A DNA stretch of 62,631 nucleotides, the filler included, from Dicyema japonicum (taxonomy: Eukaryota; Animalia; Dicyemida), in NCBI GenBank assembly GCA_011109175.1. It is 7 parts of 7 records of this genome, joined end to end, with 100 filler letters (N's around TTAATTAATTAA, not from the genome) between each part and the next. Parts side by side here need not be neighbours in the genome. Positions count along the whole stretch, not along the records: positions 27,638 to 49,139 come from RDEW01000136.1; 6 more parts are not named here. One strand, given 5' to 3'. Position 1 is the first letter of the stretch; the number at the start of each line of letters is the position of its first letter. Below the pieces are notes generated by a model, which saw only the letters and a program-made list of their open reading frames with translations, was not told the DNA's origin and ran no database searches. Made by a program: the position numbers and the translations under genes. Shown here piece after piece: positions 1-62,631 of the stretch.

Positions 1-3
1 CCG

Positions 4-720
4 CACTTCTATGCAAGGAGGCGGATGTAACCATATGCCATCGACGATTCCTCCACAACACCATCAACTCCCAGGCGCTGTGCGATCCCAATCGGAATAC
101 AGTTTTCGTCCAAAAGGGTCCCTAGAGAGGAACACGGGAGTGCATCCGCCATGCTCCTCTCCCATGGTTGGAAGCGAACACAGGCACCCAAAATGATGCT
201 GTTTGGCCGCAGACTTTTGCGTTGTAGATATTCTCGGAGTAGATCTCATCCCAGTCGCGTTACCTAGAAACTTCGTTCGGCGTGTCCAAACCAGCAAAAC
301 GATGCTGTTTGGCCGCAGACTTTTGCGTTGTAGATATTCTCGGAGTAGATCTCATCCCAGTCGCGTTACCTAGAAACTTCGTTCGGCGTGTCCAAACCAG
401 TTTCATACCATTCGTGGAAAACTATGTTCCAAGAAAGTCCGGTTAGAAAACGTAAGATATTTTGTACCAAAAGACATCCACTTGAGAGCGATGACAGATA
501 TGCTAGAAAAACGATCTCCAGCGTTGATCTGAGACCCGTGCCTCTGAGACGAGTAGAAAGCTTGCATTGATTCCAATTTGGCGCATCAAAATAAATGCTT
601 AGAAGCGATTCAGCTGATTTTCTCAATTTCTTATCCAGTGAAAGGAGGATGCCCCGATGTTTGAAGCAGGGGGAGCAACGGAAAGCATATAGGAGTTTGG
701 GTAAGCTGATGCTATTCTTC
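4..720 (-). mobile_element. CRE-clade non-LTR retrotransposon fragment (post-RT region), degraded
   Basis: Minus-strand pieces (..ADALPCSSLGTLLDENCIPIGIAQRLG..; STLRIVFLAYLSS) are homologous to the CRE copy at 17075-18728 (GAWLNAIPNGALGTFLDNKCVRSGISLRL). Contains an adjacent ~105-bp duplication (196-295/301-400). Confidence 0.7.
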
Positions 721-1261
721 AAAAGGAAGAACGCTGTGTACGCATTGAGTAAAAAGAGTTTGTTTTTAAATTATTTAAAATTTTTTATTTGAAAAATAAA
801 TGCAAGAATTGCAATTTTAAATTTAAAAAAATATAACTAAAATTAATTATTATTCACTACTTTGTTATTTATCGAACAAAAAAAAACTTTTGTGAAATTT
901 TTTTGGAATCTCTTAAGCAAATATTGTTTCTTATTAAAAATCTTATAAAATTGACTAACTAACCCAAAACAGAATCAAGATATAATCGTGGATGTTTCAC
1001 ATATTTTTAAAATTAAAAACTATTATNTTTAAAAAAATATAACTAAAATTAATTATTATTCACTACTTTGTTATTTATCGAACATAAAAAAAACTTTTGT
1101 GAAATTTTTTTGGAATCTTTTATGCAAATATTGTTTCTTATTAAAAATCTTATAAAATTGACTAACTACCCCAAAACAGAATCAAGATATAATCATGGAT
1201 GTTAAACATATATTAAAAATAAAAACTATTATTAAATAATTTATAATAAATTTTACGGAAC

Positions 1262-1319
1262 CTTAAAAATGGCTCCGCGGAACCCTGGGGTTCCCGAGAA
1301 CATAGGTAGGGAACCACTG
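1262..1319 (-). mobile_element. hAT (Buster/Charlie-type) terminal inverted repeat, single end
   Basis: GGGAACCACTG (reverse complement CAGTGGTTCCC) is followed by CTCTAGAG, a typical nnnTAnnn Buster target site. Partner end not found. Confidence 0.55.
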
Positions 1320-2865
1320 CTCTAGAGGTTCTCTATTTTAAGGAAAAAAATCTCATGTAAGGTTTACAACAAATTAAGAAAAAATAAAAAATCAGAAAAA
1401 CCGAAAAAATACAATTAAGAATTCTTCGCTTTAGATTTCTAAAGAATGGACTCCGCTTTGTCTTTAATTTTTTGATTGTGGATTTCCAGAATATCCCTTT
1501 TATGGGCAGTTTCCTTTTTCATGAACTCAATGAATTTGGAAGTGTCATCAAATATTATATTAGTATTTCTTGGACAAGTCTGGGTTGAATTCCATCTGGC
1601 ACACATTGGGAAACTTAGAAATGTCTTCCTTACGAAGAACTAGCATTCTATGATCTCAGAATTTTTTAAATTTTGGGCCAACGGGATCGAACGTGGATCC
1701 TACGTATTTCATATCTTTATTTTGTTCGGAACTTCATTAGACAATCTGGTGAGTTTTCGGCAAACCACGTGAAAAAATTATTTGCTAAAAATTTCTGAAC
1801 CAACGTCTTTGAAATCTCCGCTAATTTATTAGAATATATCCACTGTTGAAAAGGGAGCTGAATTAACTTACCAGATTTTATCTCAGTCGATGTGGAATTG
1901 TTATAAGATTCATGCACGTGGAGTTAACTTGAATCCACTAGGATGAACCCAAATGTAAAAAAATCTCTTAGAAAAATGTCGCTATGAGCTCTGCTAGTAT
2001 TTTAGTGGAGTGTATTATCCTGATTCCACTAGGATGAACCCAAATGTAAAAAAATCTCTTAGAGAATTGTCGCTATGAGCTCTGCTAGTATTTTAGTGGG
2101 ATGTATTATCCTGATGTCGTAGTTATGTAGGCTCAAAAATTTATTGAAAAAATCTTAAGTATTTTGGTAGCTGAAGAAGCAAGAGAGTGATACGAAGTTT
2201 TCAACGAAATCAAAAGTGCGATTGATTCACGACTCAGATGGATTTTTACAGCGCCCGAGAATAGCCATCATCTGCCACAATCCTCATTAAGCAATGTCAT
2301 AGGACGTGACAAAGCACATGCAACAAGGAAAACCAAATTTTTGCCATGTCCCGTAGCCAGTCAAAGTCTTCCTCGTCCATGATGCGTCTCTCTATTTCTT
2401 TAAGTTTTTCGTAAGAGACGGTCGGTAGGTTTCTTCGCTCGACCACAGAAACTAAAACAAAGTAGTCCTTCTTGGCTACGTTTGTGGGGGTCCACAGGTC
2501 CATCCAAACTATATGTCCAAATAGCCTCCAGCTTGTCTCATATATGTTTTTGTTTCCAAATAAAGCAAATTCAAGTTCATTAATATTGTACCCTGGCTAA
2601 TAATAATAACACCAGAGACCACGGTTACACAAACTAACTAATCACGTGATCCCACCACGTTCTAGCAGGGACCTCAGAATTTTTAAAAAGACAATCTAAA
2701 ATACTTTTCTAAATAAATCATTAAAAACGGGTTTTAATTTTACGGAAAACACAATTAAATCAAATTTACTAACTGCTTCTAAACCTTTCTCCTCTTGGAA
2801 GTGGAGTCTTTGACTTGAAATCCATTCGTTTTCACCTCACTCAGGTTACCTTGAACGTCATTGAA

Positions 2866-3620
2866 CTAATGTGCTAATTCCACCAGGTGATTGTTTGCTG
2901 TAACAGAATCTTCCTCGATAATGTGCACCCCATATTTATACTCCACTAACATGGTCTCCAACGTCTTTTTGAAGACAGCGGATTTAATGTATGTTCTAGT
3001 TGGTGCTTCGACTGAAATGGCTCCCAAGTGAGATTTATAAGCCTCCGAACGAAGACACAACAAAGGAAGTAATTGGGATAACATTGTCTGCTCCAAAATT
3101 TTGGAAGACCTTAAAAAGAAACAAATCAACATCGTCTGGATTGTTTGGTGTCAGCTTCAAATGGAGGGAGTAAAACATCGCTTGGTGAATTACTCTCCCG
3201 GTCGTTCTACAAAACGATCTGAAAGCTGTGAAGAAAACATTGGCATCTGGTGACGATCTGGATTTACTAGGGGACCTAGCGAAGAACAGAAGAGCTTGGA
3301 GCAACCTAGCTAATTCTCTTATATTTTTTAGGGAAAATCCTAAATTATATCCAGAAAAGTACAATTAGTCAAAAACATCCAGAGGAGCACCTCCTGGACG
3401 GCACTTCCTTCAAATCAAGCATGCGAAGTATGCTGAAAGACGCCAGGATCACCCGTTTTTGTCTAATCTATGTATGGCGCTGTCTTCTGGTTCAATAAAT
3501 TCGAAGTGAATTCGAAAGATGTCGGAGGATGGGATCCTTAATTTAGCAAATTAATACCTTCTTTCTTGGTGCTCTTGGCGTTTTGAAATAAAATGTTCAA
3601 TAAATTTAATCCCACTTGTT
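2866..3620 (-). pseudogene. Candidate micro-intron gene or pseudogene of unknown identity
   Basis: Coding-like, GC-richer segment with GT-AG candidates of 21-23 nt (e.g. 3537-3557). Ends in an open frame ..SSKILEQTMLSQLLPLLCLRSEAYKSHLGAISVEAPTRTYIKSAVFKKTLETMLVEYKYG... No single consistent spliced frame and no family recognised. Confidence 0.25.
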
Positions 3621-4679
3621 GCTAGGATTCAAAAATGATGAAGACGCTTCAGCTTTCGAAGCTGAGATCAATACTAAGGTACCTTTTGTGCGGGAGCACA
3701 TAACATGTCATGGGTAATTCCTAAGGCTTCGGATTCAATAGTGCTAGTCTTCGGAGTCCCTCTGGACTTAGTATATGATAATGTATTAATAATATTCATT
3801 GAAACAATGTATAATCACGATGTAACGACATAACTATTTTGAATCCAAATAATACGAAAGAACCAACAGAATATAAATAAGGACAAATCAAATAGTGAAA
3901 AATAATCCATATTTATAGGTTAAACAAATATAAAATATATATTAGACATTTTGATAACAGCCTTCAACACCATTTGATAAATCCAATAATATAATGTATG
4001 ACAATACAGTAGAAAGTAAAACAAAGTAGCCGAACATCCAACCACAAGAAAGTGGCAAACGAATGCCAAATAATATGTTAATGTAATTATAGGTTCGCCA
4101 TATAGCAAAATTATTTTAATAATAAAAATGTATTAAATTAATTTAAATTAGTCAAAATTTTATGTGTCTATGTTATTATCGTATTCTCAGCATGTCTATT
4201 CTACCCCGCTCGGAAAGTTTTGAATATAATGCCGTGTGATTCACCTTCATGTGAGATCGGTCACTTGAAGTATTGGAAAAGAGTCGCAAACTCCCTATCC
4301 CACAACCAGATCTGAATCATTTAATTATACGATAAGTCTTATCCTCTTTATTTTGATTTGGGGGTGAATACATTAAATTAAATTCTACCACGCTTACGAG
4401 CCGATGAACTGTGGAGACGTGTGAGGAGGAAAGTTACATAGTGATAGCTAGTAGAACGAATTATGACCACAATGCACAGCTAAAGTTCAAGTATTCATAT
4501 ACTTAGGGGGTAGATACCTCTCATAATGCGATCTCAATGTTCTTGAAAAGCTATTGCGCCATTCTAGTTTCACTTTTCCTCTTCGCTGTAGGCGGTCCGA
4601 TTAACCATATAAGCCCAGACATACTCGAGCCTAATAACGCCAGATGTCTAAACAGTGATCGGCTGAAAAAAAGAATCAG

Positions 4680-4945
4680 TCCACGATGCCGTGGTACATC
4701 TTCCTTTTCAAATTTCAGCAGTGCTGGCTGCAGAACCTATGTGCAAAAAGTACGCGGTCCTACCCAAGGATTTTTCTTTTGTTCCACTCGCCATTGAGAC
4801 GTCTGGTTCCCTTGCGTCGTCTAGGGAATCGGATTTCTACACGATCAGGAGACCCTCGTGAGCGCTGCTGGTTCTTTGAGCGAATCTTGCTCGCCATCTT
4901 GAGAGGGAATAGCCACGCAGTTAGGTCAGCCACTATATGACCATT
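4680..4945 (+). mobile_element. CRE-clade retrotransposon 3' end fragment
   Basis: ..RRLGNRISTRSGDPRERCWFFERILLAILRGNSHAVRSATI* matches the C-terminus of the copy at 18426-18728 (GRLGNRITSCTGDLRERRWLFERSSLAIQRE..HAVRAA). Confidence 0.75.
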
Positions 4946-5439
4946 TACTCTCTTTTCTTTCCTAAATAAAATAAATAATTTTAGTAAACTTGACCATTAG
5001 GGAAATTTTAAATTTAAGTTGTTAGTTGTTTTAACGAAATTTAATAGAAAGTTAAAATTACTCTTCATTTTGCATATATTTGGTTGAGACAGCACAAGAC
5101 AGAATTCTTAATGAAAATATTAAACTATTTATCTTTTACAATCTCCCGACAGCAGAGAACGAGGATCGTTTGGACATAACTTAAAAACTACACATAAATA
5201 AAATTGAAACTATTTTTGCTAGAAAAACAAGGCAATTTAGATCATTTTGTTGAAAAAGTGAAGTTTTCAGTATATAGAGGAGGCATAAATAAAATTGAAA
5301 CTATTTTTGCTAGAAAAACAAGGCAATTTAGATCATTTTGTTGAAAAAGTGAAGTTTTCAGTATATAGAGGAGGCCCGTCAGCAGGATGAAAATCTGGAT
5401 ACATCCCGGAGTTTAAATTGTGATTTACTAGAATAAAAA

Positions 5440-5700
5440 TATCAAAGATCAGGTTTGGGCAGTTAGATGTAACGCCTTAGCAAATTTAATAGCTCCACCG
5501 TGTTTGAAAGTCAACTTGAAAATGAGCAGAATCGGTCTGTCGTCAACTTCAAAGCGGATGAAATTGGACCCTTCCACGCTGTTCGCACCTAAGAAAAGCT
5601 GTTCAATGGAGACTTTTTTCAAACAGAAAAATGGCACGGAAAGCGTTTTGAAGTCATTCCTTGGGTCAGAATAGCGGAAGGTCATCAAAGTCAAACATAA
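5440..5700 (-). mobile_element. LINE (I/Jockey-like) post-RT remnant
   Basis: ..LLIFKLTFKHGGAIKFAKA resembles the LGIxLDxKLTFxxH motif downstream of LINE RT domains; heavily decayed. Confidence 0.35.
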
Positions 5701-6055
5701 ATTTATTCCATGCGAGGTGAGAAAAATTTCACCGGTTAGCGCTTCTTGAAATAATGAAGGTAACTATGATGTGCCTTGAATTCACCCTTTAAGTTATTAG
5801 CGTAGATTAAATGTCTGTTTATGTGTTGTTTTAATGAAAATGAATTAAACAACAAGTTATGGAATAGGTATCTATCAGTCCGCTGGTTGGCCTGGACTGT
5901 TCATCCGGGTACCCCTTTTCCTTGCTAACAATCCATTTGCTGGTCTAGGCAGTTACACATTTTAATTCCATCTCCAGAACGTTGTAGGTATAAAGCCAGT
6001 AAGCCCATCTCCAATTAGTTCTCCCTTTATAGGTCCTTTCCCCAGTATGTTCTTC

Positions 6056-6290
6056 CACAGTAATCCCAGGTCCTGTAGGGACCGATGATGTGGTTAACAA
6101 AGTCCCGTGTAGATCCCAATTCGAATGTAGGGAACAATTGGTGTGGGTACCCCACTGTAGGTCCCAACTCCAGCATGTACTTTCACAGTAGTCCCAGGTC
6201 CTGTAGGGATCAATGGTATGGGTAACAAAGTCCCGTGTAGACCCGGATACGAATGTAGGGATCAATTGGTGTGGGTACTAGGTCCAACTT
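6056..6290. repeat. ~129-bp imperfect tandem repeat (2 units)
   Basis: CACAGTARTCCCAGGTCCTGTAGGGA..AACAAAGTCCCGTGTAGA..GAATGTAGGGA..CAATTGGTGTGGGTAC occurs twice (about 6056-6184 and 6185-6290). Confidence 0.8.
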
Positions 6291-7039
6291 GGAAAATATC
6301 CGGAGATTTTGACCCTTTGGCTACTGCGTCCCCCAAAAGGTTCCTTCGTTCTTGTAGAATATGTCCATTCGGCCCGTAATATGTTTCTCCACCTCGTAAT
6401 ATGTTCCTTCGTCTTGTAGAATAAGTTCAATCGACTTGTAATACGTTTCTTCGCCTTGAGGAGATTCCCTTGCAGTGCAATAGGTTACTTCGTCTTGTAG
6501 TATGGCCCTTGCAATGTGGATCCTCGCTTTGAAACTCCTCCGACTTGAGAACATGAAAGTAGAAAACGAAAATTTGAAGATGGACAGCTAACAGTGGTTC
6601 ACGCCCATAAAAGTTGTTTTAATGTACCTTTCTTCTGAAATAAAATTACTCTATTTTCGTGGTAGCAATCATTTATTGGCATATCGATTAACAACAAGAA
6701 CCAGATTTGAAAATAAAAATTTTAAATTTATTTTATAAATTTTATCAAATATAAAAAAATTTAAAGGCGGAGAAGAAGCGGAAGTATGCTTTTCTCGTAA
6801 ACGAATTGGAGATAATGTATCGATGCAAAGTTCATTTAATCCTTATGTGAAGACATGGATTGTATCGGGAATAAATTCCACTAAGGTACCTGAGATAGTT
6901 GGAAGTCGATAGAAATTTCCATGCATATGTACAAACAACTGTCCTCAAAATAGCCCTTTAGAACGTGTCTCGTGACTAATGGCGTACGAACTTTACTGTG
7001 GAGCCTACAAGAGGATAACGGTAGACAGTTGGAAAAAAT

Positions 7040-7215
7040 ATTCCAGTGGAGTGGGTAAGAAAAAATGATCCTTTTTCATACCAACCTATAACTGGTAAGA
7101 CAAGTCCATCCAGAACCAGATTAAAAGGTAAAAGAAGTCTATTTCTTGCAATTGTGGAAACCCCTCCAGTGGAGTGGGAAGATCAAATGATTTTTTTTCG
7201 TGCCATCCTGGCATT
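7040..7215 (-). mobile_element. SINE family B, partial copies
   Basis: CCAGTGGAGTGGG..AAATGATCCTTTTTC..GTGCCATC is the reverse complement of the family-B body seen at 40380-40445; present twice. Confidence 0.5.
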
Positions 7216-7559
7216 CCGATAAATTATTCTGTGGTTCATTTGGATAGATTGCTTCCAAGAATCTTTTTACTAAAATTCCATTTTCATCAAAAATCTAAGT
7301 TATTTTTCCGAACATTTCATCCTTAGAAAACAAGTCGGGCTCTTGGGTTTGATCACAGACTAACCATCAAAGATAATACTTGAAGCTTTTCCGGTCCTAG
7401 ACTTCCAGTGAGCATCGAAGATATGTGACCTCCGGTGAGCAGACGTACAGCATTAGCAGCTGGAAGACTGAGGACGGCAAGCCTCCTACAGGATAGGGAG
7501 GTCGGGGCTAGTAACTAATGAAACTAGAAATGACATTGTATAACTTCTCCCAAAATCAA

Positions 7560-8235
7560 ACAGAAGCTATTTTTACTGTCGAGGAGATGGTATGTTTCTA
7601 AGGTTATCTAAGCCTCCATATGTGAGATAAAAATTAAATAACAAGAGGAGGTGAAAAAAATGGTTGTTGAAATTTACAAAAGTCAATTCAAAAAAAGGTT
7701 TAACCAAAGCCAGATGTCACCAATGTTTCTTGGAATCAATGGAGACGCTTGTCATAGCGATTCTTAAAAATGTGGACGCAGAATCGACCATCGTATGTTG
7801 GAGTGGATATTCGCTAGGGTTCAGCGCTCAGCCCCCTGTTATTCAACATTCTCATGGCTATGATATCGCTATAGAAATTCTTAAGGATTACGCAAAAATC
7901 TCGTATGTGTCCAGCCATGAAAATAGTCGACAACAGGAAATAGCGTGTCTCCAAGGGTTTGACAATCTCAGCAAAAAACTAATCCTCTGCTGATCTCTAA
8001 CATTCGTAAATTCAATCGACAATGCTGCGACTTAAGGAACAAAATAGATGCCGTACACTTACACTGCCTAGGAGAGTTAATTTGAAAAAAAGGGACTTTA
8101 TGGAAGACATAGTTTTAGAAAAAAAGGGTCTTCCAAGCACATCTATGTCTGTAATAGTTAAAAATTGGATGAGATTTTTTATGTTTTTTCGAGACAAGTC
8201 GTCCTGCACTGTTCCTGCACTTTTTTACGTGACAC
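7560..8235 (+). mobile_element. LINE RT core remnant (RTE/CR1-like)
   Basis: GTGGATATTCGCTAGGGTTCAGCGCTCAGCCCCCTGTTATTCAACATTCTCATG translates as V(G)IR*GSALSPLLFNILM, the RT motif B with a stop. Flanks frameshifted. Confidence 0.6.
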
Positions 8236-8260
8236 CAATATATTTGCATACACATTAACT

Positions 8261-8535
8261 GGGCGGCACAGTGTAATGAGTGCCGGGAAAAATGACTGAT
8301 GGCCCTTAGTTCGAACCTTGCGAATGAAAGTTCAACGCATATACGATGCTTTGAATTGACTAGTGACGCCTTAATAAACATCTCACTGCAGAACAGGATC
8401 GTTTAACAAAAAAGACCACAACCAACAAAAAGAATAAAGAAGTGAAGTGCATTCCTTGGTTTTCCCTCGTTGATTAGTCTGATAATTCTTCTTTACTTAA
8501 ATAAAGTGTGTGTTCTGCCTGGGAGGGATATAGCT
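8261..8535 (+). mobile_element. tRNA-derived SINE family A
   Basis: Degenerate A box (GGCACAGTGT) and B box (AGTTCGAACC); body ..GACTAGTGACGCC..GCATTCCTTGGTT..AATAAAGTGTGTGTTCTGCC shared with 26700-26885, 28005-28292 and 40905-41125. Confidence 0.7.
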
Positions 8536-8649
8536 ACAATAGCTCTTCGTAAAATGCAGTATTATTATATACATTAATTATTTTCATTTGTTTTCTGCTA
8601 GTCCATAATTTGATTCCGCAATCATTGTCTTATTTATGCATTTTCAGGC

Positions 8650-9400
8650 TTTGAGGAATGTCAAATCCAATGCCATAATAGTTTAACTCTGGTTGTAGTA
8701 CAATAAATTTGTACTCACATAATCCTCAANCTATTTGAATTTTAATCCATATAAACATCGGAGTAAATCCGTTCAACAATGGATATCTACTCATTTGTCC
8801 AATACATCTTTGTGAGAGCTTTGAGGAGTATCGAACCAAGACTAAATCCCTGATACCGTATCGGGATAATTAGTTTTTTGTTATTATGGCATTTGGAATT
8901 CTAATTCATCTCAATGTCCTTTGGAAGTGAACGCTTTTGTTTGCTACATTTCGTTAGCCGTAGGTTTCTTTCACTTTAAGGAAGTGTTAATAAATAAGTA
9001 AACAATCGGTCAATTGAGAAATTTGATAATCTGACTTGTCCCTTCATTCATCTTTGGCAATCACAAGACAAGTAATCTTTATTCTTTTCCCGATGCCTTT
9101 AATTTTCTTTTTTTAACCAGATCCGATGGTTACACCTGTCACAGGAGACGCTAAATACTTAGAAGACATACAAAGGATCCTTCTACCCTACTACATTGTA
9201 AGGGTTGCCACAATGACGAATATGGATGATGTAAGCTTGCATATGTTGAATTGAACGTCGAAAAATTATTCTAATTTCATGAATCACTTTTTCCCGTTCC
9301 AGTTATAACCGGAACAATTGGGGGTGTTTTCGTTATCATTTTGTTTTCTAACATCATAAAGTTCAATTTCCAAGGTCTTTTCAAAGCAATTTTATATTTC
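8650..9400 (-). mobile_element. LINE RT N-terminal remnant
   Basis: YQGFSLGSILLKALTKM resembles the NYRGISLLS..K..TK motif of RTE/CR1 RTs; many stops. Confidence 0.4.
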
Positions 9401-9479
9401 TGATTAATTTCATCCCAGGCCACAAGTAGAAAAGTTCATAAGTCTTTATTATTATTTATTAGAATACCTATTTACAATT

Positions 9480-10750
9480 TGAAAACAATAATTTTTTAAT
9501 GTTGATCTTTCAACTTACTCTAGAGATGCCATGCTTCTCTAAAATTCAAATTTATACATATATGTTTTTCCTTGCAGATTCGAATTACTTCATTTTGATT
9601 TAACTTCCTGGTCATATCCCTTCTAAATTTTCTAAGACAAATTTAAAAATTTAGAATTGTCAGACTATTTACTCAATGAACCCTCCAGAATAGAGAACAA
9701 TTCATTATCCCAGCAAAAAAGTACAACCAATGAAATAGCTGCTCATCTTTTGACGTCACTAGAAGACTCTGACATATTGAATTCATCAATTCGACAATCT
9801 GATATATTCAACCAAAATTGTACCTCACTCGTGTTTCATCACCGAAAATCGAACATATTTCAAAACTCTCCAAAAGAAAGCGCACTAGTACGAATAAGAG
9901 CCTCCTTGTCTATACAGGTCACCAACAGTAGTTTTAGGAGATTATTGTTGTACATCGGAAGCAAAGCACCTAAAAATAAAAACAGAGGACCTATTCTTCG
10001 ACAGACCTTCACAATTACCTCTAGACCTTTGAAATTCTTTGTTCCAACGTGACTGTACTATAAGAATCCCCATAGCCAGTTTATAGACAGAAGATGACGA
10101 CTAAACTGATGCTTCGAAGAATGCATCCAATNTGTTGTACATCGGAAGCAATGCACCTAAAAATAAAAACAGAGGACCTATTCTTCGATAGACCTTCACA
10201 ATTACCTCTAGACCTTTGAAATTCTTTGTTCCAACGTGACTGCACTATAAGAATCCCCATAGCCAGTTTATAGACAGAAGATGACGACTAAACTGATGCT
10301 TCTAAGACTCCAGCCAATTGAGGGACAAATTTATACAATGAATCCCAATCTAATAAACTAATCAAAATAACGGGAAAAGGTTGCCATAATGAACGAGCCA
10401 ATCACAATCAAATGCAATATAGACTTACAGACCACCGACCTGCTTTATCCGAGTCGCTTGTGTCTGAAAATCAGTTTACACNTAAATAATGGGAGATCAG
10501 CGGATCTAGGTTTTTTACAACTTTCACAAAAGTGGGAGACACGTGTTCGCTTGCCATTGCCTTTTCGATGACATCGTACAATAAAATGCAGAATTTCTAC
10601 AATAAATTCTAGAAATGAACAGATGGCATCAGTCACATCAGTCATGATGTACAAAACGGTGGAAAATGGCTAAAAATTACAAAAAGCATTCCTTTAGGTA
10701 AAATAAGTCAGCTTTTTCCAGATGAAGAAATTCATCAAAACGGCAAATGG
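9480..10750 (-). pseudogene. TANGO6: TANGO6/Rtp1-like HEAT-repeat gene, C-terminal part, disrupted, with micro-introns
   Basis: Spliced pieces: TLEQRI-KGLEVIVKVCRRIG|ALLPMYNNNLLKLLLVTCIDKEALIRTSALSFGEF..TSE|IVELMNSICQ-SESSSDVKR-AAISLVVLF..ASLE*VERSTLKNYCF. These align from memory with the TANGO6 C-terminus ([65 protein letters not shown]). Introns 9970-9990 (21 nt) and 9799-9823 (25 nt). Several stops and frameshifts plus an internal duplication. Confidence 0.55.
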
Positions 10751-11200
10751 CCTGCAATTTACGCACGTGACAAAATACGCACGTGGGACTTAATCTATGT
10801 GTAATTTCATTGTCATTTAAAGGAAGGATAGTTCAAATTTGATGGGTTTCCGTAATTAGATTATTGAGATACAGAAGAGCACTCAGTTTGGAGTATTGAA
10901 AGTTGTGTGAAAATAGAGAGTCTTATTAAGTCCTTGTACTCTGAATGGTTTCGATCAAATTATTATAAATTTATTTAGTCGATTATAATTTTGTTTATGT
11001 CTGTAATTTAACTTTTTATTGAATTATACCTTCTCTTCCGAGGAAAGAAAATGCTCAACAAGATCACAATTCATTTAAATTTATTTATTTTTAATAATAT
11101 TTATAAAACTATAATAATGAAAACTAAAAAAATAATAATTAACCAGCAAAAAGTAATGATTCATTTCATTTCACTTGAAATATTTATGTTTGTATCGAAT

Positions 11201-11523
11201 AGCCGCGTGGCGCCATGTGGTGCTGCGTGGTTAATTGGTTGAAATTTTTTGCTTGCTTGTCTGTTCCTCCTCTCTCTTCATAATAGAGTGGCGTCATGTG
11301 ATCCACCTGTCAAGGTGACGCCCAGTGCCAGGCCGGCACGAAAAAGGATCATTTGCTCTTCCCCCTCCAATGGAGGGGTTTTCACAACTTCATGTAATGG
11401 ACGTCTTACCTTTTATGCTGATTCCGGATGGACTCTGTTTCTGTAAATGGAAACTGGATATACTTAATTAGTTGTTTGCTTTAACTTCTTTCTCGGTGTA
11501 TCCGGGGTTAATAAATAAATAAA
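11201..11523 (+). mobile_element. SINE family B (~320 bp, TAAA tail)
   Basis: Starts AGCCGCGTGGCGCCATGTGG (A-box-like) and ends GTGTATCCGGGGTT(AATA)n. Colinear with 40262-40582. Confidence 0.7.
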
Positions 11524-11557
11524 TTTCACTTGAGTCATATAAGAGAATTTTATAGAT

Positions 11558-11872
11558 CAGTGGTTCTCAATCTTTTTTGTCTGAGGGCCAAATCAATAAT
11601 TAAAAATCGGTTCTCGAGCCGCAAAAAATTTTTTTAATAAAATTAAACTTTATTAACTAAAATTAATGTGAGAATTGAATCTGCTTTCCTTCTGTTATTG
11701 TTGCAAAACAGATTAGAGTCAGGGTTTGGTTTGCAGGTTAGAGATTAAGGTTCGGGATCAGAGTTAGGGTTGTGGGTGATGATTAGAAAAACAATAGTTA
11801 AAATATTTAATATTTTTTTAATTTAAGCGAGCTACACCTAAGTAGCAGATGGACCTCGGTCGAGATCCACTG
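11558..11872. mobile_element. hAT/Buster MITE, 315 bp
   Basis: TIRs CAGTGGTTCTC and (reverse complement) CAGTGGATCTC; 8-bp TSD TTATAGAT / GTATAGAT (7/8 match, central TA). Confidence 0.8.
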
Positions 11873-12518
11873 GTATAGATGCTTAATTCATTTGACCTGT
11901 TTTGCCCATCTAACTGTGCTTGATTATTCATTCACATTACTCTGGCGTGGATTGTTTAATGTCATCTATAAAGATTTGAACAATAAATTTCGCTATAAGT
12001 TTTTTGAAGAGATTGGATTGCATCCTGATATATCGACAAGATGGGGAAGTTGGTTGCATGCTGCAAATTACTTATAGTACAAATATCTAGAATTCTGAAC
12101 TCTATATCAGAGGATAGAATAATTGTGGAAAACTATAACGCTTCGATACAATCTTAATTTAACAAAAAATTTGGCATTTTGATTTCTGTCTAGCATCCAA
12201 TTGGATTGTTTAATGTCATCTATAAAGATTTGAACAATAAATTTCGCTATAAGTTTTTTGAAGAGATTGGATTGCATCCTGATATATCGACAAGATGGGG
12301 AAGTTGGTTGCATGCTACAAATTACTTATAGTACAAATATCTAGAATTCTGAACTCTATATCAGAGGATAGAATAATTGTGGAAAACGATAACTCTTCGA
12401 TACAATATTAATTTAACAAAAAATTTGGCATTTTGATTTCTGTCTAGCATCCAATTATTCTGGAAAATGCCATTTTTACTATTATGAATGGAATAAAATT
12501 TATAGTGTTAATCAAATT

Positions 12519-12618
12519 NNNNNNNNNNNNNNNNNNNNNNNNNNNNNNNNNNNNNNNNNNNNTTAATTAATTAANNNNNNNNNNNNNNNNNNNNNNNNNN
12601 NNNNNNNNNNNNNNNNNN
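12519..12618. other. Artificial contig linker 44N-TTAATTAATTAA-44N (also 15366-15465, 20527-20626, 27538-27637, 49140-49239, 51613-51712)
   Basis: Identical 100-base structure occurs six times; TTAATTAATTAA gives stops in all six frames. Confidence 0.97.
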
Positions 12619-13129
12619 TAATTATTTTTTAGTTACCTATGATTTTATACTTTAGTCACGTGTTGTAATATAGTTGTCGATTTTCTGGATCATCTATATT
12701 CGCAAGTCTTTAAATACTAAAGATATCTCCAATTGAGTTACATTCTGTTTTTTAAATTAGATTACTGAATTGTTCGAAAATGGCGAAAATCATTTTTAAC
12801 TACGTCAAGTCTTAATTGCGAGAACTAATAACTGATCTTCCTTTGCTTTTATTCATACGCAAATTTCCTTGCATAAACTGATTGTTGAATTACCTTTGCT
12901 TTAGTCATTCAGAGTTATCTCCAGTCTGACAGCCCTTACAAAATTTTCAATAGATTTTACCATTTAATTACAACATCCTTTTTTAAATTTCATGACTAGT
13001 TATTGATAAAAGTGGAGGCTTGATTAAGTGGATAATTTTTAATGCGAAACTTTTTATTTACCCTCATTGTCATCAACTTAGCAGCGTTTTAACTATATCT
13101 TTTACATTTTTTAGTTTTCATAACTACAT

Positions 13130-14100
13130 TGGTAGTAGGGCTGATACTTACATTGAGACGGGTTAGCTTTCCCCGATAATCTAGGAATACGAAAAGTCAT
13201 AGTAGCTTCAGCTCCTTCCAAGCAAGACATGCTCTTTGAAATTATTATTATTAAAAGCAATCCAAAGAATCAAGTAAACAAAAGTCTGTATGAAACAATG
13301 AACGGGTATCCATCGACTGCTCTTATTGTGGGATGGGTTCGCATACGTGTGGACGCAGCTGTGGTGGCTCAAAAACCATTGACTATCACCGAAAGGATTG
13401 CCATCCTCCAAATACGCTTCGGAAATTACCGTAATACTACTCTAATGATTATCAATGCATATGAACAAACCACAGTGAGAGTATCTGCTAACGCAGAAAA
13501 ACATAACAATTTTTCCTTCCTTATCATAGTCTTATTCATTTCTGTGAGATCTTACATTATCTTAATAGCGGGAGACTGAAATTCCATAGTGGATAAAAAG
13601 AAGGAAAAATCATATTGCTTAAACAGCTACGCTCGATGGATCGGAAATCTGTCCGGGGAGGACTTTATACACATCTGCGTCATTTGAAATTCCTTTGAAA
13701 CAGTCAAACACAGAGGTGTTCACACACGGACTCCCGTACGTACAGTGGCATGATAACCTAGAGTGATCACAGACAACTAGTGGTATGTCACGATCTAAAA
13801 CGAAGCTTTGGAATCTTCTGAGAACTTGCATATCGTACGCGAAGCAGGACCTCGTCCATGGAGGCTCTATGTGCTTCCGACAATTCCCGTAAAAAAGGCA
13901 AAAAAATTTCGAAGTTGCTGGAAAATGTCGACACGAATATGTCAAGCGGGCAAATATGGAGGAATATTTTTGTCAGAGTCAAGCAGGCTGCTCGGATAGT
14001 ACTGGGAAATCGCCCAAGGGTGTTCAAGGGAACATTGACAAATAAATAGAAGAGCTGTCAGTTTATTGCAGACGGTTTTAATAATTCGAAAACCTCCTAA
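13130..14100 (+). mobile_element. RTE-like LINE, AP endonuclease plus linker remnant
   Basis: TERIAILQIRFG..MIINAYEQT..; DSRTYSGMIT*SDHR; QIWRNIFVRVKQAARIVLG. Parallels the RTE copies at 46760-48890 and 50010-51612. Confidence 0.65.
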
Positions 14101-14189
14101 TGAAATATTTCCGTCTCAGTCGACCTGACAATAGTTTTTAACATATCTCTTATGTGGTTCTCACGAACAAGATCCGTTCAGCATAGATG

Positions 14190-14700
14190 ACTCATCCTAA
14201 GTCACAATATCCTTTTCGGAAGACTGGGTCAACATGTTTTCATTCCCATATGTCCCGATTCTACTACATATCTAATGGTATCAACTTAAAGATCAGTTCT
14301 CTCAATATCATCTTTTGCGCTTACCTCAACGACATCCCAACGACCCAGATAACGATTATCTTATTTTGCGATGATGACTTATTATTGCATCCAACGATAA
14401 AAATGTTCATTTACTTAGTTTTCTCACTAGATGGCTACAATATCTCTATCCACGTCGAAATTCAACAAACAATTCATACAACTTACCGAAGACAATTAAA
14501 CCGCACTCAGAGTATATATCTCAACAACGACTTCTTCCAGCAAGATACTGGAGAGCATGTTCCTGAGATTACCGATTCAGTACTGATTATTCCGGGAATT
14601 CTCAGAATGGAATTTTCTCGTTTAAAATATCCACTCATCCATCCTTGGTCAGGAGAGAGGTTCGGAATCAAATACATCACGAAAATGGTGTACTAGACAA
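14190..14700 (+). mobile_element. LINE RT remnant (I/Jockey-like)
   Basis: IIFCAYLNDIPTTQITIILFCDDDLLL is a decayed F..YxNDIP..L(F/Y)ADD motif pair. Confidence 0.5.
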
Positions 14701-16029
14701 AGGAGAATAAGTAGCTAGAGGTTGTCTGTCATCCCTCGTGAATTCAATCCCAAGGTGTTACCCATCTCATCTAGATTATTCTTTTTTTGTCTTCTAATAT
14801 TTGTATTAACAATGAACCGTATTAAGGAAAGTTTATGCCCTATGTCTCCAACTTGTCGATTGCAATTCTTATTTACAATTGTTCCAAAATATCAATATAA
14901 TTGAGGATTTTCCTTTGAACTTAGCAACCCGTGGTCAAGAAGATGGCTCTGAAAAGTCAATCTTATATTTCAAATTGAATTTAAATGTTTTTTTCATTTT
15001 CGGTACTTTAATTCAATGTTTCCCAACAGAGAATTTTGCTCTGTAGTCTACAGAGCGATTTCATTAAAATGTAATTTACCAACTCTTTTTCGAAACTTTT
15101 TATTTTAATAATCGAGGATAAACAGCAAAACAAATTTACAACATTCAATTAATAAGTGACTAACTTGAACTTTGTCTTTTGTCACAAGATATCAGATTCA
15201 ATCTAAATGCAGGTTTTAGTCTTAATCTTATTGTTACTCTGCTGTCATCACATACTGACGGATTCGAGCAAGGAATAGAAACCAGTCACTTCAAAAGCTC
15301 GTTTTTTGGAAAAAGCTCGTTTGAAACGTGTTTTTTCTCTCCTCAAAATATACGATAATGTTGCTNNNNNNNNNNNNNNNNNNNNNNNNNNNNNNNNNNN
15401 NNNNNNNNNTTAATTAATTAANNNNNNNNNNNNNNNNNNNNNNNNNNNNNNNNNNNNNNNNNNNNCATTGTATCATAGTCGTCTGTAATTTAATACAAAA
15501 TTTTCCCCTAATATTGTTATTCAAATAATATATGAGCACTTACTATCCTTTTTTATTTATAAAAATATATTTTTATAAATAAACTGATATTTTATGATAT
15601 TTTTTTTTACAAAAAATAAAAATAAAGTGATCCCAGTACTAATGCGAAGGGTCTGATCATGAGACAACCCGACCCCAACTATCTTGTTTATGATCAAGGA
15701 TGGAGTATAGCACAAAGCATGGATTAAATTTTTGGGATCACTTAGTTTGTTTTATGCTTAGCAGTGGTCATGGAAAAAATTTAATTTGACACGTGTTTAT
15801 AAATTTAGTTGGTTGATGGGTATGAGGTCACAAAGTTCTACTATCCACTTGTAGAAATTCCTATAGTTGTAATAGTCTATTCCTCTAAACAACCAGCTAA
15901 GCAGTCAACTGTCAGCAATGCCTCTTATCTGCTTCCAATGTTCCAGTAATTTTCACATCGGTTGTGTGCCATTATAAAAGAAAACTGTGGAAATTTCAAA
16001 TTCTTGGATTTGCATTTTGACCCGTCCCA

Positions 16030-16450
16030 ATACTACCTTCTTCATCCGTTTCCAGTGAAAAACTGAAAGGTTTATATTGAAAATCGACGAAAACAGAATT
16101 TAGGTAATAAATTTCACATTCTATTTAATCAAATCATACAAAATATGTAAATTTATTGCCAAGTCGAGGAATTATCATAATATTGGAGAAACACTAATTA
16201 GGTCTGCTACATAAATAATAATATCTCAAGTTCAAGTGGATTCAAATGAATATTACATTCAATTACATTCAATGAAATATTACATTCAACTCCGTTAAGT
16301 AGGTCTACCAGAAGGACGATAATATGGCACAAGAAATCGAATCTCAATTAATACATTTGCTAATACAAACTTTTCATTACAGATAGACGAAACTACATTG
16401 CCAGATAACGGTTCTCTCCTTATGGCATATGTAAGGTTTTTGGAAATGCT
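16030..16450 (+). mobile_element. hAT/Buster (ZBED5/SCAND3-like) transposase remnant
   Basis: SYKICKFIAKS..HNIGETLI and DMAQEIESQL..FSLQIDETTLPDNGSLLMAYVRF (first catalytic D region of Buster transposases); frameshifted. Confidence 0.7.
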
Positions 16451-16749
16451 TTTTGTGACTTGAGCTTTAATGTATTGAACGTAACGAGTTATCACAATTT
16501 CAAAATTTATCGAAAATACAAAATATTATTAAGGAAGAGGATTTACAAGTTCACATATATCATCTTAAAAATATGTACAACGATTTACAAACACGATATA
16601 TTGATCTTTTCAATGTAAAAGCTTCCACAGATCGAGATACAATAAGAAATAATAGATTTGCAATCTGACCATCTGGCAATTCAAGCTTTCGATAACCATC
16701 AAAGATATTTTTGGATGTACACTGATTTTCCAAACAGATATCCTAAGAC

Positions 16750-16985
16750 TTTTAATCCCAATCGTAATGAGATCTCAATTCATCATCCAGAAAGATAATC
16801 AAAACTCCATTGGGAACGGCGTTGAACCACGCACCGCTCTCGGAAGACACCCCGGACAACAAATAGGCACGGCGATGTTGACTAGATGACACTAGCGAAT
16901 CTTCCAAAGGATTCCTGCATACAGCATGTCCAGGCCCCGCTAAGAGAACACGGAAAGCAGGAACATATTTCAGATGTTTCATGTA
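16750..16985 (-). mobile_element. CRE-clade retrotransposon fragment
   Basis: RAYLLSGVSSESGAWFNAVPNGVLIIFLDDELRS is homologous to 18062-18150. Confidence 0.7.
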
Positions 16986-17074
16986 TTAATTGTATAATGT
17001 CTGCTAGAAAACTTAAATTCAGATCATTTTGATCTTAATTTTTTCAGAAAATCTAAATTCTATTTTAAGCAGAG

Positions 17075-18728
17075 AAAGATGTCCTGAGAGATGTCCGTCT
17101 CTGCAAAGAAAGATGTCCATATATATTTGAACTGGTCAATTATTCATATGGAAAGCCTACATCTCTATTGCATGGAGATTTCATGCTTCCATCGTCTTCA
17201 GGTGTTCAACAAGGCGACCCCCTCGGACCACTACTATTCTCCCTCGGAATTGAGAGGATTACGAAGCTCTTTCGATTCCCACTCAACATCTGGTACCTCA
17301 ATGACGCTGTCCTAGGAGGTACCTCCGACATTGTCTTCCAGGAATTGGAAGTACTCATCCCCGCGTTGTCCAGGTGGGTCTTGAATTGAATACAACAAAA
17401 TGTGAAATAACAAACAGTGGTCTTGCTGACGATGACTTCTCTTCAATTGTTCCAAAATTTTACTCCTTGTTTCCTGGTGGGATTTCAACCCCTGAAAAGG
17501 AATTGATTTTTCTTGGATCCCCGATCACTAGGAATGCGATGAAGCAAGTCCTCCTTGACAAAAAACAACTCCTATGCGAATCGTGGACAGATTACAGCTT
17601 CTTGACTCACACTCAGCAATATTCCTCATGAAAAAAAGTCTTAACATTCAGAGAATCGCCTATTTACTCAGAACAGCCCGTACTATTCCCAATTGGAGCA
17701 CTTTGAATTGTCGTTCCTAGCTCGACGGCAAATATTTAATGTCAAATTCGACGATGCTACATGGAAGCAAGCTACACTTCCAGTTAGATTTGGGAATCTT
17801 GGAATCCGTCGTACTTTGGACGTCTCACTTCCTGCACATCTGTCTTCACTCACGGCCTGCGAACCTTTGGTCAGGAGGATTCTACACTCCCTACCCAAAT
17901 TCTCAATTGACCAATACATAATCTACGCACGAGAAGCCTGGAATGCCACTAACCTCCCCTTGCCTCTTTCACAAAACTGCCAGCGAAACCTGGACAATTT
18001 ATTGTGCTGGAAATCATTTGGACTCCTACTGGAATCGGCCAATCAGCACTGACGCGCTTGTTTGCTTTCGCGAGCTTTCCCTGAGAGCGGAGCTTGGCTA
18101 AACGCCATCCCAAATGGAGCTCTGGGAACTTTTCTGGATAATAAATGCGTTAGAAGCGGTATCTCTCTGCGGCTGAGGCTGAAAGTATGTGTACCTCACC
18201 CGTGCCGATGTGGTGTCCTGACACACTGGTATGGCCTGCACCCTCTCGCCTGCAAGAGGAGCGCTGGCAGATCTCCAAGACACAAGGCTCTGAATAAAAT
18301 TGTCAAGCAGGCTATGGATGCTGCTGGATACTCGGCCATTCTTGAACCGGTCGGGTTATGCAGAAGTGACGGGAAACGACCGACGGGATGACAATATTTC
18401 CCTTTGAGGCTGGGAAACCACTTGTTTGAGACGTGACATGAACAGAACGTTCGCCCAACAATCTTCACGAGTGCGCTTCAAGAGCCTGCTCTCAGAGAAG
18501 GCAAAACTCGAAAAATACGGCGACCTTCCCGATAATGTCCGATTTGTTCCCCTTGCTATGGATACTTCCGGATCCTACTCCCCCTCTACACTAGAGTTTT
18601 TCGGACGTCTTGGAAACCGGATCACCTCATGCACTGGAGATCTCCGCGAACGCCGCTGGCTGTTTGAGCGAAGTTCGCTCGCAATTCAGAGAGAACACAT
18701 CCACGCAGTGAGGGCGGCAGCTAACTAA
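17075..18728 (+). mobile_element. CRE-clade non-LTR retrotransposon (RT, CCHC-like zinc finger, restriction-like endonuclease); 5'-truncated and frameshifted
   Basis: SGVQQGDPLGPLLFSL, WYL(D>N)DAVL, QATLPVRFGNLGIR, ESGAWLNA, CRCG..HPLAC..RSPRH, RSDGKRP(D)G and FVPLAMDTSG motifs, in the correct order. Confidence 0.88.
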
Positions 18729-19149
18729 TGTTTTGTCCTTATCATTTTTAAGCGGATAAACAAAAGAATGAACGTTCATCAATCAGAATATGAATTTTCT
18801 GAAATGATGTATTTTAGTGAATAAATTTAGATACGAGTTTTAAAGGACTATGGGAGTGATCCATCGCTAAAGTTGAGCAGATTTGAATCTCCATATGCAG
18901 AGCCAAGTAAAGTTACTCAAATTTTGTAAGACAACCATGGAGATGGTGACCTTGGCTTTGAATAGCAGAACTCGGAAGCGCGTCACTGGGAACCTTCCTG
19001 CATAGTCCAAGGCATGACTGGCAGTGCCATATTCCAGCACGCTCGATGTGGCTTGGGATAGCTTGATACACTCGAAGAAATTTCCACAAGCATAACAGGA
19101 GATCCCATGCATCCGAGTTCTGCCTAGCCGACAGGATGAACACATCTCA

Positions 19150-20310
19150 GAAAACATGTAAAATCGTTATCATGTTGTGAGACTCTGGATGGAGTCAGTG
19201 GATACCGATATTTGGGTATTTTTGAAGACGAGGGAAGTAATGTTCTTAAAAGCAAAGTTATGGAGTCCATACTTTAAAATGTTAAGAGAATAACCATGCT
19301 TTCAAAAACAAAGTTAAATTTCTGTGAACTTATTTCGTGCAATAAACGAATACGCAATTTCCCTAACAATTATATTAGACTAATTATTATTGAACTTTAT
19401 GAATTTGTTGATTTTGACCAACAAATAAGCTAACTGCTTACGTCACTAAAGTTGCACCCCAAACATGCAAATAAAGAGAGGCTGTATTTGGACAGGAAGA
19501 ATTTTAGAAGAGACTTTCCTCGATTTCATTAAAGAGCGAATTAATTCTTTTCCAGTTCCTTAAAAATTTGGAAAAAACAGTCGACTGTGTGTTTGCGAAG
19601 GTCGGGGATTCTGCGAGTAATAAAAAACAAAAAAATGGCACTTGGCTACAATCGCAGGATTTTTGCCTCTAAATATGCAATTGCCGACAGGGAAAGCATG
19701 GATATTAAGTCCCTCAAGGACACTCAGAAAAAATATTTATTAAATAAATTTATTGCAGAACACTACACTCAATTATGTTCAAATGTATTGATGAAACAAA
19801 TGTCGACCTATATACTTCCTCAGAATGGTTACCCAAAGAAAATAACGGCCCACGAAGCGAAGCATTGTACTGTCTTTTGCAAAATAGGAATTTGTTTTTT
19901 GCACACACGGGTCATTGTGCAACCATTGTAAAAAAGCAAGAAAACTGTTAATCATTTGGCCACTCAGTGTAGTGAAATGCTAAATAGTGATTATCTTTGA
20001 AAACATAATGAAGTGGTAAAGTCCATCCATCTTCATCTTTGTCGAATTTATGGAATCAAAAGAAGCAGGAAATTGAAAGGAAATTCGGTTCAGTCAATAT
20101 TGAAGAAATCAAAATGTCGAAAATAGTGTTGACACGTCGATTTTGACAGAAACGAGAGTCCAATACAATAAACCTGATATTTTTGTGTATGACAAAACAA
20201 AGAAGGAAGTAACTTTAATTGAAGTGGGGATTACCTCACAAGACCGAGTGAAGCAAGTTGAAGTTGAGAAACTTCCCAAATATGACGTGCTTGAAAATGA
20301 ACTTTCCCAG
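19150..20310 (+). mobile_element. R4/NeSL-type RLE non-LTR retrotransposon, 3' part, degraded
   Basis: YRYLGIFED, HPKHANKERLYLDRK, C..C..ETVNHL and KHNEVVKSIHLHLC regions, then the PD-(D/E)xK nuclease NKPDIFVYDKTKKEVTLIEVGIT. Confidence 0.8.
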
Positions 20311-20626
20311 CTATCAGTTTTGTGTTTTCATTTTCCTGATTGTACTTTAATTGCCACATTTCGATCCAGCATGGGATGAAGGTATACGAAGAAGAGTACG
20401 CCTCTGCTACTTCCCAACTTGTGGAACTGGCATGCCGTGAAGACAGCCCACTGGACTCTAACGGAGATATTTTGACTGAATCTGATGCGGAGATGCGGAG
20501 TAACAGGGAGGTTATGGCACACTCTTNNNNNNNNNNNNNNNNNNNNNNNNNNNNNNNNNNNNNNNNNNNNTTAATTAATTAANNNNNNNNNNNNNNNNNN
20601 NNNNNNNNNNNNNNNNNNNNNNNNNN

Positions 20627-22069
20627 GGCCAAACCTATCAACGTCCCAATACAAGTCACTTCTTGCTTTATGAAGGATATGTTAGTTTTGTCACGAACGA
20701 AAGCATTCATTTTAACCCCGTCGCTATATGGTTGATACAATCTGTTCTCAGTAGCCACGTGAGGTTCCTGTGGTGAAATAATAAGATGTTTACGGATATA
20801 ATGATATGGTAAAGATCATCGTCGTGTAATTCCCTTGATAACTCTGGAAGATCCCCAAAGTTATCCCACGAAAATGTGAATTGTCTGTGATTGTCCATGT
20901 AATCAATATCAGTCCACTGTCCGTCCTATTTTAGTTTTATAATCTTAACTTGGGGAATCCCCTCTTCTTTCATTTTTTGGACGAGGCCTCTCACTTCATC
21001 AGTACTCGTGTAACCCCACTTACACAAATGGAATCCCAAAGACCAATACGGAGGCATTATACTACGTCCAATGAGATCTGTGTATTGCTTCACTACTTCC
21101 ATGGGGGTTGGTCCCATAAACAGATAAATATCGAAGATTCCCCCAATACTGCGCCACGTGATCTGTTTCGAAGGCTGGGTAACAAATTCTAAAATAATTT
21201 GAGGTTCAACCCTGAGCATTGCTGTTGTAGAACAAAGTCCCGTAAAACCAATTTCCATCAGAGACCGTATAAAATGGATGAGTTCCATAGCCATTTGTGT
21301 TTGGCTGAAATGTCACCGACGAATACCTCAGGACGATGATCTGCATTAAAGAGTGGATAGTTTTTCCATTCTAAGTTCACACGTGTAGGTCCCCACCGCG
21401 CGCCAATTCCATGGATGTAAGATCCTCCAAGAGAAGTGGAAATGGACAAAAATTGGTCAGCGAATATGAGGGGACCAATGCGAGTGTCAAATCTAAGGTT
21501 AACCGATTTATCCCCAACACAATCATTTCGGGGACTTTTCGAGTGACAATGAGAGCAAATGGCTGGGAGATCACTTCCACGAAATAATTGGTCTCATTTA
21601 CGGTTGTGATCCTTTGATTCAAGGAAAGTGGAACTTGATATCTCCCATTTGACGAATCCGATATCTTATTTTAATCAGAAATTGATGATACCTTTATTCT
21701 CAACTGATCTCTGGTGTTGTATTCGACCTCCACGAGGGGTTCGTCAATAAGAGTATCCATGTAAAAGTTGTTATAAAGTTCGAGAATAATTTTAACTCCG
21801 GTAGTTGATCTTACAAGACTCTTTACTTTGTAGAGTCCATAGTCTTTTCCAAAAAAACAAGCTGGGGATGACTCGTTGATTTTCTTTCGATTATAACAAC
21901 ATCCTCTCTCAAGACATTCTTTATGATTCAGGTTTAATTCAGGGTAACAATTGATTCTCTCACTTTCTCTGACTGAGGAGCATTGATCAGGCTCAGTTTT
22001 GGAATTGAAATCGAATATGCTTTTCAAGTTGATTAGAGGTAGAAATGATAAATACAGTAAAAAACTCAT
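20627..22069 (-). CDS. GAA: Lysosomal alpha-glucosidase (signal peptide, trefoil/P-type domain, GH31 N-terminal part and start of TIM barrel); 8 exons visible, ~423 aa, 3' end cut by linker
   Basis: Exons 22069-21692, 21664-21519, 21492-21327, 21304-21211, 21188-20950, 20925-20794, 20767-20660 and 20634-20627 join in one stop-free frame. Motifs: RINCYPE..C..RGCCY; PLIFADQFLSISTSL; YGTHPFY; WRSIGGIFDIYLFMGP; MPPYWSLGFHLCKWGY; QWTDIDYMD; VWP. Introns are 27, 26, 22, 22, 24, 26 and 25 nt, all GT-AG. Confidence 0.93.
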
Positions 22070-23850
22070 TTCATTGCATTTATAATCAAAATTTATATGA
22101 TTTTTGGGTTCGCCAAAGTAAAAAAATAATTTTATAAATTCGAGTTGATTAGAGGTAGAAATGATAAATACAGTAAAAAACTCATTTCATTGTATTTATA
22201 ATCAAAATTTATATGATTTTTGGGTTCGCCAAAGTAAAAAAATAATTTTATAAAATTATAAATTTTAAATAATATTTTATTAAATTTACAATAAAGTTAA
22301 TTGCTGTTATATTTTTATTTTTGATAATTTTTTCGTATAATTTTATCAAAATGTAAGATATTTCTTGGAATTTTAATCAAAATTCCGTCTTATCACAAAA
22401 GGTGTGTCTTTTTAAAAATTTAGATGATTACAGTGCCACATATAACTCTTGAATTGACTACAGAACAGAAGATTAAAGTAATTTTAATCAAAATTCCGTC
22501 TTATCACAAAAGGTGTGTCTTTTTAAAAATTTAGATGATTACAGTGCCACATATAACTCTTGAGTTGACTACAGAACAGAAGATTAAAGTTAAGATGAGG
22601 TTTCGTATAAGAGATTCATTCGAATTTTAGTTATCTTGGCTTAAATGGTAGGCTGGGAAATAAAAAACAAAGACTTCTTTTTAGTACCAGTTCCCTGTAT
22701 AAATTTTGAAAAATGCAGTGACATAAAGTTGTCTCGGAAGGATTTCATTTCAATCTGGATGCTGCACTAGTCGAAATATGGAATTAGTCCCCAGTCAGAT
22801 AATATTGATTCGTTCGTACCCGCTTAAATCCCGAAGAATGTCGTCTTCAGTTTATTGATGGATTTGAAAAGAGTATCAAGTAGACTATGCAAATTCAGCT
22901 GGTGCCTCAAAAAGGGGATGAATTCAATCAAATAAGTCAGAGAAAACCAGGCTTACCATGCTTTGGATTTGTAGCTTTTACCAAGGAGATGTAAAAGGAT
23001 GCATTAGAATGAATTCTTTGACGCTGATTGAACCAATTTGAACTCGAAAAATCTTGCCTGTTGGCCAATAAGTAATAATTGTTTGATTCTTCAATTTAAT
23101 GATCTTAAAAACTAATGACAACCCTCAAATGCTACGCAGTAACAAGGTGGCATGAAAAATGATCATTTACTCCCCCAGTCTATTAGATCATGTCTTGGAG
23201 GGGTTTCTACAACTGCAAGGATTGTCTCTTATTTCCATTTAACGAATTATAGGGGTTCCCAACCATTAGGGACATTTTTAAAATATTCATAATTTTGTCA
23301 GTTTTTAGCGATTTAATGATAAATGTTAATTTTTTATAGATAAAATATTTTTTATCAAAAAAACACAGAACATACCTTTAAATTTTTTGAAAAATTTGAT
23401 TAGTCAATAGTCGACGTTCTTAAACGTAAGGTGAGCCCAAATGAGGTTAAACTGAACTCAATATTTTCAATCGTGGTTATTGATCACACAGAATCGCTCG
23501 TTATTGCGACGAATAATCCGTGTCCCTCACATTATTCGTTCTGGAACTAAAACCAAAGTGCAATGAAAACAAAATTATGGAAAATTGAAAAAGAGCTAAT
23601 TTCGAAGAAAAACAAACTTGATTGCACAAGTTGTCAATTTATGAACTTTTCGCTTAAAGAAAATTTATATTAACTATGCAACCTTATAATCCTGTTAGTT
23701 TAGTGACGAAAGGACCTTTAAAGTACATAATTTTATTTAAAAGTTCATAAAAATCATTCATAAATTATAGTGAAAGTAGCAGAATATGAAAGTTTGTATG
23801 AACTTTGAGAAAGTGTTTATTATAAATATAATTCACGCAGAATTGTGTAA

Positions 23851-24109
23851 ATGATGGCATTATTTTTTATATTCATATTCCTGACTGAAAATGCACCCAG
23901 TATTATTTAGTTTAACATTATAAGCCCTTGCTCCACATAGATTACAAAATCAGCAGAAACCAAATTATGAAGCTCTTTTAAAACAGAATTTAACTGACGC
24001 ACGATCAGAAAACCCTGAGTCTACGTTTTTAATTGGTTAATGACAATCTTATCTAACAGTTAATAATATTACCCGTAAATTTATTTTGTATCAACAAATG
24101 AATAAGTGA
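23851..24109 (+). CDS. Small putative secreted protein, paralog 1 (~69 aa, 2 micro-introns)
   Basis: Exons 23851-23899, 23925-24035 and 24060-24109: MMALFFIFIFLTENAPTLAPHRLQNQQKPNYEALLKQNLTDARSENPESTFLIVNNITRKFILYQQMNK. Introns 25 and 24 nt, in the same positions as in paralog 2. Confidence 0.6.
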
Positions 24110-24479
24110 TTAGAAGTCAGGCAGTATTTTATCAATATTTTTAAAATTATTTTATTAAATTTTTTAAATGATTTATTTAAAAAAACAACTAAAGTCGTTT
24201 AGTTAGAAACCAGAATTACTCTCTGATCAACAATATTTCGTGCCTCTACTCAAGTCATTTGCAGAGTTCGCATCTCTCCAAAGCAATCTTTCGTCAGGTA
24301 TTGGAGAGAAAGGCGTCTTTCATCCCTCCAACGACCCCGCAAGTCTCCATTGAAATAAGAACGAACTGGTAGTTTTCCTTTTTTTGCATTAATTGAAAAA
24401 AACGATATGGCACGGGGACTCATCTTTCTGTGGCGTCGTCTAAGTTTGGTGCACGTCATAGAAAAACACGATCAAAAAG

Positions 24480-25150
24480 TTCGAAACTCCTCTATTGGAC
24501 CCAATTTGGAACTCCTAGTGCTGATAGACCGCAAAGCATGACCTCCGGCCTCATCTCGAACGACATTGATCTTAACTTCGGCCAATCAGCAAGCGGATCC
24601 AAATATTATAGATCAACAATAGCGGGAAAAAATCCAAACACATGAATATTTCTAAAAAATTTAATGGACACTGCGTTGTTTTAAGAATCTAGAATTCCAC
24701 CTCTTCATATTTACAAATTCCCGAATTACATAATTCGCTCAGAAAATTGCACATGTTTCTTACTAAGATGATTTGATCATACTCGTCAATTTTGTTCATC
24801 CATTGATTGACACAACTTATTTTAAATTTCCCAAGAAGCCAATATCATCCATCCACGAACTAATTAAAAACGTTCAAGGCTCCCCCAGATAAGGCATGAT
24901 TGAATATATCTTGGACCTACAGACTTGAGGCATTGAAATCTATTTTTGAATTACCAATCAATGATCTAAAAAGTAACTCTCCTGGCTTCAATAGATCTAA
25001 CAGAAACATTCGAACGAATCTCTCTTGTGATACTTTCCAACAAGATCAAATCAGCAACCATCTATTCAGTTTAGAGGCCCTGGCTCACGAATTTTTTCTC
25101 TTCAAAAACTGATTCGAGTCTGTTTATGTTCTTATATTCCTTGTTTTCGG
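24480..25150 (+). mobile_element. Decayed LINE RT remnant (copy in duplication unit 1)
   Basis: Colinear with 26200-27060; traces of the SLLNPI, F.LTKA..I.HDL and GSVLGP.IF RT motifs. Confidence 0.5.
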
Positions 25151-25392
25151 TGCCTCCCCCTTGATTGCACAAGTTGTCAATTTACGAACTTTTCGCTTAA
25201 AGAAAATTCACATTAATTATGCAACCTTATAATCCTGTTAGTTTAGTGACGAAAAGACCTTTAAAGTACTTAATTTTATTTAAAAGCGCATAAAAATCAT
25301 GTATAAATTATAGTGAAAGTAGCAGAATATGAAAGTTTGTATGAACTTTCAGAAAGTGTTCATTATAAATATAATTCACGCAGAATGTGTAA

Positions 25393-25648
25393 ATGTTGGA
25401 ATTATTTTTTATATTCGTTTTCCTAACTGAAAATTCAATCAGTATTATTTAGGTTATAATTGTTAGCCGCTGGTCCACGTAGATTAAAAAATGAGCAGGA
25501 ACCAAACTATGAAGCTTTTTTAAAACAAGATTTTATGGACGCACAATCAGAAAATCCTGACTCTGCGTTTTTAATTGGTCAATAACAATCTTATCTAATA
25601 GTTAATAATATCGTAAATTTATTTTGTATAACCAAAATTAGTAAGTAA
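25393..25648 (+). CDS. Small putative secreted protein, paralog 2 (~68 aa, 2 micro-introns)
   Basis: Exons 25393-25441, 25467-25577 and 25602-25648: MLELFFIFVFLTENSITAGPRRLKNEQEPNYEAFLKQDFMDAQSENPDSAFLIVNNIVNLFCITKISK. Exons 1 and 2 (49 and 111 nt) have the same lengths as in paralog 1, with no indels or stops. Confidence 0.6.
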
Positions 25649-25734
25649 TTAGATGGTACTTTATCAATATTTTTAATTTACTTTTTTACATTAAAAAAGT
25701 GAACAAAAAGAGATATGGCAACGGTCACTTTTTT

Positions 25735-25900
25735 TGTGGCGTTTGCCTTCTGGCTGAACGTAGCGTATATTGCGTGGGTTCGAATCCGAAAGATGGGGTT
25801 TTCACGAAGGTCAATTTTTGTCAAACAGATCCCACTCGAGTGGCGCCGAGTCCTTCTGCCACTACACAGTAGTTAAAAGGGATCTTCCTACCTTTCTTCC
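25735..25900 (+). mobile_element. tRNA-headed SINE-like element with family-B-like core
   Basis: Perfect B box GGTTCGAATCC (25777-25787); downstream GTGGCGCCGAGTCC..AAAAGGGATC resembles the family-B core GTGACGCCCAGTGCC..AAAAAGGATC. Confidence 0.5.
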
Positions 25901-26199
25901 TGACCAAATCCTTTGATGAAGATTGCATTATGAAAACTATTCCGCTAATGAATGAAATGATGTCGCGACGGTAAGACAAGGGACAAAAATGGAAGAGGGC
26001 GGACCTACTTCTCCACTATTGTTCGGAAGCGGAAGCCTGTAGTGAAGTATAGGAAGATGGATTTGGTCGGCACAAGCAGATGTTCTCACGTTGGTTCCTT
26101 CATTGGATTAGTTAGTTATTACTGTTTGTGCTGGACTTATCATTGTAAGCTTGGGGTTAATAATAAATCCGCTTGCATATCATACAAACCACCATAAAA

Positions 26200-27060
26200 A
26201 AACCGTGAAACTCCTCTATTGAACCCAATTTTGCAACTTCTGATGCCGATAGACCGCAAGGCTGACCTCTAAATTATCAGCCTCATCTCGAACGACATTG
26301 AGCTTAACTTTAGCTAATTGATCTCACAAAGGTGGTCTGATCTTAATTATACATTTTCTCCTTCATTTAATTCTCTATTGAACCCAATTTTGTAACTTCT
26401 GATGCCGATAGACCGCAAGGCTGACCTCTAAATTATCAGTCTCATCTCGAACGACATTGAGCTTAACGTTGGCCAATTGATCTCACAAAGGTGGTCTGAT
26501 CTTAATCATACATTTGTTCCGTCATTTGATTAACACAATTTGTTTTAATCTAACAAAAGCTTTAAATTTCCTCCTGGAGCTCATAGCAATCTCCATCCAC
26601 GACTTATTTAACAATGTTCAAGCTCCCACAGTAAAGGCGTTGATCGAATATATAAAACATCTTGGACTTTTCAATGCACTTTCCGAGAATCCATATCAGC
26701 TATCGCTCCCTCAGGCAGAACACACACTTCATTTTAAGCAAAGAACAGTTATAATAGCTAATCGATGAGGGAGAATCAAGGAATGCTCTTCACTTCTTTG
26801 TTTTCTTTTTATTGGGTGTATGTCCTATATAGACGATCCGGTTCCGCGGTGAAATGTTCACTGATGAAGGCGTCACTCGTCAAGCCAAAGCATAAAGAAC
26901 CTAGCAAAAGTATTCGGACGCATATCTCTTTTGATAATTTCAACAAGATCAAATCAGCAACAATCTCTTCAGTTTGGAAGTCCTGGCTCACAAATTTTCT
27001 TTCCAAAAACTGATTCAATCTTGTTTATATTCTTATATTCCTTGTTTTCGCTGCCTCACA
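26200..27060 (+). mobile_element. Decayed LINE RT remnant (copy in duplication unit 2), interrupted by a family-A SINE
   Basis: Colinear with 24480-25150 on both sides of the insert at 26700-26885; also an internal adjacent duplication (26215-26345/26370-26510). Confidence 0.5.
26700..26885 (-). mobile_element. SINE family A, 5'-truncated
   Basis: Reverse complement of the family-A body (GCAGAACACACACTT..CAAGGAATGCTCTTCACTTC..GGCGTCACTCGTCAAG); absent from the paralogous LINE copy. Confidence 0.75.
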
Positions 27061-27139
27061 AATGATACAAGTATGAAGTCTCTTTACTTGTCCAAGAAAA
27101 CCAGGACTCGATATGGAGGATCTTTGGGAGTAACTAATC

Positions 27140-27212
27140 TGTCACATGGGCCAAGCGTTACCTATGGGCAGCCTGTTACATTAACCTTGAACCAAGATTA
27201 ACTTCAATTAAT
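27140..27212 (+). repeat. ~70-bp dispersed repeat starting TGTCACATGG, near-identical to 60876-60948; candidate Ginger-type terminus
   Basis: TGTCACATGG(G)CCAAGCGTTACCTATGGGCAGCCTGTTACATTAACCTTGAACCAAGATTAACTTCAATTAATT at both sites. Confidence 0.8.
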
Positions 27213-27389
27213 TTTAGGTCGCAACAGGAGATAATCGGTAGCGATCCCCGAGGCAAGAATATTTCTTGATTTTTAGGTTTTCCGCGGTCGAAGCAGCTGC
27301 TCCAGGTGTCTGAACAGATTTAAATTTAATTTAAAATGTTGTCTGAAGTGCTCCAGGTGTCTGAACAGATTTTAAAATGTTAGATTTAA

Positions 27390-27537
27390 AATGGCTGAAT
27401 TCTTGCAAGAACTCGGAGGATTGCTTGCCAGAAAGAAAAGGGATCAACGAGAAGGGCTATGGCTAAGACAAAAGATTGGAATAGCCATACTCCGAGGGAA
27501 CTCGTTCGCAATCCACGCAGCAGGCTTCCTCAACTGA
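27390..27537 (+). mobile_element. CRE-clade retrotransposon 3' end
   Basis: EFLQELGGLLARKKRDQREGLWLRQKIGIAILRGNSFAIHAAGFLN* is the typical RLE C-terminus of CRE elements. Confidence 0.7.
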
Positions 27538-28004
27538 NNNNNNNNNNNNNNNNNNNNNNNNNNNNNNNNNNNNNNNNNNNNTTAATTAATTAANNNNNNN
27601 NNNNNNNNNNNNNNNNNNNNNNNNNNNNNNNNNNNNNAAGAGAACGCCCCCATATAAAGATTCCCTGCTGAGAAGTTAATGTACCAACCTGCCACACGGA
27701 AACTGTATTTGACTTTATTAACTGATAACTTAAAGCGTAGCCTTGAAGATATAACACCGACATTTCTGTGGACAGAAACTAAGAATATTATTAAAAACAC
27801 TACAAGGAATGTTATTGTAACCCTCTGACCAAGCAGACATCATCATAAAATCAATAAACTATCTACTCAACTAAACAAGTGCACCTAAAAGCAGAAAACA
27901 CAATCAACTCTAGCAAGTCAAAAAGCTAAAATCGGAAATCGGTTACTCTAATAATAATAATTAAGCACTACCGCGTTGCCATAAGCACGTAAGATGCCCA
28001 GAAT

Positions 28005-28292
28005 TTCGCTCGTGCAGAACACACACTTTATTTAAATAAATAACAGTTATTATAACTAATCGTAGAGGGAGAACCAAGGAATGCTCTTCACTTCTTTGTT
28101 TTTTTCTTTTTCTTGTGTGTATGTCTTTTTGACTATCCAGTTCCGCAGTAAATCTCCACTGATGACGGCGTCACTCGTCAAGGCCTTTCCGCATCGTAGA
28201 TGCGTGTAACCTTCCACCAGGTGTACAGTAGCGAGAATCGAACCCGTGACCTAAGCCACTTTAGTCCGACACCTAACCACTATGCCTCCCGG
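28005..28292 (-). mobile_element. SINE family A, full-length, with best-preserved tRNA head
   Basis: On the minus strand CCGGGAGGCATAGTGGTTAGG..GGTCACGGGTTCGATTCTCGC (A and B boxes) is followed by the family-A body and the AATAAAGTGTGTGTTCTGC end. Confidence 0.8.
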
Positions 28293-28559
28293 AATCGGTT
28301 ACTCTAAGAAATTTAAAAACTACAAAAATCAGCTAAAAGTGGAGAAATCGACGGACTGGTGAACGAAATATAAAAATAAAAGAACAGGTCAAGGAAGTTC
28401 AAGGTAGTACGTCTACTAATCTTAAACAACCCTTCCAGAGTCACTACGGTTATCGACCAAAAAAATAGTAGTGAATAAAGTAGGTATTGTGTCTTACATT
28501 TCAGAAAACTGTTCATCGTTCAGGAAGTTGAGAATCAGTTTATGATCAAAGGCCATTCT

Positions 28560-29130
28560 TCTAAAACCAAGTAACAGCAGAGGAAACCTCATAGCCAAAC
28601 AAATATTTGTCAAATCAGCATGCCCTGAAGAGATACACGCATAATTATTAAAATATGGACCAACTGAGGTATATTCATCACTGAAATAGTTAGACTGAAC
28701 AAACCATCTTTTCTAGAAGCAACCGTAATCCTGGTACAGAAATCAGACAAAGATTCTCTAAACAACTCCACACAATTATTCTAAACTACGCGAAATTTTA
28801 TTTTTCAATATTCTGAACAAAATTGAGAGAATTTCTCAAAACCAGAGTGGATTTCGAACTGGAAGATCTACACAGATGCAGTATGGGCACATAGGTGTTC
28901 ACTGCCATGTCCCAGATGTATAAAACTAATATTCATGTACTAGAAATTGATTTTTCCCCTGTTTTGACACAGTAAACAGAAATAATTTGTTAATAGTTGT
29001 CGAAAGCTTCTACTAAATGATATCTGGCTATCATAATCTCCATATTTTACAATAACACTTCAACTCCCGCCAATTATGCGATGGAGAATTACTTTTAATC
29101 AGCAATTACTAGAAAATATCAAGAAAGCCC
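28560..29130 (+). mobile_element. LINE RT remnant
   Basis: QSGFRTGRSTQMQ and LEIDFS..FDTVNRNNL motifs; frameshifted. Confidence 0.6.
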
Positions 29131-29525
29131 AAGAACAACCCTAGCAACGATTACCTATCTAAAACAAAAATGTAAGTGCTCACCACTGAAGATCTCGAGA
29201 CATTTCGTAGGAAGGTGCAGAACTTGAAGGGACAGAACAAGATAAATATAATGATTATTATTTCTCGAATGCATTTAATAATAAACTTAGGAAAAGCAGT
29301 AATACTTCCCATTGACAATATTACATTTGTTAATGTAACACCCTTAAATTCATGGTCACATTTGGTGTCTTGGAGATAAAAGACTTCCTTTCTGCATTCA
29401 CATAAACGAGAATGAAAAAAGTTAAAAATTGAGACATAAATTTTAGTCAATTTATATATTTTTTACTTTAAAATATATTATTTAAGAATATTTTCAGAAG
29501 TTTCTTTTTTGATTTCATTAAAATG

Positions 29526-30237
29526 CAGGGCTGTGGAGTAGGTAAAATATATAACGACTCCTCGACTCTGTTCTGACTCCTGTTAATAATTAAAATGATT
29601 CAGACGTTGTAAAAAAAACATTTAGAAAAGAAAATTTAACTATTATTTTTTAGAAATAATATAGCTTCGATCAGATCTTTCTTCATAGAAGCTCGAAGGT
29701 CTGATTTGATAATTTTTAGCCCAGAAAACAGCCTTTCTACGATGACTTGTGTAGGAAGTAGATCAAGAGATCCCTTTTCAAAACAACGAGTTCAATGAGA
29801 TGCATTTAAAATTTTTCAGCATCCATGAATATACTAATTTTATCAGATTGAAAAAACTTATTTAACACTGACTGACTTAGAGATGTAGTATTTTCTAAGG
29901 GGCACATCAAAGGAAAACAAATACCATTGAATGTTTTTATCAACAATATTTAGAATATTTGGATGGAATCTAAATAAATACCTCTTGAGATTGAAATATA
30001 TAATTACGATGTAAAGACATATCAATTTGGGATACAAATAATATGGAAGAAAAATTAATTTAAAATTATTATATCTATTATTAAATTAATTTAAATTAGC
30101 CAAAATTTGACGTGTCATTATCGACAATTAATATTAGAATTTTGTCTTATACTAATAAACAAAATCAACCTTTTTATCACTGACTCCTACTCCAATTCCT
30201 CAAATATAATTTCTTCGACTCCGACTCCACAGCCCTG
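29526..30237. mobile_element. hAT-type MITE, 712 bp
   Basis: TIRs CAGGGCTGTGGAGT(A)GG and CCGACTCCACAGCCCTG; subterminal CGACTC repeats; imperfect TSD TTAAAATG / TTAAATGC. Confidence 0.75.
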
Positions 30238-30689
30238 TTAAATGCATTGTAATGACTTCTTTGCAAACGAGATGGGCAGATGCTTTATATGATAAATCAC
30301 AAATATCGAGGTTTTCCATCAGTTTTTGATTCCCAAAGTGAGGTCGAATTGTATTATGATTCTACAATGTATTCTAACGACAAATCGACTAAAATGAAGC
30401 AAATTATTTATTGTCCCAATAAAACGACTGAACTGTCCGTCTTAAATTACCAACAATGCTAAAACAATCAAAGAGAATGTATTCTTAAAACATGATAACC
30501 ATAATACAGCTATATTTTCTGACAGCTAATTGCTCATTTATGCCTCAGGATTCATTTGTTTAAAGGGAAAGTCCCCAACTAAGGGATATCAGATCTAATG
30601 ACTGTAGAAAATAAAAATAATATTTTTGTTTATAGTTAAAATAAATTACGATTATTAAAATATAATATTATAAATATATTTAAATTTCC

Positions 30690-31060
30690 TGTTCAACGTG
30701 GGGATGCGTGTATTTGTATTGTCAACACCTTCCAAATACCTTCTGGACTACTTTATTCAACACTCACCCACAAGACTACCCAGAATATTTGCCGGTTCCA
30801 TATCTGAGAGTTTCCCTGACTTTCCGCAAGTTCACCCTATATCACTTGAAATCAGCAAATCCTTCCATACAGTCAATGACAACGCATCACACGTGGATGT
30901 CCTCATCAATGAAATCCCATTCCAAACTTTCACAACTTTGAGACAATCCAACCCCACGCGCATTCCTATAATCTGAAAATCAACTGTGGAAATTTTTTAA
31001 TGAGAATAAAAACATTCCTTCCATTATTGAGGAAATCATCGAACCCACACATTATTAATA
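30690..31060 (+). mobile_element. LINE AP-endonuclease remnant
   Basis: RGDACICI.. and NDNASHVDVLINEIP resemble the GG....I and S.IDL motifs of APE domains; decayed. Confidence 0.35.
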
Positions 31061-31559
31061 TTTGTGCCCCACTCAACTTAAACAAGGATTATTTTAACAA
31101 CCACTTTAGTAAATATTTAAATTTTATATTTTTTTATTTTATCCATTTTAATTAAAATACAATTTTGCTCCCATTTTAATAAATTAGTTATTTTCGATAT
31201 ATTTTGCAGCATTTTCAACTCGCTTTACTTTGTCTTTACAACATGTAATATTGTGTAATTTAACTTGGATTGCTATATTATGTAATTTTATTTAATTTTT
31301 ATGTTAACGATGTCTAATCGTTCTCACTTTGAATTCTAAATTTACATATAAAATTTTGTTTACTTTGATCTATGCTTTACGTAATCTATTTTTCTATAAT
31401 GCTTTGTAGATATGGCCTTCACTCATAATTTCATCTCCATGGCAACGATTGGATTGTCGAAAGAACTAATGAGATACAAGATTGCTGTAAACTCACTGTG
31501 GACAAAGGAGAGTAATTATTATAATTTACATTTGCCTGTCTGAACATGAAGAGTATGGA

Positions 31560-32200
31560 CTCTAATATTATGAACACACTCAGTCATTTGGTCAACTCAA
31601 TTCATCATATTTCGAGACTCAACTCTTTTGGCTTTACTGGAAACCAGGTTTTTGCTGAAGACCTCCTAAATGTTGCTAACAAGACAAGTTTGCTTAATTT
31701 TAAACTTTTGGCCAATTTCCATCGTTTCTGGTTGGGGATTACGCCCAGTCCCCTTACTTTAAGGCCAGACCCTCAAAGGATCAACAACCTCAGTCAATTT
31801 CTCTAGCAGACTGTGTGAATATTCTGCAGCATGCCTGTGAGAAGTTTATTAAGAAAAACAAAATGAAGCCATTCAATTTATTATTAAAGGTAGGATATCC
31901 TAAAAGTTGTGTTTGTGGTAATTCTGAGAGTATTTGTTTTGGCTGTTCAAGTGTGAGAGGGGGGTTTGTAACCTTTCCGTTATTGACAATAAAACTTACT
32001 TTGATTCGTTTATTTTGGTTAAGGTAAGTGAAGGACTGCTTGTGAATTTGTTGTTGAATAATATGGAGATTAAATATCTCGAATTTAATCAAACTTTTCC
32101 TGGAAGGGATCCTTTTCTGATTGGAAGTCTGTCCAGAGTTGTTTGAGGTTGGCGCAAGAGGAGGTACAACAAAAGCTGGGAGAGGTTGCTATTAGTTAAT
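31560..32200 (-). mobile_element. LINE post-RT remnant (I/Jockey-like)
   Basis: PPLTLE..LLG(Y)PTFNNKLN followed by GLGVIPNQKRWKL.KSL.LSKL..WFP. Confidence 0.5.
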
Positions 32201-32589
32201 TATAATATTACAATAAAGTTCTGTTCTATTACTATTCTGGGTTACTAAGGGAGACTAGTTGTCGTCAAAATAAGCCTATACAGAAAATCTCACTCGATTT
32301 CTAGTAGATTAGGCAACCATCCCTATAATATCTTCATCTTTAACACTGTGAACTCACAAGATTAGATCAGTCGTTCTTTAGCTACACTCCAAAAATATGA
32401 CAAGTTAAAATTATTTTTTGATTAAAACTAACTCTCCATAACCTTGTATGGTCATCGTCTGCGTTATCCTCAATGGCGCCTAAAGCAGGATTTGTGATTA
32501 TGTTTTCGAAGAATTACAAAAATACTACAATGCATTTTAATGAAGTCAAACAAGAAACTCCTGAAAATATTCTTAAACTATAAGCAGAT

Positions 32590-32770
32590 ATTGTTTATTC
32601 TCTACAAGGCAATAATCAGTCACAATGTTAAGAATTGACGATATGTCGGAAGATCTCAAACAATTCTTAATTATTTCCTTCAGAAAAACAAAATTTCAAG
32701 TTATCAAACTAGGATTCTCAGAATTGTGGGAAAATATTTTTTCAATATTGTTGTTTTCCGACATTGTATT
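32590..32770 (+). mobile_element. hAT/Buster transposase remnant
   Basis: RIDDMSEDLKQFL is the Buster LSNNTVxRRIDDMxED motif. Confidence 0.45.
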
Positions 32771-33614
32771 GAGAAATGATTTAGTCTATATAATGAGTAA
32801 GAAGTGTAATAATTTAAGTATTTGGAAAAGAGGAGACGACGGAGTAGTTCTTACAAAAGAATCTGAAATATAGAGCATCTTGTAAACCTTCACTGAATTC
32901 AAGTCACAAAACAGATTTTTAATAAAAATTAATTATAGCGATTGAGAATTACTGGTTTATATGAGGGGTGGCAGGACTGCGAAAGGGAGAACCCAGAATG
33001 ACACGAAGGTTCTTCCAGAAGATTGCCTCGCCATCATGAGGATAACTCCATTGCCTGTTCAATGCCTGGATGTCATAATGGGTCCTTAGTATGATGAAGT
33101 AAAAGACAGACAAATAGGTAATGTTGTTGAGGAAAAAACGATTAAAGTATTACCTCAATTTATCTGTCATATAAACAATTTTAGTAATTTTTCTCAAATT
33201 AAAAGTAATTCATTTGCTCCACCAAGCTAAAAAGAATAAGGGAGATATTATTAGATATTCCCAATGTAAGTTACGCTCTATCGTATTACACTTATCAAAA
33301 CCCGGATTCATAAAAAAAGTTAACAACTAATAAAGTGTATACAGTTCTATTGGATGTAGGGAGACAAGTCCTCTCATGCACACAAATATACTCGGAACCA
33401 CATAAAACAGTTAATGCAGTTGGAAGCCTCCCAAGAAATGACCAAATGGTGATAAAAAAGCTTAATTGTACATAAGGAGGTAATCCTGGAAGCTTAATTG
33501 TACAATCCTGGAACTATGTTCAAATTGAGACATTTTATAACATGCGGAATAATGTAAATTGAAGAAACCCTTAATAAATTATCCAGTGGGTACACTCAAT
33601 CACAAAGTCCTCCC

Positions 33615-33808
33615 AATGACAGAAAAGTCCACCCAGAACCAACATAAAAGGAGGATGTCCATTCCTGTGAGAACTCCTCCAGTTGAGAGGGAGAGAAAAA
33701 TAATCCTTTTAAATGCCAACCTGGCTCTGGGCGCCACCTGAGACAGGTAAATCACATGACGCCACTCTATTAGAAGAGGGAAGAGGAGGAACGGAAGAAT
33801 AAAAGAAA
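33615..33808. repeat. ~190-bp direct repeat, left copy (partner 35496-35688)
   Basis: AATGACWGAAAAGTCCACCCAGAACC..GGCGCCACCTGAGACAGG..AACGGAAGAATAAAAGAAATC is near-identical at both sites; it is the reverse complement of a family-B-related body. Confidence 0.9.
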
Positions 33809-33809
33809 T

Positions 33810-35420
33810 CGATTCTTGATTCTATATCGCCAAATACACCCGAGACGCTGATATGGAGGAAAATTAAATATTTGAGACGTTGCAATGAAGGCTCTGAGAA
33901 AGTCCTCCACGGACAGGGATGTAGCAACATCGACCCAAATATTTTAATGAAGCACTATGTCGCAATCAGCCATAAAAATTTCTCGAGGGAACACAGAGTC
34001 TACAAAAAGTTGTATCCATCATATGATTTGATTGTCTTTACTACACAAGAAGTTCGAAACGCAATCATGGATGCCAAAAACTCCCGTTCCCGAGGTGCTG
34101 AAAATGTCTCGATGATGGAACTGAAACACCTTGGTGAAAAAGCACCAAATTCCTATCATACGTTTATACTATATCTGTGAACAATAATATGATACCTTCT
34201 ATATGGAAGAAATCCATAATTCTGCCAATTCGGAAGCCAAACAAACCTGCAAACAATCCCTCTTCTTATCGTCCAATTGCATTACTATGTGCAATGTCCC
34301 GAATTTTAGAAAAATTAATCTTAACACGAATCAAAAATATTGTACCAAATCGAGTATTCCAGCATGGATTCCGCGAAAATCATTTTACTACGACTCACTT
34401 AACAAAATTAACTCAATATATATCTGATGGATTCTCTTATCCAAAACCACATAAAAAGACCATAATGGCTTCAATAGAATTGAAGAAAGCATTCGACTCC
34501 GTTTCCCGGACGCTGCTTATAGAGAAAATTTCTAACACTCTTATAAATCCAAACATTAAAAGATGGCTGTCGAACTTTTTAAGTGGAAGAAGAGGACAAG
34601 TGATGTCAGATAACAGAAAATCTAAATCCCGTTTATTACCGAATGGTGTCCCTCATGGTTCACCTCTCTCTCCCCTGCTCTTCAACCTGTACACCAATGA
34701 CCTTCCCACCAATGACGATCCCGATACATTAATACTCTCATACGCAGATGACATTGTTCTTTCGACGAGAGACTCTAACTATGAGAAGGCAGGGATAAAA
34801 CTTCAAAGTTATATTAGTATGCTGGAACATTGGCTCACATCAAATCGACTGGAAGTTTCTACAGGAAAGTCGTTTATAACAATTTTCTCTACATATAGAA
34901 GATCATTATACTCTCCCAAAATGAAATTCCTATGAATAAGTCTCCAACAATACTAGGATTAAAGTTAAATACTCTCCTGACATTCGGCCAACATGTCAAT
35001 GACGTTATTACCAAAGTCAGGAGGAGGACCAACATATTGAAAATTTTGTCCCAATCACCAATCGGGCACAACACCTTCTTACTACAGAAAATTTACAGAC
35101 AATACATACTGCCAGTAATCGAATATGCTTGTCCCTCCTGGAGCTCGATGATTTCTGAATCGTCGTCTCAAAAATTAAAAGCCGCACAACTTGCTGCCTT
35201 GAAAATAATAAATAAGAAAACTGTGGATAACGTATTGAATGTTAAAGAACATTTAAGGTGAAAAGTGAAGTCATTTCTACAGTGGGCAACAAAAACCGGC
35301 TGTCCGCTTTCACTCTCTATATCTGACTATCTAGAAAATGCGGGAAATCTATGGAGAATGAGACCATCCCCGTTTCTACCAATTCTGTTGGATCTTCGAG
35401 GAACCCGAACGAGAGCCAGA
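33810..35420 (+). mobile_element. I/Jockey-group LINE reverse transcriptase, 5'-truncated, few frameshifts
   Basis: SYRPIALLC, QHGFR, KAFDSV, GVPHGSPLSPLLFNLY, YADD and ILGLKLNTLLTF motifs in ORFs 33872-34180, 34177-34935 and 34932-35261. Confidence 0.9.
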
Positions 35421-35495
35421 ACCCGGAAAACCGGGATCATTTAGTCAGTAGTTATCTTTTGACTTTTTCTAATCCGGTGATCTTGGGGTAAAAAA

Positions 35496-35688
35496 ATGAC
35501 TGAAAAGTCCACCCAGAACCAACATAAAAGAAGGATGTCCATTCCTGTGAGAACTCCTCCAGTTGAGAAAAAGAGAAAAATAATCCTTTTAAATGCCAAC
35601 CTGGCTCTGGGCGCCACCTGAGACAGGTAAATCACATGACGCCACTCTATTAGAAGGGAGGGAAGGAACGGAAGAATAAAAGAAATCT
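35496..35688. repeat. ~190-bp direct repeat, right copy
   Basis: See 33615-33808; both copies end at the same base (..AAAGAAATC). Confidence 0.9.
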
Positions 35689-37312
35689 TTAATCAAGTAC
35701 CCACATAGGTACCACACGGTTGATAACTTTCATAATAAAAAACATTAAAAATAAAAATAATAATAAAATATCATTTATATTTGGATATAATTAATTTTCT
35801 CTTACTGTCAGACCCAACAAGTGAGACATTGGCCTTCCCTTTCAGTTCTGTTTGTACAATATTCACTACTCTGACGATATTAGGGATAATCTCATCTTTA
35901 CTACGAAACTATTGTTATTATTTACATTACTTTGACTTTCTTTGGGAGTATAAGCATCTCTGATGACTTTCCTTTGAGCACTGTCCTTAGCATAGATCTA
36001 CACATAATTAATACATCCTTCTCGGCAGCAAAACAAGATATACTACATGTTTTGTATGCAGAATCACTACAAAGTGTTCTAATAAAGGAGGGGATATTAT
36101 ATTTTATGACTATTAATAAAATAAATTATACCACCAGACATTAAATTTAGCATTTAAATTTAAATTTCGAAAAAAAATAAAAATTATAAAATTAATTAGT
36201 TTGTTACCCACCGCTTTACGGATATGTAGTAGGCCGGCTGCCATCAAACGTCCAGTTGAGAGAGTTTTGGAATTCCACAGGTTTCTTAGAATTGTTAATT
36301 GCCTTGATTAGCGAAAGATTTTATTGATAACGTCACCAAGTTGGTTAGGTGAGGGAAAGCAAAAAACTCTGAATTATCTTGTACGGAATTGGTATGAGAT
36401 TTGCACGGGAATTAACGCAAGCCTACATTTCGTGTTTTTGAAGTTACGCAAGCCCATATTTCGTGTTTTTTTAAGTTTTTTGTCAGACATAGCAAGACCA
36501 GCAGAGAGTACAGTAGTTTAGAGTTGTTCAGTAATTGTTTGTTAAGTTTTAGGCTGTTTTTTGAGTCCAATTTGACTCGAGAAACGACACGGGAAGCGGT
36601 AAATTTTCATCTGGCCTTCAGGATAACATGGCTTAGTGGGACGAAATGGAAGAAGATTAGACCAACTATTTTTGGAGTTTTAGTTGCAGGAGAACTTTTT
36701 CAAAAATCTTCATTTAGATTGAACATTGAACCGTCCACAATCAAAAGTACCTCTTCCCACAGAACCTCAATTTCTCTCGAGAAATCCTTTATTATCGAGC
36801 TGGCTCTAACAAAATTTTTAAAATTCACATTTTTTATAAACAATTTTAAATAAAATTACAAGAATATAGTTGATGACAAATAAAGAAAACAATCACACAT
36901 ATTATTGCATATATTACCTTCTGGTAGTGAAGGTGAAGATAGTACCCGGTCAGGGAGGATTATCACAATATTAAAGTGAAGACATTCTTGTCGTACTGAT
37001 ATGAATTGTCACGGAATTCTTCATGAGACAAAAGAGAGGTTCCTACCTTAGGTAAGTGAAAATTCTAATTCTACGGATAGTTAATTCAAATACATTTGCG
37101 ACTATCATAAAGTTAATCTTACAACAGTAAAAAAGAAACATAAAATTTTAATGAAAATAAATAATTTATAAATTAAATTGTTTTTCAAAAATATTTTTTA
37201 GAAAATATGAGTAAATATAAGTCAATATAGTTTGAAAAATTAATTATTTATAATTATTTTGTTAATTAAATTATTTAATAAATCTTAAAAATTAAATAAT
37301 TTGGTTTCTTGT

Positions 37313-37938
37313 ATGCAGGATTCTCAGGATTTGGAAAATTTGTCGAAAATAATGCCATTCGCAATCAGTAATATAATTTCAACAAATTAGGTGGTCCTCA
37401 GTTAGATATAGGTCCTCCAGTCCGAATGACAAGACAGAAGTTCAAAATCAAACCAACAATAATTACAAGACATCCGATGAGTATTGTTAAGGATGATTTG
37501 AAATTTGGTAACCAAACACGTGCTCGACAGGTACTTCATAATCATAAGACAGATGTTCTGGCATAAACGATTACAGAAATTCTACGGATCTGACGACTCC
37601 ATCAGAGAAAGTCTTAAATCGTTCCTTCCTAAGCCATTTGTACCTACAAATCTTAGTTTGCTTGCATTTTTATAAAAAAGTGAATACAACTCATGTCAGT
37701 GCCCTTCAAAGCATGGTTCATTCTCTTCATGAGGAATACTATCATTTTGGCGGGCAAAAAAATTCGAATTTAAATTTGGATCCTTGTGTGCTAGTGGACC
37801 CATATCAACCACTAATAAATGAAGTACTGATGGTTATTTTAATAGAACTTTGACTTGTCTGACGAAGTTTTGGACTCTCAAATAGAATATATTAATGGAT
37901 TACGATGTCAATTGGCTGAATTGAGGCGGGAATTGTGA
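37313..37938 (+). CDS. MBD2/3: MBD2/3-family NuRD subunit, 177 aa, 5 exons; apparently lacks the N-terminal methyl-CpG-binding domain
   Basis: Exons 37313-37367, 37391-37530, 37553-37655, 37681-37823 and 37846-37938 (introns 23, 22, 25 and 22 nt, GT-AG) give a stop-free protein. PPVRMT..KPTIITRHP..VKDD; RQMFWHKRLQ; ALQSMVHSLH; DP.V.VD..QPL and a C-terminal coiled coil correspond to MBD2/3 PVRQTASIFKQPVT..HP, RQLFWEKRL, LLSAIASALH, NP.V.LN..QPL and the p66-binding helix. Confidence 0.85.
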
Positions 37939-39193
37939 TTGATGATTTTACTTTATTAATTTTATTAGTAATTTTAAGGCTTTAGTTAATTTATTGAGCT
38001 CATTTCCTTGCAAATCGTCAGAGGAAATACGTTCTTAGGGAGTAGCGTTAAATGTGCGATTTTATATTTTTATGGAGAATATAGCCTCAGGTTTTTGTGA
38101 CACATGGGGTTTGAGTTAAGGAACAGTTCTCCGCCTCTAAGCTACATTTAACTAGAAAAGTTAACATCAATCAAGACAACGTATTTATGCGTAGATGCAA
38201 TGTCTCGTTATCTCAATAAAAAAAAAGTACCATCCTCACACCCACACAGTAAACTTTTAAAAGAGTATCACAAATATCATTCTTCCAAACAGTTGTAAAT
38301 ACGTTAGCATGAACCATATATCTCTGCAGGTCAAATCTATCTAATGTTCAAAGAATTTTCATTTGTTTTCAAATACTCTTAGATAGATAATGACCATAAT
38401 GATCCCAGTTCACAGCCGATATGTCGCATTTGAGGAAGACGTCTGGCTCCAATTTTTATAACGAGTTCCTCCGGGAGATGATCTCTTCCTATATCCCACA
38501 TTATTCTCTGTTTTTCCACATAGGTGATTTGATGTGGTGACACGAGGAAGACCACAAACTTATCTCCTTCATAGTTATAGAAGTGATTCGTGTCTTCCGT
38601 CGTCAGAACCTCAATCTCAAGATCGCTTAGATAAGAGTTTCAAACGTCGTCCGCCCCGGATTGTTTTATAGTTTATACCACCAGGATAGATATCAAACTT
38701 CTCTAGAAGAACTCAGCAATCTCCGTATAACAATTCCTTATGTCTTTCGAATATAGACCCCAACACTAATCCACAACATCGAACTACAATAGATATGAAC
38801 TCGCAATGCAACGTCGAGATGATGTTGGAGTTACGTACTTGTAAATCATCTCGTACCAGCTACCACAGCATCCTCCATAGTATATCCACATAGTAATATT
38901 ATTTCATAATGTAAGTATCAGCCTTCTTCATTTTTGCTCGAACGTCGACGTTGGCAGTTGACGCAAGTGGTGCCAGTTCATGCCTTTCCCTAGGGATGGG
39001 GCATCCTCAGACAATTGGCTCAAACTTTTTATACGTTCTAAATATTTTGATAGTATATGGGGGCAATTCTTTCAAAATTTTCAATACTCAGTTATTAACT
39101 GGTTAATATAATTATTCCACCTAATATGCGAAAATAGTGAATGAACCCAATATTATAATTAACCCAAATAACCGATATTAATTAGTGAAGTAA

Positions 39194-40109
39194 CTATAAT
39201 TGAGAATATTTTCTGTTGTATTTTAACAAGAAAATAGCAGTAACAATCAATGATGCTGTAGCAATTACACAAACAGTTATTATATATTTGTTTTCTAAAT
39301 TTAACTTACTGAATGCATGAGAGTTGACAGTATTTCTTAAATAACTATGAGTTGTAGTTGTCTTTATTTTTGTCTTTAAAGCAATTGAAGTTAATTTTTT
39401 GTTTTTAAATTCTACAAATTTCCTTTTAGAATAGTACTGTTTATATAACTTTGAGTTGTAGTTGTCTTTATTTTTGTATTTAAATGGGGTGTTGATTTTA
39501 ATCTGTTATTTCTTTTGAAATCACATCCGAGATCTAAATGTAGGAATTTATGAGTACCATTTCCAGTAAATAATGTATAATTATCTGTTTTTAATATTTG
39601 CATTTTCATATCTTTTATTTTTATTTTTTCACATTCAGAATAAATACAACTATTTCACTGCAGTTATAATAACCGTTAGTTGAAATGAGTATATTTTCAA
39701 CTCCACGACCAGCATTAGTGGAAATTCATGTTAATAGCAAAGAAACAGAACATATATTAGTTGATCTTAAATAATCAACCATTATTGAAAAATATATATC
39801 ATTTTTCTTCCATTTAAGGATAAAATCAAATCGGCCGAATTTTCCGAAATAAAAAATTGCGTCATTTAAATTTTCATATATTATCTTCATTAAATATAAT
39901 GTGATTACAATATTATTAATTTTATATTCAATGTCAATTATTCCAATAAACAATGCTACAATCCGATCATCCTCTAATGCACCCCACATTGGCACATTAT
40001 TATACAACTTATTAAATGTCTTAATATTCTTCACTAGTGATTTATTGGTTACCATACACATATATATTACTATTATTAATTTATTTTGTAAACCTAGTAA
40101 TTGGAGCAT
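39194..40109 (-). pseudogene. LAMP-like type I membrane protein, paralog 1 (signal peptide, LAMP-like domain, Thr-rich stalk, TM, tail ending YSQL); one stop and one frameshift
   Basis: Introns 40070-40093 (24 nt), 39885-39908 (24 nt) and 39412-39437 (26 nt). Features: MLQLLVIYMCMV.., VALFIGIIDIEY, GYYNCS, KIKIKDMKMQI, GCDFK, KTTTT x2, TM YIITVCVIATASLIVTAIFLL, tail KYNRKYSQL*. TGA at 39726 and a frameshift near 39640. Confidence 0.6.
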
Positions 40110-40261
40110 TTTCACAGCAATTATTCTAATTATGAATATTTAAATAAAAAATAAAAAGTAATTTTAAATTTAATAAACTTATTAATTTTTAATACTTACT
40201 TTTTATTGTTGAACGAGTGCCGGACATAAGGCCAAATTGTCCATATTTCGGGAGGAAAAAT

Positions 40262-40582
40262 AGTCGCGTGGCGCCATGTGGTGCTTCGTGGCTAATTGGT
40301 TGAAGTTTCTGTTTTGTTCGTCTGTTATTCCTCTCTTTTCTTAATAGAGTGCCGTCATGTGATCCACCTGTCTAGGTGACGCCCAGTGCCATGATGGCAC
40401 GAAAAAGGATCATTTGCTCTTCCCCACTCCACTGGAGGGGTTTCCACAACTGCATGTAATGGACGTCTTACCTTTTATGGAGATTCCGGATGACTCTGTT
40501 TCTGTAGAAGTGAAGACTGGATACACTTAATTAGTTGTTTACTTTAAATTCTTTCTCGGTGTATCCGGGGTTAATAATAAAT
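40262..40582 (+). mobile_element. SINE family B, full-length
   Basis: Colinear with 11201-11523. Confidence 0.75.
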
Positions 40583-40904
40583 ATTTCGATTCTGTACATT
40601 CCGGCTTATGTTCCATGCATTTACGATGCTCATTAACATTGAAGATAATTAAAGTTATAAATTCTGAAAACATTAACTCTAGAGGAATTTTGTATACAAT
40701 TTTGGAGATATCTATGAGATTTGTATAATATAGCATATTTTAAAGTTATTCTATTTAGTCTGAGACTATTATTATTTAAAATGAAATGGAAAACTTCAAT
40801 GCACACGGTTAACACCAAAATTATAAAAAACAGTTTTTGTGTGAGATGGGCATGTCATTCATGTGCGAATTTAAAAGCTCTGAAGATAATGGGGATTTTT
40901 TCAC

Positions 40905-41125
40905 CGGGTGGAAGGTTACGCATCTACGATGCTAAAAGGACTTGACTAGTGACGCCGTCATCAGTGGAGATTCACTGCGGAACTGGATAGTCTAAAAGGA
41001 CAAACAACTAAATAAAAGAAAACGAAAATTGAAGAGCATTCCTTGGTTCTCACTCTACGATTAGTTATAGTAGCTTTTCTTTGCTTAAAAATAAAGTGTC
41101 TGTTCTGCCTGTGGGGAGTTATAAC
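40905..41125 (+). mobile_element. SINE family A, 5'-truncated
   Basis: GGTGGAAGGTTAC..GCATCTACGATGC..GTGACGCCGTCATCAGTGGAGAT..AATAAAGTGTCTGTTCTGCC matches 28005-28230. Confidence 0.75.
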
Positions 41126-41329
41126 TGACATACTTCTCGGAAAGTGCGAACAATATTATGTCGCGAGCGCTACCTGCAACTATGCGCTACTTGCAATATC
41201 GATTTTTTTTTTGCTCGAAATTAAACGAGTAGTATTAAGACACTCACAAGTCGAAATTTTTTAGACAAGACAAGACAAATTTTATTTTCTAACAAACCCC
41301 AAAACTAATTACTGTAAAGAAACCAAAAC

Positions 41330-42400
41330 CTGAACCAAAACTAATTAAGTGGGTTTGTATTCATCGTGTAGGGTCATTTTATGAGACACCACATGTCTCT
41401 ACTTCGTTTGGACCCCAAAAATTACATCACATTTTCCATAAGTGATGTAATAATTTTTCTATCTTTCTGACTTTCAGGTCGTAATCCTCTTCGATATTAG
41501 ATTTTAAGTCCAGTCCATATGCCAATTTAATCGCAAATCTTCTGGACTTTTCCAATTTTTTGACAAAGACATCACTTTCTTTTGTTCTAAACCATCCTTG
41601 ATAACCATATATCAAGAATGGTTCAACACACGCCGAATACACAAAAGAAAAGTTTCAGGCTCCAAATGAAATCGAATTAAAGATTTCAACATTCCTGTAG
41701 CTTTCTTTCTTCGTGTTTTAATATGTTCCTTGAAAGATCCTCTTCGGTCTATCAACAATCCGAGATACTTCAATGTTTCAGAGATTTTATATCCCAGTAT
41801 TCACACATTGATTAATATTTTTTCTTTTACTTGCAATCCAAGTGACTGTTGTTTTTTCCCTCGATAGAGTCAACCCATTGTTTTGGCACCACTTTCCAAT
41901 CTTAGTAATATGGGATTCCACCCTTTTCCATGAAATTTGTTTATTCATGCTTGAATCAAGCACAAGAATGTCATCAGCATAAATAATCATTTGACTATTT
42001 ACGCTCTCTGTTTTCGGCAAATCTCTCATTACGCAATTGAAGAGTAGCGGGCTGAGAATTGAACCCTGTGGAACTCCTCTTCGCAATTCAATTTTCTTTG
42101 AAATTAAATTTCCAACACGTATATATGACTTTCTTTTTGAAAGAAAGTTTTCTATCCATAATAACGCAGTTTTCCCAATTTCTGCTTTTGACAACGTATC
42201 AACAAGTCCAAAGTGCCAAACACTGTCAAACGCTTTTGTTATATCCAAACATGCTATTGTAAGAAATTCCTTTTATTTCGTGAAATTTCGATTGCAGATC
42301 TTAGCTCTTTAAAGCAATCTCCAGTCCCTTTTTTATGCCGAAATCCCAGTTGATTATCGAAATTTTTTAACAGATAACATGATTTATTCGCAAAACCCAA
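41330..42400 (-). mobile_element. I/Jockey-like LINE RT 3' fragment nested in the Ginger element
   Basis: DITKAFDSVWH, GVPQGSILSPLLFN, YADD and EPFLIYG motifs; C-terminal cysteine-motif remnant. Confidence 0.85.
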
Positions 42401-42439
42401 CTAACTAAACAAGGTAAGAGCCATTAACTAAAGAGGAAA

Positions 42440-43400
42440 GCCAAAATTTGGGGTCGTCTATATCGGGGCACTATCATGAGACACCGTATGTCTCTTCTCC
42501 GTAAAAAGCCCCAATTACAATGCGAGTTTCCACAAGCAATGTAATAAATCACCGATTCTTCTTGTTTTTCTTTCGTATTCGTCATCAATTTCAGATGCTA
42601 AATCCAATCCATGTGCTTCAATTTAGTTTCGTTTATAATTAGAACTTCCATCTGGATCGTGCTATAGCAACCAGCACTGAGGCCCGTTTCCGAAGAGAAC
42701 GGGCATTAATCAGGGTTATCCTGACTACTTCTGGTTTTTTTCGGTGGCTGCCCTCTCTTCTTAAGAGCACCACTCTCTTCTCTGTGTTGAAGCTTCTACT
42801 GTTTCTTTTTTAGAAGGTTTCTTATTATATGTCGTATTCCAGCCAGTCTGCCCATACATTCTAAACTCTGACTTTAATTTCTTATTCGTTCCAGTTTTGG
42901 AAACTTCACTTTCTCCATTATGGGCATTTTCTCGTTTTAGAAATAATTTTCCATTCGATTCTTTCCTTTTTTGGTCAATTTTGTTTTTCTTCGCAATGTT
43001 AGCTTCAACAGCCTTGGGCATCTTCCATAATTTAGTTTCGTTTATAATTAGAACTTCCATCTGGATCGTGCTGGCTATAGCAACCAGCACTGAACCCGTT
43101 TCCAAAGAGAACGGGCATTAATCAGGGTTATCCTGACTACTTCTGGTTTTTTTTTTTCGGTGGCTGCCCTCTCTTCTCTGTATTGAAGCTTCTACTGTTT
43201 CTTTTTTAGAATGTTTCTTACTATATGTCCTATTCCAGCCAGTTTTAATTTCTTATTCGTTCCAATTTTGGAAACTTCACTTTCTCCATTATGGGCATTT
43301 TCTCGTTTTAGAGATAATTTTCCATTCGATTCTTTCCTTTTTGGTCAATTTTGTTTTTTTTCGCTATGTTAGCTTCAACAGCCTTGGGACATCTTCCATA
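42440..43400 (-). mobile_element. Second LINE 3' end plus internally repeated Lys-rich segments
   Basis: 42440-42560 is homologous to the LINE tail at 41360-41460; direct repeats 42625-42780/43035-43200 and 42880-43020/43250-43390. Confidence 0.5.
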
Positions 43401-43620
43401 ATTGGCAAAGTCGATGGATGAACCACAATTCAAAAAACTTATTGTTTTTAACTGGACACTGCGATCTTCTATGTGAATCAGAACAAAGAAGACATCTTTC
43501 ATCACATCTCCATTAGCCCTGAAGTATGTTACTCAAACTCGTAGTATATTTCTTCGTCTTGTAGCACAAGTGGCACCACTTTTTTCACCAGTGGCACCAC
43601 CAGACCATTTTAAAGAAACC
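43400..43620 (-). mobile_element. Possible LTR-retroelement gag knuckle / aspartic protease remnant
   Basis: KWCHLCYK followed by ISFLNCGSSIDF, which resembles a decayed LIDSGSS protease site. Confidence 0.3.
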
Positions 43621-43911
43621 AGTTTTACTCAAAAAACATGAAACTAAAATTATATGTAGATTTATGTTATGCTTTAAAAAATATAAAATTGAATTTATTT
43701 TTTAAATTCTTAAATTATCTTACTATTAATAATACTGATAAGCATTCTAAATAATTTAAAAATTAATTTCAACAATAAAACTCTTAATTTTTCAATATTT
43801 TAAACTATTAAAAATTCCGGGTTATACGATTGTATTCATTTAAGTTTCAATTAAGACAAAAAATTCAAAAAAAAAAATTTTTATTTATAAGAAAAGGTAA
43901 GTCACTTCTTT

Positions 43912-44345
43912 TTAAAGCTTTTTAACGCGACTCATGTGGAAGATCTCGCTATGTCCCTCATTTGATTGAAGTGTCATTCGCTTGTTAGACAATATATCTA
44001 CGACTTTCACTTTTTCACTGTAGGGAAACTCAAATTTCCCTAACTTTAGCGAGGGATTTGTTCCATGGTCTTTTTTTACGCAAACCTATATAGTTAATTT
44101 AGTCAGTTAAGAGCTCTTTCGCGTGGCCCTAAAAGGGGTTCGCTTGAGCCATGATTTGCAGCCATCCTCCTCGCCCACGCTATCTTGTTCCTGGCCCTCA
44201 TTCGAACATCATCCAGATCGTCCGCTGTCACCAATTTACGACTATTTTGTTCGTAGTCATCTTTTAAGCAGGTTGGAAGTGTGTTTCTTGGTCTTTTTGG
44301 TTGAAGTGGTGACGTGCTTCTGTTTTTCTTCTCTAGAAAATTCAT
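43912..44345 (-). pseudogene. Ginger-like integrase C-terminal fragment (GPY/F-type region), one 29-nt intron
   Basis: ..LDDVRMRARNKIAWARRMAANHGSSEPLLGPRER|VCVKKDHGTNPSLKLGKFEFPYSEKVKVVDILSNKRMTLQSNEGHSEIFHMSRVKKL*; intron 44086-44114. Homologous to the C-terminus of 60983-62474. Confidence 0.8.
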
Positions 44346-44980
44346 GTCTTTATCATGTCTAAATGCAAACCTATTAAACTCTATTTGATGAATCCACTAA
44401 TATATTAATGAAGAAAATATAAGACAATACAAAAATAATATGGAATAAGCATTAGCACAAACGAAGCACCACAACAACGTGGGAGAAGCGTGACATAACA
44501 ATTTAAATTAGAATTAATAGTTATATTAATTTTATACATTAAAATTAATATTTTATATTACTAAAAATTAGAATTTTAATCCAAAAAAATAATTTTCATA
44601 GATTCAAAAAAAATTCAAAAAAATTCAAAAAATCGATATTGCAAGTAGCGCATAGTTGCAAGTAGCGCTCGCGACATATTATTATTATTTTTATTTTGCT
44701 TAAGTACTGATGGTTATTCTAATAAATAAATAGGTTAATGTATGACCGAATTAACAAAAGGCTTTTAGATGGCTCTTTTGCTATTCTGACTAAAATAGAC
44801 AAAGCGTACGTAATTTCAAGAGTAAAATAGTACAACTATAATAAATACAAAAGAGCAACATTTTCACAGTTATGGATAAAATAAAATTATCTTTAATTTA
44901 TGTTTATTAATATTTTATTAATTTTATTTGATTTTATATTAATAAAAATTTTGATTAATTGTGACAATAACGTTGTGTGA

Positions 44981-45470
44981 ATGTTCCAATTACTAGGTAT
45001 ATAATAATAAATAATATTACCAGTATATTCATGTATAATCATTTGTAAATCAACAATGAGTGAAATTATAACTTCAGTAATATTGGATAATGCAGTACCA
45101 ATGTGGGTTGTTAGAGAGGATGCTCGGACTATAGTATTATTTAAAGGAAAAATTGTTGTCTCGTACAAAATTAATAATACTGTAATCACATTATATTACT
45201 AAAAAGATTTTACATGAAAATTTTAATGATGCAACATTTGATTTTAAAAAATTTGAATGTGGTAAAGTAATGTTTTCTTGGACGAAAAATGGCATAAAAA
45301 TAATATTTACTACCAAATATCTTGCTCATATTAATTTATTATCAGTTCGTTTGGAATTATCAGTATTCAAGCATAAATGTAAAGAAAATGGTTTATTAAT
45401 TTAGATCATGAAAAATTTGTTGATTTTCTGGAGAAATTCAAAAATAACAGTTATTATAAATGTAGCAAAT
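44981..45470 (+). pseudogene. LAMP-like paralog 2, 5' part, interrupted by a LINE endonuclease fragment
   Basis: Introns 44997-45023 (27 nt), 45182-45206 (25 nt) and 45379-45404 (26 nt). Frame is open: MFQLLVYSCIIICKS..VPMWVVREDARTIVLFKGKIVVSYKINNT|ILHENFNDATF..NNSYYKCSK. First two intron positions match paralog 1. Confidence 0.65.
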
Positions 45471-45996
45471 GTGTTATGTATTTCCCTCCATATGGAATGT
45501 CACTATAAGTGAGTCTGGATAAGTCCAACAAGAATCCTTTCGGGCAAGAGGACGGACGAGGGACATATATGTTAGCAATTTTGAGAGTACTCGATCCGTT
45601 TGATATTGAAATTCCGGAGATTTCCGTGGTCCCATTGTTAGTTAGCGACTTAAGTTCAGCGGATATGTCAGAATAACGAAGGTTCTTTCTGATGATGGTA
45701 AGAAGGCCTCCACCGAGTGGGTTCGGGCGATCTAGGCGGATGCAGTCGAAACCTGGAAAATGAGGAGTAGTCGCGGACTCAGTCAACTTGCTTTCTTGAA
45801 GCAGGATCACGTCAATGTTTTGGTTGTTTGTGAAGGATCGTAATTCGAGAATTTTGCTCTTTAATTCCGTTGATGTTAATCTGCAGAATTGAAAGTTGGA
45901 GACCTGGGTTGAGCTCGATGTCGCCAGAGAGTAGTAGAAGGATCCCATTGAGAGTTGATGGGAGAAGAGTTGAAGGAAGCCGTACGAAGGAACCAA
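45470..45996 (-). mobile_element. I/Jockey-group LINE AP endonuclease fragment
   Basis: IDVILLQESKL, FPGFDCIRLDRP..GGGLL and IANIYVP motifs. Confidence 0.85.
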
Positions 45997-46759
45997 CTTG
46001 GGATTTAAATTAATTATTTTAATATAACTAAAATATAAAACATGTGTAAATTACTAGGACGTTCAACAACAACTAATTTGACAAAACTAGTCCAATTCAT
46101 CTCTGACGGCCTTGAAAACCTCAAATCCACACAAAGAACCGTGGTGTATAGAAGGCTTTTGACTCACTATCCCGGAAAATAAATTCACTTGAAGCACTTC
46201 CCGACTAGTCTCGATCTTCAAAATATTTATACGAGAAATGAATGGACTTCAGATTTCACATGCTTAAAAAATCACGGTTCAATAAATTGGTTGTAAATAG
46301 AATTCAAAATAGGATTATTTCCGATTTTCCATATTCCAGATAGACAGTTGTATACATTAGTCTTCTTTCTATATTTTGTTATATCTAGGGCGATTTTTTG
46401 ACTTTAAAAATTCAAAATTGTGTGAATGGAACAAGAAAATCAGATATTTTAGCAGTATCACCTGTGAAATACTACTAAAATGATTAGCAGTTAGTTTGAA
46501 ATGTTTATTAGACAAAAGATCAAATAAATAGCTGTTGTCAGAAAATTCGTGAGTTGAAAATTCACCAGGATGTTTTCTAATAACAGTCATAACCTTTTTA
46601 ATGACCTTCCTGATACGAATGTGGCATAACAGATGACACGTTAGTACTTTATTTCAAAAACTCTAAAAATTAATTAATAAAAATGTTGACTTTATATTTT
46701 TATTTAAGCACTTCACGAGAGCCATACTATTTATAGCCCCGCATGTGCTGCAAAAGAAA

Positions 46760-48890
46760 CAAGGTTAGATGTCATCCTTTTCCATGCTCCCCTGTTTCTA
46801 GCCAAGGCTCCCATGTTGTCCAGGTCGTCGGCATTTATTAGATTTTTTTGATATTACCAGGCCTTTTTGTAAGACTATTGGCAGTGTTGTTCTTGGTCTT
46901 CCACGATAGCGGCCTTCTTGGCTAACATAGTATGTTTCCATAGATATGTTAGGTGGGGATGTTAATTCCATCCTCAGCACGTGTCCGAAGAGCTTCCATC
47001 GGGATTCCAGTACTTCTAAACTGATGGGTCTAGTGCGGCATCTCTTATATAAAGCATTCCTCGATATTCTCGTAGGCCAAGTAGTTCTTGTTATTTTTTC
47101 TCAGCTGACATCAGTGGAATGAGTTTAGTTTTTCCATTTCCGCTGATGAGTCGCCCAAATTCCAGCGTTATATAAAAGTACCGGTTTTATAAATGAGTCG
47201 TATAATATGATTCTCATTTTCGTGTCGATGCCTTTTTGATTGAGCCATAGATTCTTCAGTTTATATAACGCAGCATTGGCTAGAGTTTTCCTACGTAAAA
47301 TATCTTCGCTATCTCCCAAAAGTGAACCGAGTTTCTTTACTTGTCGCCATTTCTCTTCGGCCATTTCTCTTGATTCCTCGGCCGTGATTGGTATCTTAAG
47401 GAGTCTTGGCCTTCCATCAAATGAGTGGATTTCTATGGTTTTAATGTTGAAAAGCTTCTCAAAGTAGCCGCGATGGCTTCAGTTTGTTTTTGGTGTTCAG
47501 TATCTGCTTACCGTTCTCGTCTTTTATGGTTAGTCGACTTCTGTTTGTTCGCCGCAGCAAACGGGCAGCGACGTACACCTGTGCGTTGTCTTTCACTTTG
47601 TTTACTTCTTCTATACAGGAGCTATTTCTTCTATGAAAAGCTTTTTGTTCAGATCCTTTATTTTTCTTCTGACACGTTGCCTTTCGTTTTGAAGGGTTTT
47701 TATCGTATTAGCGTCAGTGGCATTTTATTTTCTCATATTTATTTCTTTTAAACTTTTCGCAAGCTCAGGAACATCTGGATGAATAGTTTTACTATTCTCT
47801 CTTTTGCCAAGACATGCTTCAGCAGCTTCATTGATGGTGTCCTTCTGTGCGTTTCCAGGCGTCTTCTTACGCGGTATCCACCAATACGTCCTGCATATGA
47901 GTCTGAATGTATTGTTGAAATCTCTCAGTAGTCTCCGGTTGGGAAATCAGCCTTTCAGTCTCGTAGTCGCCTTTGATTTTCTCAAATTCGTGATTGCATT
48001 CTTGTATTTGATGGCATGTTTTTTCAGGATGAAGGTCGCAATAACCATTTTGTGGTCGCTGACAGTCGTCGAGCCTTCATTTGAACGTGCGTTTACTAGA
48101 AGGTGTTTGTCTTTAGCCCGGCATATGACATAATCTATTTGGTTGTATATTGGGACCAGCTTTCCATCTGAGTTCCTTCGCTTCCCCATCCACGTAGTTT
48201 TGTGGCAGGCAGGATGCGTAAATGCAGTATTGCATAGGAAAAGGTTGTGTGCCATACAAAAGTTACCAATTATTGTCCCGGGTAGATTTCTTATTCACGT
48301 CCTTGTTCTCCCAAGAAACTTCATCCCGATTTTTGCATTCAAATCCCCAGCAATGAGTATTAGTGATGACGACTCATATTCGTTGTACGTCCGTAACAGT
48401 GTTGAATAGAAGTCGTCTAGTTCTGTCGGATCTTTCGCTACTCTCCCGCAGTGTGGCGCATAAACATTTACAATTGTCAGAAAGCTCTTCGAAGGAGGTA
48501 AGTCGTTTAGTCGGATTTGTATAACACAGATCCTGTCATTCACACTCCATATACGGTGGACTGCACTTGTCAACTTTGAGTGGATGGCAAATCCAATCCA
48601 TAATATTTTGAGTCGCTCGGCTGACATATAATTCGATATTCGCCATAGTTCTCATCAAGGCTACAAGTAACTTTCGTCTCTTGTAGGCACCCAATAGATA
48701 CGTCGTATCTCTCCAAGTTGTCACTGAGAATCTTCCTCGACCAGGTCGTCGATAAGCCTCTAGCATTGAACGTAAGGACCTTTAGACGAGATGCATTCCT
48801 TTGTATCCCTTGTCTTTTTGACATTTTTCTCAATTGCGATCCAATCAAGAAACGAGGCACGTCACAACCTCACCAAAAAAACTTGACTTT
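46760..48890 (-). mobile_element. RTE-like LINE retaining APE, linker and C-terminus but missing the RT core
   Basis: APE (LTFNARGL, IGCLQETK, VNVYAPH, AGDLNAKIG, NQIDYVI, SDHKMV) and linker join directly near 47375 to KWRQVKKLGSLLG..KPVLLYNAGIW..YRGRPRTTLP. Confidence 0.85.
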
Positions 48891-50009
48891 ATTGACTTAA
48901 AAAATTATATTTTTACTTTTTTTGACAATGCGAAACGAAAACTAATGTTCTGAAATGCCTCACAGGAATATGGAAGATCGAAAAGCATTATGTTCTGAGC
49001 ACTGTATATAAACAATTCATTGAACCATACATCTCTTATGCATGTGGTATATGGGCACACTCATCTCTTGGACGAATATCTTGAAATTCAAGGCTAGCCG
49101 GAAAAGAGCCTCCAAAATCACGGAACGCTGGATTTCTGGNNNNNNNNNNNNNNNNNNNNNNNNNNNNNNNNNNNNNNNNNNNNTTAATTAATTAANNNNN
49201 NNNNNNNNNNNNNNNNNNNNNNNNNNNNNNNNNNNNNNNACATTTTTACACATTTGTACAACTATTTTCACCTCCACTATGAATCAGTTGTTTTAATTAT
49301 TAATAGTTTCATTACTTGCATATTATTGCATTTTTTGTTATTACCATCTCCGCAGGATTATAGCCTTATGAGACCAAGTCAGAAGGGAATTACGAAATTT
49401 TTAATAAATTGAAAGACTGGATAAATATAAATTTGATTTAAGTGAATTTTGACTTTATGTGATTATAAAATTTATGTTTCCGATCAAATTCTATACAATT
49501 GCAGAGTTGTCTCATGAATCTACTCTTACGAGAACTCAATAAGATGGCGATATAGATTTTGGCTTTTTGCTAGAAGAAAAAGATTTTTTTATTAAGATAA
49601 AGATCCTCAATTAATTTAATATAGATATTTAAGTGAAGATAATTTAAAGATAAGTGGTTTGTTGGAGGCAGAAAGGGATGTGAGGTATTATGAAAGTAAG
49701 GATCTTTCATAAAGTTTGCGACCAATTTTTCTTGCTGTATTTCGAATCGCATTGAAAATGTCTCTGATGGGTTATCAATGAAAGAATCTATCCTTTGATA
49801 AGGATTTCTTTGACTTTAATTACTACAATTATGTAAAGACTTCCGAAATTTGATTAGAATACCATATTAATGCACGTGTTTTTAACCCTTGCTGGTATTG
49901 ATGGAGCAGTTTATCATTATTAATTTAAGATCTTGTCAAAGATAGTTATTATTATTAATAGCACTTTCTAAGAACAAAAAAAGTAATTTATTTTATTAAG
50001 GTTTCGCCT

Positions 50010-51612
50010 GTGCCGTATTTTTCTTCAGATTATTCCTTCTCCCACAATTCTCTTAACTAACTTCCTATATGCTCCACGGTTACTGTCAATTATTCTGAGC
50101 GTATCCAAATCGTCTACTGTTTCTAGCTTTCGTCTTACATTGGTCAGGTCCTTGTGCAGAACCTCTGGCAAAGTTATGCGAGGTCTTCCATGGAACGAGG
50201 TATCCACTTTTTTTGTTTCCAGAATCGTTATCAGAATATTTAGTTCTCGTGCTTCACCATCCAATTTTTTGATGTTTTCCCAGTATTTTTGATTGAAGGC
50301 CAGCTGATAATGACTGGAAATGGCCGATAAATTTTCATTCTTGTTCAACATAGTCTTTCCAAACTGATCATGTATTGTAATTTTTGATGACTGCGTGTCT
50401 CTATGTAGTAGGTGAACAGCCTCCGTTTTTGAGCCTTTCTACTTCTTTAGCCATTCCAACAAGTTTATTTTCCTTCATTTCCCTCGTTCTTTTCTTTATT
50501 TTATAAAGGGATTGGTTCCGCATGATTCTTAGAGTGTGTTCCTTTGCCCGTTCGGGACAGGTTCGACCTGCAAACGTAGGTTCCTCTGCAATTTGGATAG
50601 TTCTTCAAGCTCGTGTCATAGTGTCTGTTGAAATGCTTCGGTTTTACTCCAACTGTTCATTGGGCCGCGTACTTTATTGCATCAATGGTGTCTTGCCACA
50701 GCTCCCCAGGCATTTTTTCTTTATGTCACTTACTGATCTTTTCTCTCAATGTATTTTGATAGCTTTTTCGAGTCGGTCCCACCATGCAGAGTTGCTCCAC
50801 TGCGAACCTCCTTTCAAATATCCTCATGCCAGCCGCGTTGGAAACCCCAAAATATCGTTTGAAAAAGAAACATGCCACGACCAATCTGTGATGACTATCT
50901 ACTAGTGCCCCACTGTAGCACTGAGAATCTGTTAGTAGTCTCTTGTAGGCTTGTTTGTAAATAATGTGATCTATTTGGTTATATAGGCTTGATAGTCCCA
51001 GATTTGTCTTTTCGGTAGCAGCTCCATGTCGTCCTATGTCTTGCTGAGTGCCTGAAAACAGTATTGCATAGAAATAGTTTGATTGTATTGCAAAATTCGA
51101 TAAGCGATTCTCCTGACTGGTTCCTGATCCCTCTTTCATGGCTTACCATGAATTCTTCGTGACTACTCCCACGTCCTACCATTGCGTTCCAATCTCCGGC
51201 AATGTATATCATGAACGATGTTTCTAAAGATGCATATACTTGGAACAAGAGAGAATAGAAGTCTCCTAGTTCGTCTCCATTGATTGGTACTCTCACCGAA
51301 GTTGGTGCATATACATTAATAATGGAGATTATGGAATTGTTCTTTTCACCGTATTTTAGTTGTAAAACACATATTCTATCACTCACCCTCCACGTCTTGT
51401 AAATTCGATTGTTCAGTTTTTTTGTATTGCAAATCCCATGCCGTAGTGTGGGCAGTCCGAAGGGTGCAGAATCAGGCGGAAATCATTGTTGATTTCATCT
51501 AGTCCGCTTTTTACTTTCGTTTCCTGTAATCACGCCACGGTTACCTTGTACGATCCTCCACGCATAATCCACGCATAAATTTCTTCGTTTAGTATCCGAC
51601 TTTAATCCTCTT
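50010..51612 (-). mobile_element. RTE-like LINE (second subfamily), APE plus linker joined to the extreme C-terminus, RT missing; 5' end cut by linker
   Basis: SDRICVLQL, INVYAPT, AGDWNAMVG, NQIDHII and DSHHRLVV motifs; the linker joins FHGRPRITLPEVLHKDL near 50240. Confidence 0.85.
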
Positions 51613-51779
51613 NNNNNNNNNNNNNNNNNNNNNNNNNNNNNNNNNNNNNNNNNNNNTTAATTAATTAANNNNNNNNNNNNNNNNNNNNNNNNNNNNNNNN
51701 NNNNNNNNNNNNGTTTCAAACCACAAAAGAATCATTTAACAAAAATCAGATACTCATGTTTATGAGGCTTTTTTGAAAG

Positions 51780-51990
51780 TAAGGGAATAATTCATGATTT
51801 ATGCACGTGGTAGCTAACTTGATGGTCTGGAAGCATGATTTATCATTCAAGACTATCGGCGGCGAATAAAACTCTTCACGTTATTTTGTTACCAATTCGG
51901 ATATGACATTTAACTGTGATGAATCTGCGTTGTTTTAAACGGACACCTCGTATTCATAATCTTTGTAAGACAGTCACACTTCTTTACTGT
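51780..51990 (+). mobile_element. pogo/Tigger transposase remnant
   Basis: TFNCDESALF*.RTP matches the IFNxDETGLFYK motif; an upstream GS*LDG segment resembles the CENP-B HTH GWL motif. Confidence 0.5.
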
Positions 51991-52530
51991 CGTTGACCTG
52001 GGAGATAGGGTGAAACCATCATCGAAAATACAAATCTTCTTGATGTATGAAAAGTTCACAAGTAAGTTTGAATCTAAACAAGTGATTTATTTGGGTGAAT
52101 CACTTGGAAAAATATTTTGTAAACTATCGTTGGAAGTAAATAGAGGAAATATATTACAGATAACTTAAAATCACGTGGGTGACGTTATTCTATCCTCGGT
52201 TTTCGGGGATCCTCACCTTTGGGGCGCTACTAGATGTGGATACCCCAAACCGGAGTCAAACTGTATACTCTATGAAGTGTTTAGTAAGTTGGCTGCCCGA
52301 CCTCACTGACATGTAGGAGACCGGTTAACACCAAGCGAAATGTTCGATGTAGGTCACCTATTATTGTATGCTATTTATATGTAAAAGATGACAATTTTAA
52401 AATTATCCAAAAGGAGTAAAGTTGAATACCTCTCCACAACGCCAGTTTACCCGGCCAACTGTCATTTCCATAAAGGCTGCGTGGGAATGGAATATAGGAA
52501 AAGGTCAAATACATAAGCCCAAAGTCATGT

Positions 52531-52960
52531 CAGAGATTGTCAAACGGTGTGAATGCACACTTATAGTTCCGTGCCACAAGACAATTTCTAGTGTGCCCCA
52601 GCCAAATACAAATTTGAATATATGGTTCCTAGCAAACTAAATAGACATTTTACTTCTAAGCATCCGGACTATTCCAAAAAAATCTGTGGATTATTTTATG
52701 CATCTGAAAAAAACAAAACAAGTATCATTTAGTTTTTACTATTTATTTTAGATCGAGTCAAATTTTGTTTGTGATACTTTTGTGAGCTCAGCGGAATAAT
52801 TGAAATTTCCTTGTCTGACATCTGAATTGATAAAAAAAAAACTGAAACCTCATACCATTGGCGAAAACTTGATAATCCTTTTTTTGTGTCACAGTCAGAA
52901 CACTTATCTGTTAAAGAAAATGAAGAATTTGTTAACTATTTAACGATCCATCCTTAAAAT
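52531..52960 (+). mobile_element. hAT/Buster element 5' end with transposase fragment and 30-nt intron
   Basis: TIR CAGAGATTGTCAAAC; MVPSKL.RHFTSKHPD; intron 52722-52751; KPHTIGENLII. Paralog of 59652-60549. Confidence 0.75.
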
Positions 52961-54589
52961 TAATGATGGTGTTAAATATTGGAGAATTCATATTTTCGAA
53001 ACATATATCCCAGATTATCTACACAAGCACTGACGATTATTTTAAATTTTCAACAACATATTTTTTGTGAAACAGTTTTTCTGCATCTTATGAAATATAA
53101 TATACTAGAAAATTTGAAAAATATTGATGCTGAAATTCGAAACGGCATAAAATAGGAGATAACATAAGACAACTTAGCTAAGTGATTAATTGGCCTGAAG
53201 GTTGGGGTCGCTACGTACTCGTATCGTTTCTTCTTCTAGCTTCGGGAGACGGTAATAGACTTGGGAGACGTTGGAAATACGAAGTTCTGAACAAGGTAAC
53301 ATGCAAGAAGAATACACATTCAAATTTCGTTTAGCCTAAAATTAATAGAACTCAGAGTACTATCAGTCCAGAATCTGTACATAATCTATATACTTAGTAA
53401 AGCTTAAATGTTGTATGTTTGTGCCACCACAACTCGCGGATAAATGGGCGGATTTTAATTTAAAAAAAGTTATAAACAAATAAAAATATTGTCGAAAAAG
53501 TAAGTGAACTAAATATAAAAAATGAGTTACTGAAAATATCGATCATCATGTCAAATGGCGTGACCTCAGTGCTAATTTCAAAAAATTCTCACTTTAATTA
53601 TTTCTAGGCACTAAATGCAAGATCCCAGAGATCCCAGAGTTGAGGGACAATATGAGACAGCCCACGTGGGTAAATGTCAAAACTTGATTTTTTAACACTC
53701 TTTTTAAAAGTGAAATAATATAACACTTATTTCAAGTCTCCTTAGAACATGCGGGATGAAGAATCAGCAGAACAGCATCGCAGTCGGTTAACCAAATTGA
53801 GAATACATGCCCAACAAGTCCGAGGTGTGGAGTTCCCAGAAGAGACTAACGTCGTTTGTCAAATAATCGAAGCTCGCAACTAGTTTTGCATAAATGCAAA
53901 AATTTAAAACTAATTATGTTCTAATTGGATGACTCATCCAAGATTCAACGCAAACCTTAGTATATCCCTGTCTGGTTCTTTACTTGCTCTAAGTTCAAAA
54001 AGGATATTTTTTATTTAAACACCACGACCACCAATAAAGATATGTTAAGCGTACTTATTAAGTGATCCTAAAATTCAACATCTCCCAAAATCTTCTTGAA
54101 TGTTCCGCCAGTGTCCTCCGGCAGTGAATTTCTTTATGCACGATCGAAATTCCTCTGCATAAGCCACCCTTTCTCCGAATGGGTTTCTTACCTCATTGTA
54201 AAACGTAAGAATCGAAGCGGTAGTTCGAATTGGATCCAGCCAGTTTTATCAAAAGAAATANAAAAATGTTAATTCTTTTTTGAAGCCTCTGGATTGAAAG
54301 GAATGTCGAAAAATCTGCCAAACAAAGTTACCTGGAATCTGAAGCTAACTTGATCTACGGAATGGATGGATATACAGCGATACAAATAAAAAACGGAACA
54401 CTCATTTTCTCGATTTTTTTTCTATTGAATGATTAAATTTTTAACAAAAATACAATTTTAAAAATACAAACTTAACTTTAACCTTTTAAAAAAATTAAAA
54501 CGCCCTATATTTTGGTACGTATTAATCAGGGCGAAGATTTTCCCTAACTCTGATGATCTCGTGTGGATAAAAGGAATTATGAATGGGAA

Positions 54590-54950
54590 TTTATATGTAA
54601 GCATCTTGGCGGATAATTTGTTGCCTTTTTTGGAGAAAACAGGAATCTGGTCTCCAGTTTTTGATGATGATCCAAAGCACACCTGCTAGGTGGCTAAAGA
54701 TTTTTTTCAATTAACACGGAATTGAGTTATTAAAATGGCCCCCTCAAAGTCCCGATTTGAATCCAATCGAGCACGTGTGGGCCTTCATGAAACAAAAAAT
54801 AAGGGGAACCGGAATTTAAAAAAAGAGTGACCTATTCGAAAAATTGAAAGAGATTTTGAACGATTTCACGATATAAATCGCATGTTGGATCAATGTGGAG
54901 TAGAATTTCAGAAGCAATAAATGCTCAAGGGGGTCATACTAAATTTTGAA
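54590..54950 (+). mobile_element. Tc1/IS630 (DD34E) transposase 3' remnant
   Basis: DDDPKHT..KWPPQSPDLNPIEHVWAFMK..NAQGGHTKF*. Confidence 0.85.
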
Positions 54951-54989
54951 CTATTTTTGTCTCTTTTTTATTTTGTTTGAAAAAAATGG

Positions 54990-55560
54990 GTTTAAATACT
55001 AACCAAAATTTTTGACGCTTGGATTTTTGTTCGATATATGAACGATGAATCCATTGTTGAAGATTTTGCTTGGAACAACAAAGGGATATGGGATANGTAG
55101 AAATCGTAGCCACTGCATAATAACGTCGTTCTCTCCGTAATCACCGTTAATGATTTTACATTTATACGGAATCGGTTCCAACCCAAATATTGCAAGTGCA
55201 GAGATGGCAGATTCGACCTCTTCGACCACAATTTCCCAATTCCCTCCGATGGTCGCATCATCTAGGTACCATAAGTTCAGTGGAGTTCTGATCACTGATG
55301 CTGCACAATCGATGCCAAAGGTAGAGAGTATGAGGTTAAGAAGGTCTCCTTGTTAAACTCCAGTCTTGGATTCGATGATGTATTGTTTGAAGATCAGCGT
55401 GCATGGAGAACCATATACAAAAGGTGCAAAGTATTGAAGGCACATCAGGCATCTTGATTATTAACACCGACTGCCTCTGTAATTAGCTTTGAAATACAAG
55501 AAGCACCTTGGCATCCTGAGTGGGATAACCCTCTCCGACACGAGCAGATTCAAACGGCGT
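54990..55560 (-). mobile_element. CRE-clade RT fragment
   Basis: TGV*QGDLLNLIL..LWYLDDATIGG..FGLEPIPYKCKII. Confidence 0.75.
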
Positions 55561-56059
55561 AGACATTCAACTGAGTTAGATAAATACATGACAGGTGCAT
55601 ATTAATTTTTGCCAAGATGGATGACAGCGATATCTTAACAGTATAGTCTGCAACTTATGTTGCTGAATAAACCTAGAGAAATAGATAGTTTAATGTGGTG
55701 ATTCAAACGGCGTAGACATTCAACTGAGTTAGATAAATACATGACAGGTGCATATTAATTTTTGCCAAGATGGACGACAGCGATATCTTAACAGTATAGT
55801 CTGCAACCTATGTTGCTGAATAAACCTAGAGGAATAGATAGTTTAATGTGGTACATATTATAAGCGCTTTTACAAAAGTTAAAACACTTACACCCCCCAA
55901 AAAACACAATTTTAGATGGCATTGTCTTTCACGTTCTCGATCATTAGTTAGCGATTTCAATTACTCTAGATTATCTGCAGATTTCAACTCATCTCTCAGT
56001 GCCTTCAGGTTCTTCAGTTGGGTAAATTTTTGGCAATAATCAAAACTGTGCCGTATAAG

Positions 56060-56260
56060 CTTTTTCTTTAGAGGGACATTGGTCGTTTAGACGCATTGAA
56101 TAAAGCCATTAATGCTATTGTATCATTCGCAAAGCAAGCGACCGTCTAAACTTGAAAAACCTATTGAATACTTTAAAATATTAAAAGAGAATTATATCAA
56201 CAGGATTACTTTGAGAAAAAAAGTACTAACAAAATTCAATCTTGTAGCCACTGCCAGGCA
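56060..56260 (+). mobile_element. hAT/Buster BED-region remnant
   Basis: ..KPIEYFKILKE resembles the KP.EYF..LK segment that follows the Buster zinc finger; weak. Confidence 0.3.
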
Positions 56261-57158
56261 AACTAATAAATAGTAGTTTGGCAGGAGAGAGATAAGGTGG
56301 TCTGTTGGTAGCAACTGTGAGCATTTTTCTCCACAGGTGACGTATGTGAAAATAAAAACAATCGATAAAAATAATAGTTGTATTTTTTAGTTACTTTTCA
56401 CTTTAAACGGACTTTGTCTGAAATAATTACAAAAGCCTGATGTTCCCGTATAGTTGGTTAATTAATGATTGTTCCAGAAATGACTGTGAAATTAACAGAT
56501 GTGATGGGTGTCGAATCTTTGGAGATTATGAAAAATACCACTTAGCAATCTATTCGTCAAAGAATAAAATAGGAATAGACATTGCAAATAAATAAATTCA
56601 GATATTAAAAAAATTTCAATTCTAATGGGCTATGTCCCGTGCAGGTCTCCGAGTTATGCACAACACTAAATTCACCTGATGGATATCTGGGAGCGTCCAT
56701 TTTTGGCTGTGACGCTCTTGTTAGTCACAGCTTTCCTTCATTCGAAGGGACCATGGGAAAATAAATGTCAGTTATAAACAATATTTCGACCAATTTAATC
56801 CAGGCATTCAGCTTGACTCGTGTCTCCTCCTTTGATCTTACACAAGCTCGTTAGAGTCGGGTTGTCTCCAAATAACGTTTGGATCAGGCTTCCTCTGCTA
56901 TTCTTTCTGTTTAGGATCTCCAAGGATGTCGACATGTTCTTTTTTTCCGTAGACTACTCTCTGTCAAACAAAAAGTCATTTTTGTACGTATCCGCAATTT
57001 TCTGAGCATTATTCAAAGAGATCAATGGCCCCCGGGGCATATATATAGGAAAGAAGGTTGAAAACAACCGAGTTGGACGATGATTGAAATGTGTATAGTG
57101 AAGGAACTGTGTGGTGGATAAAAACGAAGGAGGTGTAATTTGTGGTGGTCGATATAAG

Positions 57159-57862
57159 NNNNNNNNNNNNNNNNNNNNNNNNNNNNNNNNNNNNNNNNNN
57201 NNNNNNNNNNNNNNNNNNNNNNNNNNNNNNNNNNNNNNNNNNNNNNNNNNNNNNNNNNNNNNNNNNNNNNNNNNNNNNNNNNNNNNNNNNNNNNNNNNNN
57301 NNNNNNNNNNNNNNNNNNNNNNNNNNNNNNNNNNNNNNNNNNNNNNNNNNNNNNNNNNNNNNNNNNNNNNNNNNNNNNNNNNNNNNNNNNNNNNNNNNNN
57401 NNNNNNNNNNNNNNNNNNNNNNNNNNNNNNNNNNNNNNNNNNNNNNNNNNNNNNNNNNNNNNNNNNNNNNNNNNNNNNNNNNNNNNNNNNNNNNNNNNNN
57501 NNNNNNNNNNNNNNNNNNNNNNNNNNNNNNNNNNNNNNNNNNNNNNNNNNNNNNNNNNNNNNNNNNNNNNNNNNNNNNNNNNNNNNNNNNNNNNNNNNNN
57601 NNNNNNNNNNNNNNNNNNNNNNNNNNNNNNNNNNNNNNNNNNNNNNNNNNNNNNNNNNNNNNNNNNNNNNNNNNNNNNNNNNNNNNNNNNNNNNNNNNNN
57701 NNNNNNNNNNNNNNNNNNNNNNNNNNNNNNNNNNNNNNNNNNNNNNNNNNNNNNNNNNNNNNNNNNNNNNNNNNNNNNNNNNNNNNNNNNNNNNNNNNNN
57801 NNNNNNNNNNNNNNNNNNNNNNNNNNNNNNNNNNNNNNNNNNNNNNNNNNNNNNNNNNNNNN
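57159..57862. other. Sized assembly gap (704 N)
   Basis: Run of N. Confidence 0.99.
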
Positions 57863-58414
57863 ACTACTCGTTAATGAGCATTTTCTAATTTGGAAAGTAC
57901 ACTTGTTAACGGTCATGAAATTTCCAATCAAATAATAGATCCCCATTGTATTCCTATTTATAATATTTAGAACCAATATGTGAGTATAGTTTCTAACAAA
58001 AACATAAGTCGTGGTGAAATTAAGAGACCATCACGTGCTACAATAAATCCAGGTTATAACTCCTAGAACGTCTGGATACTTGTAAAAAATAAGTGAAAAA
58101 AGAGAGGTGTCAAATTTTCCAGTTATGACGATTCATCATAAACTTTTATGTCTAATCGTTCTGATACTCCACCTAGGATTTATTTTAAAAACCTGATTTT
58201 GAACACAATGCCCGTGAAGGAATCTACAAGATAAGAGGGTAATGTTAAGGTTATGACGACTCATCATAAACTTTTATGTCTAATCGTTCTGATACTCCAC
58301 CTAGGATTTATTTTAAAAACCTGATTTTGAACACAATGCCCGTGAAGGAATCTACAAGATAAGAGGGTAATCTTGGGGAGAATCTACATCTGAAAAGTCT
58401 ATATAGAGTAATTT

Positions 58415-58610
58415 TTGTATAGGATCCCCATAGAAGAGGACTATAGAAGATAGCATTGGGAGGGAGTCCATTTTGGAGGAATCTATTAAAGATAATACTG
58501 GGAGAGAGTCTATATTGAAGGATACTATAAAGGATAATACTGGGGGAGAGTCTATATTGGAGAGACTATAGAAGATAACATTGGAAGAGAGGCTATAGAG
58601 GAAAATATTG
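58415..58610 (+). repeat. 42-bp minisatellite (~4 units) encoding a 14-aa acidic repeat
   Basis: TIEDSIGRESILEE / SIKDNTGRESILKD / TIKDNTGGESILE- / TIEDNIGREAIEEN, with one frameshift in unit 3. Confidence 0.7.
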
Positions 58611-59017
58611 AGGATGACTCTATTGTCTCTGGGAATTCCATTCATAGTGATGGTGTATTAGTGGGTCCTATAAGAAAGTTGGAACTCCGGATAGTCAAAA
58701 CGATGGGATAATTATGCAAAAGAGAAGGAAAGGTGCAGTGTTTCAGTCAATTCGCTCATATGTTAATAAGGAGTCAACAGTAATAAGAAAATGTATTAAA
58801 TTAACTAACCGTAATGTTTCTCGTAAAGAAGCACTAGTGATAACTGAGAAAAATTAATGCATAATACCAAAATTATTGTTTCATTTCAATTGCTGAGATT
58901 AATAAATTTTTGTTAATTTGTAATTAAAATAAAAAATTATTTTTTAATAAATAATTAATAAATTATTCCTTGAAAGTAATTATCATTTATTAATTCATAA
59001 ATGTAGTGATAAATCTA

Positions 59018-59600
59018 ATGAAAAATATTGTTAAAGGTTGCAATAATTAAACAATTTAATAGGGATTGTGGTGTATATTGTTATTTCGATCTGCCATGTG
59101 AATTCCTTACTGGAATCAAACTACCAAATACTCGGGTAACTACGTGGAGCCTTAATAATATGAAGTACTCCATATTAATAAGAGGAAATTTTAATGTCAT
59201 AATTAATCAAAACGTAAAGGTAGTATGATAATTTTAGAATCAAATTATGAATTTAAACGATTCAGTTATTACATTGACGACCCACGAAAATAGATTAATG
59301 TGGATCATATTTAAAGTTAATGACATACAAGTTTTTTTTCGAATTGCAATTATGAATAATAATTATGAAGTCGTCAGTGTAAATTTATTTATTTATGGTA
59401 TTATGTTATAATATGTTTAGGAACATGGTATTCTAATATTGTTAGTTATAAATTCAAAACTGTATATGAGTGGGATGATACTCTTGAAACTCAATATGCT
59501 GATAATAGTTTTATTTTTAAAGCGGACAAAATGAAAATCCAAATATCCAACACAGGCCAAATTGTAACTTTTTCAAAAGGTGATTATTTTATTATGAATT
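59018..59600 (+). pseudogene. LAMP-like paralog 3 (one frameshift; 3' part displaced by hAT insertion)
   Basis: Introns 59037-59062 (26 nt), 59214-59237 (24 nt) and 59398-59420 (23 nt); donor at 59580. Shares NLND, K.NDI, SV.L and KMKIQI blocks with paralogs 1 and 2. Confidence 0.55.
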
Positions 59601-59651
59601 TAAATTACTAAATACAAATCTACTGAGCCTATTCGAGGTTAACCACTAATT

Positions 59652-60549
59652 CAGAGGTTGTCAAACGGTGTGCCGGCCTGCCAAATACAAATTTATATAC
59701 ATTTTTGACCTAATTAATTTAAAAAGATAAACGAATTAAAATAATTACTAAAATTAAAATAATTATTTTTTATTATATATTAAATGACATTTACATTGGT
59801 TAACCATTATTTATTAATTTTTTAATAACGTGCGCATCAACTTGCTTATGAGTAAATCAGTTCGTCGTTCTTATAAAAATTCTTATTTGTCATTTGGATT
59901 TATATGCAAAGATAAAAATAAACTACCTCAATGTTTAATTTGCATGGAAGTCTCGGCAAATGATGCTATGGTACCTAGCAAACTAAAAAGACATTTTACT
60001 TCCAAGCATCCGGACAATTTTGAAAAATCTGTGGATTATTTTATTCATTTAAAAAACAACTTAAGTATTATTTAGTTTTTATTATGAATCGTAGATCTGA
60101 TGTTCAGTGAAGCTTTTTTTAAACACAAAGGAATCATTGAAATGTTCATACCTGATCTCAGAAGTGATAGCAAAACAACTAAAACCTCACATTATTGGCG
60201 AAAACTTGATAATCCCTGCTTGTCGTATTATTGCTCGGACTATGTTTGGTCATAAATATGAACAAAAAATAATGAAGATACCTTTGTCAGATAATACTGT
60301 TTCTCGTCCGATTTGTGCTGAAATGAGAGTGCCTTTGTCAACCATTCGACCTGATATTGATGATATATGCAACAAAAATAATAATTAAGAATTCATTTTT
60401 TTTATTAATAAAAATTTTGGCATTAAATTACCAATTTTTGTACTTAGTTTTACACATCTTAAAAATTTATTTTTTTTATTTTTTAATGTGTGCCGTGGAT
60501 TATTTTTTTACGATTAGTGTGCCGCGAGAATTATTTTTTGAAAAGCTCT
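59652..60549 (+). mobile_element. hAT/Buster non-autonomous element, 898 bp, ZBED5-like transposase 5' part with 30-nt intron
   Basis: TIRs CAGAGGTTGTCAAA and CAGAGCTTTTCAAA; perfect 8-bp TSD CACTAATT (59644-59651, 60550-60557). BED finger PQCLIC..SKLKRHFTSKH; KPHIIGENLI; IPLSDNTVSR; intron 60065-60094. Confidence 0.92.
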
Positions 60550-60875
60550 GCACTAATTTATAACTTATGTTGCATATTTAGGTTATTTTTATTTCTAATA
60601 TATTTTATGAGATTATTTTAGTCGAGCCAACTACCACAACATCAACTGTGTCTAAGAGATGTGACATTCTACCTCGACTTGATGTAATAAAACACATCGA
60701 GCATGATATGATTATTATTATTATTAAATATGATATGATATTATTTGAATATCACTATAAAATTCATAATGTAATTAAATGTAAATTTAAAAATAAATTA
60801 TATATTCTGATTTTATTATAGATGTTTTAAATATTTGGAAATCGACATTTTATTCTTCAAAACGATTTGGTATTA

Positions 60876-60948
60876 TGTCACATGGCCAAGCGTTACCTAT
60901 GGGCAGCCTGTTACATTAACCTTGAACCAAGATTAACTTCAATTAATT
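60876..60948 (+). repeat. Candidate 3' terminus of the Ginger element carrying 60983-62474
   Basis: Begins TGT after TATTA, as the element at 41159 does, about 100 bp beyond the integrase stop; near-identical copy at 27140-27212. Confidence 0.5.
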
Positions 60949-60982
60949 ATATAAATGATTTATTAACCATAAAAAATTAAAT

Positions 60983-62474
60983 TTAAGTAACTTTTTTTAG
61001 TCTACTCATTAATACAGTCGATATTTCTCCTTTCGAATTTTTTATCTATCAAATTAAACTATTTAAAACTACCTCCACGCGATTATTCGATAAAATATTA
61101 ATTATTTCTGCAACTGGATAATACTGAGACTCAAACTTATCCAGTCGCAATGAGGGATTTGTTCCAAAGTCCTTTTTAGCCCGAACCTATTTATTAATGT
61201 TTTTGATTCATACTTTATCTCCCATGTTAAAAGTATATTTACTATTATGAACATTCATTTTCCTGTTCATAGCTTTGTAATAATTAGAATTTTCTTCAAT
61301 CGATTTAATTTCGAAATTGAATCTCTTCGCATTCGGACACAAATTATCTGACTGGGAATTATCTAGATATAAATTTTTTAAATCAAACTACGTGATTTTC
61401 AATAGATTCTGGAGTCGAACAATTAACCAAATCGTCAATTTGTTCTGGAATCGCACACTCATCACTTAAATTATCTAAGTCATAATGATATAAGTATAAC
61501 CATTAATTATTGAATTTATTCCCTTAATTCCTCGATATCTTTCGAAAGGACTTTCGTTAGAAAATGAATGGACCGATATGTTGTAACTGTAGACAGCACT
61601 TTCTAATTTATCAAGCCACTTTTTTTCACTGTTATCCAGCATTTTTGACAACTTCCTCGTGATCGTCTGATTAAATCTTTCGACAATTCCTTGTGCTCAT
61701 GGATTGTAAGGCCTTCCGTGAATTTGCTTAATGTTAAAATCTTCGCAAAGTTTTGTTATTTCTTGATTTTTAAATTCAGAACCTTTGTCCGACTGAAGAA
61801 ATTTACAGGCGGAACAAAGATCTTAAGTTTTCACATACTTTTTTACCAGACTTATTATAGAGTGGTCGTACAAAAGCGAATCTATAAATTAAAAAAAAAC
61901 CAACCTACTATATATGTCAATGACCGTTAAAATCCATTTGAAATTTTCATTTAATGTTGAAAATTTTTTCAGGTCTATTAGATCTACTGAAAACGTTCAT
62001 TTGGAGAAGAAGCAAACACATGGTGATTTATATCTCCAATCTACAATTATAAAAAATCACGAACTATCAAAGGACGCGAAAATTTGCAGACTTCACAATT
62101 TCGAATGACTTTTCTGATAATCTCATTCTTTACAGTGAAGTATCTTTGTCGACATTCATACTCAATTTTATTGACTCCTCCGTGTGAAAACTCGTGCAAC
62201 GATTTCGCAACATGCTCCATTTCGGTTTCATTATCCAGGGATATGACTAACTTGGGATCAGTTGATTTAAGATACAGTCTAAAATTATTGAAAATTTACA
62301 ATACCTGTCATTGATAATAGAAAAATTCTCTATCTTCTTTACAAGCCTATATTTTCGGTGCCTCGGAAGATTTTCGGGAAATTTATCATGCAAAGCATCT
62401 TTTAAAGTTTGATATTCAACGCAATCTTTCACAAAACCCTTGTAAGAAGCCATTGCAACAAAATAATCTTCCAT
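60983..62474 (-). pseudogene. Ginger-like DDE integrase/transposase with 7 micro-introns; disabled
   Basis: HHCC finger (LHEFSHGG..CEVC), D (VDLIDL), D (QSDKGSEF), E (GIVERFNQT), YSYN..H..SPF, and C-terminal VRAKKDFGTNPSLRLDKFE..SRLKK. Introns 62279-62304, 62041-62064, 61882-61904, 61475-61500, 61363-61391, 61187-61213 and 61046-61072 (26, 24, 23, 26, 29, 27, 27 nt). Lesions near 61985, 61805 and 61360, plus TGA at 61697-61699. Confidence 0.9.
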
Positions 62475-62631
62475 GCTATAAATCACGCTAGAAATCTAGG
62501 TTTACCGCTATAAAAAAATAAAATCTTTATAATCATAACATTTATGAATAAAAAACTAATTTAACAGGATTAAATCACGATATAAATCGGATATATAAAA
62601 TTAAATGTCGGATAATCCAATGAGGGACTCA

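Follow-up and report, generated by a model that had tools for sequence, protein, structure and literature searches.

The window is a 62,631-nucleotide stretch of Dicyema japonicum DNA, of which one 21.5-kb piece, at positions 27638-49139 (RDEW01000136.1), was studied. This piece has 34.2% G+C, contains few genes, and abounds in LINE reverse-transcriptase fragments. The D. japonicum genome as a whole (67.5 Mb, 36.7% G+C) has 5,012 genes and is 49% repeats, LINE copies being numerous among them (PMC6736024); for comparison, the G+C content of Henneguya salminicola is 29%. Within the piece, positions 36500-38500 were read and the three frames of the + strand translated. Five coding blocks lie on this strand at 37313-37938, across which the frame changes four times, each change being bounded by GT and AG. 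When joined, the blocks form a coding sequence of 534 nt (exons counted by script) that encodes 177 aa and closes with a single terminal TGA. The features of the locus are the following:

37053-37312, + strand: AT-rich stretch of ~14% G+C, closed in three frames; almost no read variants at 36987-37304
37313-37367, + strand: exon 1, beginning with the ATG; 18 codons and 1 base; no similarity noted
37368-37390, + strand: intron 1, 23 nt, GTAATA..TTAG; also present in DNA contigs
37391-37530, + strand: exon 2, MBDa; opening conserved block in the disordered region of MBD2/3, with C-terminal ..RQ
37531-37552, + strand: intron 2, 22 nt, GTACTT..ACAG; its excision links ..RQ with MFWHKRLQ
37553-37655, + strand: exon 3, FW-x-KRLQ motif, then the beginning of the MBD_C region
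37656-37680, + strand: intron 3, 25 nt, GTTTGC..AAAG
37681-37823, + strand: exon 4, MBD_C core
37824-37845, + strand: intron 4, 22 nt, GTACTG..ATAG
37846-37938, + strand: exon 5, amphipathic heptad helix of 30 aa, then the TGA stop

The four introns (23, 22, 25 and 22 nt) are all of the GT..AG type and none has a length divisible by three, so that retention of any one of them would break the frame. The presumed start codon of the 177-aa frame is the ATG at 37313, and a further in-frame ATG is found within exon 1 at 37352. In the literature consulted, the myxobolid myxozoans and the dicyemids are the only animals in which introns of less than 30 bp are widespread. Median intron length is 22-27 bp in myxobolids and 27 bp in Dicyema sp., D. 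japonicum being likewise short, and in both groups the splice signals are pared down to "GTa" and "AG" (PMC13644364; PMC6543705). The mean intron of D. japonicum has been reported as 38 bp (PMC6736024). The four introns of 22-25 nt described here fit this dicyemid/myxobolid class, and they provide a worked example in which such introns are validated by the conserved motif that their removal restores.

MBD2/3 is the oldest animal reader of CpG methylation and also a structural subunit of the NuRD complex. The membership of the predicted protein in this family was assessed by searching the exons singly, and the scores given here are therefore single-exon scores; exon 1 (18 residues) falls below the 20-residue minimum of the Pfam scan. 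Exon 2 matches Pfam MBDa (PF16564) over profile positions 17-59 of 71 (E 2.5e-4, 21.6 bits; gathering score 27), and exon 4 matches MBD_C (PF14048) over positions 21-67 of 94 (E 5.3e-3, 17.9 bits; gathering score 27). Both scores lie under the gathering thresholds because a single exon carries only part of its domain. MBDa and MBD_C are the two families that form the post-MBD part of MBD2/3, and here they occur collinearly and in the right order. Stop-free segments elsewhere in this DNA, 299 in all (149 on the + strand and 150 on the - strand), served as an empirical null. None of these matched MBD, MBDa or MBD_C, the best chance E-values being 0.0017-0.004, and the collinear pair is thus, on profile comparison, not due to chance. 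Exons 3 and 5, which are too short, gave no Pfam match on their own.

Comparison with known structures points in the same direction. In the PDB, exon 2 matches human MBD2 alone, at residues 237-275 (7ao8 chain C), C-terminal of the MBD. In this alignment, exon 2 keeps the equivalents of human MBD2 P244, R246, T248, F252, K253, H262 and P263; those of P255, V256 and P278 are not retained. At the junction of exons 2 and 3, removal of intron 2 rebuilds the motif RQ-x-FW-x-KRLQ, which keeps Q, W, R and L in the spacing of human Q280, W283, R286 and L287. The region that contacts the deacetylase core is therefore present, as seen in the MBDa match and in the retained Arg-Leu pair equivalent to R286 and L287. 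Residues P244, R246, T248, P255, V256, P278, Q280, W283, R286, L287 and L290 of human MBD2 are conserved across animals (PMC4381075), and R286 and L287 together are needed by human MBD2 for the recruitment of RbAp48/HDAC2/MTA2 (Desai et al., PMC4381075).

PDB searches with exons 3 and 4 returned nothing meaningful, and those with exon 5 returned only weak matches to keratin coiled coils. Exon 5 occupies the position at which MBD2/3 proteins carry their GATAD2/p66-binding coiled coil. This coiled coil binds GATAD2 (p66) and thereby CHD4. Judged by position and heptad pattern, the exon 5 helix is likely to be its counterpart. Exon 2 had no match among 1.84 billion protein representatives, a result that, for a 46-aa query, excludes close relatives and not distant ones. 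In the ESM Atlas, exons 2 and 4 retrieved only unnamed short clusters (scores 0.79-0.89), an uninformative outcome. Taken as a set, the sequence comparisons support the assignment of the gene as an MBD2/3-family homologue. The locus had been singled out by a sequence-only reading, which described an intact 177-aa spliced product aligning only with the part of MBD2/3 past the MBD. The five exons, the 534-nt coding sequence, the MBDa and MBD_C matches and the alignment to MBD2 residues 237-275 bear out that description.

Canonical MBD2/3 proteins carry an N-terminal MBD (PF01429), whereas none is detectable in the Dicyema gene. An MBD would end right at the start of the predicted protein, which lies ~20 residues ahead of the MBDa alignment. 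A Pfam scan for MBD, MBDa and MBD_C, proposed in the same reading as a check, matched MBDa in exon 2 and MBD_C in exon 4, and found no PF01429 in exons 2-5. Upstream, PF01429 was likewise absent from 149 stop-free segments of at least 20 aa on the + strand at 27638-37400 (E<=1), where the only real match was to RVT_1 (E 5e-31), and from 150 stop-free segments of at least 26 aa on the - strand at 27638-40139. A regular-expression screen for MBD core motifs produced just two chance ORFs, both far upstream. No MBD-coding exon is thus detectable within 9.7 kb upstream, the range of a search that exons of fewer than 20 codons or strongly diverged MBD pieces would escape. These results, along with the constraint on the gene described below, agree with the earlier proposal of an MBD2/3 homologue that has lost its MBD.

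Two weak matches to other families emerged from the same scans. One + strand segment at 27638-37400 matched zf-SAP30 (E 0.004), which is chance level for 149 segments, and this segment was not found among ten Cys-rich segments. One - strand segment matched SAP25 (E 0.012), again at chance level for ~150 segments.

The same reading had also suggested that a faint LPSG..E...RSG remnant near 36914-36955 might be a decayed MBD start, and this suggestion did not survive. A Pfam scan at E<=10 of the "LPSG..RSG" candidate (36908-36976) gave nothing, and its frame is closed by a stop. Correcting 36700-37060 to the read majority (a G inserted behind 36882, a C behind 36986, and four substitutions) produced no MBD-like frame, and the candidate remained closed.

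The sequence directly upstream of the ATG is very AT-rich, as had been noted, with 14.4% G+C measured over the 250 nt at 37063-37312 and stops in all three frames. AT-rich and closed as it is, this segment leaves a compact gene of tiny introns no place for an MBD exon. A donor-like AG/GTAAGT occurs at 37052/37053; the sequences at 37318 and 37327 resemble acceptors and have a pyrimidine tract. The earlier observation that the consensus donor at 37052 would splice with an in-frame TAG is confirmed for the sole phase that fits exon 1. Because the TAG precedes the donor, an exon there could be at most non-coding 5' UTR. The stretch 37053-37312 is one of two things: promoter plus 5' UTR, or a non-coding intron in the 5' UTR that would span 37052/37053 to 37318 or 37327. 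Use of that intron would move the start of translation to the next ATG in frame, at 37352, again with no MBD in the product. Should 37053-37318 be a 5' UTR intron, the sequence at 36990-37052 would contain two short upstream ORFs, with ATGs at ~37002 and ~37024, one of which stops at the TAG adjoining the donor.

Intactness and variation were examined with contigs from four DNA runs (one sample, one study, 2019), the only public runs found to contain the stretch, aligned to 35650-38450. The contigs show no splice joints across the gene and contain its introns; the runs are therefore DNA, which places the short introns in the genome itself. Within the 626-nt gene, only two substitutions were found, 37488 T>G (Val->Val) and 37612 T>C (Ser->Ser), both synonymous and at third positions. 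Among the indels listed, none falls inside 37313-37938, and the frame switches are consequently not assembly artefacts. The flanks (2175 nt) contain 32 substitutions and at least 12 indels, that is, at least 44 differences. From these, 12.7 differences would be expected in the gene against the two observed (Poisson P ~3e-4); the low-variation block extends over the non-coding 36987-37312, and the low variation may be partly regional. The pattern points to purifying selection on the gene rather than to a decaying remnant. With a predicted disordered region and coiled coil present, no MBD detectable, and a frame that is intact and constrained, the gene falls within the MBD-less subclass of the family.

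Several irregularities in the contigs were also recorded. Those of three runs break at 37723/37755, at an A7 run in exon 4, which one run spans unchanged, and a Nextera adaptor lies at one contig end. The set of four runs agrees with the D. japonicum project (PMC6736024), in which four read accessions are listed consecutively. The reads carry one extra base after each of positions 36124, 36169, 36570, 36593, 36635, 36688, 36712, 36882, 36986, 38088, 38220 and 38311. At several of these sites, each of the four runs has the extra base at full depth, and none of the indels listed is coding; the sites seem to be single-base deletions in the assembly or strain differences. Just past the stop codon, at ~37990-38093, contig word depth rises ~20-fold in all four DNA runs, a sign of a short repeat of high copy number in what is likely the 3' UTR or flanking DNA.

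On the combined evidence, the locus probably contains an intact and functional gene for an MBD2/3-family protein without an MBD, predicted to be a bridging subunit of a NuRD-type complex. Other explanations can be put forward. MBD-coding 5' exons might exist more than 9.7 kb away, or be very short or too diverged, in which case the 177-aa frame would be the 3' part of a longer gene or an alternative-promoter isoform resembling mouse MBD3C. An upstream exon could make use of the strong donor-like AG/GTAAGT at 37052 and the acceptor-like sites with their pyrimidine tract at 37318 and 37327, upstream LINE insertions (RVT_1) could have lengthened an intron before exon 1, and the Pfam scan is blind to segments shorter than 20 aa and to very weak MBD matches. 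However, the TAG in the only phase matching exon 1 would render such an exon non-coding, and not one of the 149 upstream + strand segments matched MBD at E<=1. A coding intron of more than 9.7 kb would, moreover, be exceptional in a species whose mean intron is 38 bp (PMC6736024), and this explanation is considered quite unlikely. The gene could also be an MBD-less paralogue, comparable to MBD3L, beside a canonical MBD-bearing MBD2/3 elsewhere in a genome whose owner retains 5mC reading. Mammals do have MBD-less paralogues next to canonical genes (PMC4381075), and the search covered the 21.5-kb piece alone. Against this stand the strongly reduced gene set of D. japonicum, with its 5,012 genes (PMC6736024), and a local CpG o/e of 0.85 that bears no methylation footprint, such that a second, canonical gene appears unlikely.

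A further possibility is that the locus is a young pseudogene, a 5'-truncated and silent MBD2/3 remnant whose frame is open by chance. Among the public runs searched, no RNA run contains the stretch, and the gene sits in repeat-rich DNA, with LINE fragments on both sides and the high-copy repeat just past its stop. Yet four pairs of splice sites and a frame of 177 codons are all intact, and the functionally critical residues are kept in the predicted protein. The reads likewise show only synonymous variants in the gene and no indel among those listed, against at least 44 differences in the flanks. A chance survival of this kind is very improbable.

MBD2/3 proteins without an MBD are already known from nematodes, from Trichoplax, and as mammalian MBD3L, and the Dicyema gene is one more. 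Nematode MBD2/3 proteins generally have no bona fide MBD (PMC2000911). C. elegans MBD-2, which is without an MBD, retains the IDR and the coiled coil, is a NuRD subunit through the coiled coil, and shows NuRD-independent binding to repressive chromatin as well (PMC12923846). An MBD is likewise missing from Trichoplax MBD2/3 and from human MBD3L1/2; the MBD3L proteins still bind NuRD, for which MBD3L1/2 compete with MBD2/3 (PMC4381075). The statement in the sequence-only reading that C. elegans MBD-2 and the MBD3L proteins keep NuRD-binding regions without an MBD is in agreement with this literature (PMC12923846; PMC4381075).

The predicted Dicyema protein resembles C. elegans MBD-2, a small protein of a lineage without 5mC or with doubtful 5mC, in being without a detectable MBD, with a disordered region and a predicted C-terminal coiled coil. 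The host lineages differ, and the role as a NuRD scaffold, demonstrated for MBD-2 through its coiled coil, is a prediction for the dicyemid gene. Like Trichoplax adhaerens MBD2/3 and human MBD3L1/MBD3L2, the Dicyema gene is MBD-less and retains the predicted NuRD-binding regions. MBD3L genes, however, are mammal-specific paralogues next to canonical genes. With the canonical MBD2/3 proteins of human, planarian and Drosophila, the gene shares MBDa, a putative MBD_C and the core-contact residues P/R/T...W/R/L. Planarian and fly MBD2/3 retain the MBD despite 5mC-poor genomes (PMC12923846).

By analogy with these relatives, the 177-aa product is presumed to be expressed and to bind NuRD. Its disordered region would bind the HDAC/MTA/RBBP deacetylase core through the kept Arg-Leu contact, and its C-terminal helix would bind GATAD2 (p66) and, through it, CHD3/4. 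The protein would in this way form the bridge of a NuRD-type complex, which may be targeted to chromatin by factors other than 5mC reading, as with C. elegans MBD-2.

Whether the loss of the reader domain accompanies a loss of DNA methylation can be approached through base composition. Over 27638-49139, CpG o/e is 0.85, compared with 0.90 for GpC and 0.78 for TpA; there is no depletion of CpG, LINE copies included, and CpG o/e is 0.76-0.97 in three LINE fragments. The piece therefore has no footprint of germline CpG methylation. This fits an absence of 5mC weakly, because invertebrate methylation is mostly gene-body and the piece is nearly gene-free.

In the literature searched, Dicyema is nowhere connected with DNA methylation or with DNMT1. 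No MBD, DNMT or NuRD terms occur in the supplements to the D. japonicum genome paper (PMC6736024), and no MBD or NuRD term occurs in the main text of another paper on dicyemids (PMC6543705). Myxosporea have been reported to be without DNMTs, TETs and any MBD1/2/3 (PMC7826176), a conclusion of loss that was later disputed (PMC11905887).

An independent loss of the MBD is plausible, since the host is neither nematode nor mammal. The loss would be a separate one given that the host lineage, an animal with ultra-short introns, differs from the nematodes. More tentatively, and with somewhat less than an even chance, this gene could be the sole MBD2/3 of a dicyemid. Dicyemids would then have lost the entire 5mC system, DNMT1/3 as well as the reader domain, in an event separate from those in nematodes, placozoans and flies, and would have retained MBD2/3 only for its role as a NuRD scaffold.

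Whenever a lineage loses the reader domain and keeps the rest of the protein, the result is a natural separation-of-function experiment, and it shows that the protein is indispensable as a scaffold rather than as a reader of 5mC. To the nematode, placozoan and MBD3L examples, the Dicyema gene would add another independent case, from a very strongly reduced parasite with ~5,000 genes. The gene also offers a simple marker for asking whether dicyemids have lost DNA methylation.

The 21.5-kb piece consists mostly of repeats and has one host gene. Closest to the gene, a stop-free frame of 145 codons on the + strand at 36416-36850 is unusual at 30% G+C and has no Pfam match. Read contigs are fragmented here, with many variants and with loose ends at 36713, 36749 and 36761, and the segment looks like a multi-copy repeat rather than a gene. 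Further upstream, the reverse-transcriptase fragment (RVT_1, E 5e-31) extends on the + strand through stop-free frames at 33803-34177, 34138-34932 and 34899-35258, and its nearest relatives in the protein collections have only 47% identity. Direct repeats of 196 nt, 94% identical to each other, bracket it at 33615-33810 and 35495-35687, and a third copy, inverted and 72% identical, lies at 40274-40492. On the - strand, further non-LTR retrotransposon fragments occupy 41430-42272 and 45457-48869; by eye, the first region contains reverse-transcriptase motifs at 41790-42272 and the second an N-terminus resembling that of an AP endonuclease near 48573-48869.
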